Source of the DNA: Eutreptiella sp. 'Long Island Sound 2002'
Taxonomy: Eukaryota; Protista; Euglenida
NCBI GenBank assembly: GCA_964036045.1
Contig: OZ038379.1
Coordinates: forward strand, 6,510,001-6,574,000
Direction of reading: 5' to 3'
Length of the DNA: 64,000 nt
The notes below the pieces were generated by a model. The model ran no database searches. It was not told the DNA's origin and saw only the letters and a list, made by a program, of their open reading frames with translations. The first letter of the stretch is position 1. Every line of letters begins with the position of its first letter. The position numbers and the translations under genes were made by a program. Positions 1 through 64,000 of the stretch are shown here, piece by piece.

Positions 1-147
1 CAAGGATGAGTGTAAGGCGGAGCACGAGGGCGACACCATTATTTGTGTTCGCCTCGCATCTTCTCGATGCGAACAAGAGAATCTCGAGAAAATGCAGGGG
101 CTTGTTCCGACTGAATTGCTTGTGTCGACGGAGGGAGGCGGCCGACA

Positions 148-223
148 TTAGGAAGCCGTTCTTTCGGAGCCCCACGTGGACGACATCAGTGAAGTCCAAG
201 AAGGCATCCTCGCCGCTTGCATT
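148..223 (-). CDS. Probable next/terminal exon of the gene above (NASGEDAFLDFTDVVHVGSERTAS*)
   Basis: Acceptor ctcAG at 225-224, phase 0 matching the upstream donor, GC3-rich codons, TAA at 150-148. Confidence 0.35.
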
Positions 224-520
224 CTGAGCGGAACGGGATCAGTCGGGGGCATCCCCAAGCCCAGTGCACTAGAGACCTCAGGGGGAGTGCCCCTGAGGCA
301 GCATGGGGTACACTCCCTGCTGAGTGTACACTCCCTGCTAATACAGTCAAAGCATGCGGTTGAATGTGCAGCCAGGGCAAATGAATAATATGCGTCAATA
401 AAGGCTGCCTACAGGAGCTGAGTTTAAGCATTGCGCAGCACTGCCACACCTCCTAAGTAGCCGGTACCAAGGTCACCGGCCATTTCTGAAGTGCTGAAAC
501 GTGGCAAACTGTGAAGACCG

Positions 521-580
521 TAAATAACTGTAAATAACTGTAAATGACTGTAAAGAATCGTAAATCGCTGTAAAAGCACT
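521..580 (+). repeat. 10-bp tandem repeat (TAAATAACTG)x~6, degenerating rightwards
   Basis: Units at 521, 531, 541, 551, 561 and 571; lies in the putative intron 224-804. Confidence 0.75.
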
Positions 581-804
581 TGTACAAAGAACTGTGAAAG
601 AGCCGTACCAAGGCTGCATATGTTCAGGAATCCTGATTCCCCAACCCTCCGCAACCACCACGTCGACAATGAGCAGCACTGAGTGTATGCCATCCGTTTG
701 CCCACCGACCATGCATCCGCCTCTTTGCGCGAACACAGAAGCGCACACGCAAACAAGCCAGCGCGCACACATCCGCGTGCCCACGCGGACACGCGCACTT
801 GTAC

Positions 805-2163
805 CTCGACGATGGGCTGAAACACCCCCTTCACATAGCGGCAGCTCTTGTAGAAGGCGCGCAGGTCACGCTTGTCCGCCTCATCTGCGAGCAGCGCCAC
901 CTCGAACACATCACGGGTCAGCCTGGAGCGTTGCCTTGTTCTCGGGGGCGACTTGTCCTCCTCAGCCTCCTCAGCCTCAGCCTCCTGCGCCTCCGCTACG
1001 GACGGCGGTGGCGGTGACTCCGACCTCGCGGGCCGCGGGCTGCGCGGCAGCGTATCCTCGGGCGCTTCCTCTTCACTTTGTGGATTGCTCGCGGGGCGGA
1101 GCATGGGCCTGTCCCCACTGTCCGACATCACTGACGGCTCTGCATGGGGCAGCAGGGCCTCCACCAGGGCTGCACCACTGCACAGTGCTGGTACACTGCT
1201 GTCCTGTGCCTCGGCGGCCGCCTTGGGTGTCTGCCTCCGCGCGCGACGGGCGGCAGACGCCCCGCGCGCCCCAACCTTGCCCCCACCGCTGCCCAGGGCA
1301 AGTGCGGCGGCGACTTTCCTCACCACCCGCCTGGCACCAGCCCTGGCACTCGTGCTGTGTCGCTCCCGCAGAGCGCGCTTCAATGCACGCTGCACTCGCC
1401 GAACGCACCGTTCAGCCTTGACGGCCCTCTTCCGGTGCTGATCGGCGCTCTTCCGGTGCTGATCGGCGCTCTTCCGGTGCTCCCCCGCGCACTCCGTCCG
1501 CTCCTGCAGCAGCAGGGCGTAGTAGCTGTGCAGCATGTCGGCCAGCACGTCTCGCTTGCAGTCCAGCGACAGCCGCACCCACAGGCTCGGCGCCCCCTCG
1601 TCACGCTCACGCGACAGCCGGAGCCGCGCGGCGGACTCCCGGATCTCCAGCGTCCTGCGCGCCCGGTCCTGCGCCTGCTGCTGCGCCCGCTGCAGCTGCG
1701 CGGCCGCCGCGGCGGCCTCCTGCCGCGACCGCCGGACGTAGTCCCGATGCTCCTCGTCGCGCAGGCGCCGCCAGTGCCCGTCGCCACAATCCTCCAGCTC
1801 GGCCCGGCGGCGGTCCTCGTGCCGCTCGAGGCTGGGGGACACGGGCACGTTCAGGGTCACCCGCCGCTCGCGTGGCGGACTGGCGGGGGCGGCGGGCGGG
1901 GGCCGGAGGGAGGCGGGGGGCCTAGCGGGACGGCGTTTGAGGGCTGGGGGCGGCGGGGCCTTGGGGGGCGGGGCGGCGCGCACAGCGGGAGCGTGAGGGG
2001 CTTGCGGGACGGAGGCGGACGGCTTGGCGGACGGCACGCCCACAGCGGGTGGCACAACAGGCATTGGTGGTCCGAGAGGAGGAGGAGGTTGCTTGGCAAC
2101 GGCGGGTGTAGGAGCTGGAGGGGTAGTGATGGGAGCTTGCAGGACGGGGGCTGGTGGCCGCAC
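805..2163 (-). CDS. Large exon of an unknown Pro-rich/coiled-coil protein; 5' end uncertain
   Basis: GC-rich 453-codon open frame ending at a phase-0 donor GAG|GTACAA (GT at 804-803). Pro-rich N-part, E/R/A/Q coiled-coil-like middle, 21-bp x3 repeat (HRKSADQ) at ~1424-1480. No family motif recognised. Confidence 0.5.
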
Positions 2164-2759
2164 GGCGGGGGCTGAGAGCCCGGGGGTCGGCGCAGACGTT
2201 GATGACGTGGCGGTGGTCTGAGCGCATTCCGCAGTCGCTCTCGGGGGACGTGCCGGGAGAAGTGGTCTCCACGTGCGGTTGCGAGGGATTGGATCTGGGG
2301 CAGGGACATGGGCAGAGGGGGGGCGGCACCCAACCAGGTTTCAAGGAGGATGGAGTGAGTTGGGGGGCAGCAAGTAATGATGAGGACTTTGTTTAAAAAA
2401 AAAACATCGTTCCACAACCGCTTGAGGAACGGGTTGTTTTAGTGCTGTGCACAAGTAAACCCATTCATTCAATCAAATCCAACCTCTGACTAGCCTGAAG
2501 TGCCTTAGTAATACCACAAGCAATGGCGCAACCAATAGCATAAGCGATTGGTTCACACATGGCAGCAGTAGCAGATGATGTCTGCGGGCCACAGTCAGTG
2601 TGGACACCCCCCTCCCCGACCCCACATCTCCAAGGCCTTTGGGAGGATGGACTTCATGCGATATATGGCCTGCAATGCCTTTCGTCCACACTGTTTGTCT
2701 GCCGGCTGACTTGACTGATTGTGTGTCGTACCTGTACACCCACTTCCCCTCGTTTCACC

Positions 2760-4250
2760 TCAGAGGCACAGTAAAAAAAGGCAGGGGCACACTGTCAAAC
2801 CTAATGCCTTCCGCCCTCCAGTGACCACCGGACGCGGTTGCTTGCAGCCTCGCTTCTGTTTTGGCGGCGGGGCTCGGGCGGCCGTCGGAAGTCGCTTGCG
2901 ACGTGTGTGATGGCCCATCGGCGCTGCCGTGATGCCATTGCATTTGTCCGCACCATCAGCCGAGGTTGGTGAGGTCGCCACCCCCCCCACTGGAGGTCCA
3001 CTCGAGTGGCAGATTGGGTCCAAGCGCTTCCCCTGGGCAGCATCGCCAGCATCCTCAAGAACACCGCCTGATGGCGTTGAAGTGACGGTCTCACCGGGGC
3101 TTGGCTTTGAAGATGGGGCAGTTCGAGGAGGGGGTGGGCCATCCGGCCGGCCTTCTGTGTGGCTGTGCTCCAGAGCCGTGGGTTCGGCCTGGGACACTTG
3201 CTTGGCAGCGGGCTGAAGGGCGAGTGCTGCCGAGGCTCCACCACAAGACTCAACAAGGGGACTGCCTATGGACAGTGCCGTCGCGGAGCCCACGCAACTC
3301 CGCTGCGAAGCAGGTCCAGCCGAAGGGGGCATCGAGGGCCTCCCGGGTACATCATCGAAAGACGGCCACGTTGTGGTTGCCTGTGCAGACCCCTGCTTCC
3401 CAACAGCGGGTCTGGGGTGCGGGCCTTTGTCATGATCCTGTGCCGGCATACTGCCTGGGGGCAGCACCACAGCAGCGCTCTTGGACACCTGCTCCGCAGC
3501 CAGCCCAAGTGGAGGTGATGCGAAGGCATTCACTGTGACATCGTCATTGCTGCGTGGCCCCATGGGACAGCCTGGGGGCAGCGCTGTGGTCCAGCCACCG
3601 GATCCATCGTGATCGAGTGGAGGTGATGTGGTGCACTCCATTGCAGCGCCATCGCCCTCGTCATCGCCCTCGGTGCGTGACGCAGGCACAGACCCCTGAT
3701 TCGCAGCAGGGCCACTTGGAGTTGATGGCGAGCGTTTTGTCAGGGGCCTGCCCTCAAGACTAAGACCAGTGCCGGGGGGCAGTGTTGTGGTTGGGATTGC
3801 GGAGCCCTGTCCTGCGACGGAATCATCGGTAGACTCAGGGGCACCCTTCGAGGGCAGTGTGGCCATTGCTGTACAAAGTCGCTTTGCAAGAGGGTGGCTT
3901 TGATTAGGCATTGGGCGCTTCTTGGGGGCGGTGCCACCGGCCGCGTCGTGAGGAGACGCAGGGACGTAGGGACGAGAAGGATGTAGGGAGGAGAGATAGG
4001 GAGCATCATCACTGGTACTTTCAGCCGTGTCCTCAGCCTTGCACGCGGTGGTCTTGGCCTTCATTTGACTGCATGAAGAGGGCAGGATAGGACTCCACAA
4101 GAAATCAACACAACACGTGTGCCAGCCCCCCCTCACCCCAGAGGGACAGCAATGGGTAGGCACAGCACTTGTGAGCAGAGGGACAACTGTCCCACTCTCA
4201 CCTACGAAAAATGGTGTCCCCCAGTGGCTTGGGATAAGCAATGCAGACAA
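2760..4250 (-). other. Low-complexity P/S/T/A ORF (496 aa), probably a repetitive-element remnant
   Basis: Internally repeated TTxLPPG-type modules; the block GGTAPKKRPMP and its flanks are homologous to 6540-6680. No domain recognised. Confidence 0.25.
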
Positions 4251-6190
4251 TCCATTCCTAAAGACCCAAACTGGTGTGTGCGCCTGCGATCACCCTGCCC
4301 CCCCCTTAAAATCTTCCCCCTGCAGCACGCGATGGCCTCCCATGGGGGGGGGGGGGGCGGTCGCCAAATGACAGTCTCCCGGAGGGGGTGTGGGGGGGCA
4401 AGGGTATCTCAAGGCAAACTGCAGTACCCTCCAGTGATGCAAGCAAACAAAACACAGGTGAAGCAACTTTTGCATTGTTGCGGTGCCAATGTCATTCATG
4501 CAACACCAATGCTATTGCAGATCCACAGGAACGGTAAAGAAATTCTAGGTATGAGAATAGCACACTTTGAACTGTTGCAAATGTTCAGTTTGCATGACGG
4601 GCACTGGGTGATTGCAAGGGGGTGGGAGGGTACCAACCGGCGACACTTACTCAGCCTTTGGCAAATCCCACTCCCAACAGACACCTTGGAGTAGGGGGTC
4701 TGGGGTGGGTGAGTGGGGGAGGGGAGGAAGTATCGAGGGTTGTCTTCTTCCTAGCTGTGTGGCAAGCTGGTTTTCCCTTGCATGATCCTTGCACCTGTCC
4801 TCGCTATTACGTGAGCAATGGTCCTACCCTTGACCTGAGAGGGGCTAGGGACTCTGGTGGTGAGCTCAGTGGGACCAAGAGTTCCGACCTTACTGGACCC
4901 ATGCCACAAAAGGGACCCCTTGCCATTCCTGTCCTCTCTGTGGGCATGCGCAGCTGCCCGCAAGGCTTTTGGTTGGGTCAGCCATGGCCTTAGGAAAAGA
5001 GGGTGGGGAAATTAAAGGTTCCACCTGCACCTTTGCTTGGCTCATTTTAATTAGGTTACCCCGCATCCCCACCCCCTGCCTTACCGAACTGCAGGCAGAC
5101 CTGGCAAAGGCCACCACAACCACTCCCCTCACCCCACCAAGGAGCTGCCGTGAGTGTGATGTCCTCTGGCAAGCCTCACCAGACCTGCGGACCCGGTCCT
5201 GTGCTCTGGTGGCTCGGCCCCGACCTCGTGCATCATGTCTCGGACTGTGTACCACTGCCCCTGTGTCTCCGACACCGTGGCACATTGTGGGACCTGCAGT
5301 GGCTGCCACTGCCTGCGTGTGAGCGCAGATACTCCACCGGCTGCTTTACGCAAGGCCTCGGTGCCCCCACTCATGACTATGAATTATCATGGCCGTGCAT
5401 GCATGCGTACATGTGCATGGGCATGTGTCGGGCAGGCTTCACTGCACCTGGGTTGCCCAGGGTCTGCGGTGGCCTTGTAGCTCCGAACCCATTACTGGGG
5501 AGCCTGGGACAACCTGACAGGTCTGCCGTAGTACCTTCAGGGATGGCGCTTCAGGAGCTGTCACGACTGGTGCTGGGCACACTCCCTGCCCCTCTGGTAG
5601 ACTACCCTGTTTAAGAGAGCCACCTACCAAGAGCTACTGGATTGCAACCAGTCAAGGGCACATGACTTCAAAGAGGAGTGGGAGGGAGAGATGATGTAAA
5701 TTGGCGTATGAAAAACGCACTGTTGTGGTGGGGGCTGGGGGGGTGGGTCTGCAGGACTTGACCTAGAGAGCGTGGACCCCATGCTCACCGTTGGACACAC
5801 CGGGCGATGCCCGAAGGTTGTGGTTGGGGGGCAGGGGGTCGCGGCCGCACACCCCACGCCCCCAATGCGACATGGCGGTCAACACATGCACCTCCTGGTA
5901 TGGATATGCAGCAAGGTTCCAGGGTAATAGGGTCACAAGAGTCTGTCTTGCGTAGTTGCATGTGTGTCATCAAGCTTCCTTCGACTGACGCCAGCAACGC
6001 CCTAGCCCGGGCGACTGGGGCAGGTGGGCCCAAAACGGCAATGCAGCAGGTGGGAATCGAAGCACAGAAGGTGGTCCAAGGCTGATGAACTAGCCATGAG
6101 TGACACATCGGCTGTTTGGGTCCATGCGCTTTTGTCGCGGGTCTTAGTGCCAACCACACGATCAGTGAGTGATGCAGAACATGCACTGAA

Positions 6191-6976
6191 TCAAGGGAGA
6201 CACCTCAATCCAGTTGGAGAGCAAACTTCCACCTCTTCCACCTCGGACTTGCAAACTTCTACCTCTTCCACCTCTTCCACCTCTTCCACCTCTTCCACCT
6301 CGGACTTGCAAACTTCTACCTCTTCCACCTCTTCCACCTTGCCGAAGGTTTTTTCACCACCCCTGGTAGCCCCGCAGACGTTGGCGGAAGAGTTCGGATT
6401 ACAGCAGGCTGTCGCTTTAAGCCTCAACGCGGTCGCACATGCGATGTGGCACGCCATTGGTGGGATCGGCAGGCGTGGTGGGGATCGGTATGCACTGGCG
6501 GTCATGGGCACCGGAGGTATTGGCATCGTGGCTGGGTCCCGGGTGATGGGCGGCATCGGGCGCTTCGTTGGGGCGGTGCCACCGGCAGCAGCGACAGTAG
6601 ACTGGTGGAGAGCATCATCACCGGTACCTTCAGTCATGTTCGCAGCCACGCAGAAGGTGGTCTCGGCGTCCATTCGACCACATGAAGACGGGGGCGGCTG
6701 GGTCACTTGGGTTGTGGAGGAGATCGTAGTGGTGGGTGACGCGTTGGTGGCATGGGTCACCGTTGGGAAGGGTGTCGGCATCTGCCGGCTGCCTGTCTGC
6801 TTGAGCTTGGGCATTGGGATGCGGGGGGGCATGTGCTGCACGGGTCTTGAGGTGCCGCAGAATGGGAGGGGCCACTGGACGCTGTCCACGGGACGGGATT
6901 TTCCATGGGTCTCTGGTCTGGGCTGAGACCTCGCAGAGGGCCATCTGAGCTGAAGCTTCTCTTGGGGGCAGGACAT
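6191..6976 (-). other. Low-complexity ORF (261 aa) paralogous to 2760-4250, with a 9-bp (CTCTTCCAC) repeat tract
   Basis: Shares GGTAPTKRPMP and flanking DNA with ~3900-4060; EEV repeats at ~6224-6340. Confidence 0.25.
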
Positions 6977-7409
6977 GGCAGTGCAACCTGGGGAGTGGGT
7001 GTGAAGGAGGAGGAGTCACCGGCCACCCCCTCCATTGGACACCCCCGTTGAGGAACGTCTCCCATGGGAGCACCCTGCGTAGGCTGCTACAATAGTTTCT
7101 ATGCGAGTAGCTGAACGCAAGGGCCGCCGCCACCATTGTGTCCCTCCTGCTTGCGGGTGCCCTGCGGCCCTGCAGCCCGGCATCCTAGTCAGGTCGCACG
7201 ATGTGCGTGGAGCATCAAGGGCTTGGACTGTAGGGGCGCAAGAAAAGGCTTACACTGAAAAATATCAAGGAACCTTTGCATTTCTTCGGAGCCCATACAC
7301 AGGTGAGTGCAGGGCCAGCCCAGTGTATGTAGCGCACATAGGGCCTGGGCCTAGAATTATGTACACAGCTGACTACAGAGCAGGGTTTTGGCGTAGGAGC
7401 TCATGATAA

Positions 7410-8262
7410 CCCTCCCCTCCCTTTGCGCAAGCACGCTGAAAATCAGGAAAATGACAGTCAGACGGGGTCCCGTGCTTTGCCATAATCTGACGATGGTGGT
7501 CACCCTCCGGCATCACACCACTAACACCTCATTTCGTTTGTTCAAGTTAAGCAGCGGAGCCGCGATCATCATTGTGTCCAAAAGCAGCGGAGCTTCGGCC
7601 ACCATTCCAACAAGGAGGCGAAGTCACCGGAATGTGTTCCGTTGTCCCTGGTGTGCGCATCCTGTGCAGCTGCCCTCCCCAGATAGGTCACAGTGCCTTT
7701 AGGCGTTCAGGTACCCCTATTGAGTACCCCTGCCCTTGCCCTTGCACTCGCCTCCTTAATCGCTGCCACTCACTTACATCCGTGCCGAACCCTGAGTCCT
7801 CGGAGTCCCTCAACGACTCTGTTGCCGTGTCTGTGACTGGAAACTCGCTTGAGCTGGACTCGCCGTGGCTGCCCACACCTCCCCTGTGCAAGCGTGTTGA
7901 GCTGACGTGCATGTTGTACCCACGCCCCCACCACAACGGCTGTACTGAAGACCACGATGACGCCGATCCCACGGAGGACGACACATCCGACCGCATTGGC
8001 TGCAGGCCAAGCTGCACCCACACTGGCTCCATGGGCGCGGCTCCTCCGATCGGCGATGCTTGTTGTTTGGGTGTTTTCCCTCCCCTTTTCAGCCGAGGCA
8101 TCTGCCTGATCATTGCCCCCGACGTTTAAATGTGATGCTGTCCAGATGATTTTGAGCTGGGACCCTGCCTCTTGTCACAATTCCCATGCTTAGCTTCAAT
8201 GACGCATTGGCCGTCACCCCGGGAATTCCCGTGATTAGACAAGGCCGTGCTTGCGCACGACG
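7410..8262. mobile_element. End of a TA/TIR-family element, split by a ~750-bp RNase H-bearing insert
   Basis: 7410-7477 (CCCTCCCCTCCCTTTGCGCAAGCACG...GGGGTCCCGTGCTT) matches the ends at 8639 and 30541. The end sequence resumes at 8229 (CCCGTGATTAGACAAGGCCGTGCTTGCGC). CCCGTG(C/A)TT is present at both junctions. Confidence 0.6.
7690..8228 (-). pseudogene. Decayed retroelement-type RNase H C-terminal half plus tail
   Basis: Reads (with stops) RPMRH*S*AWEL*QEAGSQLKIIWTASHLNVGGNDQADASAEKG, matching the RNase H W-x-x-S-H...GN-x-x-AD motif. Followed by VWVQLGLQPM and FGTDVS motifs shared with other copies here. Confidence 0.7.
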
Positions 8263-8379
8263 TACACTACCTGACTGCCCTCGTGTTGGGGAGGCCTCTG
8301 GAGGTGCTGGAGAAGGGCTGCGGATTGGGAAAATGGAACATGGTCCAAAAGTTAAGTGTTGATGTGGTGCTGTTTGGTC

Positions 8380-8630
8380 CTGGAGGGTTGCAATTGATTT
8401 ATGGTGGCTTGATGTTGATTGCTGGTGGTTGCTGTTACTTTTCCTGGTGGTTGCTGTTAATACCTGATGTGTTGTTGTTGGGTCCTAGAGGGTTGCTGTT
8501 AATTCCTGGTAGCTTGCTGTTGATTGCTGGTTGCTTCTTGTTGATTGCTGGTGGTTATTGTTACTTCCTGGTGGTTGTTGCTAACTCCTGCGGGGTTGTT
8601 GTTCATTCCTGGTGACTTGCTATTGATTGC
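8380..8630 (+). repeat. Degenerate (TTGCTG/TTGATTGCTGGTGG) tandem repeat
   Basis: Multiple imperfect copies of TTGATTGCTGGTGGTTG; TG-skewed. Confidence 0.55.
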
Positions 8631-8638
8631 TGGTGGTA

Positions 8639-9221
8639 CCCCGCCCCCCCCTTGCGCAAGCACGGTCGCGGTCCCAAAAGTCAGGTCAAAACGGCGGTTC
8701 AACGCCCACCCCGTGCTGAGACAAGGCCGTGCATGCGTGTGACACATGTGACAGCAAACGTGTGGGGGAGCCCTCAGATGGGGATGGCGAGGGGCTAGGA
8801 ATGGGGAAGGGCAATTTATCAAAAGCGGCATTGTGCTCAATCTCCTTCCCATTTCACATGTACTTCAAATGGATGTAGTTGTCCCCATGACGAGAGGGAC
8901 CGATAATAGTGGCAGACGCATGTTCCCCAGTGCTCTGAACGTATGTGACAGCTATGCCAGGCATAACATTGTTAGCCATGGCTGAAGATCACATCAGAAC
9001 AAACACCATGGGGTTGCAATGTGTGGTACAATGTTATTATGAAGAGAATGCACCATCACAAACATGACTGAGGCCCTCTTTCCCTGTACAAGCGCTCTAC
9101 AAACACCCAATCCTTCCTTTCTGGACCATGAAAACAGCGGTCCTAAAATTTCCTCAAAACGGCGGTTCAACACCCACCCCGTGCTTAGACAAGGCCGTGC
9201 ATGCGCAAGGGGGGGGGAGGG
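8639..9221 (-). mobile_element. 583-bp non-autonomous TIR element with TA target-site duplication
   Basis: TA|CCCCGCCCCCCCCTTGCGCAAGCACGG ... CCGTGCATGCGCAAGGGGGGGGGAGGG|TA. Subterminal direct repeats at ~8685-8735 and ~9155-9207. Interior homologous to 30103-30330 in the opposite orientation. Confidence 0.8.
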
Positions 9222-10622
9222 TACATGTTACGCTGTTCGGTGGCTGCTTTTTCTTGGCCGCCTGGATGGCCTTTTGGAGGCCACTGTTTATTTTCTTGAG
9301 ACGTCAAGATGGCACGTACCAGTCTGATTGCCTGCCAATGCTTCTTGTATCCTGTTTGGACGCTGTCATTTATTTTATGGAGTGCTGTCATCACATGATA
9401 TCCACAAATGCTGCCCGCATGCAACACACAACTGCACCATCCCAAAAATCCAAACCCTACATCCCCAACCAGTCCAAGTTCGTAGAGGAGAAGGAGAGTG
9501 CGTTCATGGGTGTTGGTTGGGCACCCATTAGGGCTGTTCTTATGTGTATGTATGCCACTAGTGGTGCCTTTTCATGGTGGTGCGCTATGCTATGACTACC
9601 CAGCGCTGCAAGATTTGTAGCGCTTTTGTTTTCGTATGTGATGTGACTTGCTTGTTCCATAGTGTTTGCATCTTTTGGTTGAACACCAAAGTCAGCTCTG
9701 CTTTGGTAGATGCTGGACGTCCGGGTTGTGGCACCCTGTATCCTACCAATTCATCGAGGTTTTGGATGGATGGGTTTGGTGTACCTTTCTGTGGTCTTGT
9801 GATACCATGTAGACACTGACTTTGGCTGGAGATCTCGTGTATGTGTACAACGCATATATGAAGTGAACAACTTCATAGCAATTGCTGACATAAGGGGGGT
9901 ATGTGCACCGCGCGTGCACCACACGCTAGTTTGCATAAACCCCTCCTTCCACAGACATTGCACAATCATTCGCCGCCCAAGCTGTGTTGGACATGAGTCA
10001 ACACATATGCCGGTTACATGAAATCGGGGGAAGTGTCACGTGAGTGTTGACAAGTGTCACACGAGTGACTCGCATGACACTCAGGGGGGGGGGGGGGAAT
10101 ATATTTTTCATGTAATTTTTTTTGAGTGTCAGCGCAAGTGTACCCCCAGTTTTTTGTTTTTTTTTGAGTGTCAACGCGAGTGCTGATGAAAAAAAATCCA
10201 ATGTGACCGCCATTGCTACTTGGAGGAGTAAGGCAAACTCACCCCGAGGACATTTTGGGTACTTTTGGGCAAGACAATAAGGGCATGAAGCAGATGGATG
10301 ATAACAAGGATGGGACGGGAGACCAATGGGTGGGCATTGGATACACCGCAAGTAGCAGGGGTAGATTAGGGTCTATCGGGTTTGATGAGCGGAGGGAAAA
10401 GGAGAGGAAGGGGTTGAGGGGGAATTAAATATTGGATACACTGCACCTAAAAATGCAGTGTACAACACGTTAGTTATTGTGAGATTGGGGAGAGAGGAGG
10501 TGAAAAAAGGGGCATGGTGCCTAGGGAGCGTTGTTCACAATGTCTTGAACATGCGTCACAAAGGCTGGTGGCATGCGTTCGGCAATGAACATGCCCAAAT
10601 CAGCACTGGGGTCCGTGTGTAA

Positions 10623-10930
10623 TTATTGCTGCAGCAAACATATGGAATGATAACCACAAGCCCAACCATCAAGGCGTTGGAAACCCAAAGGCTTGGCAAT
10701 TAGTGGGATGCCTTTGTCGCAAAGCTGCTGAATAAGGGGGCGCATGTACAACTCACTTCCCGTGGCATCCCGCAAATACACGTGCATGGCAGGTTCAACT
10801 GCCCCCAACACAAACCAATGGACCCCGGAAGAACAATCGCTATTCATAAAAAAAAAACGAACGCTTTGGGTGACATCGTGCGATCACACTTGTCTACGTG
10901 CTGCTTGAGATTATCACACCAAGCCAAGGC
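10623..10930 (-). pseudogene. Ulp1/C48-like cysteine protease fragment, probably transposon-borne
   Basis: MNSDCSSGVHWFVLG...YLRDATG...GFQRLDGWACGYH shows the clan CE H..D..Q-x5-CG spacing. An upstream PWLGCDNL segment is out of frame across an A10 run at 10848-10857. Confidence 0.55.
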
Positions 10931-11368
10931 CTTTGACTGGGCCCTTGGCTCGAGGACCTCTCCCATGCACTAGACAGCTTCTTGGTAGGCACAAATCCAT
11001 TCAAGCTCGGAGACTTGTGCCTTCAAGACGGCATTGTGGGGTGGGGTCATTCTTTGTGTACCTCTCCTCATGGGTTGAGTCTCCTTCGGAAAGATACTCA
11101 CCATCCTTTGGAGGAGGGGGGTTCTTGCAAGCCGCCCCACCCCAAATCGGCGAAGATATCTCAACCAATTGGCGGAACAAACCGGCGGACCAATTTTTCA
11201 GCAAAACTGGTTCCCAATGCCATGGATCTCAGTCCCAGGCCGTAAATACACCTTCCTTTTGGTTGCTCTATAGTTGGAGTCATGTGGAAACCAAAAAAAC
11301 ATGTCTCAATTTTCGAAATTTTCATCTATCGGTCTATACACGGTTCGCAAGGATGAATATGGTAGTGT

Positions 11369-11437
11369 AAGGCAATGGTTCAGCGGTAAATGCCGCGGTT
11401 TGCAAATCGGTTGGCGGTGGTTCAATTCCCAAAGGGA
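11369..11437 (+). pseudogene. tRNA-like remnant (Cys-GCA-like) or tRNA-derived SINE head
   Basis: A-box TGGTTCAGCGGTAA, loop TTGCAAA, B-box GGTTCAATTCC, followed by a T-run. Anticodon and acceptor stems pair poorly. Confidence 0.45.
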
Positions 11438-12529
11438 TTTTTTTTCTTCTATTTTTTGTCACTTGTTTTGATGGCATCAGTAGAATACTCTGCAACAAAC
11501 GCCGAAGGCTCCACAACCCCAGATTCCATTGACTCTATGGCCAAAGATGTGGCTACGCCAGACACAACTCGAGGAGCCGAAGGCACTTGCAGCCCAGAAT
11601 CCATTGATTGGGGGGCTGATGATGAGGTGCTTGAAGAATGGCGGCTGAAGAACGCACTGGGTCGTGCAAAGCGAACACATAAGTTGCAAATTGACCCCTG
11701 ACCAGCATCGAGGTACTTGTCGCGCGGAAAACTTTTTGATCACCGGGGGACAATGAATCCCAGGGGACCAGAGATGCGTCTTTTTTGTGGGCAGTAAAAA
11801 CACTTCATGGTGCCAATTTGAAGAAGCAATATAGGAAGAAAAGGTATTATCCAATGACCCAAAGTAAATGATGCACATCTTCGATTGACACCTCCAAATC
11901 AGGTGTCCTAGACTCCTAGAAGCCCCAACAAACCGGCTGAACAAATCAGCAAAATCACAGAAAACCAACGAATCGGCGAAATTCAGAAACCCAACAAATC
12001 GGTAGAACAAATCGGCAATGTTGGCCAAATTCGGCCGCCGATTGGGGGGGGAGGGGTGTGTGTTGTTCTTGCGATGCCCAGAACGTGTGGTGCAGGTGGT
12101 AGTGGGCACAAAAGTGTCCCGGGAGACCGGAAGCGAACCTTGCACTGCTTTTTGGGTCAGGCAGGAGTTCGCACCACTAGTGTTGTGTTGCCGCCACTGC
12201 CATGCACAACAATGGGGGGGCAGAGTAGGCTCCCGATAAGCAACATGACGAACCCACCGCTTGTGCCGCGAGTGACCCCACCCCTCGCAGGACAATCAAG
12301 GGTAGTCAAACAAAAAGTGCACCCCCCACAATGTGTGCACCACAAGCACCGCTTGCAGTTGCATTGGGCACAAGTGTAGGGTGGGCGGATCAGGGCACAA
12401 ACATGCCACTTTTTTTGCTAACTATGCCACTCATGGTACACATCTTGCGCCCCATTGTGGTCGTGGGCCTCCGCAGAAACCGTAGCGGCAATTTCTTGAG
12501 ACACAATATCGGAGTCGCGGTTGTTGCTA

Positions 12530-13400
12530 CATAACCCTTGCCGCTTGGGGGGTCCCCAACGCTTCAGAGCGGGGGGCATAATCAGAATTGGTCCACAAGT
12601 GGGCCGGGTGGCTGCGTAACCCCTGCGTAACCCTTGCTGCCTGGGGGTCCCCAACGCTTCAGAGCGGGGGGCAGAATCAGAAGTGGCCCAGAAGTGGCTA
12701 CATAAAGCCTGCCGCCTAGGGGATCCCCAACACTTCAGAGCGGGGGGCAAAATCACAAGTGGCCCACAAGTGGGCCGGGTGGCTACATAACCCCTGCCAC
12801 CTCGGGGGTCCCCAACACTTCAGAGCGGGGGGCAGAATCAGAAGTGGCCCACAAGTGGGCCGGGCGGCTGCGTAACCCTTGCCGCCTAGGGGGCCCCCAA
12901 CGCTCTAGAGCAGGGGCCACAATCAGAAGTGGCCCACAAATATAACCCCTGCCACCTCGAGAATCCCCAACCGTTCAGAGCGGGGGGCAGAATCAGAAGT
13001 GGCCCACAAGTGGGCCGCGTGGCTACATAACCCCTGCCGCTTGGGGGATCCCCAACAGTTCAGAGCGGGGGGTAGAAACAGAAGTGGCCCACAAGTGGGC
13101 CGGGTGGCTACATAACCCCTGCCGCCTCGGAGGTCCCCAACGCTTCAGAGCGGGGGGCAGAATCAGCATGCCGCCTCGGAGGTCCCCAACGGCTCAGAGC
13201 GGGGGGGGCAGAATCAGCAGTGGCCCACAAGTGGGCCAGGTGGCCGGGGAACCCCTGCCGCCTCGGGGGTCCCCAACGCTTTAGAGCGGGGGGCAGAATC
13301 AGAAGTGGCCCACAAGTGGGCCGGGTGGCTACATAACCCCTACCGCCTCGGGGGTCCCCAACGCTTCAGAGCGGGTGGGGGGCAGAATCAGAAGTGGGCC
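12530..13400 (+). repeat. ~85-bp minisatellite (~10 units) with an internal hairpin GGCCCAC-AA-GTGGGCC
   Basis: Unit CAGAATCAGAAGTGGCCCACAAGTGGGCCGGGTGGCTACATAACCCCTGCCGCCTCGGGGGTCCCCAACGCTTCAGAGCGGGGGG, with several partially deleted units. Confidence 0.9.
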
Positions 13401-14127
13401 CAAAGTTGGTTGCGCCAAAAGGGGTAAATAAACCGGGAAAGCCCACAAAGGCGGATTGGAGGTGGGAAGAAGCCATTTGGCTTTTTTGGGGTACACTCGC
13501 GCGGACACTCAAAAACAAAAAGACACTGAAACTGACACCCAAAAAAATATTTTTTTCGTACCTTTTTGTTCAAGTGTCATGCGTAGACGTACATACAAGA
13601 CACAAAAGGATCCAACGAGCTCACTTGGCCTCTGGAAGAGCTTGACGTGGCTAATGCCCACAAGGAGCTTGCGAAGCATGAGGTACTGGCAGCAGTGCAC
13701 AAGTTGGCCACCATGTCATTGTCATACAAGCACCTCGGTTTCCTGCCCTGCAAAAAGCGCGGAACACTGTAGCACAGGCCCCACCTGCCACGCCATTTGG
13801 CACACGGCTTCCCGTGACATGTCATGAATGGATGGATGGATGAATGAAAGGATGACATGACATGTCATCCTTTCTCCTTCATCTGCCTGTGTGGTCCTGT
13901 GCATGGGATGCACACCGCTGGTGGTCCTCTTTTATCCACCTGGGCATTGGTCCTTCCTCATGTTCCTATGGTCGAGGTTGTTGGACTGGAATTCGTTCCC
14001 GGTGCCGCAGGTGCAAGACACTGCGCTGATTTGCATCCTCATGTGGTACCCATGGTGAAATAGTCACAAAATGCTTTGAAATGCCTTTTAGTGTCGGCTG
14101 TGTGCCACATCAACTGATGGGTTGTAC

Positions 14128-14275
14128 AACTTTGTTAGATGGCATAAGAGCTGGTGTATGGTAGTGTGTGCCCTTTGTAGATGCGCTGCAACCCGGCTCA
14201 ATGATGTCCCACGTGACCCGTGCAGTCAACCTGGTCCAGGCTTCCTTGGAGATAGTGGTGAGTAGACCCGTGATA
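14128..14275 (+). repeat. Dispersed repeat, copy 1 (copy 2 at ~27030-27172)
   Basis: Gapless alignment by eye, e.g. GTGTGTGCCCTTTGTAGATG and AACCTGGTCCA...TGGAGATAGTGGTGAG are shared. Confidence 0.75.
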
Positions 14276-14549
14276 GCCCCCCCCCTCCCTAAGGCCGGAT
14301 TCACGACAGAACTACAGAACCACAGTGGCCAGTGTGACGTCACTTGGCAATGGGTGGAAAATTTTTTCCATTGTTTCGCCGGATCCGCACGCCTCGTTTC
14401 AGGAGGTGGGCAAATCCACCGAAACACTAATTTCTTTTCACAGGGCAGTGAACAATGGCAGGAAGGGAAACGCTTGCACCCGACAGTCCCATAACAATAT
14501 GTGATTGGTGCCCACCACCAATGGTTGCGAAGAGTTTTGGTTTCGAAAT

Positions 14550-14711
14550 GCATTCGTGACAGCCGAGTGGCAATTTCTTTTTGCGAAAATCAATTTTTGA
14601 AAGGCATTCGTGACAGCCGAGTGGCAATTTCTTTTTGCGAAAATCAATTTTTGAAAGGCATTCGTGACAGCCGAGTGGCAATTTCTTTTTGCGAGAATCA
14701 ATTTTTGAAAG
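14550..14711 (+). repeat. 54-bp tandem repeat x3
   Basis: GCATTCGTGACAGCCGAGTGGCAATTTCTTTTTGCGAAAATCAATTTTTGAAAG starts at 14550, 14604 and 14658. Confidence 0.9.
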
Positions 14712-14814
14712 GAGGCTGTTGTGAAAAATGTTTCTGCGTTTATTTTTGTGATTTTTGCGAAACATTATGGAGGTGATACCCGTTGCTCAAGCGAACTAGA
14801 AGGTGGTTGGGCTC

Positions 14815-14990
14815 TGGAATTGCAGTCGATGGAACGCACATGCAATAGTCGAAGAATATGGTTTCAATGGATGAACTATGGACATGGACACACCATATGG
14901 ACATGGCAGTGTTTTATATTGTTCTTCTCAAACACACATCCATCATTGCAGTCCACACATGAGCAAAAAGGGGTCCATGAACTGACACAA
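14815..14990 (+). pseudogene. Possible IS5/Harbinger-type (DDE_Tnp_4) transposase remnant
   Basis: GIAVDGTHMQ* resembles the first catalytic aiDGTH motif; downstream sequence has stops and only weak similarity. Confidence 0.25.
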
Positions 14991-15274
14991 ACAGAATGGC
15001 GTGGAAAATAGGCTGCCAAGTGCATATGAGACACCACCATCGACACCAACCACACCACTTTCCCAATCAGATGGGACCAAGCGGAACACGGAGACAACCA
15101 GAAGGACCAGGCCTGCACATGCCTGTTTGTAGGTCCATCGTGTGCAGACATGTACATGGCAATAGGGCCTCCCGTGATCGTGAGAAACGCCATTGGATTG
15201 GGAAGTACGACGTGCACTAGGCTGAGGGGCGCCAAACGGTGGTCAGCCTTGACTCAATCATGACAAGCCAAGTA

Positions 15275-16443
15275 CCCCCCCCCCCTTGTCTAAGCTACGC
15301 CAAAGTACCAAATTAATACGGTCCCTACGCCTACTGTAGCTTGGACACGGGCGTAGCTTGCGCGCGACATATACAACTACCGACACACACGTAAATGAGC
15401 GCATAGTATGAGTGCACCTCAACCTCCACCCATGTTCCATGTTCCATAATGCACAAATACCCCCAAAATCAGAGTTATGTGGGCAAACACTCACAACAAA
15501 TGTGTACATGACCCTATGTACCCGGCGAATTCGTCAAACCCATGTCTTATGTGGTTGCACTAAATTTGGTACCGAATTAAAATTAGGTACCAAATTAATA
15601 CGGTCCCTACGCCTACTGTAGCTTGGACAAGGGCGTAGCTTAGACAAGGGGTGTGAAGCAACGGATACTCAGCTACCATATGACCCCCGTGACACAGGTC
15701 ATAGGTCATCGCCAACAACATTGTTCTGCTGCACTGCAGCACTGTTTGTTCATAGGCATAGCATTGTTCGCAGGTCACCTCACTCGGCCCTCCCCATGGC
15801 CCCGATTAGCTGTACCGACACCGCTTGGGCCAGTTCTCTGAGTTGTCCTCATTTAATTCCTCTGAAATGTGGGACCCCCCCGAGCAGTTTGAATCCGTGT
15901 CATACGAGTCAGGCATTTCCTGCAGTCCCAACTCCCCCCAGATATCCTGCACTGATTTTTGTTTCATGACACATTCATATGCCTTTCTCGCTCCCTTGGA
16001 CGCCTTGGCGTCTGCATGCTCATTTCCCGTGACCCCCACATGTGACGGCACCCATAGCACATCGACACTGTCCCCTAGTAGCTGCCACTGCCCCCACAAA
16101 TCCTCCCACAGATCAACATGCGCCAGCGGTCCCCTGGAGCCCACCCATTTGTGCCTGGACCACTTGTTGCATTTTCCTGTTAACCCTTTATACACCAGTT
16201 CCGAGTCTGTCACCACCAGGAGAGGCCGTCCGGGGCATTTATGATATACAGCCCGAAGGGCTGCTCTCAGCTCTGCCCGAGTTATAGATTGCCGCTCTGT
16301 GTTCAATAGCGGCAGCTCCTCATTGCGAGCGTCATTGTCCCCAAACCACACACCATAGCCTGCATGATGCACACCACCTGTCTCCTGCTTGGACCCATCA
16401 ACAAAGCTTAGACTTAGACTTAGATTAGACAAGGGGGGGGGGG
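15275..16443. mobile_element. 1169-bp TA-flanked TIR element containing an RNase H ORF
   Basis: TA|C11-TTGTCTAA ... TTAGACAA-G11|TA. 55-bp direct repeats at 15305-15359 and 15587-15641 (1 mismatch). An internal TIR copy lies at 15632-15651. Confidence 0.8.
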
Positions 16444-16465
16444 TAATAGAGAACTGAGGAGACAT
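15806..16465 (-). CDS. RNase H1-type domain (retroelement-like), uninterrupted, 219 aa
   Basis: FVDGS, RAELRAA, VVTDSELVYKG, HVDLWEDL and WVPSHVGVTGNEHAD give all four acidic catalytic residues. The ATG (16465) lies outside the TIR and reads through it in frame. Confidence 0.8.
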   Translation of the reverse strand: MSPQFSITPPPLSNLSLSLSFVDGSKQETGGVHHAGYGVWFGDNDARNEELPLLNTERQSITRAELRAALRAVYHKCPGRPLLVVTDSELVYKGLTGKCNKWSRHKWVGSRGPLAHVDLWEDLWGQWQLLGDSVDVLWVPSHVGVTGNEHADAKASKGARKAYECVMKQKSVQDIWGELGLQEMPDSYDTDSNCSGGSHISEELNEDNSENWPKRCRYS

Positions 16466-17393
16466 AGGTCAGACAGAATGTCTCCAGTGCAAACAGAAGA
16501 AACAGAGCAGACAGACAATGGTGAATCGCCATAGACAAAGCAAAATTCTTCGTGCTGCGGCATGCTGCGGCATGCTGCGGCTGCACATGCTTGCCTACAA
16601 AAGCTATTGAAGGAGCGTCCCACGGATTGCACATCCGGCGGAAATCAGGCTTCGTGTGTTCGGGCAGTGCTGCATGACAAAGCCCAAGGACCTGAAACGC
16701 AGCGTCCTGCCCCTTAACCGACGAAGCACCCGGAACTCGACTCCAGCAATTTGTCACGTGGTGACAGAAAGGATTGGATCGCGAACCGTTGACATCACAT
16801 GATGTTGGAATCAAAAGCACGAACCCTTTGCTCCCCGGTGAACCCTGCCCCCTCTCTTTGGCTTGCGCGGGAACCGGCGCTGGGCAGAGGTCGGGACACA
16901 CATTTCAGATATATATCCGCATGTTCCTTCAGACATGGGAGGGAGTACCCTAGCTGCCAGCTCGCTAGGGTACGACTTGGCGAACATGGGTTCGATTCCG
17001 GTACTTGCACGGGAAGAGTCACCTTCCAGAGCAAGCAGCGATTGCTTTTGCAAGTAATGACTGAAGGATGGGGCAAACGCATGAGAAAAATGCGGAGTCG
17101 CAGAATTGTCATTGCGGAGACCGTCCCACTTTCGCATGCAAACGCAAAGCACTCACACATCTCATCGCAAAAGCATGCAACAGCCTGTTTATTATTCTGA
17201 GGCACTGGCCTTGGTGATACAGCGTAGTTATCACCTCTGAAATACAGAAAGCAGTCCAGGGGTGAAAGCGTCTGCGACGTCTGCCGACCCAGCTCAACAG
17301 CTTGTGCTTATCAGCTTTGAGCTTCGCAATGCCGACGGTTCTCTGTGTTGGCTGTCCCATGTGCTTAGGATCTGACATCGAATCGAAACCCCG

Positions 17394-17765
17394 CTAATGG
17401 TTATGCCCCGCATGGGCATCCCCATGGGCATGCCCGGCCTCGCAATGTTCGTGACCGATCAACACTAGACCGATCAACGTGGCTCCGAGGACGAAGCACA
17501 GGGTCGCCACCGTCAGGTACAACATCGTGGGTTTCTCAATCAGCAAACCATGCCAAATGGGTACAATCCCAAGATACATCAGGGTCCCGCCCCCAAGCGC
17601 CAGCAGTGCGCCCACAACGGCTGGCCCGATCTCCGTGAAAGAGATGATTAGCGCGCCGAGGATGACACTCAAGGAGCTGATGAAGTTGAGGAGAAGGGCC
17701 TGAAGAAATGTCAGCCCGCCTTTGGTTTTATCCGTCAGCAGCCAGAACTCAGACAGCTCAGCAGC
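17394..17765 (-). CDS. ZIP/SLC39 metal transporter, exon 2 (TM5 end to TM8, His-rich tail)
   Basis: Acceptor tacAG (17767-17766), phase 0. AAELSEF..LLLNFISSLSVILG..LLALGGGTLMYLG..; ends GHAHGDAHAGHNH*. Confidence 0.9.
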   Translation of the reverse strand, partial: AAELSEFWLLTDKTKGGLTFLQALLLNFISSLSVILGALIISFTEIGPAVVGALLALGGGTLMYLGIVPIWHGLLIEKPTMLYLTVATLCFVLGATLIGLVLIGHEHCEAGHAHGDAHAGHNH

Positions 17766-18657
17766 CTGTAGTTGATGGGATCGAACGGAGGAAGGGGGGT
17801 TCAGGCGTGGCGTGAGGCTGAGGATGGGATGCAGGGGAGGGTGGGGCCGAGCGATGCAGGCAACACGACATGTGGCACGAGAGTCGGACTTGACTTCCAG
17901 TATTTTGTGTGGGCCGTACCCAGAGGGGGCACGAGGAAGGCAAGCACCCATTGGTGTCAGGGGCTACCCTGCGGCCTGGCGTTGCTACACTACCCCTATA
18001 CAATGCAGTGCGACATGAGACCGCAGTGCGGAGGCTCGTGGTATTCGTCGACAGGCTTAAGTCCGGGAGGAGGGGGAGGTTGAAGTCCTGGATGAGGCAC
18101 ACACGTTTTGATGGCAGGCCCTGCGGATGTGCTACCACAACTCCAGGGGGTTATTGGCTGGTTGGGTCATGCCCTACTTGGGAAGGTGTGCCATGCCGGT
18201 GGGCATGTCCGACACCTCTACACGGGGGGGGGGGGGGTTATGGAGCAGGCGGCACAGGGCAAAGAGGATGCGGATATAATGCAACAAATCCACGAAATGC
18301 ACCGCAGACTGTATTGCGCACTAACAGGTGAGCTATATTTTGGACAATACCTGACACACCTTTGACCTATACCCCACCCAGGGATGCATTGGAATGGGGC
18401 GGGGGGTACACCCCCTGTGTGACATTCCGTCTGGTTGTTGCTCCTTTACGGGGGGTACACCCCCCCTCCCCCCCCCCAGGGCGCCCTGCCCACGCCCAGC
18501 CACCGTCTCCCTGACAGCAAGTGCCAGCTTCAATAGCATTTGCCACCGCCCCCAGCAACCGCCCCCAACCGCCTACCTAACGGCCTCTGGGGCCGCCTCT
18601 GGGTCACTTCCCTTCTAATGCATCCCTGCACCCGCCTTCAGGGGGGGGGGGGGGGGG

Positions 18658-19345
18658 CAGGGCGTTGCTTGAGCAGAGGGGGGAGGGGGGGAGGGAGTCC
18701 AGAGGGGAGCCCCCCCCCCCTTGCCGAAATGAACCATATCCACTAGGAATTGCAAAAATGCACCACACTGGCCCATTCAGCATCTACATTTGCCGTAATG
18801 TCTGAACATGGGTAATCAACTCATCTCTTTTGGTCCATACATTGTGCCCTCACCTAAACACCACCAGGCAACACAAACAGGAAAAACACGAAGGAATGCT
18901 CATTGTTATCAAATTGTCTGCCAAAGATCAATCAGGGTTCGACTCACCTGAGCTGGACTCACCAATGTCATCCTCTTCTGAACTGGAAGAGGAACCAGAA
19001 GAATCTGAGCTGGATGACGAGTCACTACTTGGGGCAGACACATCAGAGAGGACACCATTTGTGTCTGGTTCAGAATCAGGATGGAGTGTTCAGAAAAAGT
19101 GTGGAACATGCTTTCTGTGCAACATTGTATGCCTCTTATACCCTGCTATAGGTGTGCCGAAGGCGCGGGAGGAAAAAATTGGCCCAAACGAAAAAGGGTT
19201 CCCAGAACCCTGATTCTCAGGTGAATTAGAGCAGAGGGGAGGAGGGGGGGAGGGGGTCCAGGGGAGGGGGTCCAGGGGAGGGGGGCAGGGGGTCCAGGGG
19301 GGAGCCCCCCCCCCCCGCCGGAATGAAAACTAAAGCAACGCCCTG
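18658..19345. mobile_element. 688-bp TIR element (hAT-like ends) inside the ZIP intron
   Basis: 13-bp TIR CAGGGCGTTGCTT / AAGCAACGCCCTG. Direct repeats GTCCAG(A/G)GGGGAG-Cn..GCCG(A/G)AATGAA at 18697-18733 and 19292-19327. Ser/acidic low-complexity frame inside. No clear TSD (G-runs). Confidence 0.6.
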
Positions 19346-19846
19346 TTGGGGGGGGGGGGGGGATGAGGGGCACCCACGGTGTGGACAAAAGGCAGGCAGG
19401 CGCCGCCCCCCAGACACACACTCGTAGGTTATCCGACCCACCAAATGGGAGCTTGGCCCCGTCCATAGTCCTTGTGCGACGGCGCTCCGGCGCTCCGCAG
19501 CACCCCCGGGGCCTCATCCCCTGGTGGGGTCTGCACACACGTGAGCAGTAACAGCGTGCTGCTGGCCTCAATTGGGTCAGAAACTGAGCGCCGGATGACC
19601 GTGCCCACTGCCTACGGGTTGCTGTTGGGATGCAGGATGCACTTGCACAACTCCGTTGTTTCTTCCCAATTCGCACTATGCCACTCGGTGCACTATTACG
19701 CAGATTCCTCAGAGTCACTGCATAAATACTACTCCAAGAATATCAGCAGGTCCCGCAACTGATATCCCACAGCGGTCTGGCAGACCCTGCAGCACAACTG
19801 AAGGGTCAGGTACAAAAAAAGGTACAGGGGCCATTGAAATGCATAC

Positions 19847-21070
19847 CAGCTCGTGCAAAATGGTCGCGGCAGCCACCGTCCAACCGGTGGCTGGGTCACA
19901 AAGTTTGAATGCAACACCAATCAACACCCCGTCCACGAAATTGTGCATTCCATCTCCGAGGAGCACGGACCATGCAACCCCATTCATTGGCCAGCACGGC
20001 TTCGGTTGGGGGGCGAAGCCAGATGAGGGGACCTCAACATCGCCTTCAGGGGTGCCTTCAGTCTGGCCGTCGGGGCGGATGACCTTGCTCTGGATGACAT
20101 GGTCGTGGTCGCCATGAACGTGATGCCCCTGGGGGAAGAGCACAGCCATCAACCATTCGATGAGGGCTGGAATGAAAAAGCCCAACAGCACCGAGGACCC
20201 CCACCACGCCGACGCCACCGACTCGTCCGGGTGCGCAGCCGATATGTTTAAGTAGGACTCCGGATAAATCAAGAAGAACACGGTTGCAAGCACTGCACCG
20301 GAGGCAAAGGCGTCCATGTATTTGAAAAGGCGGAACCGTATCATTGCCACACCGACCCCCGGAACAAGGAGCGCCAACCCAGTGAGGGTCGCCAAGCACA
20401 CGACACTCGACGCCAGTATGGCCAAGCCCGTGTTCTTGGGCGCAGCTGCCTCGCCACTCGCGGGTTCCGTGGCCTCCGGCTTGGCATCCTGGTCCTCGGG
20501 GTCTCTTAAATAGTGGTTGCGGAGCCCAAACTCCGTAGGGATGTATTGGGCGAAGATCACAAACGGCTGTTTGTGATCGTGATCGTGATCATGATCATGA
20601 TGATCGTCGGCGCTTGCGGCTTGGTACTTGGCGCTGGTGGAAAACAGAACCTGGAAGGTGCTAATGCTCGCCTTGCTGTTGAACTCCAACTCATACAGCT
20701 TACCCACACCGAGGGGCAAGGCCGAACCTGCTGACACATGTGTTGCGTTTCCCTCCCAGGTCTCCTCCGCCTCATGTTCCACCTCGTGGATGGCCGCACT
20801 GGTCGCGTTCTTCGCAGGCATGATGAGCAGCTTCATTGCCGAATCTGCATACTTCCCGCCCACCTTCTCCGCAATCCAAGTGTATTGCTCATCCGTATGC
20901 ACGTTGAATGCCCCCGCCCATTCCCATTTTGTCCCGTGGTCGTCATGACCATGATTATCATGGCCATGATCATGCCCGTCGTGGCCCTCTTCGCAAAGGC
21001 ACGAAGGGAGTAGCAACCACGTGATGAAAAGACAAACCAAACATCGGGAGTGCAGGCCAGTGTAGGACAT
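19847..21070 (-). CDS. ZIP/SLC39 (LIV-1-like) Zn/divalent metal transporter, exon 1
   Basis: Signal-peptide-like N-terminus, His-rich loops, TM4 motif GDGMHNFVDG, TM5 start ATILHEL, donor CTG|GTATGC (19846). Spliced product is 531 aa; intron is 2081 bp. Confidence 0.9.
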
Positions 21071-21949
21071 CTTGTGTTCTGAACAAGAGTATCCTACAAA
21101 CAAAAGAACATTGTATGCACTCGATGTGTGTTTTGCACATTGCAGCAGTAGCAAGTCTTGAGGAAATATGGGTTCGAATGCAAGGCAACCACTGAGCACC
21201 CGTGCACAAGGTTTCGTGGTCAAGGCAGCGGTGGTTGGATTTCACCGTGGTCCTTCAGCTTGCCTTCCAATGTTCAGGCTGCTACTGGTAAGAGGCATGA
21301 CATCAGGTTTTGGAATGACTGGGCAGTAGAGATGAGAGTCTTTGACCAAACCTCATGGGTGGCACCTGCTATGGTCAGCGACCCGCCCCCCACAGCAAAC
21401 TCCGCTCACAGGTCATTCCGCGGAAACGCTGCAACGAACGAACGAACTGGGCTGCAGGTGCCGCAGGTGCTGCAACACCAACATCTTAGACACCCAAAGC
21501 TGAAAAAAGGTCTCTGGAGAATGTAGTCACCGCTGTGAAGACTACACATCTAACGGTGTCGTGGGGTTTGTGCACTGCCCATGGAATGAGTCCCGGTGCT
21601 GTCGTGAGTGTATGGCACAGTGGTAGTGGAGGCCACATACCTGTTTGCCCTTGGATCCTCAGTTGCCCAAAACATTTGTACATGTGAGCATGCACATACA
21701 TATGACATTGACAAGATTGCAATGCATATGATATGATTTTTGGCTGATCACAGGGCACAATGTAGTCTTAGGCCGGTAGACCAAGCAGGTGCACACCCCA
21801 ACTTCCTCCCACAGTATACAGTTGAGCAGTGGTGGTCGCCTGCTGCTCCAGAAAAGGGAACATTCTTCTGGGGAGAGGCATTGACTGGTGTGACGGCGCC
21901 ACCAACACCAAGCGGATTACCCTCCTGCCCTTCCGCCGTCGTGAGTCCC

Positions 21950-22450
21950 TCACATCTGTGCTGCAGTCCGTGCCCCACCCCAAGGCATTCAAACAGGACC
22001 CCTGAGCCCTCTCCCGGGCCCTGTCACTGACATCCGTGCAAAACCAATCGCTGGCAGGTGCCTCTGATGATTCCTCGTCTGACGACATGTCCACCTCCAG
22101 CTCTGTGCCCCTGAACCCCCCGGGGTCATCCCCTGAGGTCAACGACAGTGCACAATCTTCCATGGGGTCCAATCCCAATGCATCCCACTCTGTCACACAC
22201 CGTCTCTTGGACAGTGGGACAAGAGTGCTTCGGGTGCAGGCCCCTGACCAGTGACACCAGGGCATCCACCTCCTCGGTCCCGCAGACGTCCAGGTGAGAG
22301 GGTGCCCACCGCACCTGCACATGCCTCCCATCCATCTCACGTAGCCACACAATCTGCGCCCACAGGTCTTTGTGTCCCACTTCCCCTGTGGAGCACCGCC
22401 ACCAAATACTGCAGTTTGGACAAGGAAACCCTTGGACATAAGCAGACAGC
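21950..22450 (-). pseudogene. Third RNase H family copy, frameshifted
   Basis: VGHKDLWAQIVWLREMDGRHVQVRWAPSHLDVCGTEEVDAL, then WDALGLDPM, an acidic tract and FCTDVS. Confidence 0.65.
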
Positions 22451-23155
22451 GGTCAATACGCTCTGAAGCATCTCTCCAGTATCATCCACACGGGGCATGC
22501 AGTACGAAAACAGCGAAGCTACGACGAAAGATGTTGCTGGGCCACAATTCCGACGATGCTCGTTACCATGGGTGTAGACTCAGAATCCGAGTGCCCCATG
22601 TTGCGGCAGGAGAGTGTTCGCACACAGCTGTACCCGAATATCATCCCCCCAAAAAGACATTGGGGTCCCTCTCTCGTCATGAAGAGGCTGCACCAAATTG
22701 GTACCATAGTGTACTAATTTTTTTTACGGTTGCAATCGCTGAAATTGTTGTATGGTATGTTGGATGTTGGACTCAGAGACTTCTGGCAAGGCCAAAATGT
22801 CCGAAGAAAGGCATGAGGTGGACACAGGCGGAGGCACTGCAGTGGGCACAGCCGAAGGCGCAGGGGTATTCTGAAACAAGACTGAGAGGTGAGGGCTGGA
22901 TGGCATCCGAACAACCCTCACCCAAAAACACTGCCCACAGCTGCCAAGGGCAAGGGTGTGGATAGCCCCTCCGCGGCCAGCAATGTCTACAACCATCCTT
23001 CTGCCGTGACAATGGGGGTTGCCCCACTCATTGCAGACCATTAGTTCCATTGCCCATCAAGGCCTTTGGATCTCCCCATCGCCCATCACCACGACCTGTG
23101 CCGAAACCATCCCACCCGCGCATTACCCCATCCCTGGCAGCTCCAACGGTCAATG

Positions 23156-23608
23156 TCATGGTGTATCCCCAAGGCCCAGCCGCTGCAGGTACCTCCGCCG
23201 TTCTGCCTTCGACTTGAGACGGTCCCACTCCCAGAACGGCACAGACACAACACGATACCCAAAGCACTGCAGCTGCCGTCGCTTCAACAACGTCGCCCCC
23301 GAAGCCGCAAAGCCCCCGGGGCCCTGCACAAAATGTGATGGGCCGTCCACCTCCACAACAACGCGGCGCTTCTGCAGCAGAATGTCCGCACTGTACCCCC
23401 CAGCGTCAGACAACACGACCTCTTCAACAAACTTCACGTTCATCTGCCGGAGCACCGCGGCCACAGACCTCTGCAGCCGCGAAGGAGCCGCACGTTGTGA
23501 GGCCGCTGTGAAATGCCTGGCACACTTCTCTACGAACGAGCTCTTGCACCGAAGCACTTTGCTGCTGAGCGGAAGGTGCTGCTGTTGCAATTGCACGTGC
23601 AGAAAGAC
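23156..23608 (-). CDS. OPR-like repeat/RAP protein, exon 2: RAP domain
   Basis: Acceptor ttcAG (23610-23609), phase 0. YSADILL...VVVEVDGPSHF...TLLKRRQLQCFGYRVVSVPFWEW is the RAP (PD-(D/E)xK-like) signature. Confidence 0.9.
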   Translation of the reverse strand, partial: VFLHVQLQQQHLPLSSKVLRCKSSFVEKCARHFTAASQRAAPSRLQRSVAAVLRQMNVKFVEEVVLSDAGGYSADILLQKRRVVVEVDGPSHFVQGPGGFAASGATLLKRRQLQCFGYRVVSVPFWEWDRLKSKAERRRYLQRLGLGDTP

Positions 23609-24343
23609 CTGAACAGAAATGTGAGTGAGTGAGGCCAAATGTTTGGGTGCACAGATGACTTCTTGTGACAAACAGAACTGTACGACCCACAGCGATTGGC
23701 AGTCAATCCGTTGAGAGGGACGGCTGCAGTGGGGGGGTCGAGGTCACAGAACCCTCCGGGCATTGGAGGGGGGACCGGTTTGGGACTGGGACGACTGGGA
23801 CGACAACTGCGATCGCCAATTTCAACAAATCCGTTTTTTTTTTAGGGCTGTGTGTAGCATCCCTTCCCCATGAACGCTGCTGATCTGACATCCTCAGCCA
23901 CGAACGAGACAGACCAGAAGTATGTGCACCACTTTCTGACACAAGACGCTCTGTTCATAAATTCATGCAAAAACAACCCTCAAATCTGCAGGTGCAGATG
24001 GTTTTCATTGCCAAGTGTTGCCTCATGAAACGTCGCACACAACTACCCCTGACCTGCGGCTGAAACCGCACCCCCAAATCACGACTTTGCATGACACTCT
24101 TTGCACGTCACAGGCCTTAGCTTCACCCTACGAGTGAACGGCACGTCGAACCTCAAAAGCCCCCCTAACAACGACTTCTCCATGGCGCCCAAAGTTGACG
24201 ACAATCTGCCTTGTGCTGGGGTCCTTGCCGTTAAGTACTCACTCACCGCACCACATTTGCAGCAAGCTCCCCCACAGTGATTTGTTGCTCAAAGAGTAGA
24301 AGAGGAGTGGAATAGGATCGCATACAAAGCCATCAAAACATAC

Positions 24344-26962
24344 CTGATGCAGTTGACACAGTTGAAGCGGACACATGGTCTTCTCAGTGATGTCAGCAAA
24401 TGCCCGGTTAAGAAGGCCGGTAATGGTGGTGTCATGCGAGCTGTCAAGTACAGCAAAGCCCCACACAGTGTTGGTAACGTTCTGTGCATGGAATGTGGTC
24501 AAGAAGTCTTCATGCAACATCCGGTGTGCCATGGCAGCCATCAGGTCATCATTACGCACACCGAATGTTGCAAAACCCCACACAGTGTTGGCAATCTCCT
24601 GTGCCTTGAATGTGGTCAAGAAGTCTTCATGCAACATCCGGTGTGCCATGGCCGCCATCAGGTCCCCATTATGTACACCCAGTGTGGCGAAGCCCCACAC
24701 AGTGTTGGCAATCTCCTGTGCCTTGAATGTGGTCAAGAAGTCTTCATGCAACATCCGGCGTGCGATAGCCACCATCAGGTCCTCATTATGCACACCCAGT
24801 GTGGCGAAGCCCCACACAGTGTTGGCAACGCTCTGTGCCTCGAATGTGGTCAAGAAGTCTTTATGCAACATCCGGTGTGCCATGGCAGCCATCAGGTCAT
24901 CATTACGCACACCCAGTGTGGCGAAGCCCCACACAGTGTTGGCAGTCTCCTGTGCCTTGAATGTGGTCAAGAAGTCTTCATGCAACATCCGGTGTGCCAT
25001 GGCAGCCATCAGGTCCCCATTACGTACACCCAATGTTGCAAAACTCCACACAGTGTTGGCAACGTTCTGTGCATTGAATGTGGTCAAGAAGTCTTCATGC
25101 AACATCCGGTGTGCCATGGCCGCCATCAGGTCATCATTACGCACACCGAATGTTGCAAAACCCCACACAGTGTTGGCAATCCCCTGTGCATTGAATGTGG
25201 TCAAGAAGTCTTCATGCAACATCCGGCGTGCCATGGCCGCCATCAGGTCCCCATTATGTTCACCCAGTGTGGCAAAACCCCACACAGTGTTGGCAACGTT
25301 CTGTGCCTTGAATGTGGTCAAGAAGTCTTCATGCAACATCCGGTGTGCCATAGCCGCCATCAGGTCATCATTATGTACACCCAGTGTGGCGAAGCCCCAC
25401 ACAGTGTTGGCAATGCCCTGTGCAATGAATGTGGTCAAGAAGTCTTCATGTAACATCCGGTGTGCCATGGCAGCCATCAGGTCATCATTACGCACACCTA
25501 ATGTTGCAAAACCCCACACAGTGTTGGCAATCCCCTGTGCATTGAATGTGGTCAAGAAGTCTTCATGCAACATCCGGCGTGCCATGGCAGCCATCAGGTC
25601 ATCATTACGCATACCCAATGTGGCAAAGCCCCACACAGTGTTGGCAATCTCCTGTGCCTTGAATGTGGTCAAGAAGTCTTCATGCAACATCCGGTGTGCC
25701 ATGGCAGCCATCAGGTCATCATTATGTACACCCAGTGTGGCGAAGCCCCACACAGTGTTGGCAGTCTCCTGTGCCTTGAATGTGGTCAAGAAGTCTTCAT
25801 GCAACATCCGGCGTGCGATAGCCACCATCAGGTCCTCATTATGTACACCCAGTGTGGCAAAGCCCCACACAGTGTTGGCAATCTCCTGTGCCTTGAATGT
25901 GGTCAAGAAGTCTTCATGCAACATCCGGCGTGCGATAGCCACCATCACGTCCTCATTATGTTCACCCAGTGTGGCAAAGCCCCACACAGTGTTGGCAATC
26001 TCCTGTGCCTTGAATGTGGTCAAGAAGTCTTCATGCAACATCCGGCGTGCCATGGCAGCCATCAGGTCCCCATTACGTACACCCAACGTGGCGAAGCCCC
26101 ATATAGTGTTGGCCACACTTTGGGCTGAGAGCTGTTCAATCATACAGGCATCCGTCACACACGTTGCAAGCGCCTCCATCAGCTCCGGGTGGGGCATGCC
26201 TACCTTGGCCAAAGCCCAGCAGGTCATGGAGATCCCTTGGCCACTGAGGTTCGGCACAAGGTCACGCCGAAGCATCTGTTGTCCGATTCCATGCACCAGG
26301 GCCTTGTCGCGAAGTCGCATCTGACTGAATGCATGCAGTAGCTGCACTGCCTGACGCCCGTTAAGAGCCCGCAGCAATTCCGCGTCGAGGATGCGACGCC
26401 GCAAGGCACGCACTGTTTCATTTCTGGGCTTCGTAATGAGCCTCCGGACTTCACTGCTACGCGCACAAAGAGATGCCACTTGCCGAGTTATCGCCACCAG
26501 GTCAGTGGGCGTGTATCTGGCAGCCCCCCTCTCCACCTCCGCACACACCAGCGCAAACTCTTCGTCCGCATCACCGGACTGCACCTTCCGTCGCAGCGGT
26601 CTCGGGAATCGTTCTGCCTTTGTTGGTGTGTGGCCACGGCTCTGATCCCGCCGCTGTCCTCCAGGTCCCTTTCGGCTGCTGAACATGCGGCGCACCACGA
26701 TCGAGCCCCGGGACCCCAGGCCACGGAAGATGGTACGAGACATGGAAGTGGTACCTGCAGCGCCTGCAGTGCGCGCTACAGCGGCACCGGTGCACAAGCG
26801 GCCAGACACGCCTCCCCTCGGGCATTTGTAGTCCAGTCGGTGCCCGGCAAGGGACACCGTCCCCTTGGCAGCGTGACTGAGGGATGTGATGCCCCTTGTG
26901 CTGAGCGCGGCCCATGAGGACGTTGCCTGTGCCCTCTGCAACCAACGCAGTATCGCATGCAT
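24344..26962 (-). CDS. OPR-like repeat/RAP protein, exon 1: transit peptide plus 39-aa helical repeat array
   Basis: ATG at 26962, preceded by a pyrimidine-rich tract and CAG. R/S/A-rich, acid-poor N-terminus with RRMFSS. 14 near-identical 39-aa units plus degenerate flanking units. Donor CAG|GTATGT (24343). Spliced length is 1023 aa. Confidence 0.9.
24494..26131 (-). repeat. Coding tandem repeat, 14 x 117 bp, no indels
   Basis: Unit 1 starts at 26131 and unit 15 at 24493 (1638 = 14 x 117). Consensus FKAQEIANTVWGFATLGVRNDDLMAAMAHRMLHEDFLTT. Confidence 0.95.
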
Positions 26963-27029
26963 GCGCTGTTGAGACACGAGGAAGTGCAGCAGCAGCCACA
27001 ACACACTCAATATGACTCAACTACTCAAC

Positions 27030-27172
27030 AACTTTGTTAGGTGGCAAAAGAGCTGGTGCATGGTGGTGTGTGCCCTTTGTAGATGTGTTGCAATCCTGCT
27101 CCATGAGGTCCGACGTGACCCATGCAGATAACCTGGTCCATGCTGCCCTGGAGATAGTGGTGAGAGCCACCC
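27030..27172 (+). repeat. Dispersed repeat, copy 2 (copy 1 at 14128-14275)
   Basis: Colinear similarity to 14128-14275; lies immediately upstream of the RAP gene. Confidence 0.75.
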
Positions 27173-29344
27173 ATTCCACACATGTTCATTGGATCTTTTG
27201 TGTGTCTTGTATGTACGTACGTTTGCATCATGATTTCATGTGACTGGCATATGTGTTGACTGAATACCTAGTCCAAGTTCATAGGGGAGAAGGAGAGGGA
27301 CAATGGTCACAATATGTCTAATGCTCCACATGTTTCTCTGGGTTAGGTTCTTCAACCTCCACATGACTCCGCACTGGCCCCATTGTTGTTTTCCTCTCCA
27401 CTATATGCCACCTTCTATTGCCGTGCATGGGCAACATTGGTGGGGCCAGCCCATCAAACCCAATGAGCATGTACGACACCATCTCCCAACGGCATGTGGT
27501 CCTCTCTAACCGGGATCATCACCATCGCACTCTTGTGCAATTCCTACAGCTTGGGCAAAATTGTGTCCTCCACTTATTTCCTTTGCGCATGAGCACCACT
27601 TTGAGCGCTTGTCGGGGCCTTGAAAGTCTGATTCCACACATGGGTCTTGGGCTGTCTGAATCACACCAACAAGGCCTCCAACTCACCAAAAAACAAAAAC
27701 TCATTCCCGTCTAGCAGTAGGAATTATAGTGGGGTGTACACTAGGTGCAGTGGACTCTATTGGACCTTTTTTTTGTTCCCGACGCCAAATAAAACGAGTC
27801 GGGCACCTCTGAGGAGTTGGGTCTGCAGTCCAACGTTTTACACCCTCACCCCAGTCGGGGAAGGGTTGCATTAGCTTTGGGCATTCCCTACAAAGGGGAC
27901 GAGAAACGTTAGGAGGTGGGTTCCTAAGGTGGCCATGGGGTTAGAGGCCCATCATGGGTTTAGAGGTACTATGAACAACATTCCACTCCTACACTATACA
28001 TGGCTTGGTCATTTAGGCACTTTTTGTAGCAAGCTATTATTGCACACGGCCAATCGGACGTGCCTTTGATTTCTGGTGTGTTTTCCGTTCATCATTGTCA
28101 CAACACACAACTATCATAGTGTCTTCGGTTGAGGCCTTGTAGTCTATTTCGAGGGGTAATTTGAGGCGATGGGGCAAAGGCTCATGTGGTTGTGTTCTTG
28201 TGGCGTTCACTTTTTGATGTTGAATGGACCCCCTACCAAGGATTTGGCCGCAAGCATGTCACAAAGCGCTACACACATGCATGTCTCGGTATGCGCATGC
28301 AACAATACTTGGCAATTCAAATTTTAGGCACCTTCAAATCACATCATATGCACAAACAACCGATGTAATGGCGTTGTTCTGTAGCTATTAGCCTTTACTT
28401 TGTCAACACGGTGTGTTTTGCATGGTACGGCACAGAAAGGCGCTCCTCGGGTAGTAAGTAGGTCAAGCATCGTGCATGAGGTTGATACAAGACGATCAAA
28501 CACCATACCATGCTTATCAAACTGCTGGAGGAGGAGATAAGATGTGGGAGAGAGGAGCTATACAACGCATACAACAAGTGCAGCTAGCTGTGTGGAGTCC
28601 CACAAAGGGGGAGGGGGATTGTGCATCGTAGGGGCCATTAAATGAGGTCAATTGACATGGGGGATTGTAGCATGTGTCCACCAACACCATGTCATCCAAA
28701 TGGTCCCCAGCATTTGGGACGGTGTGGGCTTTGTGTTCAATGCTTGTTGTATTCGCGCTTGGGAGATTGAAGTTGTAGGGCTTTCCTCATCACTATCCCC
28801 ATCACTAGACAAGGAGCGCACACTACTGTAGCACTATTCTCGTACAACATTCATTGGAGCTTGAACCAATTGAACCAATACTAATTGTTCCATGCAAAAC
28901 ATGCAGCATCCCCCCGCCGCCGTCTCAGGGTCTCCAAAGCAGAGGGGAACCAAAGTAGCTACATGAACCTTGCCTTCTAGGAGTCCCTCAAAGTGGGGAG
29001 CAATCATAGTGGTTGCTTAGCGGTGTTGGTCAGGGGCATTTTGGCACGCTAACAAGCACCCTTGGTGTAACGTGCTCCCTTTTTGAAGGCAAACAGGAAC
29101 GTGGTGGTCGAAGGGGTTTGCATGCAACAACAGCCTCCTTCCCTCTGAATACCTCATCTCAAGGGTAGTGATGGTTGTAGTAGTTGCCCACATCCCTTGC
29201 TAGCGAGACCACGAGGGTATGATTGCCTGCTGCGCACCCGGCGTGCCCGGCGCACCCGTCATCAAGATCAATGTTCCGGCCATCTATCCTAATGCTTTAC
29301 CCCCAAACATCACTCCTCCTCCAACCTAGGCTACCTAACCACCC

Positions 29345-29500
29345 ACGTGTAGGCGGAATGGCTACATGACCCTTGCCTTCTCGGGGGTCCCCAACATGGG
29401 GACAAAATCAAAAGTGGCTACCTAACCCCTAATATCTCCGGGGGGCCACGTGTGAGCAGAATGGCTACACCACCCCTGCCTTCTTGGGGGCTCCCGGATG
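29345..29500 (+). repeat. Diverged relatives of the 85-bp minisatellite (another at ~28950-29010)
   Basis: TGGCTACATGACCCTTGCCTTCTCGGGGGTCCCCAAC...AAAATCAAAAGTGGCTACCTAACCCCT. Confidence 0.65.
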
Positions 29501-29951
29501 GGGACAAAAAATCGGGGAAACAGGGGACGGCTTGGGGAAAATAGGGGGAAACTTTGCCTGGCGCGCCTGGTGCGCACCCGGCTCATGCAACACATGTGTG
29601 TACTCTCCAAATACTAATGCTAGAAAAGGGGCAACAGCTTTTACGGCTCACACTAGGGCAAGCACAAGTGCTGGACAGAAACTCACCCTAGAGGGGGAAC
29701 GTGAAGCACTCCAGTGGGCAATCCCAATATAGGTAGTAATGGCCATACCATTCATATCCGATTGTTCGTAGTGCCTTGCAAATCCAACACACCATTGCCT
29801 AGCTCCAAAATTCCGAATTCTTTGACATGTGAGCTAGTGAGATGAAAGGAGACCATCTATGCATCCATTATGCCCCAATTACCAAAATTTGTAGGTCGAA
29901 GGAGCAAGAGGAGAGGCTTGCTTTGGATTTCATTCAATGCACGTCGTTGTA

Positions 29952-30541
29952 CCCCCCCCCCCTTGCGCAAGCACGGCCTTGTCTAAGCACGAAGACCCCG
30001 TGTGACCGTTGTTTTGATGGGTTTTTCTGACCACGGTTTTTATGGTCAGAAATTCATTGTTTCGTGATTGTGCGCTGATTGTACAGGGAAAGAAGGGCTG
30101 GGTCATGTTTGTGATGGTTCCTCTTGCTCACAACAACATTCTGATGGGTACTGCAACCCAATGGTAATTGTTTTGCTGTGGTTTTCAGCCATGAAAAATG
30201 TTGCTATCGCTGGCTTGGGTGTCACATACATCTGATCCACTGGTGAGCATGCACCTGCCACCATCGTTGGTCCTTCTACGCGGTTGGAAAGGGTTTCTAT
30301 TCCGTACCCGTTGATGGGCAGTAAGGACATGAGGACCATGCTGAATTTTGCCTACACGTTGTGTTCTAGTGCCATGTTTGTGAGTGATGTGCTTGGTGTG
30401 GGGTATGGGCAGGTTTTCCGTGTGCAGTGTCTCTTTGTGTTGCGCGTCGCGCGCAAGCACGGGCTTGTCTAAGCACGGGGACCCCGTGTGACCGTTGTTT
30501 TTCTGACCTTGGCCGTGCTTGCGCAAGGGGGGGGGGGGAGG
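29952..30541 (+). mobile_element. 590-bp TA-flanked TIR element, same family as 8639-9221
   Basis: TA|C11-TTGCGCAAGCACGGCC ... GGCCGTGCTTGCGCAA-G12AGG|TA. 51-bp direct repeats at 29965-30015 and 30451-30501 (3 mismatches). Confidence 0.85.
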
Positions 30542-30577
30542 TAGTTTTGTGAGGTGCACATACTGTGATGTGTTTGC

Positions 30578-30660
30578 AGGCTTGGGTGCTTGGTGGCTTG
30601 GGTACTTGGGTGCTTGGTGGCTTGGGTGCTTGGTTGCTTGGGTGCTTGGTGAATTGGTGG
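30578..30660 (+). repeat. 16-bp tandem repeat (GCTTGGGTGCTTGGTG)-like x~5
   Basis: Directly visible next to the TIR element. Confidence 0.7.
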
Positions 30661-33600
30661 CATGTGTACTTTGATGAAAAAGTGTTTAACCCAACCGTTG
30701 GATCTTATGCCCAGTGCCCACTTTTGTGAAACATTTAGTATTATCATCATGTGTGTGTTTACACCCCTCCCCAACATGCGCTAAATACACACGAGCACAA
30801 CGGTATCTCCCTCCCACCAACGCCTTGGTGGGCTTGGGGACTGCCGGCAGTTTGGGCGGCTGTGAGACTAGACATCCCAGGGTCAGGGCCTAGTCACGCC
30901 GGAGAGGTAAGGACGCATAGGCCGTGGGCCCCACATTTGGGGCTAGCCGAGACCCAACCCAACCCAACCCCTAGGGCAGCCGAAAGGGAAGTAGAAGGGG
31001 GCAAAAGACAGCAGGGGAACCACACAGTATGCCATGATAGCGCGGTGGATGGAAGGTCCTGGGGCATGCTGACCACTTCCCTACCCCAGGAGCACTCAAG
31101 GGAGCGGAGCTCCCGTGAGCCAACTGCGACTTGGTCACCTTAGACGAGACGGGACCCCGAGGGCTACACCGCTCGCGGACCCCTCCTATTCTGCCGGGGG
31201 GGGGATCATTTTCCAAATGTGTGTGTGTGTGTGAGGCCTAATTTTTGAAACAACTGCATAGCGTTCACTAACATACATCACCACTCTACAGCTCTGTCCA
31301 CACCCCGCACCACACTGTGTTGCACTGTATGTGCCAATTGCCAGTTGCCCCGCCACAGGGGTTGACTTTTGATTCACTCAGTGCATGCCTTGGGCAGTTT
31401 TGAAGGTGACTGTCCGGCCTTGTTCATCGTTGTCTCGCTTGGGTGTGTGTGTTCTGGGTTCCAATTTCAAAGGCAACTAGTGCCGTCATGCACATACCTG
31501 TTTTTGCGTGACATCACCTGAGACGATGGGTTTACTGTTTTTGCTTGACGCCACCTTATGGGGGGTTTATGACACTTTGGAGCCTGGTTTTTGTCCTGAC
31601 TGTCGTTATGGTTCACACAGTGTGTATGACACACACACACATACACACACACATTGGGGACCGCAAGAAACAGAGCAGTTGGAGAGAACTCCTCAGGAGG
31701 AGCAGAGCAGCCTTGCACACACACACTTACACACACACACACAAACACAAACTTGTGCAGGAAGAGACAAACACAACCACCCAGTCTGGACACACGTGGA
31801 ACCAGGTTGCAGCAAGCAAGCAAGCACCGGTCTGTCAGCTCCAAGAACAAAACAAAGCAATCAACAATGATCCGGCCATGATGTCATAAGGCTGGACTAC
31901 TTTAAAAAAAAAAGGTAGACACTCAGAAAGACACACACACACACACACGTAAAATACAGGTGACACACACAGATATTCATACACGCGTGCACAGGGTTTC
32001 CTGGGCCCTCACCTGCACCAGCACATGCAATGGAACAAAGGCTGCATCATCACACGACATTCTCCATGGACTGCCTCGCGTCCCAAGGTCAGAAGCGGTC
32101 ACCACGGGCGAATCGGGCTTGGGCCTGCATTGGTGCAGAGGTTTGGGTCACAAACCCCATAGCTATACAACCATAGACATGCAAAACGATGCACAAATGT
32201 TACGGCTTAAAAGGGACCTTGACGAAACATGGCTAAGCAGTTGGGAAGGAACCAAGGGCCCCCCAAGGTCCATCCAAGTGCACTTACCAGCATGCTCCTT
32301 ACACCTCTTGCCAGTTAGCTCCCTATAGCCCCTGATAGTCACGGTGCGCCGTGTCACATGCCCCCCTAAAAAGGTACTTGGCTAGAAACGTTCCGGCATT
32401 TGGCATGAATCCACATTGACTGAAGTGTGTTCGTGACAATGGCGGTCCCGCTACACCCTTATTGCAGGCAGGGATGCGGTGGCCTACAATGCCCCCTGCG
32501 GTCCACAAAGAAACCACACATAATTAGCCCCGGGCTGCAACAAAGATGTGCAACAAAGAAAGGAATTGGCCACCCATTGCTGCCGTTCAGTGCCGTATGA
32601 CCGCTTTTTTGCAATATTCCTTATCACCATCGTTCTACACCAGTCCTGCCTAAACACACCGCGCGCGTGCACCGCGGAGGCCGCGTGTGAGGCAGGCAAG
32701 CGAGTCTTAGGTGCCCCGTTGCAGAAAAACCTCTGGGCCCACATCAAACCCAACAGAAGTGGGTCCACAATGTTGTCATGCGACACTCCTCTGGCAGGGA
32801 TGGCACCCCCCCTCTTTCCCACAACGTCCGGCTCACAAACATGGCATTGTGCATTCCTGGCCGCAAAAACAGCGGCCACAACAGAAACGGTCGGACGGCA
32901 CAAGGGGGGCGGTTCCACAAAGGTGGGGGGGTTACTGTGCGGCACAACCGGTGTCCAGTGTCATGTCAAGTGGGGACAAGGGACCACAGTGAGAGGGGAC
33001 TGCGTGTTCCGCTGCTCCCCATTGCAGCATTCCGCCCCCTGTGACGCCCACTCCGCTGGTGCTGGCAGCCTTCATCCAGTTATCATTAGACAGGGCTTTC
33101 CCTCAGAGGTACAAAAAAAGGCCCCTTGGCGTCCCTCCCGTGCTGGGGTGGGGAAAGTGGGGCAAGGGTTAGTGTACCAAAAAAAAAACAAAAAATTTTC
33201 TTTGACAAAATTTGATTGTGGACCAAAGAATCAAGGGGTCTTCAAGGATACCGGCACGTATGCCATCCTTGCGACTGTTTTGTTGGGATTTGGCCTGACT
33301 GGGCGGCACCAAGTGGGACAGACCTGGCTGGTACTCACGAACATAACCAAGTGCGGTTAATCCGACCGGCAGACCTACTCCACCTTTGATGGTTCAAGAG
33401 GGGGAAGGGGTCCCAGCAGAGAAATGGGAACTGTCTTTGCCACGTATATTTATGCAACAGGAAACTACCAAGAAACATAGTGTTGGCTCATCGCCGAATT
33501 ATACTGTGCACCAGAAAAAGGACAGAATCACCCATGCGCATGCTCTTACATCTTGTATCCCAATCAATCGGATGATACCGCTCGGTCCAATTTGGTGGAT

Positions 33601-34805
33601 AAAGAACCTCCCTTGCAACACTATTGTTCTAAGAAGGGCGTTGTCTGCGCACACCATGGAAAGGCACAAGCAGCAAAGCAATGCATCATCGAGGCGCAAA
33701 CAGCCATGTCTATGGTGGTGCATCAAAGTCAAGTACCGAAGGGTGGAGCAAAAAGAGGCAGGACGGGAATTAGCATCCCGCAACTCCATCCCCAGCCCCG
33801 ATTCACAGCTGCATGAAAGACCAGCAAAAGGAACCGCCAAATTCCATGGTTCCAAACTTGCGGAACCAACACCTCGTGTTGTTCTGACAAGGGCATTAAA
33901 AAAAAACACATATCAGACACATCTGAACAATGATGGAAAGATCCCACCCCCCCAGGCTCCTCCTTGCAATCCTTTCCTTCTAAAGCGTCACTGGGGCGCA
34001 ACTGCAAAGCGCTCTGGCCAGTTGGTCCGGTCAGTTCTCGGGTACGCCGCAGCGCCCCAGATCTACGCAATTGCCAGGACAATGACATGGTGGTCGAGCC
34101 GTCTCAGATACTGCCACGCCGATTTTCTCACCCGAAATGGGAACTCTCTGGACTGCAAGCGATGTCTGCGCATTTGCGATGGACCCCGTGTGTTTGCTCG
34201 TGGAGAGGGTGTGTCAGTGTGGCTGTGTGAGTGGGGGGGGGGGGGGGCGTCAATGCGTGGGTGCGTGCGGGCGTGAGTGCGCAACTGTTCATGAGGGAGA
34301 CCCCAGCTATGCACTGTATATCCCTTTTTTTTTGGACTGGCCTACGCACAAACCAGTGGTAATGCACATGGAGGCACTTGAGGAACGCCCCCGGGTTGTA
34401 CACGAGCAAATCTCTCTCTTTGTACATGGGAGACCCGTTGCTACTCCTCATTAGCTCAGAGGCTGTGGACAGCTCCGTGTGCTGAAGCATGGCATTGCAG
34501 TAGGACTGCCGCGCCGGTGCGGGCCATTGTAAGCATCATCGGCCGCGGATGGGGACGGGATCCCTTGATGACTGTCACACGCCCCTTCGACCCTCAAGGG
34601 GGCCTCAAGGGGGACGCAACGTGTCGGGTCGATTCTGTGTTGGCGTGGCCATGCCCCATGAAGAAGAGAGGGCAGAGGGTCCTCGTCTGCCTCTTCCATC
34701 AGCGTGCCCTGAGGCAAGGGGGCTTGGCATGGGGGACGCAGGCATGGGAGCCTGGGCCCACGTTGTGTTGGCGGCGGCGGCAGCGCAACAACACATTCCG
34801 TCCAT

Positions 34806-35584
34806 GGGGGAATGTTTGCCCGGCGCGCGCCCGGCGCGCTACTTTTAGACTATGTTCCCCCCGAAGAGCCCCCAAGCACACCCCTTGGAAACGCCCTTAG
34901 AATTAGGTGACCCAAACTGCCCCAGCTCAAGAAAGTTGCAAACTGGGGTACACAGTACCACTCTCGCTCCTTTAAGGCCGATCTTGGTCAACACCTTAGC
35001 AAGTTGGGAGAATGGGGTTAGCATAGCACAACCGCATCGATCTCCAGTAGAAGCGATAGGCGTTATTGAGGTATCGCGAACAGTAGAGCTGCATCATAAC
35101 ATTGGTCCCACAAGTGTGGGTGTCAATACATTCAGTACAATAGTGCTCCTTACACTCATCACAAACTGCGACGGTGGAGCGTTCTGGCAACACAACACAC
35201 ACACTTCTGCCTCATCCTCTGCCTCATCTTGCGTGCCACAACCGAGCAAACAGCTGCTCAATGCGTGCCCTATACCACCCGTGCACGTCATTGTAACATT
35301 GTTGGCGGGCTGTCAAAGTGCCATTCTTTCTTCCAATGAATGGCACAATGACATGAATCCGGCCCTTATAAGCACCATCATGGCCCCCAACTTCGAAATC
35401 AAAGAAATCACCTCGGGTACGAGAAGGTCCATACCCATCCCAAATCAAAACATCTGCTGATGTCCCGGGGGCCAAGGGGCAAATCCATATAATGTTGCCC
35501 AACATATCAACGGCAACAGTCCACCGGTAAGGCATAAGTCACAAAAGATGCCCGGCGCGCGCCCGGCGCGCTAACGTTCCCCCC
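34806..35584 (-). mobile_element. ISL2EU/IS5-superfamily-like deletion derivative (779 bp, AT TSD)
   Basis: AT|GGGGGAATGTT ... AACGTTCCCCCC|AT. Identical 25-bp direct repeats TGCCCGGCGCGCGCCCGGCGCGCTA at 34817-34841 and 35549-35573. Encloses a DDE_Tnp_4-like fragment. Confidence 0.7.
35085..35535 (-). pseudogene. DDE_Tnp_4-type transposase catalytic fragment joined to a Cys-rich zinc finger
   Basis: VAVDMLGNIIWI..PGTSADVLIW...DGAYKG..IVPF...QQCYNDVHGWYRARIEQLFARL (second D and E of the triad). After a break: VCVLC..VCDECKEHYCTECIDTHTC. Confidence 0.7.
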
Positions 35585-36516
35585 ATAGAGCAGGGCTACA
35601 GCAGGGGAAATGCGTTCTCGAACTGCAGGTGCTTCCCCACAAGAGTCACTGGCCTCAGCGCATCACGCACCTGCGCGGCGTTGCATTTACACAGGTCCGG
35701 CGGTGGGGGAATGTGCTTGCACTGAAAAAGCCTGTTTGTGTGTCTGCGTGCGTGCGCGATGTGCAACCCAGAAGCTTCCATACGGCGGTTGGAAAGTAAC
35801 CGATGGTAACTGAAGGAAACCGATGGTAACCGAACATGAGCGATGGTAACTGAAGGTTAGTAATGGCAACTGAAGGTAAGCAGTGGTAACTGATGGAGCT
35901 AGACGGATCAGTGATGGAGCGGAGATAGACCCTCGTTTCCAGGACTACTGCAACACAAGCGACAGGAATGGCAAAGGCTGCCCCTGGGTACACCAGAGAC
36001 ACGACTGTCAGCGTTCACCAGAACAAGTGCACACAACTTGAAGGTGGGTCAGAGAGGAGGAGAGATGCATATGTACAGGTCCTGCGAGTCCCTGGAGGCG
36101 CGGTGTACGCAAGACAGATGGGTCAGAGGATCGGCGACCCCACAGTCGTACCTGTACTCGCAGTGCCGTGCAGCCGGGCCGCGGGGGTAGAGCAATGCGA
36201 TACGATACCCCCTTCCCACACGTCGACCTTGGGCCTCTAATCCAGTGAACGCCCTGTCCGGAGGGTGCCCCAGGCCACCCACCCACCGATACGGCAAGCG
36301 TGCCTCAGTGCGGGGCGGTCCGTCACGATAAAAGGAGAATCCCGTGGTCACGCAACACAACGCGCACAAAGCGATGGGGAAGGCAACAAGGCACTACACA
36401 CAGCAAAGTGTCAAACCATCCCGTCATACATCCGTCTCACGTTTGTCGTTGGTAACGAGGAGGTACATGGACCTGCGCCCGCGGTCCGTCCTGAATGAAA
36501 AAGAAATTGGCCATTG

Positions 36517-37624
36517 ACCGCCGGCGGGTGGCGTACAACCGCCGGCGGTTGGCAACCAACCGCTGGTCCACCGTTCTTAAGGGGCGGTCCTGAGTGAACA
36601 CCAACAACAGAATCTCCCTGTCAACGGACGGCCCTGGTCGTAGTTCTCTGCGCCGGGTGCCACACAGCACCATAGATCAAGCATACGACGCTGCGGTGTC
36701 GTGCCAGCAGTACCCCGGCTTGGCATCCGCCGGTGGGACAATGAGCGGCAGTACTTTCGGTGAAAAGGGGTGGAGCGGGCTGGTCCTGAGACCTCCGACT
36801 CAGACCCGGCAGTACCCTCCCATCCCCCCCTCCCACGGCCACAGCCCTGCGTTGCGCTCCGGTGCCTTCCTGCGAAGTCGCACGCCGAGCACAACCCCCC
36901 CCCCCCCCCCCCGGCCAGAGTGCCAAGCAGCCATCATTGTGATGACCATCCCCCCGTCTGCTCAGCCCTTCAAACGCACCCAACGCAGACACGCCCAACC
37001 GACTGTCGCGTGGCCGCGCGCGCAGCTCCAGTGCTCAGCGCTGACAGCCCCCAAGCCCCAGGCCGGCAGCAACAGTGCAAAGCATCGGCGCGTGCTTCGA
37101 GCCCCCGCGGAAGGCGACGCATGGGAGCGTTTGGCCACCAGCCCCCCCCCCCGCCCACTCCTCCCCCCCCCCCCACCGCCCCAAGACCGTGACCCCTTCA
37201 TCAGATGTCTGGTGGTACCAAACCCCTGGCCACCGACAACCCCCTGCCCATATGCTGCGTGCAGGGCTGACGGGGGGGGCGCACGGTCCCATGTCGACAA
37301 CCGTCCTCACCCACTGCACTCACCACTGGCACGGGCCCTCCTCTACTCATGTACGTGCACACCAGGGCATCAGCACCCTTTGCCATCGAGCACTGCCCCT
37401 GCTCGACAACTCCTTGTCTGGGCGTCCAACTCCATCAGCAAGTGGTGGCTGTCTCTTAACACTCGCACAGGGCGCTCCGGAATGCAAAAAGGGGGGCCGG
37501 GGGGAACAAGTGACCATACCCTCAGTCATATGGGGCGGGTAACCGACGGCGGTTGAAGGGGAGCCGAAGGCGGTTGAACGGTAACCGACGGCCCTTGGAT
37601 GTTAACCGACGGCGGTTGAGCAGT
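36517..37624 (+). repeat. Clusters of 21-bp units around the palindrome AACCG(C/A)CGGCGGTT (36517-36579, 37541-37624; related units at 35798-35895)
   Basis: Exact 21-bp spacing at 36517/36538/36559 and at 37541/37562/37583/37604. Confidence 0.65.
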
Positions 37625-37844
37625 TGCTTTGCGCGCTCCCTAAGGACGCCCCCTCGTGCCAAAAAAGCAACAACAAAAAGGCGCAGTGATAAAGGAGCGC
37701 CCAGTCTCTGGAACGCCCGCTCCCCCGCCCCCCATCGACGCTCGGAGGGGCCAGGGCTGGAACATGCCGCGCCTCCTGCGGGCGACACCGGATCAGCCGC
37801 ACCGGGCGCGCGGCATTGCCCGGGCCGCCGACCGGCACCTCCTC

Positions 37845-38075
37845 TCAGTCCTCGGCACCGAAATCCCGGATGGCCTCGCACACTTGGCCCCGCTTCAGCT
37901 GCGTGGCGGTGGGGGCGTACTCCAAGTACCCGGGGAGCGTGCGGGGCACGTCGTAGTCTGGGAAGTACCGCTGCGGGTACACGCGGTACGCCTCGTCTCG
38001 GCTGCGGGGCACCAGCAGCGACTCGGCGTTCATGGCGCGCCGCTCGGACTCGTGCACGACGGCGCTGCGCGGGGC
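37845..38075 (-). CDS. Coding exon, probably the downstream part of the surface-protein gene
   Basis: Acceptor ctcAG (38077-38076), phase 0, very high GC3 (APRSAVVHESERRAMNAESLLVPRSRDEAYRVYPQRYFPDY...). Ends at TGA 37845 or at a donor CAA|GTGTGC (37883). Confidence 0.6.
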   Translation of the reverse strand, partial: APRSAVVHESERRAMNAESLLVPRSRDEAYRVYPQRYFPDYDVPRTLPGYLEYAPTATQLKRGQVCEAIRDFGAED

Positions 38076-39670
38076 CTGAGGGGGTCAGAGGCGGGGCTGG
38101 GGCGACAGCGGCTCAAGCGGCGGAGGGTGGGCGCTGGTGCGGGGAGTAGCGGGAAAGGGCAGGCACTGCAGCAAGCACCACAAGACGTCCCACAAGACGT
38201 CCCAAAAGACCGTCCTCACGCAGCCAAAACAGGCGTGCGGCTTAGATCATCGGCGCAGATCCCCCCCCCCCCCGTGCGGCCAATACCCAAATAGGGTGAA
38301 AAACATGTCAATACGGCCTAAAACACACTTTACATAGCTTGGATGGTCATTTTAGGTGATCACAATATCATAAAAACAAGTTTCGAAAACTTCGATTTTT
38401 GAGCTGCCCAGGGTGAAAAATTGCATAAGCAGGTTGTGTATCAATCCCTTGGGAGACCCGGGGGCAGTGTAGAGCATGACGCCCGAGTGGATTGCTGCCT
38501 GACGCTGGCGGCGGCAATGGCCTCGCTCTGTTTGGGGTTGGTTGGTTGGTTGGTTGGTATGCCCGGGCATAGGGGCTGCCGGTTGGAGGCGTTGTGCAGA
38601 CTCCCCTTTCTTCGTCGTACCCCCTGACACGCCCTGGCGAGGCACACTGGCACCGGGAATGCGCTGACATATTACGGCACCGCCAATGGCGTTGGTGGAA
38701 TGGCTGGAATCTGTGTACACGGTCCACTCTGGTCCTGCATGCACAATGTTGCAACCCCTGGGCTGCGGACCCCCAGACAGGTGCAGATGACCACCTGGCA
38801 TGGCAATGGACGTGCTCCCCGCACGCCACAACAGAACGGTGTGCACACCACTACTTGATACACGAGTGGCCTGTGATATCAATTCGCGAAGGGTAACTGC
38901 ACGTGCAGAGCCTCTTGTGGGGTGTGCTGAAGCCTGGGATCCCACCACCTCAGTAGCCACGCTAGCGCTTGCTGTGCGCTCTCTATTTTTTGGGGGGACG
39001 GGGGGCAAAAGCGTATAATGACACGCTGCCTGCCCCTTTCCATGCCTCCATGCCCCACGCCCAATTCCCGGTCTCCGTGACCTGCCCCCCCCCCCCTCCC
39101 CAGCCAGTCCTGCTCCTTTTGCATGTTCGTGTTGAAGTGTCCGGGACAGTGCCCGACTGCTGAACCAGCAGGTCAGACCACAGGTCTCGGAGGGACCCTT
39201 GTCCTTCCCATGAACCCTTTCCCTTCGTAGGTGGCGGGTACCCACTGGCCTCTCGCCACAAGTGCCCTTGCTCTCCCGCACTACTCACTGCCCCTCAGTG
39301 GGGCTCCATCCTTCAGTGGAGCCCCTTGGGTGGGTGGGTGGGTGGGTGGGTGGCAGGTCCAGCCAGGAGGCTCTATCCCCCGCAACCGAAACCGGAACCG
39401 AAACCGGAAGTGGAGCCGGATTCCCTGCCTCGCCCCCCCTCCAAGGCTCCTGAGTGGTACCCACTACACGCGGTCGGGGTGTGGCGAGGGTCAGGAGCCC
39501 ATGGGGAGGAGACGAAGAGGAGAGCCCCAGCCATGATGCTGAACCAGACTGGGCCCACGGTCAGGGTCCCCCTCATCGATCGCCGGTCCAGATCGGTGGG
39601 GGCCGGCAGGCACCATGGGGATGGTGCGCGGGTGCGCCCTACCGGGGGACCGCATCTCCTCCTCCACCTC

Positions 39671-39857
39671 TGTGTTGTGTTGTGTTGTGTTGTGTTGTGT
39701 TGTGTTGTGTTGTGTTGTGTTGTGTTGTGTTGTGTTGTGTTGTGTTGTGTTGTGTTGTGTTGTGTTGTGTTGTGTTGTGTTGTGTTGTGTTGTGTTGTGT
39801 TGTGTTGTGTTGTGTTGTGTTGTGTTGTGTTGTGTTGTGTTGTGTTGTGTTGTGTTG
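39671..39857 (+). repeat. (TGTGT)n microsatellite, ~37 units
   Basis: Perfect 5-bp periodicity. Confidence 0.95.
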
Positions 39858-39995
39858 CTGAGTCCAACTCAATCCCATTTGCAGGTCATCTCGTGGCGGT
39901 CTACTGTTGCCAGTGCGCGCATCATTCTGCCCACATCACTGCCTGCCTGCCTGCCTAATAGGGCCCTGTTGCTGGATCAAAGGCAAGGGGGATAC

Positions 39996-42900
39996 CTCCG
40001 CTTCGTTGCGGCACCTCTCGACCAGGTCGTACACGCGGAGCTCCACGCCGTCTGTGGCGATGCCGGCGTCCTCGTGTGTGACGTAGAGCGTGTACTCCCC
40101 GGCGTGATACGGGGTCATGTAGAACGTGTAGAGCCCGGTCCCGGTGTTGGCGATAGGGTCCACGTACGGGTCCAGAGCGCCCTGCGGCGTACGACCCACC
40201 TGAGCACAGAGGAGCTGCACTGGGCAATGGGCAATGGGCAGTGGGCAGTGGGCACAGGAATGAGGATTGTCAACACACAGGGAGAGTGGCGCACTTTGAG
40301 GCGACCATCTCGCCCCGCCCCCCCATACACACACAAACACGCACATCATGAACACACTTCACCCCACGCCCCTTCCCCCTCCTGCCCGTCCCCTATTCGC
40401 CCAACAGCTGCGGCGCGCGCGGGCCACGGGGCACAGCGCGTCGCGTGCTCCCCTGCAACGCCGTTGGTTGGCAATGCGTTCCACTGGGGAACAGAAGCTT
40501 GTGGCATTGGTTGTGCGAGGGGATTGGCAGAAGTGCATTCGCGACAATGACTCTCCCACAAACAGTACAACGTCACAGACAGTTGTGATGGCCACCAGGG
40601 GAAATGGTGAAGGCAGCGTAAGAGGGCAGGGAATAGCCGGACTGCGAAGGGTTCCATGGGCGAAGCATATGCAAGAAAGCGCTGGATACGCTGTCGGCCG
40701 CCAAGCGCCAACAACTCACCCGCCGGTCATTTTGTGGCCGCGTGTCAGTGCCTGCAGGGGTCATTCCGGGCATGCAGGGGGTGTACAGGGCATTAAGGGA
40801 GTGTGCAGGGCATGCAGCGGGTGTACAGGGCATGCAGCGGGTGTACAGGGCATGCACCGGGTGTACAGGGCATGCACCGGGTGTACAGGGCATGCACCGG
40901 GTGTACAGGGCATGCAGCGGGTGTACAGGGCATGCAGCGGGTGTACAGGGCATGCAGCGGGTGTACAGGGCATGCACCGGGTGTACAGGGCATGCAGCGG
41001 GTGTACAGGGCATGCACCGGGTGTACAGGGCATGCACCGGGTGTACAGGGCATGCACCGGGTGTACAGGGCATGCACCGGGTGTGCAGGGCATGCACCGG
41101 GTGTACAGGGCATGCAGCGGGTGTACAGGGCATGCACCGGGTGTACAGGGCATGCAGCGGGTGTACAGGGCATGCACCGGGTGTACAGGGCATGCACCGG
41201 GTGTACAGGGCATGCACCGGGTGTACAGGGCATGCAGCGGGTGTACAGGGCATGCAGCGGGTGTACAGGGCATGCAGCGGGTGTACAGGGCATGCACCGG
41301 GTGTACAGGGCATGCAGCGGGTGTACAGGGCATGCAGCGGGTGTACAGGGCATGCACCGGGTGTACAGGGCATGCAGCGGGTGTACAGGGCATGCAGCGG
41401 GTGTACAGGGCATGCACCGGGTGTACAGGGCATGCAGCGGGTGTGCAGGGCATGCAGCGGGTGTACAGGGCATGCAGCGGGTGTACAGGGCATGCAGCGG
41501 GTGTACAGGGCATGCACCGGGTGTACAGGGCATGCACCGGGTGTACAGGGCATGCAGCGGGTGTACAGGGCATGCACCGGGTGTACAGGGCATGCACCGG
41601 GTGTACAGGGCATGCACCGGGTGTACAGGGCATGCACCGGGTGTGCAGGGCATGCACCGGGTGTACAGGGCATGCACCGGGTGTACAGGGCATGCAGCGG
41701 GTGTGCAGGGCATGCACCGGGTGTACAGGGCATGCAGGGGGTGTACAGGGCATGCAGGGGGTGTACAGGGCATGCAGGGGGTGTACAGGGCATGCAGCGG
41801 GTGTACAGGGCATGCAGGGGGCAGAGAGAGCATGTTGGCGTGATACAGCGCATACACGGGGTGCCCTGCGATTGTGCATTGTCACTGGGTTAGATTGTGT
41901 TTGAGTATGATGACAAACCTGGACACTGAACTTTGCCGTGTCCGTATCGTCACCATAGAGCTCTCCCGCGGAGTCATACGACCGGATGATGCACTCAGTG
42001 GTGCGCAGGGTCTGGAGGATAGTGGGGGTGCAGGAGAAGGTGATGCGCACATGGATGAGGCGGTCCAGGAAGTGGATGGAGCTCCCTGGCACCGGCTCCC
42101 ACCCGTACGCAACGCCGCGGACGTTGTAGCACAGCGTCCACACGCGGAAGGTCTTCCATACGTCCTTCGACACCGACGCGTTGAACTGGGCAACGACGCC
42201 CGAGGGGTCCACGTCCCCGTCCACTGACTGGACTCGCCACTGGAAGTTCTCCGGATGATAGCAGAGGTCGGGCTTGGCGGCATTGTCCCTGAGGGAGGGC
42301 CACGCAGGCATGCGCTGGAGGGGAGCGGGGCAAAGGGTTTGCCGCCCACACCGCGTCTGCCGGCCCCTGCCAGTCCACCAAACGTTTTGTAACCGCTTTT
42401 CACAGTCCTAACCGCTTTCTCAACCACCAGTTGTTGGAACCCTTCAGTCCCCTGTCCCCTCGAGTTGACCCCCGGGGCAATTAGGGCCTCCAAAGAGGAT
42501 GGTTTGCACCTCATGTGGCGTCCGGGTACCACCGGCATACACCCCCCCCCATAACCGACAGTGGCATCCTACGGCAGCCCCAACTATGTGTGGTCCAAGG
42601 CGGTTGGGGTTGGGGGGCGGGGGGGGGGGGGCGTCCGGAACCGAGGGGTCACCCCCCTCCGCGAATGGCATCAGCGTCAACAGAACGCACGCACACGATG
42701 CACGTGTCAGCACAGACGTCAGCGTCTCGTGTGCCCCCCCCCCTCTGCTACCTGCTTCCAGTGGTTGGATTGACCTGCAACATGCCGCACCACGAAGGGG
42801 GCACAAGCACGGGCCTCCGGTCTGACCAGGTCTATACCCAACCTGTAGCCCCCCCCCCCCCCCTCCTCCTCCGGACTAATTACGAGGCCCGCCCCAACCG

Positions 42901-45900
42901 CTTCCCTCCAACTCCACCTGCAGCTCCAACGGTTTTGTATCCGCCAGCTCCTGTTCCCCAACGGCTCTCTCAACTGGCACCAGCTGATTTTACAGGCGCT
43001 CGCTGCACTGCCCTGTGGCGTCACTCTCCTTCAAGCGCACCCCCCCCCTTCCCTGTGCACTGTGGCTGAGCCTGAAAGGCCCAAGGGAAGAGGGGGGGGG
43101 GAGGTGTGGAGGCGTGGAGGAGGGGGGGGCGGTGGAGAGACATCAGCCCACAGGTCTGGGGGCGGCTGGGCACCGACTGGATTCCCACGGGCACAGACAC
43201 ACGGCGGGGCACAGGCGCGCAGACGCGCAGCCGCACACCCGAACACCAACGCCCACTCGTCCGTGGCGTTCAGCCCCACGCCGTAGACCAGCAGCGGGAA
43301 GACCGTGCGGCGCTTCGGGGTATGGGGCACCCACTCGAACCGCAGGGGCCCCGCGACGGTGAAGTTGTGGCCGATCTGCCGCCACCCGAGCCCCGGGAAA
43401 TGGTAGCAGAGCACCCAGACCCCCGCCAAGAGCTTCTGCTGCGGCAGGTACACCGTGGTGTTGTACGCCCCGCCGTTGTCGGAGGCCAGCATCCACGGGA
43501 ACACGTCCCACCCCGTCACGTTGGTGCAGCCTGAGGACCAACGGACGCATGGACAAGGCGGTGCAAACAAAAGACACGTGGCGCAGCCGTCATAGCACTT
43601 GACGCCTGCGCTAGAGGTCCCGGGTTCGAGCCCCAGGTGGGTCATAGGTAGGAGTCCCGTCCTCGGGCACTGGGGTGTCCATGATCCTGTGCTCCACATG
43701 AGACGGGGGAGGTCCATGTGCGGGAGGGTACTTCACCACATGGTCGTCCGAGCCCCCCCCCTAAGTCCAAGACAAGGGCCATGACAGGGCCCCAACGGAA
43801 GTGCCCTAACTGTCCGCAGGAAGTCCCTCTACCGCGCCTTTCCTCAAAGGGCGAGGCCAGGGGACGCAGGGCTGAGGGACTCCTCACCCTCTGGCCCATC
43901 CCAACCCCCCCGTCTCACAGCGGTAAGGGCTCGAATAGCGGCGTGATTCAACAATGATCCTTCCACTTGCCTTAATCTTCCCACCCGTTCAGTCCCGCGT
44001 TCGCAACAATGACTCTCCCACAAGACAATACGAGGTCACAGACAGTTGTGATGGCCACCAGGGGATAGGGCGAAGGCAGCGTACGAGGGCAAGGAATGAC
44101 CGGGAGGGGCAAGAGACTAAGCAATGGTATGCCTCCTGCCAGATTGCGCCTTCTGCCAGTCCGGACGCATACCCAATGCCGCATGCATCTGTACACGAGC
44201 AGAACGCGGCACCAATCAAGTGCGTTGCAGGGGAGCAGGCGACGCGCCGTGGATGTGGCCCGCACGCGCCGCAGCTGTTGGGCCAATAGGGGACACCCCG
44301 GCAGGAGGGGGAAGGGGTGGGGTGGGAGGTGTGTCCGTGGTGTCCCTTTGCCTGTCTTTCCGGGGAGGAGGGGAGGGGGAGCTGAGCGTGTAGTCTGGCT
44401 GTCCTTTGGAAGGTTGCTTCTTCGTTTTCACTCCTGCTCACCAGTTCCAGAGCTGCTTGATGGTTCACCCCTGGACGTGTTGGCTGTGTGTACAGGTGCA
44501 GCAGTTAACACGACTGTAGGCAAATTTTGTTGGGCTGAGTTCGACAGTGCTGTGCCAAAGAAAATACAGCAAAAGAAGTGGCGAGGCGTCATAGTTGGCA
44601 GGTGGAGCAAAAGCTTCAACACGCAGTGATTCGAAATACATAAGCTAAATTGGGATACACGCCAACTGCAAGTCTGGCTCTACCCGTTGTTTGTTGGATT
44701 GGTACCGCAATTCCAGGAGCCCACATGTGTCATCATGGATCCCGCGGCAGGACACATCACAGTCACCACCTTCACCAGGCTTCGCACTGTGCAGTCTTCT
44801 TTGCAAGCTCGCCATCATCCCTGGGGGATTGACACGGTTTGTTCAATTAATTGATGTGTTGCTGGCACAGTTCTCCAGGGAGGACTATTTTGAGACCCAC
44901 TACAAGCCATGATTTGAGGCATTGCTTGTTGGCAGCATGCCACCAACTCATGTGGCACATTATCCAGTGGCTGGATGACACTTGTATGACTTGCTGCAAG
45001 AAACTTGATGTCCCAAAAATTAAGAAACTGGGACATTTTGACCCACACAGCGGAAATCAGGGGTTTGGACTGCAAATTTGTCCAGCCACAGGTCCTGTGG
45101 CCAAGTCCAAACCAAAGCCCAAACCGAAGGGCCATGGTCCTTTGCACCGCAGCATTGCTTCATATTTTTCAATGCGCCAATCCATAAATAGTCCCATGCA
45201 CTTCAAACTGCATATCACAGTTATTCATTGTGCAGACCAGTGTCTCTCCATTTCCATTGTGTGTGCCATCCCTTGCTTGCTTGGGGGGAGGGGGGGGACC
45301 ATATCAAATACACCCTGACTAAACCCCAGCGTTTTCAAGGTTCTGTGACCTCTGTGCTTGCTCTTCCATGCCAACTCCATTCAAAGAGCTGGAGGGTTTG
45401 TACATTATGCTCCTCTTCACCTGTTGTGTGTGTGTGTGTGTGTGTTTGTGCACGCGCGCGCGGATGCCCAATTGATTTCACCAATAACATGGCGTCCACT
45501 AAGATACAGCACCTGTCTACAGCTCTGTTCGCACTGTAGCTCAAACTGCAAGATGAGACTCCTTATTCCCACCGTCTCTGCAATTTACTCCTGAGCTCGC
45601 TGTTCCATCGGTGGGCGTCCATTCGTGCGTACATGTGTATGTTTGCGTGTGCGTGCGTGCGTGCATGTGTTTGCCTCTTTGGGGTGATGGGATGTTGTCT
45701 GGTTTCGGCTGCTGTTGTCGGTTTGTCATCTTTTTGTTGTCGTTTGTGATATCTCCTGCCGTCCGCCCACGCCCTCACAGTTCACACACACCCTCAGGCC
45801 CCGCTGGCGCGAACTCGTACATGTCCGCGACGCTGAGGTTGTGCCCCAGGACAATGGAGCGCAGCATGACGTTGTTCGCGGGGTCCGCGGGGCTGTAGCG

Positions 45901-46202
45901 CCAGTCGTTGGGGCCGTTGACGGTCATGTTCTGCTCCACGATGCGCCAGCCTCCTCCGTTGAGGTTGTAGCACACGTTGTAGTCGTCGGCCTCGAGCGTC
46001 ACCGATGCTACCGCCACCTCGTACCAGTCCGGTCCGCCGGTCAAGAGCGCCTGCAAAGCCAAAAGAGGGCTGCAGCCATAGTGCTGGACCCCAACACCCG
46101 CAGCGTGAAGGGGCGGGTGGGCGGAAGGGGAGGGGGGATGGGTCAATCTCTGTGTGTGTGCCAAGGTATCAATTCCAATCATGCTCAAACTGCGAGGTTC
46201 GA

Positions 46203-46240
<38 letters not shown>

Positions 46241-47966
46241 TGTGTGTGTCTGTGTGTGCCAAGGAATCCATTCGAATCTGCTCCAACTGCGAGGTTCAAC
46301 AATCCTAAAGTCCTACCACTGCCGCAAACCATGAGTTCGATTGTTCAGCCCTGCAGGCGGGGCTGCCCAGCGGGCACGAGGCTCCATAATTACAGATGCC
46401 GCCAACGCACCACGGCTCCTGCCCTCAGAACCATCCGCACGACAGCAAGACACACATTGCATGCTTGTGTGCCCTACCGCTCCCCACATCCCAGCCCCAA
46501 CGCGACCCCTTGGGTTGATACACGACCCCTCCACTCCCCAGTAGAAGTGGACCGAAGGCCCCTTTTGAGGGGGGGCATACACGCCTTATAATTATCGTCA
46601 CCGGCTGAAGGAGAGCATGATACCGGGGGGAAATGCAGTAGTCACGCAACCCCTGCCGTCTCGGGGAGCAATGGAAAGCAAAACGAAAACATACAACATA
46701 CACCTTCGGCACCTTCGGCACCACCATGACTGTGTGACCAAACCCGGTCACCCTTTGTAACCAAGTGGGCCCGAAGGGCAGAGAGGGGGAAGCTTTGTAT
46801 GGAAACTGAGCCTGCCCGCCCTCCGTGGGCAACTCCTTCACGGGGGGGTACACCAGCGCTTTTTTTTTTTTTAGGGGGGGTGAGTGGGTCCAGCCCCCTG
46901 TGTGACATATAGTCCATCTGTGGTTTCCTTACGGGGCCCTGGACAGTCACCCATTTATTCTTCACCGCATGATGCAGTGTCGACCTTTTCCTGAGGGTCA
47001 GCCAAGCCGCTGTCTTTGACCCCACCATTTCTGTTTCTCCATGGCGGCGGGTTGTGATGGTCAAGACATTAAGGATCCATACGGCATTAACCTTCGCTCA
47101 GCCCCCCGACCGTGGTGTGGCACCCGTGCTGCAGGCCCCCGTCAGCGGTCGCGGCGATCACCCCCGCCGGTTTGCTCAAGCGAAGTCTGGCACTCACCAC
47201 CAGGGTCTGCTCAGCCCTATCAGGAGGACCCCGGCAGGTCGACTCAACTGATCACAGCGGTGCCCAGCTCCCGGCCGGCCACGGGCGGGAACCACCCCTA
47301 ACCCCCCCCCCCCCGCGCGGTGGTGTTGAGTGTTAAAAGGCGCCAAAGAAAATTTTTGATCCAAACCAATTGGCGCCAGAGAAAGTTTTTGATCATCCGA
47401 AGGCCCGGAGGAAAACTTGTTGTAAGAGGGGGGGGGGGGGTCAGGGTGGGTGGGTGGGGGGATGGAACCCCCCCCACCCCCCCTTCCGAGTTGTGCCGAG
47501 CTGCCGAAAAGAGCCCTGGAGTACACCCCCCTTCCCCCTCTGCATTAGTCTCAGGGCAAGAAAGCGTCCTGATCCGCATGAGATCTGCTCCTCCGATGGC
47601 ACCTCGACAAGCCTCAGCGCTGCCGCCCAAACACACCCCCAGGGCCGGGCCGAAGGATTCACGACCTCAAAGCGCGCACTCCACACGCAAGCGGTACACA
47701 CCGCGACACTGTCCCCGCCGGCCCCGAGGCTATCGCAGCCGGCCTCGCTCTTGATGATGCCGTACTTGTCGCCGGCCGTCAAATGGACGCCGTGGATGGT
47801 CATGGCGAAGGCAGAGAGATGCACCGGGACGACGGGGCTGAGCTCCAGCCACGCCCCGCCGTCGACGAGGAGCGAGCGGGTCACGGTGAACCAGCCGAAG
47901 CCCAAATTGTAGCAGATGAGGTACTCGTCGGGGGCCAGGGCCTGGTCGGGAATGGTCACGTTCGTG
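39996..47966 (-). CDS. Multi-exon beta-sandwich-repeat glycoprotein, copy 1 (5' truncated at gap): exons 47966-47702, 46050-45792, 43530-43239, 42288-41919, 40199-39996
   Basis: All junctions are GT-AG with compatible phases (0,1,2,0). Recurrent motif Y/W-x-x-CY-x(3-7)-GW-x(6-7)-V-x-G. Many N-x-S/T sequons. The last exon has a filamin-like YTFYMTPYHAGEYTLYV. Confidence 0.8.
40801..41820 (+). repeat. 20-bp satellite (GTGTACAGGGCATGCA[C/G]CGG), ~51 units, intronic
   Basis: Exact 20-bp period; lies between exons 41919 and 40199. Confidence 0.97.
43572..43644 (+). pseudogene. tRNA-derived SINE-like element (mirror copy 52769-52842, minus)
   Basis: A-box TGGCGCAGCCG, AGGTC variable loop, B-box GGTTCGAGCCC; anticodon arm imperfect. 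Confidence 0.5.
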
Positions 47967-48166
47967 NNNNNNNNNNNNNNNNNNNNNNNNNNNNNNNNNN
48001 NNNNNNNNNNNNNNNNNNNNNNNNNNNNNNNNNNNNNNNNNNNNNNNNNNNNNNNNNNNNNNNNNNNNNNNNNNNNNNNNNNNNNNNNNNNNNNNNNNNN
48101 NNNNNNNNNNNNNNNNNNNNNNNNNNNNNNNNNNNNNNNNNNNNNNNNNNNNNNNNNNNNNNNNNN
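47967..48166. other. Assembly gap, 200 N
   Basis: Round-number N run, typical of a scaffolding join. Confidence 0.99.
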
Positions 48167-48179
48167 AATCTCGTCAGAT

Positions 48180-48253
48180 CCTGACATAGCTTAGTTGGTA
48201 GTAGTACTAGATTCTAATTCTAGAGGTCCTGGAATCAAACCCTGTTGTTCAGA
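48180..48253 (+). tRNA. tRNA-like gene or pseudogene with a CUA (amber-reading) anticodon
   Basis: A-box TAGCTTAGTTGGTAG; perfect anticodon stem CTAGA/TCTAG with loop TT-CTA-AT; AGGTC variable loop; T-run follows. T-loop degenerate (ATCAAAC); acceptor stem has a 1-nt bulge. Confidence 0.4.
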
Positions 48254-48437
48254 ATATTTTTACCTTCGCTTTTTTGGTCTTTTTTATGTCTTCATTGCTC
48301 CGTCACGGCGGGCCAGAAGGGGGGGGGGGGTTGGGAAATGGACATCCGTGACCCCCCGTGGGCGCAAGCCAATTTTCCCCCACCCATGCCTCACCCTGTC
48401 CCAGACCCCTCACGTCTGCCTGCCGTCTCTGCGCCAG

Positions 48438-50161
48438 GGGCACGAACGTGACCATTCCCGACCAGGCCCTGGCCCCCGACGAGTACCTCATCTGCTACAA
48501 TTTGGGCTTCGGCTGGTTCACCGTGACCCGCTCGCTCCTCGTCGACGGCGGGGCGTGGCTGGAGCTCAGCCCCGTCGTCCCGGTGCATCTCTCTGCCTTC
48601 GCCATGACCATCCACGGCGTCCATTTGACGGCCGGCGACAAGTACGGCATCATCAAGAGCGAGGCCGGCTGCGATAGCCTCGGGGCCGGCGGGGACAGTG
48701 TCGCGGTGTGTACCGCTTGCGTGTGGAGTGCGCGCTTTGAGGTCGTGAATCCTTCGGCCCGGCCCTGGGGGTGTGTTTGGGCGGCAGCGCTGAGGCTTGT
48801 CGAGGTGCCATCGGAGGAGCAGATCTCATGCGGATCAGGACGCTTTCTTGCCCTGAGACTAATGCAGAGGGGGAAGGGGGGTGTACTCCAGGGCTCTTTT
48901 CGGCAGCTCGGCACAACTCGGAAGGGGGGGTGGGGGGGGTTCCATCCCCCCACCCACCCACCCTGACCCCCCCCCCCCCCTCTTACAACAAGTTTTCCTC
49001 CGGGCCTTCGGATGATCAAAAACTTTCTCTGGCGCCAATTGGTTTGGATCAAAAATTTTCTTTGGCGCCTTTTAACACTCAACACCACCGCGCGGGGGGG
49101 GGGGGGGGGTTAGGGGTGGTTCCCGCCCGTGGCCGGCCGGGAGCTGGGCACCGCTGTGATCAGTTGAGTCGACCTGCCGGGGTCCTCCTGATAGGGCTGA
49201 GCAGACCCTGGTGGTGAGTGCCAGACTTCGCTTGAGCAAACCGGCGGGGGTGATCGCCGCGACCGCTGACGGGGGCCTGCAGCACGGGTGCCACACCACG
49301 GTCGGGGGGCTGAGCGAAGGTTAATGCCGTATGGATCCTTAATGTCTTGACCATCACAACCCGCCGCCATGGAGAAACAGAAATGGTGGGGTCAAAGACA
49401 GCGGCTTGGCTGACCCTCAGGAAAAGGTCGACACTGCATCATGCGGTGAAGAATAAATGGGTGACTGTCCAGGACCCCGTAAGGAAACCACAGATGGACT
49501 ATATGTCACACAGGGGGCTGGACCCACTCACCCCCCCTTAAAAAAAAAAAAGCGCTGGTGTACCCCCCCGTGAAGGAGTTGCCCACGGAGGGCGGGCAGG
49601 CTCAGTTTCCATACAAAGCTTCCCCCTCTCTGCCCTTCGGGCCCACTTGGTTACAAAGGGTGACCGGGTTTGGTCACACAGTCATGGTGGTGCCGAAGGT
49701 GCCGAAGGTGTATGTTGTATGTTTTCGTTTTGCTTTCCATTGCTCCCCGAGACGGCAGGGGTTGCGTGACTACTGCATTTCCCCCCGGTATCATGCTCTC
49801 CTTCAGCCGGTGACGATCATTATAAGGCGTGTATGCCCCCCCTCAAAAGGGGCCTTCGGTCCACTTCTACTGGGGAGTGGAGGGGTCGTGTATCAACCCA
49901 AGGGGTCGCGTTGGGGCTGGGATGTGGGGAGCGGTAGGGCACACAAGCATGCAATGTGTGTCTTGCTGTCGTGCGGATGGTTCTGAGGGCAGGAGCCGTG
50001 GTGCGTTGGCGGCATCTGTAATTATGGAGCCTCGTGCCCGCTGGGCAGCCCCGCCTGCAGGGCTGAACAATCGAACTCATGGTTTGCGGCAGTGGTAGGA
50101 CTTTAGGATTGTTGAACCTCGCAGTTGGAGCAGATTCGAATGGATTCCTTGGCACACACAG

Positions 50162-50210
<49 letters not shown>

Positions 50211-53200
50211 TCGAACCTCGCAGTTTGAGCATGATTGGAATTGATACCTTGGCACACACACAGAGATTGACCCATCCCCCCTCCCCTTCCGCCCACACGC
50301 CCCTTCACGCTGCGGGTGTTGGGGTCCAGCACTATGGCTGCAGCCCTCTTTTGGCTTTGCAGGCGCTCTTGACCGGCGGACCGGACTGGTACGAGGTGGC
50401 GGTAGCATCGGTGACGCTCGAGGCCGACGACTACAACGTGTGCTACAACCTCAACGGAGGAGGCTGGCGCATCGTGGAGCAGAACATGACCGTCAACGGC
50501 CCCAACGACTGGCGCTACAGCCCCGCGGACCCCGCGAACAACGTCATGCTGCGCTCCATTGTCCTGGGGCACAACCTCAGCGTCGCGGACATGTACGAGT
50601 TCGCGCCAGCGGGGCCTGAGGGTGTGTGTGAACTGTGAGGGCGTGGGCGGACGGCAGGAGATATCACAAACGACAACAAAAAGATGACAAACCGACAACA
50701 GCAGCCGAAACCAGACAACATCCCATCACCCCAAAGAGGCAAACACATGCACGCACGCACGCACACGCAAACATACACATGTACGCACGAATGGACGCCC
50801 ACCGATGGAACAGCGAGCTCAGGAGTAAATTGCAGAGACGGTGGGAATAAGGAGTCTCATCTTGCAGTTTGAGCTACAGTGCGAACAGAGCTGTAGACAG
50901 GTGCTGTATCTTAGTGGACGCCATGTTATTGGTGAAATCAATTGGGCATCCGCGCGCGCGTGCACAAACACACACACACACACACACAACAGGTGAAGAG
51001 GAGCATAATGTACAAACCCTCCAGCTCTTTGAATGGAGTTGGCATGGAAGAGCAAGCACAGAGGTCACAGAACCTTGAAAACGCTGGGGTTTAGTCAGGG
51101 TGTATTTGATATGGTCCCCCCCCTCCCCCCAAGCAAGCAAGGGATGGCACACACAATGGAAATGGAGAGACACTGGTCTGCACAATGAATAACTGTGATA
51201 TGCAGTTTGAAGTGCATGGGACTATTTATGGATTGGCGCATTGAAAAATATGAAGCAATGCTGCGGTGCAAAGGACCATGGCCCTTCGGTTTGGGCTTTG
51301 GTTTGGACTTGGCCACAGGACCTGTGGCTGGACAAATTTGCAGTCCAAACCCCTGATTTCCGCTGTGTGGGTCAAAATGTCCCAGTTTCTTAATTTTTGG
51401 GACATCAAGTTTCTTGCAGCAAGTCATACAAGTGTCATCCAGCCACTGGATAATGTGCCACATGAGTTGGTGGCATGCTGCCAACAAGCAATGCCTCAAA
51501 TCATGGCTTGTAGTGGGTCTCAAAATAGTCCTCCCTGGAGAACTGTGCCAGCAACACATCAATTAATTGAACAAACCGTGTCAATCCCCCAGGGATGATG
51601 GCGAGCTTGCAAAGAAGACTGCACAGTGCGAAGCCTGGTGAAGGTGGTGACTGTGATGTGTCCTGCCGCGGGATCCATGATGACACATGTGGGCTCCTGG
51701 AATTGCGGTACCAATCCAACAAACAACGGGTAGAGCCAGACTTGCAGTTGGCGTGTATCCCAATTTAGCTTATGTATTTCGAATCACTGCGTGTTGAAGC
51801 TTTTGCTCCACCTGCCAACTATGACGCCTCGCCACTTCTTTTGCTGTATTTTCTTTGGCACAGCACTGTCGAACTCAGCCCAACAAAATTTGCCTACAGT
51901 CGTGTTAACTGCTGCACCTGTACACACAGCCAACACGTCCAGGGGTGAACCATCAAGCAGCTCTGGAACTGGTGAGCAGGAGTGAAAACGAAGAAGCAAC
52001 CTTCCAAAGGACAGCCAGACTACACGCTCAGCTCCCCCTCCCCTCCTCCCCGGAAAGACAGGCAAAGGGACACCACGGACACACCTCCCACCCCACCCCT
52101 TCCCCCTCCTGCCGGGGTGTCCCCTATTGGCCCAACAGCTGCGGCGCGTGCGGGCCACATCCACGGCGCGTCGCCTGCTCCCCTGCAACGCACTTGATTG
52201 GTGCCGCGTTCTGCTCGTGTACAGATGCATGCGGCATTGGGTATGCGTCCGGACTGGCAGAAGGCGCAATCTGGCAGGAGGCATACCATTGCTTAGTCTC
52301 TTGCCCCTCCCGGTCATTCCTTGCCCTCGTACGCTGCCTTCGCCCTATCCCCTGGTGGCCATCACAACTGTCTGTGACCTCGTATTGTCTTGTGGGAGAG
52401 TCATTGTTGCGAACGCGGGACTGAACGGGTGGGAAGATTAAGGCAAGTGGAAGGATCATTGTTGAATCACGCCGCTATTCGAGCCCTTACCGCTGTGAGA
52501 CGGGGGGGTTGGGATGGGCCAGAGGGTGAGGAGTCCCTCAGCCCTGCGTCCCCTGGCCTCGCCCTTTGAGGAAAGGCGCGGTAGAGGGACTTCCTGCGGA
52601 CAGTTAGGGCACTTCCGTTGGGGCCCTGTCATGGCCCTTGTCTTGGACTTAGGGGGGGGGCTCGGACGACCATGTGGTGAAGTACCCTCCCGCACATGGA
52701 CCTCCCCCGTCTCATGTGGAGCACAGGATCATGGACACCCCAGTGCCCGAGGACGGGACTCCTACCTATGACCCACCTGGGGCTCGAACCCGGGACCTCT
52801 AGCGCAGGCGTCAAGTGCTATGACGGCTGCGCCACGTGTCTTTTGTTTGCACCGCCTTGTCCATGCGTCCGTTGCTCCTCAGGCTGCACCAACGTGACGG
52901 GGTGGGACGTGTTCCCGTGGATGCTGGCCTCCGACAACGGTGGGGCGTACAACACCACGGTGTACCTGCCGCAGCAGAAGCTCTTGGCGGGGGTCTGGGT
53001 GCTCTGCTACCATTTCCCGGGGCTCGGGTGGCGGCAGATCGGCCACAACTTCACCGTCGCGGGGCCCCTGCGGTTCGAGTGGGTGCCCCATACCCCGAAG
53101 CGCCGCACGTTCTTCCCGCTGCTGGTCTACGGCGTGGGGCTGAACGCCACGGACGAGTGGGCGTTGGTGTTCGGGTGTGCGGCTGCGCGTCTGCGCGCCT

Positions 53201-54499
53201 GTGCCCCGCCGTGTGTCTGTGCCCGTGGGAATCCAGTCGGTGCCCAGCCGCCCCCAGACCTGTGGGCTGATGTCTCTCCACCGCCCCCCCCTCCTCCACG
53301 CCTCCACACCTCCCCCCCCCCTCTTCCCTTGGGCCTTTCAGGCTCAGCCACAGTGCACGGGGAAGGGGGGGGGTGCGCTTGAAGGAGAGTGACGCCACAG
53401 GGCAGTGCAGCGAGCGCCTGTAAAATCAGCTGGTGCCAGTTGAGAGAGCCGTTGGGGAACAGGAGCTGGCGGATACAAAACCGTTGGAGCTGCAGGTGGA
53501 GTTGGAGGGAAGCGGTTGGGGCGGGCCTCGTAATTAGTCCGGAGGAGGAGGGGGGGGGGGGGGGGGGGCTACAGGTTGGGTATAGACCTGGTCAGACCGG
53601 AGGCCCGTGCTTGTGCCCCCTTCGTGGTGCGGCATGTTGCAGGTCAATCCAACCACTGGAAGCAGGTAGCAGAGGGGGGGGGGCACACGAGACGCTGACG
53701 TCTGTGCTGACACGTGCATCGTGTGCGTGCGTTCTGTTGACGCTGATGCCATTCGTGGAGGGGGGTGACCCCTCGGTTCCGGACGCCCCCCCCCCCCCCG
53801 CCCCCCAACCCCAACCGCCTTGGACCACACATAGTTGGGGCTGCCGTAGGATGCCACTGTCGGTTATGGGGGGGGGTGTATGCCGGTGGTACCCGGACGC
53901 CACATGAGGTGCAAACCATCCTCTTTGGAGGCCCTAATTGCCCCGGGGGTCAACTCGAGGGGACAGGGGACTGAAGGGTTCCAACAACTGGTGGTTGAGA
54001 AAGCGGTTAGGACTGTGAAAAGCGGTTACAAAACGTTTGGTGGACTGGCAGGGGCCGGCAGACGCGGTGTGGGCGGCAAACCCTTTGCCCCGCTCCCCTC
54101 CAGTGCATGCCTGCGTGGCCCTCCCTCAGGGACAATGCCGCCAAGCCCGACCTCTGCTATCATCCGGAGAACTTCCAGTGGCGAGTCCAGTCAGTGGACG
54201 GGGACGTGGACCCCTCGGGCGTCGTTGCCCAGTTCAACGCGTCGGTGTCGAAGGACGTATGGAAGACCTTCCGCGTGTGGACGCTGTGCTACAACGTCCG
54301 CGGCGTTGCGTACGGATGGGAGCCGGTGCCAGGGAGCTCCATCCACTTCCTGGACCGCCTCATCCATGTGCGCATCACCTTCTCCTGCACCCCCCCTATC
54401 CTCCAGACCCTGCGCACCACTGAGTGCATCATCCGGTCGTATGACTCCGCGGGAGAGCTCTATGGTGACGATACGGACACGGCAAAGTTCAGTGTCGAG
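48438..54499 (+). CDS. Multi-exon beta-sandwich-repeat glycoprotein, copy 2 (incomplete at both ends): exons 48438-48705, 50363-50621, 52883-53174, 54130-54499
   Basis: AG/GT at 48436-7/48706-7, 50361-2/50622-3, 52881-2/53175-6 and 54128-9/54500-1. The frame is continuous after splicing. Confidence 0.8.
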
Positions 54500-54596
54500 G
54501 TTTGTCATCATACTCAAACACAATCTAACCCAGTGACAATGCACAATCGCAGGGCACCCCGTGTATGCGCTGTATCACGCCAACATGCTCTCTCTG

Positions 54597-57500
54597 CCGC
54601 CTGCATGCCCTGTACACCCGGTGCATGCCCTGCACACCTGGTGCATGCCCTGCACACCCGGTGCATGCCCTGTACACCCGGTGCATGCCCTGTACACCCG
54701 CTGCATGCCCTGCACACCCGGTGCATGCCCTGCACACCCGGTGCATGCCCTGCACACCCGCTGCATGCCCTGCACACCCGGTGCATGCCCTGTACACCCG
54801 CTGCATGCCCTGTACACCCGGTGCATGCCCTGTACACCCGGTGCATGCCCTGCACACCCGGTGCATGCCCTGTACACCCGCTGCATGCCCTGCACACCCG
54901 GTGCATGCCCTGCACACCCGGTGCATGCCCTGTACACCCGGTGCATGCCCTGCACACCCGCTGCATGCCCTGTACACCCGGTGCATGCCCTGTACACCCG
55001 GTGCATGCCCTGCACACCCGCTGCATGCCCTGCACACCCGCTGCATGCCCTGTACACCCGGTGCATGCCCTGCACACCCGCTGCATGCCCTGTACACCCG
55101 GTGCATGCCCTGTACACCCGGTGCATGCCCTGCACACCCGGTGCATGCCCTGCACACCCGCTGCATGCCCTGCACACCCGGTGCATGCCCTGTACACCCG
55201 GTGCATGCCCTGTACACCCGCTGCATGCCCTGTACACCCGGTGCATGCCCTGTACACCCGCTGCATGCCCTGTACACCCGGTGCATGCCCTGTACACCCG
55301 GTGCATGCCCTGTACACCCGGTGCATGCCCTGCACACCCGGTGCATGCCCTGTACACCCGGTGCATGCCCTGCACACCCGGTGCATGCCCTGCACACCCC
55401 CTGCATGCCCTGCACACCCGGTGCATGCCCTGCACACCCGGTGCATGCCCTGCACACCCGGTGCATGCCCTGCACACCCGCTGCATGCCCTGCACACCCG
55501 CTGCATGCCCTGCACACCCGGTGCATGCCCTGTACACCCGCTGCATGCCCTGTACACCCGGTGCATGCCCTGTACACCCGCTGCATGCCCTGTACACCCG
55601 GTGCATGCCCTGTACACCCGGTGCATGCCCTGCACACCCGCTGCATGCCCTGCACACCCCCTGCATGCCCTGCACACCCGGTGCATGCCCTGCACACCCG
55701 CTGCCTGCCCTGTACACCCGGTGCATGCCCTGTGCACCCCCTGCATGCCCTGCACACCCGGTGCATGCCCTGCACAGCCGGTGCATGCCCTGTACACCCG
55801 GTGCATGCCCTGCACACCCGCTGCATGCCCTGCACACCCGGTGCATGCCCTGCACACCCGGTGCATGCCCTGTACACCCGGTGCATGCCCTGCACACCCG
55901 GTGCATGCCCTGCACAGCCGGTGCATGCCCTGTACACCCGGTGCATGCCCTGCACACCCGCTGCATGCCCTGCACACCCGGTGCATGCCCTGCACACCCG
56001 GTGCATGCCCTGTACACCCGGTGCATGCCCTGCACACCCGGTGCATGCCCTGCACACCCGCTGCATGCCCTGTACACCCGGTGCATGCCCTGTACACCCG
56101 GTGCATGCCCTGCACACCCGGTGCATGCCCTGCACACCCGGTGCATGCCCTGTACACCCGGTGCATGCCCTGCACACCCGGTGCATGCCCTGTACACCCG
56201 GTGCATGCCCTGCACAGCCGGTGCATGCCCTGTACACCCGGTGCATGCCCTGCACACCCGCTGCATGCCCTGCACACCCGGTGCATGCCCTGCACACCCG
56301 GTGCATGCCCTGTACACCCGGTGCATGCCCTGCACACCCGGTGCATGCCCTGCACACCCGCTGCATGCCCTGTACACCCGGTGCATGCCCTGTACACCCG
56401 GTGCATGCCCTGCACACCCGGTGCATGCCCTGCACACCCGGTGCATGCCCTGTACACCCGGTGCATGCCCTGCACACCCGGTGCATGCCCTGTACACCCG
56501 GTGCATGCCCTGCACACCCGGTGCATGCTCTGGACACCTGGTGCATGCCCTGTGCACCCGGTGCATGCCCTGTACACCCGGTGCATGCCCTGTACACCCG
56601 CTGCATGCCCTGTACGCCCGCTGCATGCCCTGTACACCCGGTGCATGCCCTGTACACCCGGTGCATGCCCTGCACACCCGCTGCATGCCCTGCACACCCG
56701 GTGCATGCCCTGTACACCCGGTGCATGCCCTGCACACCCGCTGCATGCCCTGTACACCCGCTGCATGCCCTGTACACCCGGTGCATGCCCTGTACACCCG
56801 GTGCATGCCCTGCACACCCGGTGCATGCCCTGTACACCCGCTGCATGCCCTGCACACCCGCTGCATGCCCTGTACACCCGCTGCATGCCCTGTACACCCG
56901 GTGCATGCCCTGTACACCCGGTGCATGCCCTGCACACCCGCTGCATGCCCTGTACACCCGGTGCATGCCCTGTACACCCGGTGCATGCCCTGTACACCCG
57001 GTGCATGCCCTGTACACCCGCTGCATGCCCTGTACACCCGGTGCATGCCCTGTACACCCGGTGCATGCCCTGTACACCCGGTGCATGCCCTGTACACCCG
57101 CTGCATGCCCTGTACACCCGGTGCATGCCCTGTACACCCGGTGCATGCCCTGCACACCCCCTGCATGCCCTGCACACCCGGTGCATGCCCTGCACACCCG
57201 CTGCATGCCCTGTACACCCGGTGCATGCCCATGTACACCCGGTGCATGCCCTGCACACCCGGTGCATGCCCTGCACAGCCGGTGCATGCCCTGTACACCC
57301 GGTGCATGCCCTGCACACCCGCTGCATGCCCTGCACACCCGGTGCATGCCCTGCACACCCGGTGCATGCCCTGTACACCCGGTGCATGCCCTGCACACCC
57401 GGTGCATGCCCTGCACACCCGCTGCATGCCCTGCACACCCGGTGCATGCCCTGTACACCCGGTGCATGCCCTGCACACCCGGTGCATGCCCTGCACAGCC

Positions 57501-60500
57501 GGTGCATGCCCTGTACACCCGGTGCATGCCCTGCACACCCGCTGCATGCCCTGCACACCCGGTGCATGCCCTGCACACCCGGTGCATGCCCTGTACACCC
57601 GGTGCATGCCCTGCACACCCGCTGCATGCCCTGCACACCCGCTGCATGCCCTGTACACCCGTTGCATGCCCTGTACACCCGGTGCATGCCCTGCACACCC
57701 GCTGCATGCCCTGTACACCCGCTGCATGCCCTGCACACCCGGTGCATGCCCTGTACACCCGGTGCATGCCCTGCACACCCGGTGCATGCCCTGTACACCC
57801 GCTGCATGCCCTGTACACCCGGTGCATGCCCTGCACACCCGCTGCATGCCCTGTACACCCGGTGCATGCCCTGCACACCCGGTGCATGCCCTGCACACCC
57901 GGTGCATGCCCTGCACACCCCCTGCATGCCCTGCACACCCGGTGCATGCCCTGGACACCTGGTGCATGCCCTGTGCACCCGGTGCATGCCCTGTACACCC
58001 GGTGCATGCCCTGTACACCCGCTGCATGCCCTGTACGCCCGCTGCATGCCCTGCACACCCGGTGCATGCCCTGTACACCCGGTGCATGCCCTGCACACCC
58101 GCTGCATGCCCTGTACACCCGCTGCATGCCCTGTACACCCGGTGCATGCCCTGTACACCCGGTGCATGCCCTGCACACCCGGTGCATGCCCTGTACACCC
58201 GGTGCATGCCCTGCACACCCGCTGCATGCCCTGTACACCCGCTGCATGCCCTGTACACCCGGTGCATGCCCATATACACCCGGTGCATGCCCTGCACACC
58301 CGCTGCATGCCCTGTACACCCGGTGCATGCCCTGTACACCCGGTGCATGCCCTGTACACCCCGTGCATGCCCTGCACACCCGCTGCATGCCCTGTACACC
58401 CGGTGCATGCCCTGTACACCCGGTGCATGCCCTGTACACCCGGTGCATGCCCTGTACACCCGCTGCATGCCCTGTACACCCGGTGCATGCCCTGTACACC
58501 CGGTGCCTGCCCTGCACACCCGGTGCATGCCCTGTACACCCGGTGCATGCCCTGCACACCCGCTGCATGCCCTGTACACCCGGTGCATGCCCTGCACACC
58601 CGGTGCATGCCCTGCACACCCGCTGCGTGCCCTGTACACCCGGTGCATGCCCTGCACACCCGGTGCATGCCCTGTGCACCCGGTGCATGCCCTGCACACC
58701 CGCTGCATGCCCTGTACACCCGGTGCATGCCCTGCACACCCGGTGCATGCCCTGTACACCCGGTGCATGCCCTGCACACCCGGTGCATGCCCTGTACACC
58801 CGTTGCATGCCCTGCACACCCGGTGCATGCCCTGTACACCCGGTGCATGCCCTGCACACCCGGTGCATGCCCTGTACACCCGGTGCATGCCCTGCACACC
58901 CGGTGCATGCCCTGTACACCCGGTGCATGCCCTGTACACCCGGTGCATGCCCTGCACACCCGGTGCATGCCCTGCACACCCGCTGCATGCCCTGTACACC
59001 CGGTGCATGCCCTGTACACCCGGTGCATGCCCTGCACACCCGCTGCATGCCCTGTACACCCGGTGCATGCCCTGCACACCCGGTGCATGCCCTGCACACC
59101 CGGTGCATGCCCTGCACACCCGGTGCATGCCCTGTACACCCGCTGCATGCCCTGGACACCTGGTGCATGCCCTGTGCACCCGGTGCATGCCCTGTACACC
59201 CGGTGCATGCCCTGCACACCCGCTGCATGCCCTGCACACCCGCTGCATGCCCTGTACACCCGGTGCATGCCCTGTACACCCGGTGCATGCCCTGCACACC
59301 CGGTGCATGCCCTGTACACCCGGTGCATGCCCTGCACAGCCGGTGCATGCCCTGTACACCCGCTGCATGCCCTGTACACCCGGTGCATGCCCTGTACACC
59401 CGGTGCATGCCCTGCACACCCGGTGCATGCCCTGCACACCCGGTGCATGCCCTGTACACCCGCTGCATGCCCTGTACACCCGGTGCATGCCCTGTACACC
59501 CGTTGCATGCCCTGTGCACCCGGTGCATGCCCTGTACACCCGGTGCATGCCCTGTACACCCGCTGCATGCCCTGTACACCCGGTGCATGCCCTGCACACC
59601 CGGTGCATGCCCTGTACACCCGGTGCATGCCCTGCACACCCGGTGCATGCCCTGTACACCCGGTGCATGCCCTGCACACCCGGTGCATGCCCTGCACACC
59701 CCCTGCATGCCCTGCACACCCGGTGCATGCCCTGCACACCCGGTGCATGCCCTGCACACCCGGTGCATGCCCTGCACACCCGCTGCATGCCCTGCACACC
59801 CGGTGCATGCCCTGCACACCCGGTGCATGCCCTGTACACCCGGTGCATGCCCTGTACACCCGGTGCATGCCCTGTACACCCGCTGCATGCCCTGTACACC
59901 CGGTGCATGCCCTGTACACCCGGTGCATGCCCTGCACACCCGCTGCATGCCCTGCACACCCCCTGCATGCCCTGCACACCCGGTGCATGCCCTGCACACC
60001 CGGTGCAGGCCCTGCACACCCGGTGCATGCCCTGCACACCCCCTGCATGCCCTGCACACCCGGTGCATGCCCTGCACACCCGCTGCATGCCCTGTACACC
60101 CGGTGCATGCCCTGTACACCCGGTGCATGCCCTGCACACCCGGTGCATGCCCTGCACACCCGGTGCATGCCCTGTACACCCGCTGCATGCCCTGTACGCC
60201 CGCTGCATGCCCTGCACACCCGGTGCATGCCCTGTACACCCGGTGCATGCCCTGCACACCCGCTGCATGCCCTGTACACCCGCTGCATGCCCTGTACACC
60301 CGGTGCATGCCCATGTACACCCGGTGCATGCCCTGCACACCCGCTGCATGCCCTGTACACCCGGTGCATGCCCTGTACACCCGGCGCATGCCCTGTACAC
60401 CCCGTGCATGCCCTGTACACCCGCTGCATGCCCTGTACACCCGGTGCATGCCCTGTACACCCGGTGCATGCCCTGTACACCCGGTGCATGCCCTGTACAC

Positions 60501-63500
60501 CCGCTGCATGCCCTGTACACCCGGTGCATGCCCTGTACACCCGGTGCCTGCCCTGCACACCCGGTGCATGCCCTGTACACCCGGTGCATGCCCTGCACAC
60601 CCGCTGCATGCCCTGTACACCCGGTGCATGCCCTGCACACCCGGTGCATGCCCTGCACACCCGCTGCGTGCCCTGTACACCCGGTGCATGCCCTGCACAC
60701 CCGGTGCATGCCCTGTGCACCCGGTGCATGCCCTGCACACCCGCTGCATGCCCTGTACACCCGCTGCATGCCCTGCACACCCGGTGCATGCCCTGTACAC
60801 CCGGTGCATGCCCTGCACACCCGGTGCATGCCCTGTACACCCGGTGCATGCCCTGCACACCCGGTGCATGCCCTGTACACCCGGTGCATGCCCTGCACAC
60901 CCGGTGCATGCCCTGTACACCCGGTGCATGCCCTGCACACCCGGTGCATGCCCTGTACACCCGGTGCATGCCCTGCACACCCGGTGCATGCCCTGCACAC
61001 CCGCTGCATGCCCTGTACACCCGGTGCATGCCCTGCACACCCGCTGCATGCCCTGTACACCCGGTGCATGCCCTGCACACCCGGTGCATGCCCTGCACAC
61101 CCGGTGCATGCCCTGCACACCCGGTGCATGCCCTGTACACCCGCTGCATGCCCTGGACACCTGGTGCATGCCCTGTGCACCCGGTGCATGCCCTGTACAC
61201 CCGGTGCATGCCCTGCACACCCGCTGCATGCCCTGCACACCCGCTGCATGCCCTGTACACCCGGTGCATGCCCTGTACACCCGGTGCATGCCCTGCACAG
61301 CCGGTGCATGCCCTGTACACCCGGTGCATGCCCTGCACAGCCGGTGCATGCCCTGTACACCCGCTGCATGCCCTGTACACCCGGTGCATGCCCTGTACAC
61401 CCGGTGCATGCCCTGCACACCCGGTGCATGCCCTGCACACCCGGTGCATGCCCTGTACACCCGCTGCATGCCCTGTACACCCGGTGCATGCCCTGTACAC
61501 CCGTTGCATGCCCTGTGCACCCGGTGCATGCCCTGTACACCCGGTGCATGCCCTGTACACCCGCTGCATGCCCTGTACACCCGGTGCATGCCCTGCACAC
61601 CCGGTGCATGCCCTGTACACCCGGTGCATGCCCTGCACACCCGGTGCATGCCCTGTACACCCGGTGCATGCCCTGCACACCCGGTGCATGCCCTGCACAC
61701 CCCCTGCATGCCCTGCACACCCGGTGCATGCCCTGCACACCCGGTGCATGCCCTGCACACCCGGTGCATGCCCTGCACACCCGCTGCATGCCCTGCACAC
61801 CCGGTGCATGCCCTGCACACCCGGTGCATGCCCTGTACACCCGGTGCATGCCCTGTACACCCGGTGCATGCCCTGTACACCCGCTGCATGCCCTGTACAC
61901 CCGGTGCATGCCCTGTACACCCGGTGCATGCCCTGCACACCCGCTGCATGCCCTGCACACCCCCTGCATGCCCTGCACACCCGGTGCATGCCCTGCACAC
62001 CCGGTGCAGGCCCTGCACACCCGGTGCATGCCCTGCACACCCCCTGCATGCCCTGCACACCCGGTGCATGCCCTGCACACCCGCTGCATGCCCTGTACAC
62101 CCGGTGCATGCCCTGTACACCCGGTGCATGCCCTGCACACCCGGTGCATGCCCTGCACACCCGGTGCATGCCCTGTACACCCGGTGCATGCCCTGCACAC
62201 CCGCTGCATGCCCTGCACACCCGGTGCATGCCCTGCACACCCGGTGCATGCCCTGTACACCCGGTGCATGCCCTGCACACCCGGTGCATGCCCTGCACAC
62301 CCGCTGCATGCCCTGTACACCCGGTGCATGCCCTGTACACCCGGTGCATGCCCTGCACACTTGCTGCATGCCCTGTACACCCGCTGCATGCCCTGCACCG
62401 CCGGTGCATGCCCTGTACACCCGGTGCATGCCCTGTACACCCGCTGCATGCCCTGCACACCCGCTGCATGCCCTGTACACCCGGTGCATGCCCTGCACAC
62501 CCGCTGCATGCCCTGTACACCCGGTGCATGCCCTGCACACCCGGTGCATGCCCTGTACACCCGCTGCATGCCCTGTACACCCGCTGCATGTCCTGCACAC
62601 CCGGTGCATGCCCTGTACACCCGGTGCATGCCCTGTACACCCGGTGCATGCCCTGTACACCCGGTGCATGCCCTGTACACCCGGTGCATGCCCTGTACAC
62701 CCGGTGCATGCCCTGCACACCCGCTGCATGCCCTGTACACCCGGTGCATGCCCTGTACACCCGGTGCATGCCCTGCACACCCGCTGCATGCCCTGCACAC
62801 CCGGTGCATGCCCTGTACACCCGGTGCATGCCCTGTACACCCGCTGCATGCCCTGTACACCCGGTGCATGCCCTGTACACCCGGTGCATGCCCTGCACAC
62901 CCGGTGCATGCCCTGCACACCCGGTGCATGCCCTGTACACCCGGTGCATGCCCTGCACACCCGCTGCATGCCCTGTACACCCGCTGCATGCCCTGTACAC
63001 CCGGTGCATGCCCTGTACACCCGGTGCATGCCCTGCACACCCGCTGCATGCCCTGTACACCCGGTGCATGCCCTGTACACCCGGTGCATGCCCTGTACAC
63101 CCGGTGCATGCCCTGTACACCCGCTGCATGCCCTGTACACCCGGTGCATGCCCTGTACACCCGGTGCATGCCCTGTACACCCGGTGCATGCCCTGTACAC
63201 CCGCTGCATGCCCTGTACACCCGGTGCATGCCCTGTACACCCGGTGCATGCCCTGCACACCCGGTGCATGCCCTGTACACCCGGTGCATGCCCTGCACAC
63301 CCGCTGCATGCCCTGTACACCCGGTGCATGCCCTGTACACCCGGTGCATGCCCTGCACACCCGCTGCATGCCCTGTACACCCGGTGCATGCCCTGCACAC
63401 CCGCTGCATGCCCTGTACACCCGGTGCATGCCCTGTACACCCGGTGCATGCCCTGTACACCCGCTGCATGCCCTGCACACCCGGTGCATGCCCTGTACAC

Positions 63501-64000
63501 CCGGTGCATGCCCTGTACACCCGGTGCATGCCCTGTACACCCGGTGCATGCCCTGCACACCCGGTGCATGCCCTGTACACCCGGTGCATGCCCTGTACAC
63601 CCGGTGCATGCCCTGCAACCCGGTGCATGCCCTGTACACCCGGTGCATGCCCTGCACACCCGCTGCATGCCCTGTACACCCGGTGCATGCCCTGCACACC
63701 CGGTGCATGCCCTGTACACCCGGTGCATGCCCTGTACACCCGGTGCATGCCCTGCACACCCGGTGCATGCCCTGCACACCCGCTGCATGCCCTGTACACC
63801 CGGTGCATGCCCTGTACACCCGGTGCATGCCCTGCACACCCGCTGCATGCCCTGTACACCCGGTGCATGCCCTGTACACCCGGTGCATGCCCTGCACACC
63901 CGGTGCATGCCCTGTACACCCGCTGCATGCCCTGTACACCCGCTGCATGCCCTGCACACCCGGTGCATGCCCTGTACACCCGGTGCATGCCCTGTACACC
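54597..64000 (-). repeat. Same 20-bp satellite, >=470 units, runs off the window
   Basis: (CATGCCCTG[T/C]ACACCCG[G/C]TG)n with rare variants and 1-bp indel units at ~57231, 58272, 60313 and 63617. Confidence 0.98.

Follow-up and report, generated by a model that had tools for sequence, protein, structure and literature searches.

A euglenid RAP-domain protein with a long array of near-identical 39-residue repeats: a candidate organellar RNA binder of the HPR/OPR-FASTK class

Among the HPR/OPR proteins are the FASTK family of humans and mitochondrial factors that are essential in apicomplexans. The motif PPPEW distinguishes OPR from HPR proteins (PMC6212722). OPR repeats have been described as degenerate, and single substitutions in them retarget the NCL (NCC-like) proteins of Chlamydomonas (PMC7729196, PMC8635915), a group in which diversification is rapid and such substitutions yield new RNA targets (PMC8635915). 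The solenoid of mL115, a component of the Chlamydomonas mitoribosome, binds the single-stranded 3' end of rRNA in its inner groove (PMC8660880). FASTKD5 cuts RNA in vitro (PMC12242768), and FASTKD4, with the same fold, is without nuclease activity (cited in PMC12242768). The rule by which HPR/OPR proteins recognise RNA was described as unknown in reviews up to December 2025, one stated obstacle being that the repeats are too degenerate for alignment (PMC12691811).

Here, we analysed a 64,000-nucleotide stretch of the genome of Eutreptiella sp. 'Long Island Sound 2002' (the window), in which a sequence-only reading had pointed to a repeat array fused to a RAP domain. The gene is predicted on the minus strand and comprises two exons. 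Exon 1 (24344-26962) begins at the ATG chosen in that reading, which is residue 17 of the open reading frame (ORF); further in-frame Met codons are found at ORF residues 90 and 109. An N-terminal extension of ~130 aa (26570..26962), delimited by translation and Met positions and with a predicted start and 5' end, is rich in R, S, G, A and T, has few acidic residues and contains the RRMFSS motif reported earlier. It looks like an organelle presequence, with a putative start codon. In contigs from one DNA run, a 153-nt stretch (26699-26851) was replaced or absent; it may represent an indel allele or an unconventional intron. The extension is followed by older degenerate helical repeats (26132..26569), in which the 39-aa register and an AF2 model indicated ~4 helix pairs, with two recognisable 39-aa units; these form the N-terminal part of the predicted solenoid. 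After the core array and its cap, exon 1 ends with a linker (24344..24376, ...LQLCQLHQ), and the exon boundary reads CAG|GT at 24344/24343. The predicted intron (23609..24343) has 735 bp, GT...AG ends and phase 0. Exon 2 (23156..23608) encodes 150 aa plus a stop codon and has a Pfam RAP match at ~23180-23356.

Repeats and RAP domain lie in different ORFs, and only this predicted GT-AG intron, which did not feature in the sequence-only reading, connects them. The QLHQ motif is conserved in homologs, and the predicted spliced product aligned unbroken with uninterrupted homologs over QLHQ|VFL. In the closest relative (L001), a 224-bp GT intron was found at the same codon. No splice-spanning RNA read was found in four read runs, in which the short-read contigs were DNA-like. 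On these sequence comparisons, we regard the two-exon gene as real and its intron as predicted. Long antisense ORFs over the array (e.g. 24375-26324, plus strand) were rejected as genes, being a by-product of the stop-free repeat. An Rfam search of the window gave no match.

Tandem Repeats Finder (TRF) detected a 117-bp period with 14.2 copies, 90% matches and 0% indels at 24453-26113. In the 39-aa register, the core array (24494..26131) consists of 14 units, every one of them 117 bp long, and is capped by a degenerate 15th unit (24377..24493), which bears out the earlier count. The 15th unit retained helix A (FHAQNVTNTVWGFAVL), diverged in its remainder and aligned with the capping repeat of complete homologs. 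In total, the protein has ~19 repeats, of which 15 are clear. The core units, compared by codon table and alignment, have the consensus FKAQxIANTVWGFATLGVxNDDLMAAMAHRMLHEDFLTT, in which positions 3-16 form helix A and positions 22-32 form helix B, with a loop between the two helices and a short turn at the end. Position 5 was E, G, N or S, and position 2 was K, N, I, E or S. From N to C, residues 5-6 read SV, EI, EI, ET, EI, GI, GI, NV, GI, NV, ET, SV, EI, EI and, in the 15th unit, NV, exactly the order previously listed. Amino-acid variation was mostly found at positions 2, 5, 6, 18, 19, 21, 25, 27 and 29, in line with its reported concentration in few columns; positions 1, 10, 12, 23 and 34 changed in one unit each and position 16 in two units. 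Helix B and loop positions were also variable.

At the nucleotide level, 35 of the 117 unit columns were variable. Silent differences segregated at unit codons 12, 13, 14, 16, 18, 25 and 26, and the synonymous divergence between units (pS) was 0.16-0.19, so the claim that units are homogenised even at silent sites was overstated. Pairwise DNA identity among units ranged between 79 and 98% (mean 90%), with 2-24 nt differing between core units and no two units identical; protein identity was ~78-86%. In the between-unit comparison, 119 of 190 informative-site pairs showed all four combinations, confirming that variants are reshuffled between units. The array is thus supported as a recombination mosaic expanded via tandem duplication, the mode of growth suggested by the sequence-only reading.

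The ratio pN/pS between units was 1.8-5.0 at positions 2, 5 and 6 (two or three codons only), at a pS of ~0.17. The remaining positions of helix A gave 0.07-0.10, and those of helix B gave 0.34. Positions 2 and 5 evolve faster than silent sites between units, and the remaining helix A is strongly constrained. Position 6 lies on the hydrophobic face of helix A, where it is buried; it is I, V or T here and I, L or V family-wide, and in this array it is completely linked to position 5. Of the hypervariable di-residue that had been proposed for positions 5-6, position 5 therefore stands, but position 6 is conservative, and the second variable site is position 2.

These values also bear on whether the array could be an assembly expansion, or the gene a decaying recent duplicate that drifts neutrally. 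In the four read runs, neither a contig nor a read crossed the whole array, and short-read contigs ended inside it; the missing splice-spanning RNA points the same way. However, all 15 units are distinct, and the array therefore does not consist of one unit copied without change. Both array flanks and several unit junctions were matched exactly by contigs from two samples. Decay is contradicted by an ORF open across 2.7 kb, by the intact exon 2 and by the pN/pS of the scaffold codons, which is not that of neutral drift. Furthermore, a 157-nt stretch of the RAP exon was found, with one mismatch, in an estuary metatranscriptome. We consider both artefact and decay very improbable.

The family of the protein was revealed by profile, structure and fold comparisons. 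Exon 1 matched the Pfam profiles DUF1601 (59.6 bits, cutoff 25) and FAST_1 (43.3 bits, cutoff 27.4). The solved structures matched by sequence were RESC6 of Trypanosoma brucei (E = 4e-24) and Chlamydomonas mL115 (E = 3e-12). The AF2 model of the repeat region, obtained from a single sequence and of moderate confidence only (pLDDT 63.5), had helix A and helix B in every unit, all arranged as helical hairpins; pLDDT was 77-86 over the older degenerate repeats. Fold matches of the repeat region were RESC6 (best), RESC8, mL115, Toxoplasma mitoribosomal HPR proteins and PPR10. Among the 315 homologues found, many carry RAP, and bacterial relatives bear DUF559. In the strict sense, the protein is neither OPR, PPPEW being absent from the unit consensus, nor HPR, the period being exactly 39 aa and not 37 aa. 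A literature search with the helix-A motif as a word gave irrelevant matches only. These matches place the protein in a known class of organellar RNA binders, HPR/OPR-FASTK-RAP. The predicted placement of position 5 on the groove side of the solenoid rests on helical-wheel reasoning and on analogy to PPR position 5.

The RAP domain matched PF08373 with E = 9e-14 and 51.7 bits (cutoff 24.2), over profile positions 1-57 of 58. Its acidic/His motif (GYSADIL ... VVEVDGPSH; 23333..23386, minus strand) was located with a 55-member alignment. Residues D75, E86, D88, G89, P90 and H92 of the exon-2 peptide were all present, in columns that are invariant or at least 90% conserved among the 55 family members, and the motif D...EVDGPSH is intact, as noted before. 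The AF2 model of the domain, based on the 55-sequence alignment, had a pLDDT of 88.3. Foldseek matched it to Toxoplasma mitoribosomal RAP proteins (E = 5e-6), the I-Bth0305I catalytic domain, the FAST1-FAST2-RAP part of FASTKD4 (9gek) and Vsr. As modelled, the RAP domain is intact and has a Vsr-like PD-(D/E)xK alpha/beta nuclease fold, with putative cleavage activity. The earlier description of an OPR/HPR-type helical array joined to a RAP domain of nuclease-like fold is therefore upheld by Pfam, structure and fold matches.

The resemblance of the RAP fold to the DNA enzymes I-Bth0305I and Vsr, together with DUF559 in bacterial relatives, would suit a truly TALE-like nuclease, whose array reads double- or single-stranded organellar or nuclear DNA and whose Vsr-like domain cuts it in homing or defence. 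The characterised family members, however, all act on RNA: FASTKD5 cuts it, and mL115 and RESC6 sit on it. The HPR protein PbHPR1, which has been characterised, bound RNA but did not bind DNA (PMC6212722), and this makes a DNA target, which the sequence-only reading had kept as an alternative, unlikely. The Pfam search gave no match to the TAL repeat profile, and no TALE was among the fold matches. With sequence and fold similarity to TALEs absent, the label 'TALE-like' is an analogy only, and we judge that there is very little chance of a DNA-targeting nuclease.

Similar arrays were common in environmental data. A related RAP domain was found at 80 metagenome loci, and 52 of these bore 111-117-bp arrays. 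Relatives sharing the helix-A core had units of 35-39 aa; a profile made from 39-aa units was dropped, as it missed full units of the 37- and 38-aa relatives. Units were instead anchored on the conserved Q..xN..W core, and positions 4, 8 and 11 were thereby fixed by construction. The most variable helix-A position among 41 protein arrays was position 5 in 21 and position 2 in nine. In 30 independent 37-aa metagenome arrays, pN was highest at position 5 (0.46), versus 0.00-0.17 at the helix-A positions besides 2 and 5. Position 5 was E, N, D, A or G in 96% of 312 units, and it was coupled to position 2. In two arrays with units 94-97% identical (L043 and L051), position 5 was again the most variable, and the few other changes were mainly at positions 2, 32-33 and 37. 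The metagenome scan yielded no alleles or orthologues for comparing unit order, with RAP-exon relatives all at or below 51% identity (80 loci), and there were no paralogues of the array-RAP gene within the window. By sequence, near-identical arrays are frequent in environmental protists and the architecture is that of a known family, so that the expression 'novel system' was too strong.

The variable positions may have a role other than reading bases. E at position 5 was paired with K at position 2 in 7 of the 14 core units, and this pairing could be a structural salt bridge instead of a base reader. The protein would then be a structural or scaffold RNA binder with no base code, either mitoribosomal or RESC-like, which clamps RNA ends or proteins via charge and shape. 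Variation at positions 2 and 5 would tune protein contacts or helix capping, and RAP would be a non-catalytic holder of the RNA end. Such components are indeed the nearest solved relatives (RESC6, mL115 and the Toxoplasma mitoribosomal RAP and HPR proteins), FASTKD4 has no nuclease activity, and the K2-E5 coupling is strong. RNA binding by mL115 has been described as driven mainly by charge (PMC8660880), which speaks against a code specific for bases. On the other hand, it is hard to see why a scaffold would require 15 units that are nearly identical and vary at a single exposed residue with a five-letter polar/small alphabet. The position-5 pattern recurs across dozens of independent arrays, and the contrast between positions 2 and 5, where pN/pS exceeds 1, and their strongly constrained neighbours indicates a ligand-reading site under diversifying selection. 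We therefore consider a purely structural role unlikely.

In our preferred reading, which we think is probably correct, this is an HPR/OPR-RAP protein that binds organellar RNA and whose array has expanded and come under selection. The gene would be nuclear and apparently euglenid, and its product an organelle-targeted helical-repeat RNA binder. Its ~19 helix-hairpin repeats would stack as a superhelical solenoid and, by homology with solved relatives, take up single-stranded organellar RNA in the inner groove. Position 5, the one hypervariable residue, would lie on the conserved polar side of helix A, together with Q4, N8, T9 and a small residue at 12; position 2 is located just before the helix. 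The scaffold is constant among units, which makes the differences between units the candidate specificity determinant. Positions 2 and 5 may thus determine the base or short RNA element preferred by each repeat, and we see the chances that they set specificity as evenly balanced. A strict one-repeat-one-base code, as proposed in the sequence-only reading, seems somewhat doubtful. The fullest version of the model is a modular RNA reader, with one nucleotide per repeat read via position 5 aided by position 2, and with RAP cutting beside the bound site; its position-5 alphabet would be E, N, D, A and G, plus S in this lineage. We offer this version tentatively, as rather unlikely to hold in full. 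RAP may cleave the RNA or keep an RNA end beside the bound site. The array would have grown by tandem duplication, unequal crossing-over and gene conversion, and selection would have held the scaffold constant while promoting substitutions at positions 2 and 5, as expected if a nuclear factor keeps pace with its targets in the organelle.

Near-identical arrays remove the obstacle of degeneracy, and this gene together with dozens of natural arrays could help to solve the RNA-matching rule. Here and in the 30 independent metagenome arrays, the candidate determinant is position 5 first and position 2 second. If a code exists, the family would offer a new scaffold for designing RNA-binding proteins, one that already contains a nuclease-like domain. 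If modular reading is true, the code would be readable from near-identical natural arrays, and the proteins would form a class of programmable protein-guided RNA endonucleases of a usefulness comparable to designer PPR/PUF proteins. If there is no code, some other reason must be found for diversifying selection with so sharp a focus.

Among known systems, the HPR/FASTK-RAP proteins (apicomplexan HPR-RAP; human FASTK and FASTKD1-5), which have an organellar RNA role, share with this protein the order of helix-hairpin repeats, linker and RAP, the FAST_1 and RAP Pfam matches, a RAP fold like that of FASTKD4 and the Toxoplasma proteins, and the lack of PPPEW. The period is 39 aa here, compared with 37 aa in HPR. 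A 57-genome survey gave a mean of ~6 HPR repeats (bioRxiv 10.64898/2026.01.22.701003), far from the count found here, and HPR repeats were called too degenerate for a consensus (PMC12691811), whereas the present units are highly alike. [quoted passage not shown] They differ in the OPR-specific PPPEW and in lineage, and NCL proteins have 7-12 repeats. RESC6 (8fn4 chain 6), deposited as 'RAP domain-containing protein', is part of the RNA editing substrate-binding complex; it has the repeat core F-[ND]-A-[QE]-x-[IV] in common and comes from the same supergroup, Euglenozoa. Its repeats are few and degenerate and it acts within a multiprotein editing complex, in contrast to the long array and intact RAP motif of the present protein. 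mL115 (7pkt chain O) has degenerate repeats, stays in the ribosome permanently and contacts RNA mostly through charge. TAL effectors are similar by analogy only, in near-identical tandem repeats with one or two variable residues each and in their recombination mosaic. They are non-homologous bacterial secreted proteins with 33-35-aa repeats and a variable loop di-residue at 12-13, and they bind double-stranded DNA, whereas the variable residue here is in the first turn of helix A, like position 5 of PPR proteins. Plant Restorer-of-fertility-like PPR proteins belong to a 35-aa repeat family and have no RAP domain, but they are organellar RNA-binding solenoids in which diversifying selection is focused on the base-reading positions.

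Tandem Repeats Finder detected an array with a period of 117 bp at 24453-26113 (14.2 copies, 90% matches, no indels), inside a minus-strand open frame of 923 codons (27010-24239). In protein register, the core array as assembled consists of 14 units of 39 aa (24494-26131, minus strand) and is followed by a degenerate 15th unit (24377-24493, minus strand), while two recognisable older units and more helical hairpins lie upstream of the core. The 14 units of 117 bp described by the sequence-only reading were recovered, and its order of residues 5-6 matched exactly, unit by unit. DNA identity between units was 79-98% (mean 90%), with 35 of the 117 columns variable and no two units identical. The same reading had called the units homogenised even at silent sites; this did not hold, since synonymous divergence among them was 0.16-0.19. 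Its suggestion that variants are reshuffled was borne out: all four combinations occurred in 119 of 190 informative-site pairs, so that the units form a recombination mosaic.

The RAP domain lies in a different open frame from the array. A donor CAG/GT at 24344/24343 closes exon 1, and after the acceptor AG at 23610-23609 the sequence continues in phase with VFLHV. The predicted intron (23609-24343, minus strand, 735 bp) has GT...AG boundaries, and exon 2 (minus strand) encodes 150 aa up to a stop at 23156. This splice is supported by the joined product, which over the conserved QLHQ-[FV]F motif aligns unbroken to homologues lacking the interruption, and by a 224-bp GT intron at the identical codon in L001, the closest relative retrieved (an ENA contig of 699 kb; exon 2 identity 57%). 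No RNA read crossing the exon junction was found: the sequencing runs that contain the gene's DNA covered the intron evenly, and therefore represent DNA, not RNA; inside the array they yielded short contigs only. The unique sequence on either side of the array and several of its unit junctions were matched in two samples, and 157 nt of the RAP exon were recovered, with a single mismatch, from an estuary metatranscriptome. The gene is real, and probably functional.

The candidate N-terminal ~130 aa, counted from a predicted start codon, are rich in R, S, G and A, as in organelle presequences. An in-frame 153-nt part of the N-terminal region (26699-26851) had near-zero depth in run X1, whose contigs switch to different sequence at each of its ends. 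In an estuary metatranscriptome, a related contig fuses 26698 directly to 26852; the ends of the segment are CT..TC on the gene strand. The segment could be an indel allele, a paralogue difference or an unconventional intron. A plus-strand ORF of 649 codons (24375-26324) and another of 368 codons, both antisense to the array, were rejected as stop-free by-products of the repeat, unsupported as genes. Among eight window ORFs tested, the sole other Pfam match was a 502-codon minus-strand ORF (19715-21223) with a ZIP zinc-transporter domain (PF02535, E = 4e-16). From 54602 to 64000, and continuing past the window end, there is a 20-bp satellite (consensus TGCATGCCCTGTACACCCGG, ~470 copies, 93% identity, GC ~67%, GC skew ~-0.29), which creates stop-free ORFs longer than 3,100 codons in three frames of the minus strand.

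Exon 1 scored above the Pfam cutoffs for DUF1601 and FAST_1. The best sequence matches among solved structures were Trypanosoma brucei RESC6 (4e-24), Chlamydomonas mitoribosomal mL115 (3e-12) and Polytomella mL123; the best named homologues were Euglena gracilis transcripts, the best solved relative being from a trypanosome. AlphaFold, proposed earlier as a check for a solenoid, predicted a regular one for the repeat region (AF2, single sequence, pLDDT 63.5), each unit being modelled as helix A (3-16) and helix B (22-32) with a turn of four residues. Its top fold matches were RESC6, RESC8, mL115, Toxoplasma mitoribosomal HPR proteins and PPR10. The RAP domain of exon 2 (Pfam, E = 9e-14) has an intact motif, as had been claimed, and keeps all invariant or near-invariant residues of a 55-sequence alignment (S43, E63, D75, E86, D88, G89, P90, H92 and G117). 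The exon 2 model built from this alignment (AF2, pLDDT 88.3) matched Toxoplasma mitoribosomal RAP proteins, the catalytic domain of the homing endonuclease I-Bth0305I, the FAST1-FAST2-RAP module of human FASTKD4, and Vsr.

Within the array, pN/pS was 0.07-0.10 for helix A minus positions 2, 5 and 6, 0.34 for helix B and 0.67 for the A-B loop. Positions 2, 5 and 6 combined reached 1.8, or 5.0 without the outlying first unit. The sequence-only reading had treated residues 5 and 6 as one hypervariable di-residue. However, position 6 (I/V/T) groups with A7, V10, W11 and A14 on the hydrophobic side of this helix A, is fully tied to position 5 in the window array (N/S with V; G with I; E with I/T), and is I/L/V with low entropy across the family, so we regard it as part of the core, varying by hitch-hiking. 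Helical-wheel reasoning, rather than a measured structure, places position 5 on the opposite, polar face, aligned with Q4, N8, T9 and the small residue 12.

Similar arrays were found elsewhere. Adjacent repeats were at least 70% identical in 16 of the best 120 protein homologues, a set collected by word sharing with the query (periods 35-39 aa). Among 41 arrays stacked on the conserved helix-A core, an anchoring that fixes positions 4, 8 and 11, the most variable helix-A position was 5 in 21 and 2 in 9; helix-B and loop positions vary too. With the RAP exon as query, a scan of JGI metagenome contigs gave 80 loci (34-51% identity); in 52 of them, units of 111, 114 or 117 bp repeat in tandem near the RAP match (up to 20 copies, matches up to 95%). 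In 30 independent 37-aa arrays, equally weighted, position 5 had the highest pN (0.46, 1.5x overall pS) and ranked top in nine; leaving out positions 2 and 5, pN in helix A was 0.00-0.17. Homogeneity was greatest in L043:1-941 (Ga0210243_100319) and L051:4306-5841 (Ga0210245_101103), two arrays that have 37-aa units with 94-97% DNA identity and are cleaner than the window array. Position 5 (G/N/D/E) is their most variable, then position 2 (T/K in L051), with few changes at 32-33 and 37. Across 312 units from 39 arrays, E, N, D, A and G, in near-equal numbers, made up 96% of the residues at position 5, and position 2 paired with them non-randomly (K with E; N with D, G or N; T with N or A). A profile of the window units matched 3,759 cluster representatives at E ≤0.001 among 1.84 billion proteins.

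In L001:6001-8600 (ENA ERZ25074135, contig ctg10090_45x_l) the period is 39 aa, as in the window gene, over ~7 units, and a block duplication of three consecutive units forms a 117-aa higher-order repeat. Two proteins of a Holosporales bacterium MAG (P0063, P0110) share the helix-A repeat core at a 35-aa period, fused to DUF559 and not RAP. Bacterial Atlas clusters from Pseudomonadota included DUF1601 clusters and structurally XopAD-like ones. The bacterial helix-A repeats may reflect endosymbiont-host exchange.

Position 5, together with position 2, would read RNA, as suggested by its being the focus of diversifying selection, its conserved polar face, its restricted polar/small alphabet and its place in helix A, which is that of the main specificity residue in PPR repeats. 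By homology, the inner groove of the solenoid probably holds single-stranded organellar RNA. mL115 holds an rRNA 3' end in its inner groove (PMC8660880), and PbHPR1 bound RNA, not DNA (PMC6212722). The RAP domain is predicted either to cut RNA or merely to hold it; FASTKD5 cleaves in vitro, and the second option is considered because FASTKD4 lacks activity (PMC12242768).

The architecture and the family are already known. In the literature searched, we found no description of the homogenised state of the array, of the 39-aa period, or of single-site hypervariability common to many independent arrays. A 2025 review terms 39-aa tricopeptide repeats 'missing' and the HPR RNA interaction code uncharacterised (PMC12691811); elsewhere, OPR repeats are defined as 38-40 aa. 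Among 2,433 HPR proteins, a 2026 survey counted a mean of ~six repeats per protein (bioRxiv 10.64898/2026.01.22.701003). The window protein is outside both strict definitions: strict OPRs have a PPPEW motif, which it lacks, and strict HPRs have a period of 37 aa, whereas its own is 39 aa. It matters as one example among the many natural arrays that point to position 5, then 2, as the likely HPR/OPR specificity site. Rather than the novel system first proposed, it is an unusually clean new variant within a known family.
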